A DNA stretch of 38,379 bases from a candidate division FCPU426 bacterium (GCA_030637655.1 DAOWGI010000045.1:1-38379); one strand, 5' to 3'. Shown: positions 1-38,379, numbered from the stretch's first letter. Notes: generated by a model from the sequence alone, not told the origin. A program made the numbers and translations.

Positions 1-42
1 AGATAATAGATATCTTGTTATTAAAAGGATGCTCCACGCGTT

Positions 43-136
43 GTCATCCCGGCAATCATTAAGCCGGGATCCAGTGACTTTAAAGCATTTAAAGATCAAA
101 GCCACTGGATTCCTGCTAAAAACATGCAGGAATGAC
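43..136. repeat. REP-like palindromic element, GTCATCCC...GGAATGAC family (copy A)
   Basis: Inverted ends gtcatcc/ggaatgac with nested hairpins (cccggc/gccggg, atccagtg/cactggat, cctgc/gcagg); related copies at 16745-16822 and 23103-23196. Confidence 0.8.
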
Positions 137-207
137 GATCTCAATAGAGAAGTACTTTCAGTTAAGGATGTTGCAATATGAGTTACAATTTGCACTGTTA
201 CAATTTG

Positions 208-270
208 CATGAGAAAATCATTGACTTAACAGTTAAAAGCGTGAAAATTGAGAAAGAGAAAAACAGGAGT
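208..270 (+). repeat. ~60-nt near-identical copy of 2892-2953 (contains TTGACT; followed by RBS and ATG)
   Basis: catgagaaaatcattgacttaacagttaaaagcgtgaaaattgagaaa vs catgagaaaattattgacttaacagttaaaagcgtggaaattgagaaa. Confidence 0.85.
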
Positions 271-277
271 GAAAAAC

Positions 278-922
278 ATGCCCGCGCCGCAAATTATCCT
301 GGATTTAGTTGATCGTTTTGAGCGCAATGTAGAGGCCTATACATCCGGCCATTACAATGAAACCCAACTCCGCCGGGAATTCCTGGATCCGTTCTTCAAG
401 GCCCTGGGCTGGGATGTGGCCAATGAGCAGGGGCATGCCGAAGCCTACAAGGACGTAATCCACGAAGACGCCATCAAGATAGGAGGAGCTACCAAGGCTC
501 CGGATTATTGTTTCCAAATAGGCGGCACGCGCAAGTTTTTCCTGGAAGCCAAAAAACCCTCGGTTAATCTCAAAGACGACACCAGCCCGGCCTTTCAACT
601 CCGGCGCTATGCCTGGTCTGCCAAGCTGTCGCTTTCCATATTGACGGATTTCGAAGAATTCGCAATCTATGACTGCCGGAGCAAGCCCAACCAGGGAGAT
701 AAACCGAGCATAGCCAGAATACATTATTTTACCTATAAGCAACACGCTGTGCATTGGGATGAAATTGTCGCGATTTTCTCCAAAGACGCGATATTCAAAG
801 GTTCTTTTGACAAATTCGCCGAGGGCAAGGGCAGGCGTGGAACAGCTGCGGTGGATCAAGCCTTTCTGGAGGATATTAGCGAGTGGCGCAAGGATATAGC
901 GCAAAATTTAGTGGGGTGTTAA
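278..922 (+). pseudogene. N-terminal HsdR_N-like PD-(D/E)xK endonuclease domain of a type IIG-like restriction-modification enzyme, 3'-truncated
   Basis: YNETQLRREFLDPFFKALGWDV, PDYCF...FLEAKKP, QLRRYAW, ILTDFEEFAIYD. Ends right after 'VDQAFLEDISEWRKDIAQN', where such enzymes normally continue into the methyltransferase. RBS aggag before ATG 278. Confidence 0.75.
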
Positions 923-923
923 A

Positions 924-1715
924 ATGGATTCCAAGGCAGAAAAAATAAAGAAATTAATTGAAGAAGGTAAGCGTGTTTTGGAAACAAAAAAAACTGGAAC
1001 AGATTGGGGTGGCAATAGTGAATATGTTGATAACGACATATTTGTGAAATGGAAAACCAATACTCTTGCCACTCTCGCTGAATTAAAAGAAAATTACAGT
1101 GATACTGAATATTATGAAAGTTTTAAATCGCAAATGAACATACGTAATGTGGTTGACACAAACCTGAGGATGACGAAAACTGGAATAAGTATATTAGAGG
1201 GATTATTTGAAAAATCATCTGAAGATATTTATCCTAGAGATACTAATAGTTTGAAAAAGGAATTTATAAAAAAAGTATTTATAGTTCATGGTCATGACGA
1301 AGAAATGAAGCAAGCAGTAGCGCGATATTTTGAAAAAGCTGGTTTTGAAGCAATTATCCTTCATGAAAAACCAAATTCAGGACGAACGATTATTGAAAAA
1401 ATTAATGATTATTCTGATGTTCCTTTTGCTGCTGTGATATTATCCCCTGATGATGTTGCGTATTCGGGAAAAGATAAAAAATATAGAGCTCGCCAAAATG
1501 TAATATTTGAGCTTGGGTTTTTCATTGGTAAATTAGGGAGAGAAAATGTTTTTCCCATATATAAAAACGATAGCAATATTGAATTGCCGTCTGATTACGA
1601 TGGCGTCATCTATATTCCGTATGACAAGTCTAGTAATGATTGGAAAGTTAAATTGTGCCAAGAACTTAAAGCATGCGATTGCGGTGTTGACATGGACAAA
1701 ATATTTTTAAATTGA
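924..1715 (+). CDS. TIR-like domain nucleotide-binding protein (CAP12/Pycsar-effector-type TIR)
   Basis: KKVFIVHGHD, IILHEKPNSGRTIIEK, LSPDD, RARQNVIFELGFFIGKLGR, ELPSD motifs. Confidence 0.85.
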   Translation: MDSKAEKIKKLIEEGKRVLETKKTGTDWGGNSEYVDNDIFVKWKTNTLATLAELKENYSDTEYYESFKSQMNIRNVVDTNLRMTKTGISILEGLFEKSSEDIYPRDTNSLKKEFIKKVFIVHGHDEEMKQAVARYFEKAGFEAIILHEKPNSGRTIIEKINDYSDVPFAAVILSPDDVAYSGKDKKYRARQNVIFELGFFIGKLGRENVFPIYKNDSNIELPSDYDGVIYIPYDKSSNDWKVKLCQELKACDCGVDMDKIFLN

Positions 1716-1755
1716 GTGTAATGTAATAATATCTGAAATTCAGGGAGAAAGAAGA

Positions 1756-2397
1756 ATGCCGTCAGCAAAGGATACTTTTGACCGTACAATGAAACGCGCT
1801 TTCACGCAGATCGAGTTGTACAAACGGCTTTCGAATGTTAAATTCAAGAAAGAGCCTAAAAAAATTCCGAAGAAAGACTTATCAGAACTTGTAAGAGCTG
1901 CTCTTGTTCTTGGGATTTCCGCTTTTGATGCTTATTTCACCAATAAGTTTGTTGAGAAACTCATCCCTTATCTGCGGAAGCATGGACCAACAGATGGGAT
2001 GGTTAAGATATTTGAACAGGCTGGTTTAGATACACGTACTGCCCTTGAACTGATCCCAAAGGACCGAAATGAAAGACCATACCGAAGGCTGCGTACACTT
2101 GTTGACCAGCATCTTGAACGCTATGTGACACAGAAATTTAAGGTTGTCGATGAGTTGTTCTGTGTCATGGGGCTGAAGAACCTTTCAAGGAATGCTGAAA
2201 AAAAAGCAGGTAGAAAGAAACTCCAACGTAGTATAGAGATTGCTGTGGACCGTCGTCACGCTGTAGTACATAATGGCGATCTCAATAGTCATGGCAATCT
2301 TTGTAACATCGATTACAGGGAAATAAAAAAACGATTTGATGAGGTAGTGTTATTTGTTGAGAAATGTGATGAGATAATTAATTCGCGCGTCACGTGA
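1756..2397 (+). CDS. HEPN-domain protein (putative RNase)
   Basis: N-terminal RAALVLGISAFDAYF helix and C-terminal RxxxxH motif RHAVVH. Confidence 0.7.
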   Translation: MPSAKDTFDRTMKRAFTQIELYKRLSNVKFKKEPKKIPKKDLSELVRAALVLGISAFDAYFTNKFVEKLIPYLRKHGPTDGMVKIFEQAGLDTRTALELIPKDRNERPYRRLRTLVDQHLERYVTQKFKVVDELFCVMGLKNLSRNAEKKAGRKKLQRSIEIAVDRRHAVVHNGDLNSHGNLCNIDYREIKKRFDEVVLFVEKCDEIINSRVT

Positions 2398-2570
2398 GTT
2401 TTTATTGTGTGATATGGGACACACATGGTTTTAGAAAGAGGCGTAAGACTGTTATCTAGGATGTTCATTTTCGCCAAGGTCTTTAATAAAGGTTTGTAAA
2501 AAGAACAAATTGTATTTCCAAGAAATGTTCAAAGGCAAAATCGACAATTAATTAACTGGGTGAGAATACC

Positions 2571-3299
2571 ATGAAAATCCTCATTGCCGAAGACAGACAA
2601 CCCCTCCAGGAAGCGATCCGCTTTTTGATGGATGATTGGGGTTATCAAGCGGATATTGTTGACAATGGCCTGGAGGCTGTGGGGAAGGCATTTGAGGAGA
2701 AATATGATCTTTGCCTGATGGATTTGAATATGCCAATTATGGACGGTTGGGAAGCGGCAAGGATTATTCGTAATAAAATAAGGTTTGTTCCTACTTTAGC
2801 GTTGACTGCCAATTCCCATTTTAGAGGGCAACAAAATTTGGATACTGAATTTGATGATTATATGGAAAAACCATATGATTATAGAGTATTACATGAGAAA
2901 ATTATTGACTTAACAGTTAAAAGCGTGGAAATTGAGAAAAGAAAAACCAGGATTGCAGTTACAAAGGAGATGCCGATGAATCCGGAACATTTAAAAGAAT
3001 TACGAGAACTGGATAAAAAAGGGTTAAGCATTCTTTATATGCGGGACAAAGGAACAAAATTTATTGTGCATAAAAATGTACAAAATAAGATCTCACATGA
3101 ATTTCTGAAGGAAGGCAATGAAATTGTGGGATTTATTGATCATTCAGAAGATGAACCAGGACTTTGTCATCTATACAAATACAATCTTAATACCAGTGTG
3201 AAATGTCTTCTGCCAGAAGTACTGAAAGAAAAGATCACGCAGGAAAATGAGGAAATGGAAAAATACGACAAGCCGATTTTTAAGAAAGAAACGGATTGA
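2571..3299 (+). CDS. Response regulator receiver domain fused to an unrecognised C-terminal domain
   Basis: ILIAED, DLCLMDLNMPIMDG, ALTA, DDYMEKP receiver motifs; C-terminal ~110 aa not recognised. Confidence 0.8.
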   Translation: MKILIAEDRQPLQEAIRFLMDDWGYQADIVDNGLEAVGKAFEEKYDLCLMDLNMPIMDGWEAARIIRNKIRFVPTLALTANSHFRGQQNLDTEFDDYMEKPYDYRVLHEKIIDLTVKSVEIEKRKTRIAVTKEMPMNPEHLKELRELDKKGLSILYMRDKGTKFIVHKNVQNKISHEFLKEGNEIVGFIDHSEDEPGLCHLYKYNLNTSVKCLLPEVLKEKITQENEEMEKYDKPIFKKETD

Positions 3300-3415
3300 T
3301 GTTCAATCTGAGAGGTGTCAACAACTAAAGGTATACGAATAGTGTATCCAGCGGGTTAAAGTTACGTGTTTATGGACTGAGTACAAAACAAAATCAGACC
3401 TGCCGGGTGGTTTGG

Positions 3416-3600
3416 TGATTGGTGCCGGAGTTCGAATGTTCGGATAAAAAAATGAAAGGAAAGGGTGAAAACTCTATCTAATTTGTTGGGGGACGGTGTC
3501 TTGCGCCAGGCAAAGTCTGGACAAAGGGAATGAGTAGGGGTTCAAAATTTTGAACCCCTACCTTGCATTGAAATCTAGCGGGCAACCGAACCCGGACCGG
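3416..3600 (+). repeat. Long intergenic repeat, copy 1
   Basis: tgattggtgccggagttcgaatgttcggataaaaaaatgaaagg...ggggacggtgtcttgcgccaggcaaagtctggac...gtaggggttcaaaattttgaacccctac(3534-3561)...ctagcgggcaacc. Confidence 0.95.
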
Positions 3601-3693
3601 CAAAGCAGGCCAGATATTGAGTTCCGAAATCACGAATGCGGCGAGGGGGCGGGGCCGACCGCGTTGAAATGAATTGAATGAGGTATTGGCAGC

Positions 3694-5046
3694 ATGAAAA
3701 AAGAAGAGTTGAAATTGTTGCGTGAAGAAGGCGAGGGGTATCTTGTCGAGTTTAAGGAAAAGACAGCCAATATTGATAAAGAAATGGTTGCCTTTGCTAA
3801 CGGGTCAGGCGGTAAAATTCTGTTGGGTATTTCTGATAATGGCAATATAAAAGGGATTAAGATAACCAACAAATTAAAATCCCAAATACAGGATATTGCC
3901 AATAATTGTGAACCAGCTATAAAAATTATGATGGAAGAATTTGATGACATTCTTGTTGTTCATGTGCGTTCCGGTGAAGATAAACCTTATAGCTGTTCGC
4001 AAGGATTTTATACCCGAATAGGGCCGAATGCGCAAAAAATGAAACGGAATCAGATTATAGAGTATTTTCAGTCCGAAGGAAAAGTGCGGTTTGATGAATT
4101 AATTAATCTCAGCTTTGATTATAAAAAGGATTTTGATAAGGACAAATTCGAAAAGTTCCTATCTATCGCCGGTATATCAAAGGTTTTAAAAACACCTGCT
4201 GTTTTATGCAATCTTGGGGTTGCTGAAAAACAGGAAGGCAAGACAATCTTTAATAATACCGGTATTCTATTTTTTGCGAAGAACCTAAATGCCTGCTATC
4301 TTCATACCACCGTTACCTGTGCTCTTTATAAAGGCGTCAGTAAAGCAAATGTCCTTGACCGCAAGGATTTTAATGAAGATATTGTAAGCAATGTTGATCA
4401 TGCAATGCTGTTTTTAAAACAACATATCCCTGTAAGATACGAGTTCGACGGTTCGCCGAAACGAAAAGAAATCGCCGAAGTTCCTTTTGGAGCCTTGCGC
4501 GAAGCGGTTATAAATGCTGTTGTGCATCGTGATTATTTTCAAAAAGGCGCCAATGTTATGGTAGAGATATTTGATGATCGCATAGAGATATCCAGTCCGG
4601 GCGGATTGGTAAAAGGATTGTTGGAAAAAGATTTTGGAAAAAAGAGTGTTTTGCGAAATGCCAATATTGCCAATCTTTTTCAGCGCATGGGATATATTGA
4701 AAAAATGGGCACAGGGATTATCAGGATGCGGGAGCTTATGGCAAAAGCTCATCTGCAAGCAATTGATTTTCAGTTCACATTATTTGTGACAGCAGTTTTT
4801 AAAAGAGAGTATAAGAAGATAAAAACCGCCCGAAAAACTTCGGTGAAAACTTCGGTGAAAACTTCGGTGAAAATAGTAGAGTTGCTTAATAAAGAATCAC
4901 ATATAACAATACCGGAAATGGCGGAAAAACTAAGAAAAAGTACCAGGGCCATTGAAATGGAAATTAACAAAGTAAAAAAAGCAGGATTTATTAAACGAAT
5001 CGGTCATGATAAAGGCGGGCATTGGAAAGTGAATAAAATAAAATAA
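3694..5046 (+). CDS. Schlafen/AlbA_2 + HATPase_c_4 + winged HTH protein (often annotated 'RecG-like/transcriptional regulator')
   Basis: GEGYLVEFKE, AFANGSGGKILLGISD, ALREAVINAVVHRDY, FDDRIEISSPGGL, LRNANIA, IEKMGTG, KRIGHDKGGHW. Confidence 0.88.
   Translation: MKKEELKLLREEGEGYLVEFKEKTANIDKEMVAFANGSGGKILLGISDNGNIKGIKITNKLKSQIQDIANNCEPAIKIMMEEFDDILVVHVRSGEDKPYSCSQGFYTRIGPNAQKMKRNQIIEYFQSEGKVRFDELINLSFDYKKDFDKDKFEKFLSIAGISKVLKTPAVLCNLGVAEKQEGKTIFNNTGILFFAKNLNACYLHTTVTCALYKGVSKANVLDRKDFNEDIVSNVDHAMLFLKQHIPVRYEFDGSPKRKEIAEVPFGALREAVINAVVHRDYFQKGANVMVEIFDDRIEISSPGGLVKGLLEKDFGKKSVLRNANIANLFQRMGYIEKMGTGIIRMRELMAKAHLQAIDFQFTLFVTAVFKREYKKIKTARKTSVKTSVKTSVKIVELLNKESHITIPEMAEKLRKSTRAIEMEINKVKKAGFIKRIGHDKGGHWKVNKIK
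4834..4873 (+). repeat. In-frame 12-nt tandem repeat (aaaacttcggtg)x3 encoding KTSV linker
   Basis: Three exact copies directly visible. Confidence 0.9.
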
Positions 5047-5081
5047 TCGGGGATGTGACTTTGGGGACGTAGGGGATTGGG

Positions 5082-5306
5082 GATTGATGCCGGAGTTCGA
5101 ATGTTCGGATAAAAAAATAAAAGGAAAAGGTGAAAACTCTGTCTAATTTGTTGGGGGACGGTGTCTTACGCCAGGCAAAGTCTGGACAAAGGGGATGAGT
5201 AGGGGTTCAAAATTTTGAACCCCTACCTTGTATTAAAACCTAGCGGGCAACCAATCCCGTCCGGAATCAGGGACGTAATGAAAGCGCCGGGATAAACCGG
5301 CATAGA
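5082..5306 (+). repeat. Long intergenic repeat, copy 2
   Basis: Near-identical to copy 1; palindrome at 5199-5226; extends to ccggaatcagggacgtaatgaaagcg...ggcataga. Confidence 0.95.
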
Positions 5307-5377
5307 GCAGGTGAAAATTGCCGGGGATTTCCTGATGATTTTAACCAAAAATATTACATATCGGGAGCCATCTGGTC

Positions 5378-5836
5378 ATGGGTATTACTGTCAAACTGGA
5401 TGACATCATAAATGGAATGGAATTTCAATCCGACGAATCCACCTCATATCTCAACACGAAAACAGGTGAGATGGCGACAATAGATAATCTGGAATTCAGC
5501 GCGGCTGAAAACAATGAGCCAATCGAAAATTTTTCTGAGTGGGAGCATGAAAACCTAAGAGTAGCGAAGGAAATATTGCAAACCGATGATTACATTTCCT
5601 TACCCTCAAAGTTTGACATTCACGAGTACGAGATCATGGAAAGATTCTGTCTATCCATAGCCGATGATGAGCTAAGGGATACTATCTCTAGAGCACTAAA
5701 GGGAAGCGGAGCTTTTCGAAGATTCAAAGACAATATTCACCAATACAATATTGCGGACGAGTGGTATAAGTACCGAGACGAGGCAATAAAACAAATTGCT
5801 ATCGACTGGTGCAAAGAGAATGACATATTGAATTGA
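5378..5836 (+). CDS. UPF0158 family protein
   Basis: YLNTKTGE, LPSKFDIHEYEIMERF, GSGAFRRFKD, WYKYRD, AIDWCKEN. Confidence 0.85.
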   Translation: MGITVKLDDIINGMEFQSDESTSYLNTKTGEMATIDNLEFSAAENNEPIENFSEWEHENLRVAKEILQTDDYISLPSKFDIHEYEIMERFCLSIADDELRDTISRALKGSGAFRRFKDNIHQYNIADEWYKYRDEAIKQIAIDWCKENDILN

Positions 5837-5993
5837 AATATAGGGGACGCGTGATGTGGTATTCCGACCGGGAATTCGGGATATAGATGAATTTGGACAG
5901 CAGTGATTAACAGAATCGGCTGTCTGGGATTGAGAAGGCGTAAGCGGCTATTAACAGCGCCATGACCAAGCAGCGGGCTTAGTGGAGTGAATA

Positions 5994-6458
5994 ATGAGTT
6001 TTAAAAAAGTTCGAATTCCTGCGCGCGACGGCATGCCTTCTTTATGCATTGTGTGTAAAGGGAGCTTGCACGCCAAGAGTGAATATTATTGCAGTCAGTC
6101 ATGTGTCGGAATTTACAGGCCCAACGCGGAAGAGACAAAACCTCAATTTTTATCGAAATGGAAACTAAGAAAAAAAAAGGCATTGCAGGATCCGCTGGCA
6201 TGTGCGCGTCATAAAACCAGAAAGAAGACGCGGGATTTATTAAAAAGAGGCGTCCTGAAAAAGAAACCCTGTATTGTCTGCGGCGACAGGGAAGTTATAG
6301 CGCATCATGAAGACTATAATAATCCGTATAAAATTATTTGGATATGTGATAAACACCACAAAGAGTATCATGAGGGCAAAAGAGCGTTGTTTAATAATAA
6401 GCTGAAATGGGATCCGAAAAGACTAACTATGATAAAATCAGCAAAGATATTCAGTTAA
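5994..6458 (+). CDS. Zinc-binding HNH-like protein
   Basis: CIVC...YCSQSC N-terminal Zn motif; PCIVCG...AHHEDY...WICDKHHKEYH resembles phage HNH-like proteins. Confidence 0.6.
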   Translation: MSFKKVRIPARDGMPSLCIVCKGSLHAKSEYYCSQSCVGIYRPNAEETKPQFLSKWKLRKKKALQDPLACARHKTRKKTRDLLKRGVLKKKPCIVCGDREVIAHHEDYNNPYKIIWICDKHHKEYHEGKRALFNNKLKWDPKRLTMIKSAKIFS

Positions 6459-6473
6459 TAAGAGAGGCCAAAC

Positions 6474-7508
6474 ATGAAAATTTCAAAAATTTTAACAAAA
6501 ACCCGGCAAGGCTTGTTAAAGGCCGCTGGAGCATTCGAGGCGGCGAAGCCGTGGGAAAAGATTTATGACAGCCAGATATTTGGAGTGGAAAATCCGCAGA
6601 CCAGGGAGATCGGCTGGTGCGTTATTATAGGGGAATTGGGAGAGGTTCGCGGCTTGAACGCCTATCGTGGCCCGGAAGGATTGAAAGCTTTGCAAATGAT
6701 GATGGAAGAAAACCTGGAAATATATAATGATGAATTTATGGCCGGACAAAATCTGCTCTCCGTGACTTACGTTAATAAAAGCGAATTGGACGCCCAAGAC
6801 TGGAAGTGGCTGGCTGATTGTCCGAATCCATGGCCCCGGGGACTTTATCCCCAATTTCGCAGTTTTCGGCCAGGCTATTATCCCTGGTATTTAGATCAGG
6901 ATGAATCCGATTGGATGACCCGGATCCTCGAACAGACCTTGAAATATTTTCCGGCTTTATTGGAATCAACAGAAGAAGTAAAAGATTTATTTTCATCCCA
7001 AGTTCCAGTATTAAGAAAAAGCGGGAAGCCGGAGGAAAACGCATGGACCATGGATTTTACACGGCCGGAAAAACCCGTTGACAAGGAAGAACCTTCGCTG
7101 GATTTAGACGAATTCACGGTCCACAAACTGGGAAAGATAAATTTGGCTTTAGAATCAACCTGGGAGTTGGATTATTTTTATACATGGGCAAGCATTCAAG
7201 ATGCGGATAAACCCTATCACATGCGCGTAGCTCTGGTGGCAGATCACGAAAACGGATTAATTTTGGGTCAGGAAGTAATTTCAGTAGGTCAAGACGCCGA
7301 CGCTTGTTTGCTAAAAAACCTCATCAATACGATACAAAGCCGGAAATGCCGGCCGGGGTTTGTTTTGGTAAAAAGGCGGGAAACGTTAAACCGTTTGAAT
7401 GTCTTGTTGGATTCCATTGGTATACGGCTGGAATTACGGAATCAGCTGCCTGCGGTTAAAGAAGCGCAAGAGTCTTTAAACAGTGCTATGGCCGGGGCTC
7501 CGGCGTAA
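6474..7508 (+). CDS. Conserved hypothetical protein (DUF7309/DUF6930-like)
   Basis: Long ORF with RBS; motifs KPWEKIYDSQIFGVENP, GEVRGLNAYRG, PQFRSFRPGYYPW. Confidence 0.65.
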   Translation: MKISKILTKTRQGLLKAAGAFEAAKPWEKIYDSQIFGVENPQTREIGWCVIIGELGEVRGLNAYRGPEGLKALQMMMEENLEIYNDEFMAGQNLLSVTYVNKSELDAQDWKWLADCPNPWPRGLYPQFRSFRPGYYPWYLDQDESDWMTRILEQTLKYFPALLESTEEVKDLFSSQVPVLRKSGKPEENAWTMDFTRPEKPVDKEEPSLDLDEFTVHKLGKINLALESTWELDYFYTWASIQDADKPYHMRVALVADHENGLILGQEVISVGQDADACLLKNLINTIQSRKCRPGFVLVKRRETLNRLNVLLDSIGIRLELRNQLPAVKEAQESLNSAMAGAPA

Positions 7509-7553
7509 TTTGATTTAACCTAATAGGTTGCCTTATCCTGATTGTGGCGGTAA

Positions 7554-7579
7554 AAGGTGCCAGGCACGAATAAGAGTCA
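7554..7579 (+). repeat. 26-nt direct repeat aaggtgccaggcacgaataagagtca (identical at 9935-9960); core ggtgccaggcac also at 7728, variant at 10872
   Basis: Direct comparison; core gtgcc-a-ggcac is palindromic. Confidence 0.85.
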
Positions 7580-7625
7580 GGAAAATCAAATTCATTCAAG
7601 AAAGCATAAAATAAAAATTAAGTCA

Positions 7626-7692
7626 GTGATTGGTGCCGGAGTTCGAATGTTCGGATAAAAAAATGAAAGGAAAAGGCAGTCTTCCTGTCTAA
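7626..7692 (+). repeat. Long intergenic repeat, copy 3 (5' part only)
   Basis: gtgattggtgccggagttcgaatgttcggataaaaaaatgaaaggaaaagg, then diverges. Confidence 0.9.
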
Positions 7693-7972
7693 ACTAATAA
7701 CACCACTAAAAGGAGGAAGAGGTTACTGGTGCCAGGCACTTTACCTTTACTAATCTCTGGATAAGCGTTAGCGTATATGCTATAAATAATAAACGTCTCC
7801 ATTTCTACCCAAGCTGCTGGAAAATGTCATACTCGGACGGCCCTGCTGGCCGGCTTCAATCTTGAAAATATTATGAAAACACCTACCGGTCGTATGGCTG
7901 CCAGACAAGCAACTGCGGGCATGGATAATAATCCATGCAGACCGTATGAGTATTAATATTCATAAGGGTGAT

Positions 7973-8716
7973 ATGACCAGTATCTCCATCCACTTCTATG
8001 GTAATCTAAACGACTTCCTGCCAGCTGTGCGCAGGCGCAAACAGATTGTCACTCAAGTAAACGGCCAGCCGGCTGTCAAGGACACTATAGAAGCCCTGGG
8101 CGTGCCTCATACTGAGGTGGATGTCATCCTGGTAAACAACCAGTCCGTTGATTTCACCTACCAACTGCATTCAAAGGATAAGGTAAAAGTCTATCCAAAG
8201 AGAATCGAGCTGCCAGCCAGTCAGCATAAACATCTTTACCCTAAAATCCCCCGCTTTCCAAAGTTTGTACTAGACTGTCATTTAGGAAAACTTGCTCGCT
8301 ATTTACGCTTGCTGGGTTTTGATACGGTTTACAAAAAACATTTCCCAGATGAGAATGTGGTCGAAATTGGCGTTCAGGAAAAGCGCATTATCCTGACCCG
8401 TGACCGGGGCATATTAAAGCACAAAACAGTCAAACTCGGCTACTGCCTGAGGTCTACAGTATCTTTAAGCCAAGTTCAGGAAATCATGGATCATTATAAT
8501 CTCCGCACCCGCATCCGTCCCTTCTGCAGATGCCTGGAATGCAACGGTCGTGTCCTAAGAGTTGCCAAGAAAACAATCGAAGCCCAATTACCTCCGAAAA
8601 CCAAGGAATATTATCAAAACTTCTATCAATGCAGAGATTGTAAACGAATTTACTGGCAGGGTTCGCATTATGGGAAACTTTTAAAGCTGGTAAATCGATT
8701 TAAGAAAAATAAATGA
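7973..8716 (+). CDS. Mut7-C RNase with N-terminal ubiquitin-like domain (PIN + Zn ribbon)
   Basis: VKDTIEALGVPHTEVDVILVN, FVLDCHLGKLARYLRLLGFD, ILTRD, RCLECNG, CRDCKRIYWQGSHY; ATG 7973 chosen by RBS (ORF open from 7946). Confidence 0.9.
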   Translation: MTSISIHFYGNLNDFLPAVRRRKQIVTQVNGQPAVKDTIEALGVPHTEVDVILVNNQSVDFTYQLHSKDKVKVYPKRIELPASQHKHLYPKIPRFPKFVLDCHLGKLARYLRLLGFDTVYKKHFPDENVVEIGVQEKRIILTRDRGILKHKTVKLGYCLRSTVSLSQVQEIMDHYNLRTRIRPFCRCLECNGRVLRVAKKTIEAQLPPKTKEYYQNFYQCRDCKRIYWQGSHYGKLLKLVNRFKKNK

Positions 8717-8917
8717 TTGGTGCCGGAGTTCGAATGTTCGGATAAAAAAATGAAAGGAAAAGGTGAAAACTCTGTCTAATTTGTTGGGGGACGGAGTCTT
8801 GCGCCAGGCAAAATCTGGACAAAGGGAATGAGTAGGGGTTCAAAATTTTGAACCCCTACCTTGTATTGAAACCTAGCGGGCAACCAATGCCGTCCGGAAT
8901 CAGGGAGGTAGTGAAAG
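8714..8917 (+). repeat. Long intergenic repeat, copy 4
   Basis: Starts at the Mut7-C TGA stop codon; palindrome at 8832-8859. Confidence 0.95.
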
Positions 8918-9098
8918 TAGCAGGGGACGTGTTTGATTTAAGAACTTTAGCTTTAAAAACCGTACGTTCATGAGATTGAGAACGTGAGAGAGAACGGAGT
9001 TTACTTAGCAACTTAAGGAAATAATTACAAAAAATGGAATGAAAAAGACGGAGACTGTAACGGCCACCGAGACACTTGTCCCCGAGAAAAAAGTCCGC

Positions 9099-9461
9099 TT
9101 AAGGAAAGAAATTCAAATCAAATTTTGTAGAAACAAAGTTTAACTTTTTATCAAGACTCCAGACCGGACTGTTGCTTAACCGGGCAGAAGCTAAAAGATG
9201 CATATCAATAAAACCAAGGCCTAATCCCATTAAATTATTCATTTCAATGAATTGAAGCACCTCGGCGTTTTCCGCTACAGCAGCCTGGGGGATTGCTTGC
9301 AACAAGGAAATAATTTCTTTGCGGTTTTTTATTGTGCCGCAGGACAGCTCGCCGATGATCAGGGGATGGCAAAGCACCTCGCCGTGATAAAGTAAAGTTT
9401 TTAGGGAAAAATTATCAGCGCGAAGATGAGACACCCATACGGAAGTATCAACCAATACCAT
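9099..9461 (-). CDS. vapC: VapC PIN-domain toxin
   Basis: MVLVDTSVW, HPLIIGELSCG, GFIDMHLLASA, WSLDKKL. Confidence 0.9.
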   Translation of the reverse strand: MVLVDTSVWVSHLRADNFSLKTLLYHGEVLCHPLIIGELSCGTIKNRKEIISLLQAIPQAAVAENAEVLQFIEMNNLMGLGLGFIDMHLLASARLSNSPVWSLDKKLNFVSTKFDLNFFP

Positions 9462-9467
9462 GCTTGG

Positions 9468-9662
9468 CTAATGCCTCAACCTTCTGCGGGGAATCATGCG
9501 AAGATCCTTTTCGGTTCCGCCAAGCTGCGCCAGGCGTTTGCCGCTTTCGCGGGCAATAAGTGCTTCCAGGCCGAGTTTTATTAAGGAAGTTTTTTCCTTT
9601 ACCCCGGTTAATTTTATGGCTTGCTGAAGCAAGCCGTCCTCGATATTTAAAGTTGTTCGCAT
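9468..9662 (-). CDS. vapB: VapB antitoxin (RHH-type)
   Basis: MRTTLNIEDGLL...EKTSLIKLGLEALIARES; AGGAGG before ATG 9662; directly upstream of vapC. Confidence 0.88.
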   Translation of the reverse strand: MRTTLNIEDGLLQQAIKLTGVKEKTSLIKLGLEALIARESGKRLAQLGGTEKDLRMIPRRRLRH

Positions 9663-9694
9663 AAGTGATATCCTCCTGTATGTTATTTCATATG

Positions 9695-9727
9695 TATTAA
9701 TATGCACTGTTTTTACATATTTGTCAA
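9695..9727 (-). promoter_or_regulatory. Putative sigma70 promoter of vapBC
   Basis: TTGACA on minus strand (9722-9727), ~17 nt spacer, then catatt/tattaat. Confidence 0.5.
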
Positions 9728-9845
9728 CCAAGTGATTGGGATACGGATACGGGACGTTGGTGATTTAGTGACTTAAGAAAAAAGTATAGAGTAGGGGGAC
9801 GTAGTGAAAGCGCAGGCCAGCAGGTATAATCTCAGGAATTACCAG

Positions 9846-9935
9846 TGCGGCGGCGCGGGGCCGACCGTGTTGAAATGAATTGAAAGAATCGGTTCTGATA
9901 AAGGCGGGCATTGGGAAGTGAAGAGATTAAAATGA
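9846..9935 (+). pseudogene. Collapsed remnant of an AlbA-HATPase-HTH cassette
   Basis: 9846-9884 matches 3637-3678 (upstream of that gene); 9885-9935 encodes RIGSDKGGHWEVKRLK* matching its C-terminus RIGHDKGGHWKVNKIK*. Confidence 0.8.
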
Positions 9936-10118
9936 AGGTGCCAGGCACGAATAAGAGTCATTTAATATGGGGAGCTGAAAAAGAGACGTTGGCAGTATAA
10001 CCGGATGTCGGATAAAGCGCTGTGCTTGCTGCTTGTCACACAAAAAAACCTGAAATAATTTGCAATTATTTCCTCTTTAATCAGTCTAATACCATTAGAA
10101 AAAAACAGGGAGGAATAT

Positions 10119-10638
10119 ATGGCAAAAAACAGTATTTTATCGTTGGAACTCATCCGGGAAAAAATATAGGGGACAGAGAGTGATGTTGGATAGGGATCTG
10201 GCAATATTTTATGGTGTTACAACTAAAGTATTTAACCAGGCTGTAAAAAGAAACAAAGAAAGATTCCCCGAGGATTTTATGTTCCAAGTAACACAAGTTG
10301 AAAATGATTCTTTAAGGTCACAATTTGTGACCTTAAAGAGAGGACAACATCGTAAATATCCGCCTTACGCATTTACTGAAAATGGTGTGGCTATGCTGTC
10401 ATCCTGCTTAAGAAGCAAATCAGCGATTCAAATTAATATTCAAATCATGCGGACCTTTACAAAAATCCGTGAATTGATGAGTATGCATAGAGATATTTAT
10501 AACCGGATGAATAAATTAGAGATGAAACAATTGAGCCAGTCCAAAGAAATCATAAATATCAATCAGGTAATCCAGGAAATGTTGAATTTGCCGATTACCT
10601 TAAAACGAAAATCAAAACCCATAGGATTCAAGCGATAG
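10119..10638 (+). pseudogene. ORF6N (KilA-N-like) DNA-binding protein, frameshifted near the 5' end
   Basis: RBS ggagg + ATG 10119 gives MAKNSILSLELIREKI* (TAG 10167); another frame continues RGQRVMLDRDLAIFYGV...NQAVKRNKERFPEDFMFQ...PYAFTENGVAMLSS. Confidence 0.8.
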
Positions 10639-10661
10639 CGAGAATGACGGTAGGGTGAGTA

Positions 10662-10814
10662 GGGGACGGAGTCTTGCGCCAGGCAAAATCTGGACAAAGG
10701 GAATGAGTAGGGGTTCAAAATTTTGAACCCCTACCTTGTATTGAAACCTAGCGGGCAACCAATGCCGTCCGGAATCAGGGACGTAGTGAAAGCGACGGGA
10801 CAAATCGGCATAGA
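10662..10814 (+). repeat. Long intergenic repeat, copy 5 (3' part, begins exactly at GGGGAC)
   Basis: ggggacggagtcttgcgccaggc...palindrome 10707-10734...ccggaatcagggacgtagtgaaagcg...ggcataga. Confidence 0.95.
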
Positions 10815-10890
10815 AGAACAAGGGATGAGGCTTCGACTGAGCTCAGCTCAGTGATTTCAGCCATACATGAAGGTGACCGGCACTTTGATA

Positions 10891-10952
10891 CGGGTGTATG
10901 CGGGTGGAAATACGGTTTGACTTATGGGTGGATTCGGGTGACAATATGGGTG
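10891..10952 (+). promoter_or_regulatory. Putative fic promoter/operator with five GGGTG direct repeats
   Basis: GGGTG at 10892, 10902, 10926, 10936, 10948 around TTGACT (10917) and gacaat (10940). Confidence 0.55.
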
Positions 10953-10965
10953 AAAGGATATCTAT

Positions 10966-12015
10966 ATGCTGAAAACCGGCACCATTCAAGTCACATCTGA
11001 GCTTCTGGCGCTGATCTCCGAGATCGATGAATTCAAAGGCGCCTGGCGTTCCTTTGGTGCGTTGGCGCCCGAGCGTCTGAACGCCTTGCGCCTCGTCGCT
11101 ACAGTCGAGAGCATTGGCTCATCAACCCGCATTGAGGGCAGCAAGCTGACAGATCGCGAGGTTGAGCAGCTGCTTGCTGATCTTAAAATAGCATCCTTTG
11201 CCACCCGCGACGAACAGGAGGTTGTCGGCTATGCCAAGGTAATGGACCAGGTGTTCAACTCCTGGCAGGACATCCCAATCACGGAAAACCATATCCGGCA
11301 ATTGCACCGCGACCTGCTTGCCTACAGCGAGAAGGATGAACGGCATCGCGGTAGCTACAAGACGGCCTCAAACAGCGTGGCTGCTTTCGACACAGCTGGA
11401 GCGCAGATCGGAATCGTATTCGAGACAGCAACCCCTTTTGACACACCACGTCTCATGGGCGAGTTGACCGCTTGGTTGCATGAGGTGCGCGAGACACGCC
11501 GACTACATCCTTTGCTGATGATAGCTGTGTTTATTGTCGTGTTCTTGGAAATCCATCCCTTCCAGGATGGCAACGGTCGCTTGAGCCGGATTCTAACCAC
11601 GCTGTTGTTGTTGCAGGCCAACTATGCTTACGTCCCTTACAGCTCGCTTGAGAGCGTCATTGAGGATAACAAGGAAGGTTATTATCTCGCGCTCAGACAG
11701 ACGCAAGGCACGATCCGCACCGAGGCGCCGAACTGGCAGCCCTGGATCGGCTTTTTCCTTCGCGCGGTGCAAAAACAAAAGCGGTTCCTGGCTGTCAAGG
11801 TCGAGCGGGAAAAACTGGTACTGGCCACTTTGCCCGAGCTGGCCGTGGAAACTCTGGATTATGCCCGCGACCATGGCCGCGTGACGATAGGTAACATGGT
11901 CCGCAAAAGCGGCGCCAGCCGCAACACGATGAAAGAGCATTTTCGTAATCTGGTGAAGAAGAAATACCTTATCCAGCATGGCGTCGGCAAAGGCACGTGG
12001 TATGCCCTGCCATGA
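10966..12015 (+). CDS. Fic family protein with N-terminal inhibitory motif and C-terminal wHTH
   Basis: HPFQDGNGRLSR Fic motif; STRIEG autoinhibitory motif; HGVGKGTWY wing. Confidence 0.92.
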   Translation: MLKTGTIQVTSELLALISEIDEFKGAWRSFGALAPERLNALRLVATVESIGSSTRIEGSKLTDREVEQLLADLKIASFATRDEQEVVGYAKVMDQVFNSWQDIPITENHIRQLHRDLLAYSEKDERHRGSYKTASNSVAAFDTAGAQIGIVFETATPFDTPRLMGELTAWLHEVRETRRLHPLLMIAVFIVVFLEIHPFQDGNGRLSRILTTLLLLQANYAYVPYSSLESVIEDNKEGYYLALRQTQGTIRTEAPNWQPWIGFFLRAVQKQKRFLAVKVEREKLVLATLPELAVETLDYARDHGRVTIGNMVRKSGASRNTMKEHFRNLVKKKYLIQHGVGKGTWYALP

Positions 12016-12132
12016 TCGAATTTGAGGGATGAAGATGCGCCCGTTTATGAGATTGAAGTCGTGGTTAAAATAACAAGTTAACGAATTTGGGGACGCGTGA
12101 TGAAGATTGCTCCTAGCCTGAATTTGACATGA

Positions 12133-13395
12133 TTGCCTAAAAATTGCTTTTTACCACTGGAACTAAAAAGGAGATTTTATTTGTATTCTTCACATTCAAA
12201 GGTTATAAAAATATGTATCGCTGCTCTGGTGTTGTCTTCTTTGCTTCCCGGGTGTTCGCGTTTTTACCTGACTATACGGCCGGATACTGTTGCTGTGCCG
12301 CCGGTTAAATATGAACGGAAAAAATCCGGAAATATACGAGTGGCTTTAGTGAAAAGCGCGAAACGAGTAGGTATTTCCTCGTCTCGCGAGGTTAAGATAT
12401 ATGACATGCGAACCAAAAAAATAATTGATCGTATGCGACTCACCGCAGATACGCAGGTGACTTTGCGGGATGGTCGGATTATGCTTGCAGGGAAAACCTT
12501 GCCGGCCCCGCGTATTCGCCTGGTGCCGGCTAAAAATGAATACCTGAGTGTGCGCGGCAAACGCTACCGCGGACAGATTGAGGTCCTGATCAACCAAGAG
12601 TCCGGTGGTTTGTTGGCAGTGAATTATATTCCATTAGAGCAGTATCTCTTTGGCGTGGTTCCCAATGAAATGATTTCGACCTGGCCTGAACAAGCCCTGC
12701 AAGCCCAAGCAGTAGCTGCCCGAACCTTTGCTCTGTATAAAATGAGCGGATGCGCAACCAAGGAGTATGATCTGGATGCTTCGGTTAATAGTCAAGTGTA
12801 CGGTGGCTTGGATTCTGAGAAGGAAAGCACTTCTCGAGCCGTGCTTCAGACTCAAGGTGTAGTGGCCATGAGTAATGGAAAATATATTGCTGCTTTTTAC
12901 CATTCCAATTGCGGAGGACATACTGCTAATGTAAAAGATGTTTGGGGTTCGCAGCTGCGCTATTTGGCCGGCAGTTTATGTGGATTTTGTGATAATGGAC
13001 CGCATTGTCGTTGGGAACATCAGCTGACCAAACAGGAATTGGAAACGCGGCTGAAAAAACGGAAGGTTATCCAGCACAAGATCCAACGTTTGGAATTAAT
13101 CGGTCGTGATTCCGGTGGGCGAATTCAGATGATTCGGATTCAGCATACGGCCGGACATAAAGACATAAAAGCTGCGGCTTTTCGGATGCTGATCGGTCCG
13201 GATATTATCCGAAGCACAAAGTTCTACGTCCATTCGAATGGTAAAAATATTATCTTTAAGGGAAAAGGTTGGGGTCATGGCGTTGGTTTATGTCAGGAAG
13301 GCGCCTACGGTATGGCTCGCAGCGGATACCACTACCGGGATATTCTCAGGCATTATTATCCGGGTGTTGATATCCATAAAATAAGCATTCCATAA
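12133..13395 (+). CDS. SpoIID/LytB-domain protein (putative lipoprotein lytic transglycosylase); start codon uncertain
   Basis: YRGQIEV, LEQYLFGVVPNEM, QAQAVAARTFA, SQVYGG, YHSNCGG, GKGWGHGVGLCQEGA, ILRHYYPG; LPGC lipobox-like. Confidence 0.9.
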   Translation: MPKNCFLPLELKRRFYLYSSHSKVIKICIAALVLSSLLPGCSRFYLTIRPDTVAVPPVKYERKKSGNIRVALVKSAKRVGISSSREVKIYDMRTKKIIDRMRLTADTQVTLRDGRIMLAGKTLPAPRIRLVPAKNEYLSVRGKRYRGQIEVLINQESGGLLAVNYIPLEQYLFGVVPNEMISTWPEQALQAQAVAARTFALYKMSGCATKEYDLDASVNSQVYGGLDSEKESTSRAVLQTQGVVAMSNGKYIAAFYHSNCGGHTANVKDVWGSQLRYLAGSLCGFCDNGPHCRWEHQLTKQELETRLKKRKVIQHKIQRLELIGRDSGGRIQMIRIQHTAGHKDIKAAAFRMLIGPDIIRSTKFYVHSNGKNIIFKGKGWGHGVGLCQEGAYGMARSGYHYRDILRHYYPGVDIHKISIP

Positions 13396-13432
13396 TTATT
13401 TTTCTCATTACACTTGTTTTTCCAGGAGACAT

Positions 13433-14473
13433 ATGCGTATAGAAGATTTTGATTTTCACTTACCGTTGGAACGAATAGCCCAAAAAGCCAAACCGCGCGG
13501 CTATTCCCGTTTGCTCGTTTTGCCCAAAATACAGGGAGCAGCTATCCATACTTCCTTTCGTAGTGTATCCCACTGGCTGAAAAAAGAGGATTGCTTGGTA
13601 GTTAATGACACTAAAGTAATACCGGCTCGTTTGTATGCGCTGAAGGTAGAGACTCAGGCGCAAATAGAGCTGATGCTGCATCGTGAAATAGAACCAGGGC
13701 TCTGGGAAGCCTTGGCCCGTCCTTGTTGTCGCTTGAAACCGGGGATGGAATTAAAACTAGGCCGGGAGTGTGTCCGGGTTAAAGCCATTCATGAGCGCGG
13801 CCAAGTACTGCTTAGGTTTGCATCCTCTGCTGCCGGGAAACGCATTATCCAAAAACATGGCATTACGCCTTTGCCGCCCTACATCTGTCGTGACTTTCGT
13901 GCACCCAATGCTAATGAAAAAAAAGACAGACAACGGTATCAAACCCTGTTTGCCGCCAAGGCTGGTTCGGTGGCCGCGCCTACGGCAGGTCTGCATTTTT
14001 CGTCAAAAATTTTAACAGATCTGCAAGCCGGCGGAATTCACGTGGTTCCGGTAACATTACATGTGGGGTGGGGGACCTTTGCTCCGCTTTCTAAAGAAAC
14101 TTGGAAGCAAAAAAAGCTGCATCCGGAGCGTTATTCCATTTCTCCGGAGGCAGCTAACAGAATTCGTAAATGCCGGGAACAGGGAAAGCGTGTTATAGCC
14201 TGTGGAACCACAGTGGCCAGAACCCTGGAAGCGGCGACAGCTCCGGACGGTACCTTACGCTCAGGTTCAGGCGAAACCGATATTTTTATCACTCCTGGGT
14301 ATCGCTGGAAACAGGTGAATGGCTTGTTGACTAATTTTCATTTACCCAAATCGTCTTTGTTTATGTTGGTGAGTGCCTTGGTCACCAGGGAACGACTGTT
14401 AAATGCCTATCAAACGGCGATCCGGGAGAAATACCGGTTTTATAGTTATGGGGATGCCATGCTGTGTATATAA
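13433..14473 (+). CDS. queA: S-adenosylmethionine:tRNA ribosyltransferase-isomerase
   Basis: FDFHLP..IAQ, VVNDTKVIPARL, PLPPYI, YQT, GSVAAPTAGLHF, TLHVGWGTF, TNFHLPKSSL, YRFYSYGDAM. Confidence 0.97.
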   Translation: MRIEDFDFHLPLERIAQKAKPRGYSRLLVLPKIQGAAIHTSFRSVSHWLKKEDCLVVNDTKVIPARLYALKVETQAQIELMLHREIEPGLWEALARPCCRLKPGMELKLGRECVRVKAIHERGQVLLRFASSAAGKRIIQKHGITPLPPYICRDFRAPNANEKKDRQRYQTLFAAKAGSVAAPTAGLHFSSKILTDLQAGGIHVVPVTLHVGWGTFAPLSKETWKQKKLHPERYSISPEAANRIRKCREQGKRVIACGTTVARTLEAATAPDGTLRSGSGETDIFITPGYRWKQVNGLLTNFHLPKSSLFMLVSALVTRERLLNAYQTAIREKYRFYSYGDAMLCI

Positions 14474-14531
14474 GTAGGGAACGGTCCCCCAACCGGAATT
14501 GATGTAGGGAACGGTCGCGACCGTTCCCTAC
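14474..14531. repeat. GTAG-type REP doublet; perfect 28-nt palindrome gtagggaacggtcgcgaccgttccctac at 14504-14531 preceded by a partial copy
   Basis: Direct reading; lies immediately after the queA stop codon. Confidence 0.8.
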
Positions 14532-14631
14532 AATCATGAATAACAATTATTATATTTAATTCATAGTAGTATTTGTACGAAACTATCTGTAACAGATGTT
14601 TGATCTATGGGCTTCAAAGCGGAGGCAACAC

Positions 14632-16716
14632 ATGAAATTAAACTATGGCTTGGCGAGTCAACTTAATCATAAGCATTTGATTTCTTTATTCAATAAAGTC
14701 GAAAAAAATAAAAAGAGCCTAATTGAAGAAATCGAGAAATACATCAATCAATTGCCGGATACGGTAGTAAATGAAGCGAATTATCAGTACCTGCCCTCTA
14801 TTCTGGATGTCATTTTTAAGGAAATATCCCAATTTCGAAAAAAAATAAACAACGGTCGTGTTGATCTGGCGCTGAAACGATTGCGAAAAGGGGTGACTCA
14901 GTTGGCGTCGACCTCGCGTTCCTTTAGCACCTTTGTGGTGGTGTGGACGGTTTTTCGTGAAATTGCTTTGGGCTATTCCCAAAAATGGTTTTCGCAACGT
15001 CAGCTCAAGCATGTGATTATGGCCGGCGAGAAATTTTGGACACTCAGTTTTATTGAGATCATGAATGCGTATTTGCAATATTCCGACGAAATTATTCGTG
15101 AAAACACGCTGGAAAGTTCGGTGCTTTTTCATGCCACCCAGAGTATTACCACGGAAATGGATTTGGAATCGTTGTTGAATAAAATTGTGTTTCATGCCGG
15201 TATGTTGTTGCGTAATAAAAAGATGTTTCTGTTTGTGGCGGAAGCGGATTCTAAGGATCCCAAACAAAAGCGACGGTTGGTGTTGCGCGCGTCCAATCAA
15301 GAGGGTGAGTCGTATGGGGAATATTCCCTCCGGATTGGAGAAGGACCTATTGGACGTGTGGCGGAAGAAAACATACCGGTGCTAAATAATAATTATTCGC
15401 AATCCTCTAAAAAATTATCCTTCCTTAATAATACCGCCCATCTGTTGGCTGTGCCGATTACTTTTTCCGATGAAATCTTGGGGGTGTTGTTGGCTTCGGA
15501 GCAACGAAAATCCGAATTGATTACCAATTCCGAAAAAGAATTACTGCTGATGTATGCCCAACAAATTGCCATTACTTTTAAAAATGTGTTGCTGTATCAG
15601 GAACAAGCCAAGGTAGCACGTGAACTGGAAGAGAAAAACAAACAATTGGAAAAGCAGGCAGATCTAGTGTTACGCCGAACCGCGCAAATGGTAGTACTCA
15701 ACGAGGTCTCACAAAAAGTGAATTCCTCCCTTGATTTAAAAGAGGTTATCAGCTTGTTGGCCCGTCAGGCAGCAGAAAGCATTGGCTTGGACCGTTGTGT
15801 GGTATGGTTGTTTGATGATATGAAAATCAATTTGGAGGCTATTGCCGCCTATGGCATTTCCAACAAAGTGCTCTCATCTATGCGGTTTCAATTATCTGAT
15901 ATTCGCAATACTATTTTTTTCAAGACCCTGTCAGAGTTGTCTACCAACCAAATTCAAGTCGGCGAGGATGCGGAAATGTTCTCAGAAGTGCTGGAAGGAC
16001 ACCTGCTGCTCAATACCATGCTGGTAGTACCTTTAGTGCTGCAAGAAGAAGCCATTGGCATACTGGCAGTTGAAGATACCCGGGAATCGCATGAGTTCCT
16101 GGATGATGAAATCACATTGATCTCGGCCATTGCCAACCATACGGTCATGGCTATTGAGAACGCGCGTTTGTACCAAAAAGTACGAGAACAAGCCATAACT
16201 GACGGCTTGACCGGTGTTTATAATCATCGTTTCTTCCAAATTCGCTATTCCGACGAATATAATAATTCCAAGCGATATGGAAATGATATGAGTTTGATTA
16301 TCTTGGATATTGATCACTTTAAACAGTACAATGATACCTATGGCCATATGGCCGGTGATTTGGCTTTAAAAGAAATCGCCAATCTCACCCGCGACTCAGT
16401 TCGTGAAAATGATATTGTCGCTCGTTACGGCGGAGAAGAATTTGCGATTATTCTGCCCATGACCAATCTGAAAGGTGCGGAAGTCGTGGCCGAACGTATT
16501 CGGACTTCGATTTTAGAATGCCGTTTTTTAGGCGACCTCAATGTGCCGCAGGTAGCTATCACAGTATCCATGGGTGTTTCCGCCTATTCCAAGGATATGG
16601 ACAGCCGCGAAGAATTATTCCGTCAAACGGACAATGCTTTGTACTATGCTAAAGAACATGGCCGTAATAAAACAGTTGTGTATTCTCCGGAGCTGATGGA
16701 TTCTTCTGCTCAGTAG
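14632..16716 (+). CDS. Diguanylate cyclase: helical (RsbRD_N-like) domain, two GAF domains, GGDEF
   Basis: AITDGLTGVYN, DIDHFKQYNDTYGH..GD, RENDIVARYGGEEF (RxxD I-site + GGEEF); GAF motifs LLAVPI, AIENARLY; RBS ggagg before ATG 14632. Confidence 0.93.
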   Translation: MKLNYGLASQLNHKHLISLFNKVEKNKKSLIEEIEKYINQLPDTVVNEANYQYLPSILDVIFKEISQFRKKINNGRVDLALKRLRKGVTQLASTSRSFSTFVVVWTVFREIALGYSQKWFSQRQLKHVIMAGEKFWTLSFIEIMNAYLQYSDEIIRENTLESSVLFHATQSITTEMDLESLLNKIVFHAGMLLRNKKMFLFVAEADSKDPKQKRRLVLRASNQEGESYGEYSLRIGEGPIGRVAEENIPVLNNNYSQSSKKLSFLNNTAHLLAVPITFSDEILGVLLASEQRKSELITNSEKELLLMYAQQIAITFKNVLLYQEQAKVARELEEKNKQLEKQADLVLRRTAQMVVLNEVSQKVNSSLDLKEVISLLARQAAESIGLDRCVVWLFDDMKINLEAIAAYGISNKVLSSMRFQLSDIRNTIFFKTLSELSTNQIQVGEDAEMFSEVLEGHLLLNTMLVVPLVLQEEAIGILAVEDTRESHEFLDDEITLISAIANHTVMAIENARLYQKVREQAITDGLTGVYNHRFFQIRYSDEYNNSKRYGNDMSLIILDIDHFKQYNDTYGHMAGDLALKEIANLTRDSVRENDIVARYGGEEFAIILPMTNLKGAEVVAERIRTSILECRFLGDLNVPQVAITVSMGVSAYSKDMDSREELFRQTDNALYYAKEHGRNKTVVYSPELMDSSAQ

Positions 16717-16744
16717 TTCCTGTTGCGGAAAGGGTATTTTTTAA

Positions 16745-16822
16745 GTTGTCATCCCCGAATGCTTGTATCGGGGATACGGTTCAAAAAACCGGATTCCCGA
16801 TTAACCCCTCGGGAATGACAAC
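16745..16822. repeat. REP-like palindromic element (copy B)
   Basis: gttgtcatcccc...gggaatgacaac with internal hairpins. Confidence 0.8.
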
Positions 16823-16873
16823 CTTTGTTTAGCCGCGGTTCACTGACCTGCTACGAAAAAGCATGAATTAGTC

Positions 16874-16903
16874 TTGCTGTGTGAATACTCCGGGTGGTAT
16901 AAT
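16874..16903 (+). promoter_or_regulatory. Putative sigma70 promoter with extended -10
   Basis: ttgctg-N18-TATAAT with TGn extension. Confidence 0.5.
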
Positions 16904-16998
16904 AACACTTTTATAGGTTAAAAAGATTGATTTTAAAGAAGATATAGGCGTTTACAGGATTCTTTTTAAATATTCTTGACAAGGCGAGGTGGTTTTTC

Positions 16999-18828
16999 TT
17001 GACAACGCGAAAGATGAAAATCGGGGTTACCGGATTAGATGAAATACTCCTGGGTGGTGTGCTGGAAGGTGAGAGTGTCCTGGTGGAGGGGCTGCCAGGG
17101 ACCGGTAAAACCACCTTAGGACTCCATTTTATTCTTCAGGGTATAGCGGAAGGTGAAGCTGGACTGATTATTACCTTTGAAGAATTTCCCGCCCAATATT
17201 ACCGCGATGCTCTGAACTTCGGTTGGGATCTGAAACAACTGGAAGAGGATAAGAAGTTAAAAATTATTATGACCTCACCCAAAGTCTTAAGCCAAGAACT
17301 GGAACGGCCTGGTGGATTATTGGATCACTTGATACACGAATTGGACATTAAACGTGTTTTGGTGGATTCTATTAATTTCCTCTACCGGATCAAAAACGAA
17401 AATATGCATAGTCGTGATTTAATCAATCGTTTTATCAACGGTTTCAAACGACAGAACGTAACCAGCTTTCTCATTAAAGATATTGAGGGCGAAGATATAT
17501 CACATTGGGGTATGTATTCTGTGGATTGTTATATTCGTCTCTGTTTTGATCTGGTTCGTGAGTGCCAGCGTCGTCGCTTGATTGAGGTATTTAAAGCCCG
17601 TGGGCAGCGTCATTTGCATGGTCAACATCCCTTTGGGATTACTGAGGAGGGATTAGAAGTCTATCCGACCTCTTTGCCCAACCAAATTACAACTGCTACG
17701 ACCGGTAGAGTAGCAGATGTGGAACGTATTCCAACCGGTGTTTCGGGGTTGGATGAAATGCTGGGTGGAGGTTTTTTTACAGGGCAGAGTATTTTAGTTA
17801 CCGGACCATCCGGTACCGGAAAAACCAATTTGGCGCTGAGCTTCCTGGCCCAAGGGCTACAGAACAACGAGACGTGCCTCTATTTTTCCATGGAAGAAAT
17901 GGGGAGTAATTTAATTCGTCATGCCCGGTCATTGGGGATCAATCTGGAAGCGGCAATTCAAGCCGGTCATCTCACCTTGTTGAACATTCCAAGTGTCGGA
18001 CTCAGCGAAGGTGAATTTTTACATCTGCTTAGAAAGAATTTAAGTGAACTACGACCCGATCGGCTCGTGGTGGACCCAATCAATTTCTTAAATACCGTAG
18101 CGACATCTCCGGAAACGGCACAACTGACCTTTCAGACCATGATTCGTATATTGCGCGACGCCAAAGTAACCACTATCTGTACTTCGGAAATTTCCGAAGT
18201 GGTGGGTGATTTCAAATTGTCCGACTTCAATTATTTGGTGGACACCGTGATTTTACTCCGCTTGGCGGAAATTGATACTACCTTGCGTAAAGCAGTGATG
18301 ATCATCAAACAACGCGGATCCAAACATGACCGTAATCTACGTGAACTGCTGATTGATTCCGAAGGCGTGCGTATTGGTGAACCCTTTAGTAGCTACGAAG
18401 GTATTCTTGCCGGTCAGACCCGCCGTCGTAATGATGCGGAACCGACCAAAATATTAATTGTGGATGATGATACCCAAATGGTCGAACTCATCAAAGCCAG
18501 TTTTCGGGATGAACGTTTTTCGCTGGCCTCTTGCGCCGATGGAGAAACCGCTTTACAAATGACCATCACCGAAGCTCCTGATTTGTTAATACTGGATTTA
18601 ATGCTTCCCAAATTAAATGGGTTTGAGGTTTGTCAGCGTCTTAAGGCCGACAAAGCCACAGCCGAAATACCGGTCATTATTCTATCGGCCAAGGGTGAAA
18701 CTGAAGCCAAAGTACAGGGAATTAAGGTCGGGGCGGATGATTATATTACCAAGCCCTTTTCACCCCAGGAATTGGTAGCCCGTGTCAAAATGATTATTAG
18801 GAGAGTGTACGGGAAGAGACAGTACTAA
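16999..18828 (+). CDS. KaiC-like double RecA-type ATPase fused to a C-terminal receiver domain
   Basis: Two Walker A motifs (GLPGTGKT, GPSGTGKT), TFEE/SMEE, KARG/KQRG; REC motifs ILIVDDD, LDLMLP, LSAK, DDYITKPF. Confidence 0.9.
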   Translation: MTTRKMKIGVTGLDEILLGGVLEGESVLVEGLPGTGKTTLGLHFILQGIAEGEAGLIITFEEFPAQYYRDALNFGWDLKQLEEDKKLKIIMTSPKVLSQELERPGGLLDHLIHELDIKRVLVDSINFLYRIKNENMHSRDLINRFINGFKRQNVTSFLIKDIEGEDISHWGMYSVDCYIRLCFDLVRECQRRRLIEVFKARGQRHLHGQHPFGITEEGLEVYPTSLPNQITTATTGRVADVERIPTGVSGLDEMLGGGFFTGQSILVTGPSGTGKTNLALSFLAQGLQNNETCLYFSMEEMGSNLIRHARSLGINLEAAIQAGHLTLLNIPSVGLSEGEFLHLLRKNLSELRPDRLVVDPINFLNTVATSPETAQLTFQTMIRILRDAKVTTICTSEISEVVGDFKLSDFNYLVDTVILLRLAEIDTTLRKAVMIIKQRGSKHDRNLRELLIDSEGVRIGEPFSSYEGILAGQTRRRNDAEPTKILIVDDDTQMVELIKASFRDERFSLASCADGETALQMTITEAPDLLILDLMLPKLNGFEVCQRLKADKATAEIPVIILSAKGETEAKVQGIKVGADDYITKPFSPQELVARVKMIIRRVYGKRQY

Positions 18829-20873
18829 TGCGGCGTAGTTTCCTTATCCTAATATCACTCCTGGTAATTTTGCCAACCTCGCTTATTATATCAGAATCAT
18901 TCCGAGCAGAAAAAGAAACTGTAAAAAAGCACTTGTCCGTCGGAGGAACAGTAGGGCTGCCACCCTATACCTACTTGGACCAAAATGGCGTGTATACCGG
19001 TTATTCCGTGGATATCATGCGCGCGATCGGTGAATTGCTGGGTATTGAAAATATTTTATTTTTTCCTGATGCTCATGATCAAAATTTAAAAAGATTGAAA
19101 CAAGGCGAAATTGATTGTATCCATTTCGTGCGCTATACCTGTGATTTGGACAGAGATTTTACGTTTGCCGCTTTTTATTTGGAAAGTCCCTCGGTTATTT
19201 TTGTGCAAAACGATTGTTATGACATTGCCAATCAACAAGATCTTTTGGAAAAACGCGTGGCGATTTTAAAGGAAGAACCTGCCTATGCCCGGCTGCAAGA
19301 TATAAAAAGCCATTATTTGATTTCAGTCGCAAATCCGCAAGAAGCGTTTCAGATGATACAAAACGGGAAAGTGGACGCATATATTGGTGAGCGCTTGACC
19401 GCCTTGCACTTCTTAGGCAAACATGGCTTGGATGGTAAATTTAAAGTGGTAGGAATGGAAGTCAGTCGATCGCGTTTTGGCGTGCTTACGCGCAAAGATG
19501 ATAAAGATATTACTGCCGGTATTGCTAAGGCTTATAAAACATTGGAAAAATCCGGAAAACGCGACCGGGTATTTTATCGATGGTTTGGCAAAGGATATTA
19601 TCCCCAACCATTACTATCACGACATACTGTGCGTTGGGTAATGATATTTGTGGGCACCTCATTGCTGGTGGCCATGATTGTCTTGGGGTGGAATTTGCTC
19701 TTGCAACGTGAATTGGAATTAAAAGCAGTGGCCGTAGAACGGGCGTCATTGAATAAAAAAATTGCTCAAGAAAAAAGCCGGTTTGAGGCCATTGTGCAAT
19801 CCATGACAGAAGGATTGATGCTCGTTGATCCCAATGGTGCCATTGCTTATGTCAATGCTCCGGGCGCTCAGTATTTGGGTCGACGGGTGGAAGATTTGCT
19901 AATGCATCCACTTACCGTATTAAACGACAATTTGTTGGCCAAAGCTAAAGATCCGGAAAAATTAGCGCGCCAACTGGAATATGCTGAAGGGCATCCTAAC
20001 CGTCCGGCGGTTATTGAGTACACGATAACCACTTTAAAGCACCAGGATATACGCTTGAAATTATTCCCGGTTCGTGATCGGCATGGTGAATTTGCCGGAC
20101 GAGGTATTCTCATTGAGGATATTACACACGAGCGTGAAGTCGAACGCTTAAAGTCTGAATTTGTCTCGATTGCCAGTCATGAATTAAGAACACCCATGAC
20201 CAGCATATTGGGTTTTTCGGAAATCATGCTTAATAAGTCCCTGCCTATGGATATGATGAAACGCTATATGAATCAAATTCATAGTGAGGCAGAGCGTTTG
20301 ACGCGTATCTTGAATGATATGCTGGATATTAGTTATTTGGAAAGTGGCGAAGGTGTGATTGAACGAAAATCCGTAAACATGGTAGACCTCGTGAATGAGG
20401 TGGTGGATAATTTTCAGGCTCAGATAAAAGATCGCAGGGATTTGCGTGTTTCCATTCAAGGTGATGTCTCTACCGTGATGATTGACCGGGATAAAATTGC
20501 CCAAGTACTTTGGAATTTATTTTCCAATGCGGACAAGTATTCACATGAAGGCCGAAAAGTACTGGTGGACCTTATTGAGCGGAAAGAAGGGGATCCGGAA
20601 TGGAAATTTCCGCGGGAAGAATTTAGCATGTTGCTTCCTTGCGTAGAATTGCGAGTTACAGATTTTGGGCAAGGGATTAACGAAGATCAGTTGTCGCTGA
20701 TTTTCATTCCTTTTTATCGCGTGGAAACGGCAGTGCATACCATTCGCGGCAGCGGATTGGGCTTGGCCATTGTGAAGCGTATTATGGAAGCCCATGGCGG
20801 GAAGGTGTGGGCAACCAGTCGGCCAGGCGGTCCGACCGTGTTTACTGTGTTGCTGCCCAAAGGAAACCAATGA
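18828..20873 (+). CDS. Membrane sensor histidine kinase: family-3 substrate-binding domain, TM, PAS, HisKA, HATPase
   Basis: PPYTY..GYSVDIM, SHELRTP, NLFSNADKY, DFGQGI, GSGLGLAI; start overlaps the upstream stop. Confidence 0.92.
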   Translation: MRRSFLILISLLVILPTSLIISESFRAEKETVKKHLSVGGTVGLPPYTYLDQNGVYTGYSVDIMRAIGELLGIENILFFPDAHDQNLKRLKQGEIDCIHFVRYTCDLDRDFTFAAFYLESPSVIFVQNDCYDIANQQDLLEKRVAILKEEPAYARLQDIKSHYLISVANPQEAFQMIQNGKVDAYIGERLTALHFLGKHGLDGKFKVVGMEVSRSRFGVLTRKDDKDITAGIAKAYKTLEKSGKRDRVFYRWFGKGYYPQPLLSRHTVRWVMIFVGTSLLVAMIVLGWNLLLQRELELKAVAVERASLNKKIAQEKSRFEAIVQSMTEGLMLVDPNGAIAYVNAPGAQYLGRRVEDLLMHPLTVLNDNLLAKAKDPEKLARQLEYAEGHPNRPAVIEYTITTLKHQDIRLKLFPVRDRHGEFAGRGILIEDITHEREVERLKSEFVSIASHELRTPMTSILGFSEIMLNKSLPMDMMKRYMNQIHSEAERLTRILNDMLDISYLESGEGVIERKSVNMVDLVNEVVDNFQAQIKDRRDLRVSIQGDVSTVMIDRDKIAQVLWNLFSNADKYSHEGRKVLVDLIERKEGDPEWKFPREEFSMLLPCVELRVTDFGQGINEDQLSLIFIPFYRVETAVHTIRGSGLGLAIVKRIMEAHGGKVWATSRPGGPTVFTVLLPKGNQ

Positions 20874-20888
20874 TTCGAATGCGAGGAT

Positions 20889-23075
20889 GTGGTCGTGATT
20901 AAATCCCTGCTGGAATATTTGGAAAATAAGGTGGATGCGATAACCGAAATCGTAGTGAACCAAGCCTGTAAAAAATTCGAACGTTATCGACAAGCCTCGG
21001 AAATTGAAATTCTCAACATCCAACAGACCATTCGCACTCAAATCATCATTGTTTTGCGGAGGCTGAGCGGGAAAAAGATAGATAAAAAGGCTCTGCAAGC
21101 TACCTTGATCGCTTTGGCTGAACGACGAGCGCGCCAAGGCTATCCCTTGTCGGAAATTCTTGGCATCGTACAGCTGATAAAAAACCAATTTTTCAAATAT
21201 ATGGAAACAGCTTTACAGGAGAATTCAGAAATTACCGCAAGTGAATTTTCAACTGTGATGATTGAATCCAATGCTCACTTTCACCGCCTGGATCTTGGGC
21301 TGATAGAGCCTTATCAACAATTCCAGGACAACATTATTCAGACCCAACAATCTTTTTTGAAACATAAATTCACCAGTTTATTTCGGCTGATTGAAGCAAT
21401 AACCAACAATTTAAATATCCAGGAGTTTTGTGAAATTTTGTTGGATTATTTATGTCGGTTTTATGATGTTAAAGTCTCTGTAGTTTTGTTGTTGGATGAA
21501 AATAAGAATGAGCTATATCCTCAGCATGCCACCGGTATGTCACGCCGGTATAAGCATGAAACCCGATTCTCTGTTAATGCCCCTCCTTTTAAAAAATACA
21601 TTCAGGAAGGGCATGCTGTACATGCCATGGATACGCCCTTTCACGTTGATCAATTATCGGCAAGTTTACCCCTGGCGACTGAAAACACCCTGTTGGAAAA
21701 CTCAATGCCAAGCAAAAAACATGGTGTGAAAAGGGATAATCAGACAGAACACCCAATGTGTTCTTCATTGTACGCTCCCATGATTGGCCGACAACGAACA
21801 TATGGGGTGGTCGCGCTTCACTGTTTGAAACAACGCCGTTTTTCTCAAAATGAAATCCAACAGTTTGAAACTCTGGCGAGAATTGCAGCTGTGGCCTTGG
21901 AAAATGCCCGCTTTTATCAAAATTTAATCGAAGAAAAAGGGAAAATTGATGCCATTGTCAATTCGATTACCGATGGACTGGTATTGATTGATTTTCACGA
22001 AGAAATTGTATTCATCAATGATCAGGCCTCTCGTTATTTCCAACAACCGGCGTATCGCTTAATGGGCGCTTCCGCTTCGATATTACCGGAACGATTATTG
22101 GCCAATGCTAAAGAACCGCATATACTTCAATCCGCTTATTTACGGGCGCTGTCAACAATTGTTGAACATCCGGTGTTGGAATGCACGTTATATCGTCCGG
22201 AAATTATTGATATTCGTTTAAGCATGTTTCCAGTACGCGACCGTGATAATCATTTTATAGGACGCGGCCTGATCATAAAGGACATCACTCATGAAAAAGA
22301 AGTGAACCGAATGAAATCTGAATTTGTGGCTATTGCGAGCCATACCATGAGAACACCCATGACGAGTATTTTGGGATTTGCCGGTTTGTTGCTGGAAAAC
22401 AAAATGACGCCTGAAGTGCAAAAAAAATACATTCACAACATTCAGAAAGAATCGCAACGTTTAACCAATATTTTAAATGACATGCTGGATTTGATGAATA
22501 TTGAATCTGGGAAAATATCCTTGAAATTAATTTCCGTGGATGGCGTGGGATTGGTCAAAACGGTTGCCGGAAAATTAAGCGGGCAAACGCAACGAGAAAT
22601 TACGATTTTGGGGGGAGATAAAAAGATGCCTCGCTTAATTGCTGATAAAATAAAAATCGCGCAAGTGCTGCACAATCTCTTGATGAACGCCGTTCAATTT
22701 AGTTCCGGAAAAATAAAAACAAATGTAAAAAAAGTGAATTCCATACGCTTCAGACCTGGATATTATCACTCGACCTTGAATTTGGATCATCCGGGATTGT
22801 TTCCGGCGGTAGTGTTTAGTGTGGAAGATCAGGGAGCAGGAATTCCCTACGATCAGTCGAATGCCATATTTGAACCCTTTCATAAAATAAATAAAGAAAG
22901 CATGCGAGTTCACGAAGGCTCGGGTTTGGGACTGACCATTGCGCGTTATATTATCGAGGCACATGGCGGCAAACTATGGGTTGAATCCAAACCGGGTAAA
23001 GGAAGTGTATTTTCTTTTGCGTTGCCCCTGGAACTTACGGCGGTTGATAAAAACATCGGACCTATGGCCACCTAG
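20889..23075 (+). CDS. Cytoplasmic histidine kinase-like protein: RsbRD_N-like, GAF, PAS, HisKA, HATPase
   Basis: ERRARQGYPLSEI, ALENARFY, SHTMRTP, NLLMNAVQF, DQGAGI, GSGLGL. Confidence 0.9.
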   Translation: MVVIKSLLEYLENKVDAITEIVVNQACKKFERYRQASEIEILNIQQTIRTQIIIVLRRLSGKKIDKKALQATLIALAERRARQGYPLSEILGIVQLIKNQFFKYMETALQENSEITASEFSTVMIESNAHFHRLDLGLIEPYQQFQDNIIQTQQSFLKHKFTSLFRLIEAITNNLNIQEFCEILLDYLCRFYDVKVSVVLLLDENKNELYPQHATGMSRRYKHETRFSVNAPPFKKYIQEGHAVHAMDTPFHVDQLSASLPLATENTLLENSMPSKKHGVKRDNQTEHPMCSSLYAPMIGRQRTYGVVALHCLKQRRFSQNEIQQFETLARIAAVALENARFYQNLIEEKGKIDAIVNSITDGLVLIDFHEEIVFINDQASRYFQQPAYRLMGASASILPERLLANAKEPHILQSAYLRALSTIVEHPVLECTLYRPEIIDIRLSMFPVRDRDNHFIGRGLIIKDITHEKEVNRMKSEFVAIASHTMRTPMTSILGFAGLLLENKMTPEVQKKYIHNIQKESQRLTNILNDMLDLMNIESGKISLKLISVDGVGLVKTVAGKLSGQTQREITILGGDKKMPRLIADKIKIAQVLHNLLMNAVQFSSGKIKTNVKKVNSIRFRPGYYHSTLNLDHPGLFPAVVFSVEDQGAGIPYDQSNAIFEPFHKINKESMRVHEGSGLGLTIARYIIEAHGGKLWVESKPGKGSVFSFALPLELTAVDKNIGPMAT

Positions 23076-23102
23076 GAGTGTGTCTCAGAAATTCTATTAA
23101 TA

Positions 23103-23196
23103 TGTCACCCCGGCATGATTTTAGCCGGGGTCCAGAAAAGCATTATTTTTTACTGATAAATTCATGGATTCCGGCTGAAAGCATGCCGGAATGACA
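23103..23196. repeat. REP-like palindromic element (copy C)
   Basis: tgtcaccccggc...gccggggtcca...tggattccggc...gccggaatgaca. Confidence 0.8.
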
Positions 23197-23305
23197 AACT
23201 ATAAATTCCAACGATGCTGTCTGACGGATTTTAATATCAAACAATTTTCCGGTGTTTTCTGTGGTGGATTTTGACAATACGCTTTTTTACCGAAGGAATA
23301 TACTC

Positions 23306-23863
23306 ATGCAAAATAATTTTCCGCCCTTGAATTCGAAATTCAGTGATAAAAAAACTAAAACCACAATTGATATTATAAATCTGCCGGTAATTAATCTTGG
23401 TAATATTTCTGAAAATGAAATGATGGATTTTGTCAAAGTGGAAACAAATTACTACTTTAATGGCTGGAAGCTTGGCCAAGAACGAAAAACCCAAATAAGT
23501 TGGAATTGGGCTGCGTTTCTTTTTCCCGTTTTTTGGCTGGCTTATCGAAAAATGTACCTGTTGGCTGGTATTGCATTTTGCCTCGGATTTTTACTTTCCT
23601 TCATTACTGAAATTACTCATTCTTATATCAGCTTAATTTCAGAGCTTTTATTTTTTATAATATTCGGGCTATGGGGAAATGCCATGTATTTAAAGCATGC
23701 TAAAAGAATGGTTAACGCTATTAGAGTAAAAATCCAGGATGAAAAGGAAAAATCAGAGATAATATGCCGCCAAGGCGGCACCAGTTTGATCAGTCTAATT
23801 ATTTTAATACTTATTACTGTTATAACTATTGTTACTATGGGTATTGTTAAATGGACATTATAG
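23306..23863 (+). CDS. DUF2628 domain membrane protein
   Basis: SWNWAAFLFPVFWLAYRKMY, FGLWGNAMY, GGTS; ATG 23306 after aagga (ORF open from 23252). Confidence 0.85.
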   Translation: MQNNFPPLNSKFSDKKTKTTIDIINLPVINLGNISENEMMDFVKVETNYYFNGWKLGQERKTQISWNWAAFLFPVFWLAYRKMYLLAGIAFCLGFLLSFITEITHSYISLISELLFFIIFGLWGNAMYLKHAKRMVNAIRVKIQDEKEKSEIICRQGGTSLISLIILILITVITIVTMGIVKWTL

Positions 23864-24311
23864 TCACAACATTAAGTGAATGAGCATAACTGACGTGGTG
23901 TTGTATAATACAAAATATATTTTCATTAGAAATTTGCGAAAAAACTACTATTGGTGTAAAAAAAGGAAGAAAAAATCCTCAAGTTAGTGCCATTCGGGAC
24001 ACTACACTAGATAGCGCAGCTAAAAACAACGGAGGTGAGACGCGCAGGGCAAGTACGTCCGAAAATTTATATAAAATTATTATTTGCCATAATTTCAGAT
24101 TGAAAAGTTCGGTCCAGTTTAAAATTCGAGTTTTTTAATGGTTGGACATTTAGATTAGCGGAAAATTTGATCGATTCCCGGCCACCTGTGGTATATTTTA
24201 ACCTTGGAATTTTATTCAGTTAGCAGGGTGGCTGGAATGCTCTGAAAAAGACAATCAATTTCAGAGGAATATACACATTAGTACAAATAACTTAAAAGGT
24301 ATTTATCATTT

Positions 24312-25106
24312 ATGCTGAAATTATTAAAAATTCAAATAAGAAAACTTTTACGTTTTTATGGGATGGGTTTTTATAAAATTAAATCATCCACCCGGCATGA
24401 TATGCGGGGAGCGCTTGAACATCTTTCGCGTATGAATTTTTATCCTAGAACCGTAATTGATGTCGGGGTGGCTTATGGTACCTACTCATTATATCGGCAG
24501 TTCCCCAATTCAACCCATCTGCTGGTAGAACCGCTCGCAGAGTATAAATCCGTACTGGAAAAGATAATGCAACAATATAAAGCGGAATATGTCCTGGCCG
24601 CCGCCGGGAATCGTGATGGAACTATAGCCATAAATGTTCACCCCGATCTGTCCGGGTCTACAATTTTCAAAGAATCAGAAGGCAAACAGGTAGATGGGAT
24701 TTCCAGAAAAGTACCTATGGTCCGGCTGGATTCGCTATGCTGCCTGAAAAATATGCCAGGGCCTTATTTAATAAAAATTGATACTCAGGGCGCAGAACTT
24801 TTGGTTTTAGAAGGAGCCGCCGGAATATTATCCGAGACGGAAGTGATTATTTTAGAAGTTTCGTTTTTTCAATTCTATAAAAACGGCCCCCAGTTTTTTG
24901 ACGTGATCGCTTGGATGAAAAAACAGGGATTTGTCGCGTATGATATATACGGAGGACAAATACGTCCCCTGGATGGCGCGCTGGCTCAAGTGGATATGGT
25001 TTTCATCAAAGAAAACGGACCCTTTAGAGAAAATCACTACTATGCCACCCCCCGGCAACGTGAAAAACACACAAAATTAATTAGTGCGCGAAATCCCAAA
25101 AAATAA
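24312..25106 (+). CDS. FkbM family methyltransferase
   Basis: VIDVGVAYG, LVEP, VRLDSL, IKIDTQGAELLVLEGA, LEVSF, QVDMVF. Confidence 0.88.
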   Translation: MLKLLKIQIRKLLRFYGMGFYKIKSSTRHDMRGALEHLSRMNFYPRTVIDVGVAYGTYSLYRQFPNSTHLLVEPLAEYKSVLEKIMQQYKAEYVLAAAGNRDGTIAINVHPDLSGSTIFKESEGKQVDGISRKVPMVRLDSLCCLKNMPGPYLIKIDTQGAELLVLEGAAGILSETEVIILEVSFFQFYKNGPQFFDVIAWMKKQGFVAYDIYGGQIRPLDGALAQVDMVFIKENGPFRENHYYATPRQREKHTKLISARNPKK

Positions 25107-25149
25107 GTTTCAACACCAGGAATATAGCATTCTCCTCCAGACAGAAAAA

Positions 25150-26877
25150 TTACAATTTCATACTTTCGGTTGATTCTTGCAATGAGGAAGCAGCTGAAGT
25201 AATTTCCTCAATACTAGCTGTGACCGACATCATGGAATTATTCAGTTCTTCCATACTTGCGGCGATTTCTTCCAGGGCCGAGGAATTGTCCTCTGCAAAG
25301 GTGATAACTTCTCTCATGTTGGACTGTACCGCATCCATGCGTTCCAGTTGGGAGCGGGAAACTGTTGACATGGAGGCAACTCGCTGTTCTAAATTACTGA
25401 CTGAGCTGACGATAGTAGTTAATGATTTTACGGATCCGGTCATGGACTCGCGTCCGTCTGTGACATTTTTAGTGCCACCGGTCATGGAGTCCACCGCTGC
25501 ACGATTCTCGGTTTGAATGCGTTGAACCAGAGACGCGATCTGTTTGGTTGCATCGGCGGATTCCTCGGCCAGTTTTTTAATTTCATCCGCAACTACGGCA
25601 AAACCACGACCGGCATCGCCGGCCCGAGCCGCTTCAATGGCTGCATTCAAAGCGAGTAAATTGGTTTGTTCCGCAATTTGGGTAATAACTTCCAAGACTT
25701 GATCAATTTCCTGGATAGTACCGCTGAGTTCGCTGACTTGACGGACGTTTTTATCAAAAATATTAAATAGCAAGGATATTTTTTCAATAGCCGATTGAAT
25801 AATTTGACTACTTCCGGTAGCGGTTTCCTGAGTATCTCGGGCCAAACTACTGGCTTGGTCCAGCGAGGATAAAAATTCGTATAATGATTTGGACTGGTCT
25901 TGAATGGCTTTGGCTGAATTTGTGGTATGCTCACGTTGGTGCTCGGCATTGGTTGCCACGGAGGAGACATTACTGGCAACTTCTTCAGTAGCAGCGCTGA
26001 TTTCTTCAGACAGGGAAGAGAGATGTTCCGAGATGTGCTGAAGTGTTGTGGTGAGCATTATAGTTGGCTTAATGATATTCTGTATGGAATCCATGAATTG
26101 ATCAAAGGAATTTGCCAAGATGCCAACCTCGGCACTTTTACTGCCATAGTTCAAGCGAAAAGACAAGTCCGCTTGGCCTGCTGAAAATCCATGCATATGA
26201 TTAACCATGGATTTGCTGACTTTACGTAAATCGGATAATAAACGAACGGTAAAATTTGAAAAAATAACCAGACAAACAATAACAATGAGTGTGGTTGAGA
26301 TTAACGTGATGATGAATAAAACGCGATCCCGTTCACTGGCTTTTTTTATATTTTGTAAAATAGCTTGATATTTTACGGCCACTTGACCACTAATACCGAT
26401 CAATTCGCGTACATTTTCTTCACTTTTTTCAGCATTCGTAGAAGCAATAATATCACGTTTTATATTAGAAAAAGTATTGAGCAGCCGCTTAATGTTCTGA
26501 ACTTTGTCATAATATTTTTTAGGAATCGCGGAAAAATATTGTTGTTCTCCATCAGCAAGTAATTTCCCGCCCTTTAACATAATCTTAACGGAAGCAAATA
26601 AGGTGTCTAATTGCAGTTCCAATTCAATACCCAGTTTTTCGATTTCAAGATTAAGATTTGAAGATGAATTATTGTACAAATGGATCTGTATGACTTTGCG
26701 GCTGGCGGACTCAATTAAATGGTTCTGGATAAAAAGCAGCTTTTCACTCTGCTTACTACCTTCTTCTTTGTTGAACATAAAAAGAGTAAAAATCAGTATA
26801 ATGAAAATAAAAGCCGGTACTACAATACCCATTAAAGTAGAGAAAAAATCTGATTTTATTAAGTTTTTAAAATCCAT
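25150..26877 (-). CDS. Methyl-accepting chemotaxis protein
   Basis: Two TM segments, [42 protein letters not shown]. Confidence 0.95.
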
Positions 26878-27062
26878 ATTCAAATCCTTATCTTATGGGA
26901 TGTAAAAAATATTATATTGAATATAAAGCTATTTTCGACAATTTATTGAAACTCTTAATAATATACCAAAAAAACAAAATAATTGGAGCAAAATATTTAA
27001 AATAATATATAATCCTCAAAATGCATATATTCAAAATATTTTAAAAAGCGGAGCGAAAGAAA

Positions 27063-28184
27063 ATGCGATTTAAGGTTACTCATACAGATGGCAATGCCAG
27101 AGTCGGCAAATTAACCTTGCGCGGAAATAAGGTGATAAATACCCCTGTTTTTATGCCCGTTGGCACGCAGGCGACTGTAAAGACGCTTGAACCCAGAGAC
27201 CTACAGTCTCTGGGTGTAGAGATACTTCTATCCAATGCGTATCATCTCTACTTGCGTCCCGGTACTGAGCTGATTCACGAGGCCGGCGGATTGCACAGGT
27301 TTATGAACTGGCCGGGAGGTATTATTACGGATTCCGGTGGATATCAAGTATTTTCACTCTCGGATTTACGGAAAATTAGCGACCACGGCGTGGAATTTAC
27401 CTCGCATTTGGATGGTTCTTCTCACCTGTTTACCCCGGAATCCAATATGCAGTTGCAGCACCATTTAGGAGCGGATATTATAATGGCATTGGATGTATGT
27501 GTTGCCTATCCTTCACCTCAGGAAGAGGTTGAAAAAGCGGTTGAGCTGACTTCAGCCTGGGCACGTCGTTGTCTGCAGGCGCATGAAAAACTTGGCGACT
27601 CGCAATCTTTGTTTGCTATTGTTCAAGGCGGAGTTCTTCCGGAAGCCAGAAAAGCTTCTGCCAAAGATCTGATAGAATTGGATTTTCCAGGCTACGCGAT
27701 TGGCGGTTTGTCTGTAGGAGAAGGTCCTATTCTCATGAACCAAGTCTTGGATGTACTTGATCCGATATTGCCTAAAGCAAAACCCCGATATTTGATGGGG
27801 GTTGGTACTCCTACGGATCTCTGGGACGCTATTGCCAGGGGAGTCGACATGTTTGATTGTGCCATGCCCACGCGAATAGCTCGGAACGGTACCCTGTACA
27901 CATCACGTGGCCGTTTGGTTGTTAAAAATGCTGCTTATGCCCGGGATTGGAATTCCCCGGATCCGGAATGCAAGTGTCCTTTATGCGCGCAACACAGCCG
28001 GGCCTATTTACGTCATTTGTTTAATACGCATGAGATTACGGCCCTTAGACTTTCTACTTTACACAATCTGGCATTCATGCTAAATTTAATCGAAATAATT
28101 AAAAAATCTATAAAAAACGGCACTTTTACAGAAGCCCATAAGGCTTTTATGGCAAAATACCGGTCAGGAGATATCCCGGAATAG
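27063..28184 (+). CDS. tgt: tRNA-guanine transglycosylase
   Basis: TPVFMPVGT, NAYHLYLRPG, TDSGGYQVFSL, PRYLMGVG, DMFDC, CKCPLC zinc site. Confidence 0.97.
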   Translation: MRFKVTHTDGNARVGKLTLRGNKVINTPVFMPVGTQATVKTLEPRDLQSLGVEILLSNAYHLYLRPGTELIHEAGGLHRFMNWPGGIITDSGGYQVFSLSDLRKISDHGVEFTSHLDGSSHLFTPESNMQLQHHLGADIIMALDVCVAYPSPQEEVEKAVELTSAWARRCLQAHEKLGDSQSLFAIVQGGVLPEARKASAKDLIELDFPGYAIGGLSVGEGPILMNQVLDVLDPILPKAKPRYLMGVGTPTDLWDAIARGVDMFDCAMPTRIARNGTLYTSRGRLVVKNAAYARDWNSPDPECKCPLCAQHSRAYLRHLFNTHEITALRLSTLHNLAFMLNLIEIIKKSIKNGTFTEAHKAFMAKYRSGDIPE

Positions 28185-28287
28185 TCTTTTCCTTTAATCA
28201 ATTTTTCCGAGCGCTTAAATAAATGGTATTAAAAATAAAGGTCGTTGTTAAAATGGCCTTTTTTATTAAATCTGAGGAGGAATACTT

Positions 28288-28659
28288 ATGGAAAATTTAA
28301 TGCAATTTGCAATGTCTGCAGCTCCCAATTCAGGAGATGGAAATTCAGGTGGAGCTGCTAATTCTGCGTCAGGGCTGATGTCCCTGATGCCCCTGGTACT
28401 TATCTTTGTCCTGTTTTACGTGCTCTTTATCCTGCCGCAAAGAAAAAAACAAAAACAGCAACTGGAATTACTTAAAACCTTGAAAAAAGGGGATGAAGTC
28501 ATGACCACCGGTGGCATGTTCGGGACGATTTCCGGATTCAATGATCGTGAAAATACAGTGTATCTAAAAATGGGTGAAGGTGTCAAAATAGAGATACAAA
28601 GAAACTCCATTTCAGGTCTGAGAGCATCTTCAACTGCATCCCAAGCTCAAGTAAAATAA
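28288..28659 (+). CDS. yajC: Preprotein translocase subunit YajC
   Basis: FYVLFILPQRKKQK, LKKGDEVMTTGGMFG; follows tgt. Confidence 0.93.
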   Translation: MENLMQFAMSAAPNSGDGNSGGAANSASGLMSLMPLVLIFVLFYVLFILPQRKKQKQQLELLKTLKKGDEVMTTGGMFGTISGFNDRENTVYLKMGEGVKIEIQRNSISGLRASSTASQAQVK

Positions 28660-28700
28660 GCATAATTACTCGGATTTTTTTGGATAAGGGATAAGCGTTC

Positions 28701-30353
28701 ATGAGAGCACAATTATTGTCTGTGATATGTCTGGCAGGTATGCTTATGAGTTCTGTCTGCCAGGCGCGGATGGATGCAGAGAAGTTTCGTCTTTGGTACG
28801 AAAAGTATTACCAGGCTCCGTCAGCAGAAGAAGCATTGTCAGCATTTGATTATTATGTCACCCCGCAACCGCCGGCACATTCCTTGTGGAAAAACGAGAG
28901 TGCCAAACTCGCCTATGCCCGTTTTTTTGCTGTTCTGGCTGAGGCCCAACCGGAACTTTTACGACGTGGCGAACGCTTATTTAGAAAGGCTTCCTGGCAA
29001 CAAAAAAAAATACTGCTGGAAATATTCAAACGATCCCAAGACGAACAACTACGGACCAATTTGCGCTATTGGGCTTTGCAAGAAAAGGATGACGACCGAA
29101 AAATACGAATAGAACAAGCAGCGCTCACAATATTACCTATGGAAGCGTTGTTTGCTTCTTCGATTCGAACCACCGATACTTTAGAAGAACAATGGGCCTG
29201 TTTTTTTGCCCTGGGCAACCCCCGTGTAGTTAATGCCAGTATTGATCTGCTGGGAAATACAGTGCTGGGATATTGCCGCTTAAAGACCAAGGAAGGAACC
29301 AAACGCACTGAGCTCTATCCGAGAGAACGACGTTTACGTGAACGTGCTAAAAAGTATTTGATTCACCGAGCCCCCCGACATCCGCTGGTGCACAAAGCAT
29401 TGCTGCAGCATCCCTGGTTACAGCAATCGAAAGATGGACAGTCATTGTTGGAGATGCTTGCCTATCAAGCCCTGGATTTGTTCAATGCAGACCAGGCTAA
29501 TATAATATTTAACCTCTTGCAGCATTGGGACTCCAACAGTTTGCAACGAAAGCACTATCTGGGAGCAATTGCTGTTTTAGAACAACGTTATAATACGGCC
29601 CAAAGTATTTTGCGTGAATTGGAGCAACAGGACAGGCTGTACAGTGAATGGCTGCGTGCCTACCAAGCGTATGTAAAGCAATTGGAAGCGCAAAAAATGT
29701 GGCAAAAAAGCGCTGTGCCGGCTGGTGGGCACTATTCGGCCTTGCTCTGTAGTCAAGCCTTGGGACAGGCCAAAAGCCTTGGGATCTATGAAGTCTGGAA
29801 ATTGCGAAACATATCTAACCAAGAGCGGCTGCATATTCATTGTGCTCAGCATCTGACAATTATACAAACTCCGGACATACGCTTTCATATGCAATTCAAA
29901 ACACAACCACAAGCAGCTTGGATTATGCAGGCTAACAATACCCGGCGTTGGACGCGACAGAACGAAAAATGGATTACTATTGAAAATAAGCTTGTGTCTG
30001 AACAAATAAAAAGTCTTGCCGGCATTGAAGAAATCAAAAATTTTTTAACCACGCAATATCCCACTGCTATATACAAAATAATCGGTCCGGAATCCGAGTA
30101 TGCCGTCCTGGTATATAAAAAAATAAAATCTTCCAGAATGCTGGAGGACAGTCTTGAGCTGTATTTTCCGGGACAAACCCATAAAATAAAAGAACTGCGT
30201 TTTTGGGCGGATACCCAAAAGGGAAATGTGCTCCGTATGCAGGTGGAAATCACGATAACTCAACACGGCCGGCGTGTTGCTGAAGGTGTTATTGACCGGA
30301 TTTTTTATAATTACAATGCGATGGATTTGTCCTGGACTAAAAAAATGAAATGA
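28701..30353 (+). CDS. Hypothetical exported protein
   Basis: 550-aa ORF in operon context, signal-peptide-like N-terminus; no family recognised. Confidence 0.65.
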   Translation: MRAQLLSVICLAGMLMSSVCQARMDAEKFRLWYEKYYQAPSAEEALSAFDYYVTPQPPAHSLWKNESAKLAYARFFAVLAEAQPELLRRGERLFRKASWQQKKILLEIFKRSQDEQLRTNLRYWALQEKDDDRKIRIEQAALTILPMEALFASSIRTTDTLEEQWACFFALGNPRVVNASIDLLGNTVLGYCRLKTKEGTKRTELYPRERRLRERAKKYLIHRAPRHPLVHKALLQHPWLQQSKDGQSLLEMLAYQALDLFNADQANIIFNLLQHWDSNSLQRKHYLGAIAVLEQRYNTAQSILRELEQQDRLYSEWLRAYQAYVKQLEAQKMWQKSAVPAGGHYSALLCSQALGQAKSLGIYEVWKLRNISNQERLHIHCAQHLTIIQTPDIRFHMQFKTQPQAAWIMQANNTRRWTRQNEKWITIENKLVSEQIKSLAGIEEIKNFLTTQYPTAIYKIIGPESEYAVLVYKKIKSSRMLEDSLELYFPGQTHKIKELRFWADTQKGNVLRMQVEITITQHGRRVAEGVIDRIFYNYNAMDLSWTKKMK

Positions 30354-30363
30354 GTGGCGCTGA

Positions 30364-31710
30364 ATGAAATTTTTTTACATTCATACGTTTGGTTGTCAAA
30401 TGAATGTATACGACTCCGAGCGGTTAACGCAGGCTTTGCAGGACCATGGCTGGACAGTCACAAAGAACAGCGGTCAAGCTGATCTACTCCTGATCAATAC
30501 CTGTACGGTGCGGCAATTGGCAGAAGAAAAAGCCTTTTCGCTAATTGGCAGATGGGCAAAAATGAAAGCGGATCGACCGGATGTCATTGTTGGTATGGTA
30601 GGTTGTTTGGCGCAGCACTTGAGACAAAAAGCTTTTAAACGAGCGCCGGCACTGGATTTCATGGCAGGTCCCAGGGCCCTGATGCGGGTGCCTGAATTGG
30701 CGGAAGAAGCTCGGCAAAAAAAACGGGTAGCAGTGTTTTCTGTATGTAATTTTGGCGGAGGAACCAAGGCTCCGGAGGGAGTGGTGCCTTCTGCCTATGT
30801 GGCAGTGATGGATGGGTGCAATCAGTATTGTACCTACTGTGCCGTGCCTCTGGCGCGAGGACGCGAAAAATCCCGGAGCCAAAAAGAAATTCTAGCTGAA
30901 GTAAAACGGCGTGTTGCTGCCGGGACAAAAGAAATCATTTTATTGGGTCAAAACATTACCCGGTACGGCAGTGATTTGGGACAGAAAATAAATTTAGCGG
31001 ATTTGTTGTGCCGGATTGCCGAGGCAATTCCGGAATTGTCCCGGCTTCGTTTTATCACCGGCCATCCAAGCGCTTTTACGGAGCAATTAATCAAAGCCAT
31101 GGCCGATCTTTCGCCGGTATGCGGTGCCTTGCATCTTCCGCTCCAGTCCGGATCGGATCGGATATTGCAAGCAATGAAGCGTGGCTATACTAGTACGCAG
31201 TATACTGATTTGGCGCGGAAAATACGGGCTTTTGTCCCGGACCTGGTATTATCTACTGACATTATCGTCGGGTTTCCAGGGGAAACAGAGCATGATTTTC
31301 AAGCCACCCTGGATATGGTGAAGCAATGTGATTTTGACATGGCATTTTGTTTTAAGTACTCAATACGCCAAGCCACCATTGCCGCTGAGTTGCCGGATCA
31401 GCTGCCGTTGCTTGAGAAGGAAAAACGATTAGCGCTCTTGCTGGATACGGTGGAACAAAAAGCGGTTGCCAAAAAAGCAGCAATGATAGGGCGTCGTGAA
31501 AAAGTGTTGATCGAGGGGACGGATGTCAAGACCAAGCAACGTTTGCAGGGGAGGACGCGCGGTAATCATATTGTGATTCTGGATGGTCCGCCGGCTTGGA
31601 TAGGCAGGGAAATTGAGGTGGAAATCACAGCTACAGCAAATTGGTCGCTTATGGGAGAAGTGATTTCCCCGCCGGCCGGCATTGTTAACAACGGTCAGGC
31701 AATAGCATAA
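30364..31710 (+). CDS. miaB: tRNA-2-methylthio-N6-dimethylallyladenosine synthase
   Basis: TFGCQMNVYDSE, NTCTVR, GCNQYCTYC radical SAM motif, HLPLQSGSD, TDIIVGFPGET, C-terminal TRAM. Confidence 0.93.
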   Translation: MKFFYIHTFGCQMNVYDSERLTQALQDHGWTVTKNSGQADLLLINTCTVRQLAEEKAFSLIGRWAKMKADRPDVIVGMVGCLAQHLRQKAFKRAPALDFMAGPRALMRVPELAEEARQKKRVAVFSVCNFGGGTKAPEGVVPSAYVAVMDGCNQYCTYCAVPLARGREKSRSQKEILAEVKRRVAAGTKEIILLGQNITRYGSDLGQKINLADLLCRIAEAIPELSRLRFITGHPSAFTEQLIKAMADLSPVCGALHLPLQSGSDRILQAMKRGYTSTQYTDLARKIRAFVPDLVLSTDIIVGFPGETEHDFQATLDMVKQCDFDMAFCFKYSIRQATIAAELPDQLPLLEKEKRLALLLDTVEQKAVAKKAAMIGRREKVLIEGTDVKTKQRLQGRTRGNHIVILDGPPAWIGREIEVEITATANWSLMGEVISPPAGIVNNGQAIA

Positions 31711-31728
31711 CTCTTTTTTGGGCAAAGG

Positions 31729-32784
31729 ATGTTAAAGGTGTCACACAAACGGATTTTTTACAAAAAAAAATTGCTTCTGCTCTCTATCTGCCTGGGTATG
31801 CAGTACCTGGCAATAGTCGTTTGCTCACAGGCGGAAACCCTTTCAGAGGATCACCACTATCAAGCTGCTATGCAATATTTTAATCAGCAACAGTGGCAAA
31901 AGGCCGCGCAGTCATTTCAAGACTTTCAGAGCAAGTTTCCCAAATCGCGTTGGAAATTTGCTGTACAACTGCGGCTGGCGGATTTGGAACCGAATCCGGA
32001 AAGCGCCGTGGATATGTATCGTGGGATTTTGACCAGAGCGGCAAAAAATGAGTTGACCATAGATGCACGTTGGGGTCTGGCACTTTCGTATTTTGTTTTG
32101 GGGTCTTATCGCCAAACTTTGCCGTTATTGGAAAAAGTGCAGCCTAAAAGCAGACTTCGCCAGGCCCAGGCCTTGTATCTGAGTGGTTTAAGCCATATGG
32201 CATTAAAACAATACGCCAAATCGCAAATCTGTTTCCAACAGGTGCTGGAAAAATATTCGGACACACCATGGGTATCCCCGGCATTGGTTGGTTCCGGTGA
32301 AACGGCTTTGGCCTTGAAAAACTATGCCGAAGCTTTGACTGCCTTTGATCGATATTTGCGGGAATACCCGGAAGGTGATTTGACGCCTACGGTCTTGCTG
32401 CAAAAATCCAAAGCCCTGCAAGCCAATGGATTGAGAGAGGAATCCACTCGGACGTTGCATGAATTGGTGACCCGCTATACTGAAAGCTTTGAGGCGGAAA
32501 AAGCTAAAGGCAAACTCTCGGAAGTCCGGGAAAATTTCACTATCCAAGTAGGGGCATTCTCGAAAAAAGAGTACGCCTGGAAATTGGTCGACAAACTCCG
32601 AAAACAAGGCTACAACGCTTATGTTTTGGAGGCCGAATGCGGAAATGAAACATTAACCCAGGTTAGGGTGGGAAGTTATACTACCAGGGAATTTTCAGAA
32701 AAAATTGCCAAGCAATTAGCTAAAAAAGAAAAATTGCCGTACCTCGTATTGCCGTACGTAAAACCGGATACCAAAGGTAATTGA
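31729..32784 (+). CDS. TPR-repeat protein with C-terminal SPOR domain
   Basis: TPR-like helices (FQSKFPKS, YLREYPEG); FTIQVGAFS...QVRVGSY SPOR motif. Confidence 0.85.
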   Translation: MLKVSHKRIFYKKKLLLLSICLGMQYLAIVVCSQAETLSEDHHYQAAMQYFNQQQWQKAAQSFQDFQSKFPKSRWKFAVQLRLADLEPNPESAVDMYRGILTRAAKNELTIDARWGLALSYFVLGSYRQTLPLLEKVQPKSRLRQAQALYLSGLSHMALKQYAKSQICFQQVLEKYSDTPWVSPALVGSGETALALKNYAEALTAFDRYLREYPEGDLTPTVLLQKSKALQANGLREESTRTLHELVTRYTESFEAEKAKGKLSEVRENFTIQVGAFSKKEYAWKLVDKLRKQGYNAYVLEAECGNETLTQVRVGSYTTREFSEKIAKQLAKKEKLPYLVLPYVKPDTKGN

Positions 32785-35435
32785 CTGTGGCCAAAAGCAC
32801 TGCTGAAAAAGTAACGCCCATGATGGCGCAATATCAAAAAATCAAGGCGGAAAACCAGGATTCTTTATTATTTTATCGTTTGGGGGATTTCTACGAATTA
32901 TTCGGAGATGATGCCAAAGAGGCTTCGCGGCTATTGGAAATAACTTTGACAGCACGGTCATCGGGAGAAGGGCGTGCCAATAAAATTCCCATGTGTGGTG
33001 TTCCGCATCACGCGGTTGAGAATTACATTAATCGTTTATTAAAAATAGGTAAAAAAGTGGCGATCGTTGATCAGGTTGAGGATTCGCGTAAAGCCAAAGG
33101 TATGGTCAAACGGGAATTGGTACGCATTATCACACCCGGAACCGTGCTCTCGCCGGAAAGTTTGGATGCCAAGCAAAATAATTATTTAGTGTCTCTGGTG
33201 GGGCAACAAAACAACTATGGTTTGGCAGCCACTGATCTTTCTACCGGTGAATTTATACTAACGGAGTTTACCGGACCGCAATCGCAAACCGAGCTCTTGA
33301 TAGAAATAGGGCGCCTACAACCTGCGGAAATATTATTGCCGGATGATATGGGACCGGAAATACCGAAACGTCTGTCTTTTGCTGCAAGGGCGCACATCAC
33401 AAAACGCGAAGGATATCGCTTTGATCCTGATTCCGGTCGCGCGCACCTATGTGAACATTTTCGTGTAGTTGCCTTGGACGGATTTGGTTGTGCTGATTAC
33501 CATTTAGGTTTGGGAGCCGCATCAGCAGTCATTCATTATCTCGAGGAAACCCAACGCAGTGCCTTGAACCATATACGAAAAATCACTCCCTATTCAGTAC
33601 ATACCAACATGGGTTTAGATGATGCCACCATACGTAATTTAGAGTTGGTACGGAATTTACATGAAGGAACACGTTTGCACACATTGTTGGATGTTTTGGA
33701 TTATACCCAAACGGCTATGGGTGGACGACGTTTGCGTAATTGGGTTTTGCGTCCTCTGTTGTCTTTGGAACAGATTCAAAAAAGACAAGCTGCTGTTGCT
33801 GAGCTTGTGGATACTGTGACGATGCGGCAATCCTTAGCGGAAACACTGGGAAAAATCCAGGATTTGGAACGTCTGGCAGGACGTATTGGCGCGGGGACTG
33901 CCACTCCTCGTGATTTAGTTGCCTTGGGCACAACCCTGCAGCGACTGCCGGAAGTGAAACAAATACTGAAACCGGTTAAATCTTCTCTGCTGGATGAAGT
34001 ACAAACCCAAATGCCGGAATGCCGTGAGATCGCAGCGCATTTGCAGAAGGCTATTGCCAATCAGCCGCCGGTTTCGATCAAAGAGGGAAATATACTACGC
34101 ACCGGATTTCATCCTGAAGTGGATGAACTGCGATCATTGTCCACAGAAGGTAAAGGTACTATTACTGAACTGCAAGCCAGAGAACGAAAAAAAACCGGAA
34201 TCAATTCCCTCAAAGTGGAATTTAACCATGTATTTGGATACTATATCGAGGTATCCAAAGCTAATAGTAAATTGGTGCCTGAACACTATCAACGTAAACA
34301 GACCTTGGTGAATGCGGAACGCTACCTCACACCGGAACTAAAGGAATACGAGAAAAAGGTATTGGGTGCCCAAGAAAAACTGAATGCTTTGGAAGAACAG
34401 CTGTTTTTACAGGTTCGCACTGAAGTGGCAAATGAACTCAATGTAATATTGCAAGCCGGAAGTACTCTGGCTATGTTGGATGCGCTGTTTTCTCTGGCAG
34501 AAGCAGCAGTCAGTAATGATTACGTTAGACCTCACGTGGATGACGAAGATTGCATTGAGATTGTTGCCGGGAGGCATCCGGTAGTCGAAAAGCTAACAGC
34601 AGAAAAATTTATTTCCAATGACATAATATTAGATAAGTCTGAACGTAAAGTGCTTATACTTACCGGTCCGAATATGGCAGGAAAATCAACCTATTTACGC
34701 CAAACCGCACTGATTGTCATTATGACCCAAATGGGTGGATTTGTGCCTGCCAAAAAAGCGCGCATTGGCATTGTGGACCGCGTATTTACTCGGGTGGGAG
34801 CTGCTGATAATTTAGCCGGTGGTCAAAGTACGTTTATGGTTGAGATGAATGAGACAGCCAATATTTTAAACAATGCTACCAAAAAATCTCTGGTAATTCT
34901 GGATGAGGTTGGGCGTGGTACGAGTACTTTTGACGGTGTGTCCATTGCCTGGGCGGTAGCAGAATATTTGCACGATCAGGTGGACGTGAAAACTCTTTTT
35001 GCGACCCATTACTATGAATTAACAGAGCTCTCGCTTTCGAAACCACAAATTAAAAATTATAATATTGCTGTGAGAGAATGGAAAGAAGATATCATTTTCT
35101 TGAGAAAAATTGTAGAAGGAAGTGCGGATCGGTCCTATGGGATTCAAGTCGCCCGTTTGGCCGGTTTGCCACCGGAAGTACTGGCGCGAGCGCGAGAGGT
35201 CTTAGTGAATTTGGAAAAAGCCAATTATACAGAGAATGGAAGCTCGCGTTTGGCTGAACACCTGGATGCTGCCGGCCCGGAACCCATTTTGCAACCATCA
35301 CTGTTTTTACCTGTTCATGACATGAAACTGCAACAGGAGTTAAAACAACTGGTGTTGGAAAACATGACTCCCTTGGATGCCTTAAATACCCTGGCCGCTA
35401 TGAAGATAAAATATACCGCAGACAATAATGAATAA
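32781..35435 (+). CDS. mutS: DNA mismatch repair protein MutS
   Basis: TPMMAQY, RLGDFYELF, PMCGVP, TGPNMAGKSTYLRQ, STFMVEM, DEVGRGTST, FATHY, SYGIQVA. Confidence 0.98.
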   Translation: MTVAKSTAEKVTPMMAQYQKIKAENQDSLLFYRLGDFYELFGDDAKEASRLLEITLTARSSGEGRANKIPMCGVPHHAVENYINRLLKIGKKVAIVDQVEDSRKAKGMVKRELVRIITPGTVLSPESLDAKQNNYLVSLVGQQNNYGLAATDLSTGEFILTEFTGPQSQTELLIEIGRLQPAEILLPDDMGPEIPKRLSFAARAHITKREGYRFDPDSGRAHLCEHFRVVALDGFGCADYHLGLGAASAVIHYLEETQRSALNHIRKITPYSVHTNMGLDDATIRNLELVRNLHEGTRLHTLLDVLDYTQTAMGGRRLRNWVLRPLLSLEQIQKRQAAVAELVDTVTMRQSLAETLGKIQDLERLAGRIGAGTATPRDLVALGTTLQRLPEVKQILKPVKSSLLDEVQTQMPECREIAAHLQKAIANQPPVSIKEGNILRTGFHPEVDELRSLSTEGKGTITELQARERKKTGINSLKVEFNHVFGYYIEVSKANSKLVPEHYQRKQTLVNAERYLTPELKEYEKKVLGAQEKLNALEEQLFLQVRTEVANELNVILQAGSTLAMLDALFSLAEAAVSNDYVRPHVDDEDCIEIVAGRHPVVEKLTAEKFISNDIILDKSERKVLILTGPNMAGKSTYLRQTALIVIMTQMGGFVPAKKARIGIVDRVFTRVGAADNLAGGQSTFMVEMNETANILNNATKKSLVILDEVGRGTSTFDGVSIAWAVAEYLHDQVDVKTLFATHYYELTELSLSKPQIKNYNIAVREWKEDIIFLRKIVEGSADRSYGIQVARLAGLPPEVLARAREVLVNLEKANYTENGSSRLAEHLDAAGPEPILQPSLFLPVHDMKLQQELKQLVLENMTPLDALNTLAAMKIKYTADNNE

Positions 35436-36699
35436 ATTGTCTTATGTCATTCCTCGCTTCCAAGCTTATGGTTGTATAAAAAACTTAGTATTTTTTGAAC
35501 CGTTTTTAATTCTGTATTTGAGAGAAAACGGACTATCCTTTTTACAAATTGGAATTCTCATTGCGCTTCGGGAATTGACCACCAATGTGGTGGAAATTCC
35601 GACCGGAATCATAGCCGATGTAATGGGTCGGCGAAAAGCTATGGTTAGCGCGTTTGTCAGTTATATCTTGAGTTTTCTCCTCTTTTATTTTTTCTCCGAA
35701 ATCCTGATGTTGGCGTGCGCTATGTTAGCTTTTGGTATAGGAGAAGCATTTCGAAGCGGCACGCATAAAGCCATGGTCATGGAATATATGGACCTCAAGG
35801 GAAAGGGAAAAAGCGATGTTACCAAGGTGTTTAGTCAAATTCGCGCCTGGTCCCAAATCGGCGCGGCTATTTCCACCTTGCTGGCTGCCGGCTTGGTATT
35901 CGTTTCCGGGTTATACAAGACTGTCTTTTTAGCCAGCGTTTTCCCCTATGTCATCGGTGCACTGCTGGTATTATCCTATCCACGTGAATTGGACGGGAAG
36001 CTTAGTATAAAAAAAGATATAAAATCGGTCTGGCGTTTTGTGCTCGAATCGTTTAAGCATATAATCGGGAAAATACAACTGCGCCGAATTTTGTTAAACA
36101 GTGCTTTAGACAAAGGGTTGTATAAAGCCTTAAAGGATTATCTGCAACCTGTGGTGGCAGCCGGCGCCTTGCTGTTCTTGCCGTTCTTTACGAAATTCAT
36201 GCCACAGATTGATGAAAAACAGGTCATTGCCATTTCGATCGCCATGGTATATTCCGGGGTTTATGTGCTGAATTCAGTAGCTGCCATGCAAAGTGTACGC
36301 TTGGAAGTATGGCTGAAAGGCGAACACCGAGCATTAAACCTATTGTTTTTGATCTATCTGTTGGTAATGCTATTGGCGTTTGTTGGTTTAGTCTGCCGGT
36401 TATGGTGGTTGACTATTCTTAGTTTTATAGTTCTGGGTGGCACACAAAACGCGCGTCGCCCTATGTTAATGAGCTGTTTGGCAAAATACATGCAGCCGCA
36501 AGAACGCGCTACCGTTATGTCTGTGGAAACACAGGCCCAAACCTTAATGACCATGTTATTTGCTCCGGTCTTGGGATTGGCAGCTGATGTCTTTGGTTTG
36601 CAAGCGGTTTTTATTATTAGCTTTTTTGTATTTGCCCTTATCGGGTATACATTAAGAATTAGGCAGGAACATTGCGTTGAGGAATCCAGCTTTAGGTAA
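35428..36699 (+). CDS. MFS transporter
   Basis: EIPTGIIADVMGRRK motif A-like, GEAFRSG, multiple TM segments. Confidence 0.88.
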   Translation: MNKLSYVIPRFQAYGCIKNLVFFEPFLILYLRENGLSFLQIGILIALRELTTNVVEIPTGIIADVMGRRKAMVSAFVSYILSFLLFYFFSEILMLACAMLAFGIGEAFRSGTHKAMVMEYMDLKGKGKSDVTKVFSQIRAWSQIGAAISTLLAAGLVFVSGLYKTVFLASVFPYVIGALLVLSYPRELDGKLSIKKDIKSVWRFVLESFKHIIGKIQLRRILLNSALDKGLYKALKDYLQPVVAAGALLFLPFFTKFMPQIDEKQVIAISIAMVYSGVYVLNSVAAMQSVRLEVWLKGEHRALNLLFLIYLLVMLLAFVGLVCRLWWLTILSFIVLGGTQNARRPMLMSCLAKYMQPQERATVMSVETQAQTLMTMLFAPVLGLAADVFGLQAVFIISFFVFALIGYTLRIRQEHCVEESSFR

Positions 36700-36705
36700 A
36701 TGCGC

Positions 36706-36912
36706 TTAACCAGCCGGCAGAATAAAAGAAAACTGTGATCCGTGTTGCAAACGGCTGGTAAGTGTAACTGCGCCCTTGTGATTTTCGATGATTTTCTTGA
36801 CCATGTACAATCCCAAACCCGGGCCTTGATAACGATTATGACTATCGCTTACCTGATGAAAAATGTTAAAGATCCGCTCTTTTTCTTCTTCCGGTATACC
36901 TTCGTCTTTAAA
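36706..36912 (-). pseudogene. C-terminal HATPase_c remnant of a histidine kinase
   Basis: Minus strand reads FKDEGIPEEEKERIFNIFHQV...GPGLGLYMVKKIIENHKGAVTLTS...GSQFSFILPAG*; in-frame stop just upstream and no start codon ahead of the domain. Confidence 0.8.
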
Positions 36913-37256
36913 ATCAGTTTCTGAATGTTAACTTCTGAAAAAAAGTGTCGTTTTAGAGAGACTAAAAACCATTTGTTTTTCTAAATTTTTCATGGTATAA
37001 ATTCTAATCGATTAAGAGATTAATTCTAAGAAACATTGTAAAAAATATCATTGATTCACAAATAATATAATTTGCATTGATTGAAGAACGACTTACTATT
37101 TTCAAAAAAGATTTTTATTTAGTAAAAAAAATGATGGAATTTTCCTAAGTCGTAGTTATGGTTAAAACAAATAACTAAAGTGATGTTGATATTATGGAGT
37201 AGAGGAAAAAATAAGGATGTTATAGAAAAGAGTATATTTGTTATGGGAATATTAGG

Positions 37257-38159
37257 ATGATGCAATCAAACAATGATATCAAAAAGGATATACTAAATAT
37301 TAAAGTTCGTGATCAAAAAATAGTTGTTGCAGTTGATGAACCGCAATGCGAAAAAATTCTTGGCGACATCATAGTTACACCACCTTTTGGTGTCACCGCC
37401 AAGCGCATGTTTTCGCTTAGTTATTTTTTGACACAAAATGGATTTAGGGTTTATCGTCCTGATTTCCGATGTCATTTAGGTTCTAGTTCTGGAGAAATAA
37501 CAGACGCGCGCTTATCTACACAGGTGGATGATATTCTCGCTGTTATAAAAGAAACAAATTGTTCCCTGGTTGTCGCTTTGAGCCTGTCTACTCGGGCGGC
37601 ATTAAGAGCACGCAGATTATGTCAAAAGCCAATATCCTTAGTACTTGTTACGCCTGTAGTCAGCATCCGGTCAACACTTGAAGCAGCTAGTGGAGAAGAT
37701 ATTTTTGAAGGTGTGATCAATGGGCGTATTAGAGGAACAGATATTCTTGGAAATTATGTAAAAAATGATTTTGTTAAAGACTGCATCAATTCGGGATTTG
37801 AAACCTGGGAAGATACATTAGAGGATATCATTTCTTCCGACGGTCATACTACTTTTATTGCAGGTGATCGTGATCCCTGGGTTTCTTTTGAGATGGTCCA
37901 AAAAGTTGTGCAGGAATCACTTAAAACAGGTGTTTATATTCATCTCATCTCCATGCAAGCAGCTTCCCATAAGATTAACCGTAATCCAGCAGTAGCAAAT
38001 GCCTATTTTGAAGCAACAACCCGTGATTGTCTTCGTATTGTAGGTTCAAACACAACTTCAGTAAAAATACCTGATTTCAAAGATATTATTAAAGCCATTG
38101 GAGAACAAAGAAACTTGTATAGAAATGCTATATTAAGTCCATGGGAGTCTGAAAAATGA
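37257..38159 (+). CDS. LuxD-like acyl transferase/thioesterase (alpha/beta hydrolase)
   Basis: LTQNGFRVYRPD..CHLGSSSGEI, ALSLSTR (Ser), VVSIRSTLE, GDRDPWV (Asp), ASH (His), collinear with LuxD motifs. Confidence 0.8.
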   Translation: MMQSNNDIKKDILNIKVRDQKIVVAVDEPQCEKILGDIIVTPPFGVTAKRMFSLSYFLTQNGFRVYRPDFRCHLGSSSGEITDARLSTQVDDILAVIKETNCSLVVALSLSTRAALRARRLCQKPISLVLVTPVVSIRSTLEAASGEDIFEGVINGRIRGTDILGNYVKNDFVKDCINSGFETWEDTLEDIISSDGHTTFIAGDRDPWVSFEMVQKVVQESLKTGVYIHLISMQAASHKINRNPAVANAYFEATTRDCLRIVGSNTTSVKIPDFKDIIKAIGEQRNLYRNAILSPWESEK

Positions 38160-38239
38160 AAATTTTTATTGATACTGGTGACATTGAAAGCATCAAGTTA
38201 TGGATGGCATCCGGGATTGGTTCAGGTGTAACAACTAAC
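38156..38239 (+). pseudogene. 5' fragment of a transaldolase/fructose-6-phosphate aldolase family gene, interrupted by IS
   Basis: MKIFIDTGDIESIK...GVTTN; ATGA overlap with upstream gene; similarity ends where the IS end begins. Confidence 0.8.
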
Positions 38240-38379
38240 GAGATATTGTCAAGAGTTGTGTTCTAAAAAAATGTATCCCCAGTGCTAACCCTGCTTAAGC
38301 AGCTATCTTCATCCCGTCCTCATAGCGAATACCTTCCATGACATCCCTGACTTTTTCATGGGCATTTAGTTTGCGCCAT
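38240..38379 (-). mobile_element. End of an IS256-family insertion sequence (continues beyond window)
   Basis: Terminus gagatattgtcaagagttgtgt resembles IS256-type inverted repeats; adjacent transposase-like C-terminus. Confidence 0.75.
38295..38379 (-). CDS. IS256-family transposase, C-terminal end (partial)
   Basis: WRKLNAHEKVRDVMEGIRYEDGMKIAA*. Confidence 0.72.
   Translation of the reverse strand, partial: WRKLNAHEKVRDVMEGIRYEDGMKIAA

Follow-up and report, generated by a model that had tools for sequence, protein, structure and literature searches.

The GGKGMC hexamer that recurs between the genes of a defence and toxin-antitoxin array is probably the conserved portion, on the exon side, of the DNA site into which one group II intron lineage homes. 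The array lies in a 38,379-nt stretch of DNA from a candidate division FCPU426 bacterium, and this whole stretch is called the window below. An initial annotation had taken the hexamer for the crossover or cleavage core of the array. The motif does mark junctions, and 5-6 nt on its 3' side DNA was cut and joined anew, but the agent appears to be a group II intron that enters by reverse splicing and not an array recombinase. The degenerate motif is a merger of at least two unrelated things, and a separate short palindrome, GGTGCCNGGCAC, marks the true cassette edges.

Shared blocks led by the motif derive from truncated group II introns

The blocks were group II introns that have lost their 3' part. 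They belong to two related kinds: T1, which is without an ORF and ~800 nt long when whole, and T2, which encodes a reverse transcriptase. By blastn, T1 bases 1-105/111 were found at 3489, 5154, 8787 and 10662, and T2 starts at 5270, 9795 and 10778 (Table 1). The start of shared blocks at the motif, as initially annotated, was borne out for 10662, 5843/12089 and 9796/10778. The relics retain the 5' end. For the pieces in the window, only the first 17-118 nt aligned, and none of them is a complete, potentially active element; without catalytic domain V and without a reverse transcriptase, the relics are therefore dead. Behind the T2 start at 9795..9816, an internally deleted domain I piece could be followed by eye against L023 to ~9870. 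A copy on C41 matched the T1 relic at 10662 for 11 nt further upstream of the hexamer.

Table 1. Intron relics, tags, repeats and palindromes in the window
Feature	Position	Strand	Evidence or remark
T1 relic: 12-nt 5'-exon tag GGGGACGGTGTC + ~first 105 nt of ORF-less group II intron	3489..3606	+	blastn vs whole T1 of C81 and L020, 74-75% over 118 nt
T1 relic with tag	5154..5264	+	blastn 74-76% over 111 nt
T1 relic with tag GGGGACGGAGTC	8787..8897	+	blastn 76-77% over 111 nt
T1 relic with tag	10662..10772	+	blastn vs T1; copy-to-copy similarity in window begins exactly at hexamer
Internal domain I intron piece	3595..3664	+	T2_L023 159-221, 74%; directly 5' of AlbA gene; contains GGGGCC 3651
T2 relic: tag GGGACGTAAT + first ~36 nt of RT-type group II intron	5270..5316	+	91-97% to T2 of L023 and C80
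Degenerate T2 tag + first 6 intron bases	8903..8919	+	repeat family D8, 82%
T2 tag and start	9795..9816	+	95% over 22 nt
T2 relic: tag + ~first 90 nt	10778..10881	+	81% over 105 nt to C80; 86% over 70 nt to L023
Solo tag GGGGACGTAGG, no intron behind	5063..5073	+	
Solo tag GGGGACGCGTGATG	5843..5856	+	
Solo tag GGGGACGCGTGATG	12089..12102	+	array right end, 44 nt before SpoIID
Solo tag of same kind, GGGACGTTGGTGATTTAGTGACTTAAG	9752..9778	+	
Tag-bearing junction element (GGGGACGTGTTTGATTTAAG...)	8922..8974	+	
Module A repeat	3416..3488	+	opens with GGTGCCGGAGTT (3421), T1-type tag without intron sequence after it
Module A copy, GATGCC variant	5082..5153	+	
Module A copy, cut short	7627..7676	+	
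Module A copy	8714..8786	+	first bases overlap Mut7-C stop codon
28-nt GTAG...CTAC palindrome in T1 relic	3534..3561	.	100% palindrome; also 5199-5226, 8832-8859, 10707-10734
Palindrome GGTGCCAGGCAC, cassette boundary	7556..7567	.	G002:C34 similarity starts at 7549
Second GGTGCCAGGCAC palindrome	7728..7739	.	same spacer as 7556..7567
Palindrome GGTGCCAGGCAC, 5' edge of ORF6N cassette	9937..9948	.	G002:C34 similarity starts at 9931
Variant GGTGACCGGCAC, 5' edge of Fic cassette	10872..10883	.	G002:C34 similarity resumes at 10870
Inverted hexamer	9078-9083	-	16 nt past stop of minus-strand PIN (vapC-like) gene; no attached repeat

The identity of the parents was established outside the window. 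Six of the 10 genomes from the same family contained the 22-mer that comes after the tag, as did 0 of 50 others, and in those genomes and on G000:C81 it leads into matches to RF02005 (group-II-D1D4-6) at 144-154 bits. The 5' sequence of the relic at 3489..3606 likewise continues into RF02005 matches elsewhere. Overall, this model of ribozyme domains I-IV scored 144-169 bits on G000:C81, G002:C24, G003:C222, G001:C111, G001:C154 and L188. For a whole T1 (L188), the RF02005 score was 144.5 bits, and domains V-VI were matched by RF00029 at 36.9 bits (E 1.2e-4), which is below the gathering score of 40. A whole T2 (L024) scored 158.7 bits with RF02005 and encodes a 495-aa RT/maturase (TIGR04416 at 358 bits, cut-off 300). 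Domain V-like sequence was seen by eye only in the T2 of L024 and in the T1 of L192. In the window itself, Rfam gave nothing at gathering scores, nor did relaxed E-values reveal anything in the repeat or the whole array, and there was no group II match in 1-12300 at E up to 5, because the relics are too short. The predicted intron 5' ends are GAAAG (T2) and UUGCG (T1), not the canonical GUGYG, and the 3' end of the L188 T1 was read by eye as ...GGCAAC; the predicted 5' ends depart from the group II boundary sequences (5' GUGYG, 3' AY).

Module A is the largest repeat, and its GGTGCC lies 5-12 nt past the point where the repeat begins. The 28-nt palindrome of the T1 relics, GTAGGGGTTCAAAATTTTGAACCCCTAC, has a near-identical hairpin in the ORF-less T1 of G007 (L192), and lone copies were found on other contigs. 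The repeat was also considered as a free-standing structured RNA; its single-sequence fold as RNA was no better than that of shuffles (z -1.3), and the idea was dropped once the intron link emerged. The opposite-strand DNA fold of the repeat gave a z of -2.8.

The motif probably lies in the 5' exon and, for T2, ends within IBS1

A scan with the T2 5' 28-mer gave 120 loci in several phyla, with 115 distinct upstream contexts. The upstream consensus was [G/A]GGG[A/T]C followed by 5 variable bases, with G in 108, 111 and 107 contexts at -10, -9 and -8, respectively, A or T at -7 in 80 and 23, respectively, and C at -6 in 103. No conservation was found upstream of the hexamer in these contexts. 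Bases -6 to -1, which are the motif's last C and the 5 variable bases, were complementary to a loop of 6 nt in domain I: over 42 distinct flank/loop pairs, 5.55 of 6 positions paired on average, and 29 of the 42 were perfect, the loop being readable in only 48 of 90 loci. Permutation gave a mean of 3.36 and a maximum of 4.02, and no pairing signal was present in six other registers. This co-variation is IBS1-EBS1 pairing. Because of it, the hexamer is assigned to the 5' exon. Relative to the predicted 5' splice site it spans -11 to -6 for T2 and -12 to -7 for T1, with intron entry 5-6 nt after it.

For T1, copies with GGUGCC or GGUGUC carried the loop AAAUCACC and the copy with GGGGAC carried AAAUCCCC, a compensatory change seen in 3 sequences only; L010, with the tag GGAGUC but the loop GACAAC, speaks against the pairing. 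No T2 loop complementary to GGGGA was found: the loop 1 sequence was UCACC, and the one candidate, a GAAAG-NCCC hairpin, did not co-vary with the A/T at -7. An intron start directly at the hexamer was also tried and rejected, as 6-7 nt complements of the flank, sought inside the intron, were absent in 4 of 5 copies.

Tags also occurred without introns. In G000, the 12-mer GGKGMCGGAGTY was present in 16 cases, a modest excess over controls (4, 1 and 9), and T1 came next in 3 of these and unrelated DNA in the other 13, with the break exactly past the 12-mer. In one genome, the variant GGGGACTGTCC precedes an intron at L131 but stands without one upstream of L108. A search for an orthologous empty site for the T1 of G002:C49 found no usable ortholog in the family.

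It is unlikely, in our judgement, that the hexamer is instead the intron's own 5' terminus, so that the next 5 bases would pair with a loop inside the same RNA and the tag would travel with the intron and not be a pre-existing target. The sharp beginning of conservation at the hexamer in the 115 contexts would agree with such a terminus, but in register, length and loop position the pairing is that of IBS1-EBS1, and the tag varies more than the adjacent intron bases. Also in favour of such a terminus, L024 interrupts a transposase gene whose uninterrupted G005 homolog is without GGGAC; however, similarity to the G005 gene ends already 9 nt before the hexamer, and L024 is therefore not a clean insertion. 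Short tags were enriched just 5' of introns (25 in -50..-11 vs ~9 expected), and truncated introns in other genomes directly precede new GGGGWC tags, as might be expected of tags that move with introns. Against this, the intron-less tags break exactly at the predicted splice point.

Short palindromes mark cassette edges

The palindrome GGTGCCNGGCAC accounts for GGTGCC at 7556, 7728 and 9937 and for GGTGAC at 10872, and it lies at three cassette boundaries common to the window and the syntenic sister array G002:C34. Hairpins with 10-nt arms led by the hexamer were rejected as a general feature, with 15 in G000 vs 41 and 10 for two control patterns.

Similarly improbable is a reading close to that of the initial annotation, in which defence-gene cassettes are assembled and shuffled by site-specific recombination at a site with the motif as its core, and the introns are secondary squatters. 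We read the coordinates of cross-genome segments against the hexamer positions, and 3 of 22 segment ends lay within 7 nt of the motif. The predicted loss of similarity at the hexamer in other genomes held for these three, but 19 of 22 ends were elsewhere, and all three motif-adjacent ends were at the palindrome GGTGMCNGGCAC and came from the single sister array G002:C34. The occurrence of GGTGCCNGGCAC(C) at three junctions of that array, together with the 3 shared breakpoints, speaks for recombination. So does AGGTGCCNGGCAC, with 31 matches in 11 family genomes, 8 of which had one or more, vs 1 for a reversed control, and so does a cassette on G007:C43 that is flanked by ~110-nt direct repeats containing GGGACGTGTTTGATTTAAG, within which the junction element of 8922..8974 recurs. 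Solo tags were also enriched; by our own count, ~9 solo tags or palindromes without an intron stand in ~2.1 kb of non-redundant spacer vs ~2.7 expected. However, the surroundings of the solo GGGGAC tags have only 7-14 nt in common, and no integron integrase was found in G000 (91.6% complete), where the best match to TIGR02249 reached 85 bits vs a cut-off of 265. Known attC sites are imperfect hairpins with RYYYAAC...GTTRRRY; an inverted-repeat search of the spacers gave no recurring attC-like hairpin, and the 28-nt palindrome was the only inverted repeat that recurred. A recombinase gene could lie upstream, because the window starts at a contig end. RT fragments were likewise located at contig ends.

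GGKGMC is enriched in array spacers and follows gene ends

The hexamer coordinates of the initial annotation were correct, and the excess over core spacers that it predicted was found. In 2,828 nt of array spacers, GGKGMC was found at 20 positions on the + strand and at one on the - strand, vs 1 forward and 2 reverse matches in the 2,251 nt of the window's core spacers. The array genes are largely co-oriented accessory genes (11 of 13 on the + strand), and 7 of the 13 had a hexamer at most 75 nt past the stop codon. The distance was 17 nt for AlbA (5063), 7 nt for UPF0158 (5843), 48 nt for the 6474-7508 gene (7556), 3 nt for Mut7-C (8719), 24 nt for ORF6N (10662) and 74 nt for Fic (12089), all of which had been annotated as followed by the motif, and the inverted copy after the minus-strand vapC was likewise present. 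After HEPN, GGGAC does stand at 2416 as annotated, but as a pentamer only and not as the full hexamer.

Chance or composition, which might be suspected since GGKGMC covers 4 hexamers and since two matches are internal intron sequence (GGGGCC at 3651 and 9857) and one is former coding sequence (10169, inside the disrupted 5' end of ORF6N, where the G002 ortholog reads GGGGAC as codons), has a negligible probability and was ruled out by 1000 dinucleotide shuffles of the array spacers (forward mean 3.66, sd 1.9, maximum 10, vs 20 observed), with the 20:1 strand ratio and the 12 forward matches left in 2,091 nt after masking of extra repeat copies (~2.7 expected) also against it.

Discussion

We propose that the EBS1 loop of the intron pairs with the last 6 bases of the 5' exon and that the intron would reverse-splice into DNA right after them, with the hexamer occupying the place where IBS2 normally sits. 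The hexamer may be recognised by an EBS2-like loop or by the intron protein. T1 and T2 would have landed in spacers 3' of defence and toxin-antitoxin genes, oriented like the genes, and would later have been cut down to their first 17-110 nt, with some of these pieces probably copied along with neighbouring DNA. Such landing after genes, followed by truncation and copying, would explain both the repeats that begin with the motif and its position behind stop codons. As tags are not made by homing, the excess of intron-less tags needs a further cause.

An apparent recombination core thus becomes an explained feature, as the motif tells where group II introns have landed, and intron debris can be separated from the true cassette edges at the short palindromes. 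For the most part, the motif is probably the landing tag of self-splicing mobile introns, whose broken front ends between the defence genes are genomic debris of a known sort rather than a novel site of recombination. For one widespread intron lineage, a rule emerges of GGGGAC 5-6 bases before the entry point, then a 6-base match to EBS1. If true, this rule could aid the annotation of intron relics in metagenome genomes and the retargeting of these introns. The portions of PMC3753933, PMC4424553 and PMC7923331 available to us do not mention a GGGGAC exon motif, which does not show that the motif is unpublished.

A more far-reaching idea, to which we give little credence, is that the junction elements with tags, namely GGGGAC-N5 sites and palindromes of the form GGTGCCNGGCACC, are working joints of an integrase-independent defence-gene cassette system in this bacterial family, in which introns perhaps take part. 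The head-to-tail 5'-anchored fragments could then be products of RT template-switching or of intron-to-intron recombination that joined gene units, and the intron fragments would not be passive debris.

The homing reading can be compared with several known systems. RmInt1 is an example of an endonuclease-less group II intron. Bacterial introns of this type choose their target by EBS-IBS pairing (PMC4424553). Similarly, the T2 protein stops after its RT/maturase part, and an intron loop co-varies with the 6 preceding bases in the style of IBS1-EBS1. In contrast to the introns described there, a near-invariant GGGGAC occupies the place of IBS2 in introns from different phyla, no loop that matches it was found in T2, and the predicted first bases are GAAAG or UUGCG instead of GUGYG; introns that splice upstream of GUGYG exist (PMC4424553). 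Insertion 3' of genes and in cassette-boundary elements is shared with group IIC and IIC-attC introns as presented in that text. There, IIC introns recognise a stem-loop and a short IBS1, whereas the IBS1 here is 6 bp. When T1 upstream flanks were inspected by eye (C81, L009 and C70 only, unscored), a possible hairpin was seen in C70 and none in the other two.

The 28-nt palindrome also occurs alone, as double-foot GTAG REP palindromes do, but here it belongs to an intron subfamily. The cassette arrays UHB.F1 and H.ha.F1/F2 (Sonbol and Siam 2021, PMC7923331) are reported to be rich in toxin-antitoxin genes and to contain fragmented group II introns of the IIC and IIB types. They are integrons or CALINs and have attC sites, whereas no integrase or attC-like hairpin was found here; a further difference is that the relics in the window retain the 5' end. 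What the window shares with them is the presence of truncated group II introns between co-oriented accessory and toxin-antitoxin genes.

The hexamer is enriched on one strand of the array spacers

The window is one of the 120 contigs (C96) of a draft genome of 3.28 Mb (G000) and carries 13 accessory genes within bases 248–12100, and 11 of the 13 are on the plus strand. They encode a truncated HSDR_N/MmeI-like restriction protein, a TIR protein (CAP12/Pycsar-type), a HEPN protein (RiboL-PSP), a response regulator, an AlbA_2/Schlafen protein, UPF0158, a 154-aa ORF without a Pfam match, DUF7309/DUF6930, Mut7-C, PIN and VapB (both on the minus strand), ORF6N and Fic, and are followed by SpoIID (12133) and then QueA. 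The restriction gene (248–922) stops after 224 codons, and its orthologs on contig C34 of genome G002 (991 aa) and on G001:C84 run on past the divergence of the window at about 894–909; its 3′ part is replaced by the array. Just 5′ of this fragment, bases 205–271 repeat a 67-nt stretch inside the response-regulator gene (2889–2955; 88–91%), also found on contigs C1 and C105. Bases 1–200 are another dispersed repeat, present at many G000 contig ends (C1, C9, C54, C72, C106 and about 20 more), which probably broke the assembly at the window start. The AlbA gene contains three in-frame 12-nt tandem units (4834–4873; AAAACTTCGGTG), and 9837–9933 is an AlbA cassette remnant in which the upstream leader (like 3628–3681) is fused straight to the gene's final 55 nt (like 4990–5044).

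The hexamer GGKGMC had been placed correctly throughout in the initial annotation except at 2416, where only the pentamer GGGAC is found, and it proved to be enriched. The array spacers (2,828 nt) carried 20 forward copies and one reverse copy, compared to 3.66 ± 1.9 forward copies (maximum 10) in 1000 dinucleotide-preserving shuffles; in the window's core spacers (2,251 nt) there were one forward and two reverse copies. When extra repeat copies were masked, 12 were left in 2,091 nt of array spacer. Genome-wide, 27% of GGGGAC occurrences fell in non-coding DNA, which makes up 15% of the genome on a crude ORF map. The pattern in the array spacers is real and strand-specific.

Blocks shared between spacers are relics of group II introns

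A 203-nt repeat in the spacers consists of two halves, the second of which begins GGGGACGGAGTC TTGCGCCAGG. The 22-mer behind the tag (the hexamer-type motif) was present in 6 of 10 same-family genomes and in none of 50 other genomes searched. In the family genomes that bear it and on G000:C81, the 5′ sequence leads into strong matches to Rfam RF02005 (group II intron D1-D4-6; 144–154 bits). A whole copy of this intron, T1, on a metagenome contig (L188) is about 800 nt long and ORF-less, with 144.5 bits to RF02005 and 36.9 bits to domains V–VI (RF00029), slightly below the gathering score. A second, related intron, T2, begins with the block gggacgtagtgaaagcg. On G000:C80 and G001:C154 this block also leads into RF02005 matches, and a whole T2 (G001:C111) encodes a 495-aa reverse transcriptase/maturase (TIGR04416, 358 bits; cut-off 300). 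These T1 and T2 parents were compared to the array with blastn. Neither domain V–VI nor a reverse transcriptase is present in the array, where Rfam gave no group II match even at loose E-values, and the intron pieces are thus 3′-truncated relics.

On G007:C52 (about 143–600), a compact T1 variant without an ORF measures at least ~460 nt, reaching the end of the stretch examined. By eye it has a domain V-like stretch, and it carries the same 28-nt GTAG...CTAC hairpin, so this REP-like palindrome is a feature of an intron subfamily and not a late insertion in the window. On G000:C110, a DUF3800-V RNA match (1292–1389, 65 bits) lies beside a different group II intron (RF01999, 94.6 bits).

Intron relics, intron-free tags and hairpin elements (window positions unless a contig is given)
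Feature	Location	Source
203-nt repeat, copies	3417, 5082, 8715	
203-nt repeat, partial copies	7620, 10662	
T1 bases 1–105/111	3489, 5154, 8787, 10662	blastn
T2 starts, 22 to about 100 nt	5270, 9795, 10778	blastn
Internal domain I piece	3595–3664	blastn
Degenerate T2 start, 17 nt	8903	Repeat family comparison
Intron-free tags (examples)	5063, 5843, 12089, 8923, start of module A (GGTGCCGGAGTT)	
Small hairpin elements, 103 nt	G000 C25, C39, C47, C98	
Small hairpin elements, 64 nt	G000 C63, C76, C107	
Small hairpin element, 54 nt	G000 C57:1648–1701	

The hexamer lies in the predicted 5′ exon

The T2 5′ 28-mer, searched in one genome per species, gave at least 120 loci with at least 115 distinct upstream contexts, and those listed came from Desulfobacterota, Nitrospirota, Bacillota and other groups. 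Among the matches listed, the hexamer was followed by five variable bases and then the 28-mer. In the 115 contexts listed, the bases were G (84) or A (22) at −11, G at −10 (108), −9 (111) and −8 (107), A (80) or T (23) at −7 and C (103) at −6, with no conserved base upstream of the hexamer. The domain I loop preceding GGGAAGGCA could be read in 48 of 90 loci with enough downstream sequence, and 42 distinct flank/loop pairs resulted. In these, positions −6 to −1 paired with a 6-nt stretch of this loop at 5.55 of 6 positions, perfectly in 29 of the 42, compared to 3.36 on average and 4.02 at most in 1000 permutations of the partners; six other registers gave no signal in these pairs. Its length, register and place identify the pairing as IBS1–EBS1, between the end of the 5′ exon and a loop of intron domain I. 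The predicted 5′ splice site is therefore 3′ of the five variable bases, with the hexamer at −11 to −6 of the 5′ exon. A first reading, in which the hexamer forms the intron's own first bases, is unlikely.

For T1, the 12-mer GGKGMCGGAGTY complements the loop GACUCC. It occurs 16 times in G000, with the intron behind three and unrelated DNA behind 13, and the break is exactly at the 12-mer end. A second T1 loop is AAAUCACC in copies with GGUGCC or GGUGUC and AAAUCCCC in the single GGGGAC copy, a change that, from three sequences, looks like EBS2–IBS2 compensation; no loop matching the hexamer was found in T2. The predicted first intron bases, GAAAG (T2) and UUGCG (T1), differ from the canonical GUGYG, and some introns splice upstream of GUGYG, according to a review (PMC4424553).

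Candidate cassette edges and tags without introns

The hexamer had also been proposed as the crossover or cleavage core of the array. Three of 22 distinct cross-genome segment ends did lie within 7 nt of a hexamer, all at palindromes, but the other 19 lay elsewhere. In the syntenic array on G002:C34, the restriction gene is full-length, ORF6N and Fic are 89–91% identical to those of the window, and AAAAAGGTGCCTGGCACCTTTTT stands between these genes in place of intron debris. Similarity to this array begins, or picks up again, at 7549, 9931 and 10870, 2–7 nt from palindromes at 7556, 9937 and 10872. Ends near gene ends but off hexamers were seen at the response regulator, the DUF7309 gene, the PIN/VapB pair, the restriction-gene fragment and the G004 Fic gene. 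The pattern AGGTGCCNGGCAC occurred 31 times in 11 family genomes, at least once in eight of them, compared to one occurrence of the reversed control pattern. As cassette edges or terminators, the palindromes are the better candidates. At 10120–10180, the window ORF6N has lost its first ~20 codons: an upstream ATG frame ends at TAG 10166–10168, the G002 ortholog (175 aa) reads through, and the hexamer at 10169 once belonged to the coding sequence.

As for an integron, no integrase was found in the genome, which is 91.6% complete (best match 85 bits, cut-off 265), and no attC-like hairpin recurred in the array spacers; an upstream recombinase gene could still lie beyond the window start, which is the contig end.

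Homing requires a tag but makes none, so the excess of intron-free tags needs another cause: the roughly 2.1 kb of non-redundant spacer contained about nine such tags or palindromes, compared to about 2.7 expected. The element GGGACGTGTTTGATTTAAG, at 8923 in the window, lies on G007:C43 within ~110-nt direct repeats either side of a cassette, so that some tags are part of junction repeats targeted by introns. These repeats (locus L039, 1320–1440 and 2075–2190) flank a 182-aa gene and encode its last ~10 residues and stop codon; the 51-aa ORF that precedes the first repeat ends in the same residues. In other genomes, short tags were enriched 5′ of T2-class introns (25 in −50 to −11, compared to about nine expected from background bins), 24 of the 114 T2-class contexts listed had a tag in −70 to −12, and a new GGGGWC tag often stood directly 3′ of truncated introns. 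Together these form a pattern of 5′-anchored chaining of truncated introns and tags. The small hairpin elements of G000 share these tags at the start of their inverted ends (GGGGACGTTG... or GGTGACGGAGTTAA...), and could be natural intron landing sites or intron-derived.

Comparison with known systems

A limited search, covering parts of the literature, found no mention of a conserved GGGGAC exon motif in this intron lineage. Group II introns in truncated form have already been published from cassette arrays rich in TA genes (PMC7923331), and the array relics therefore represent a known kind of feature.
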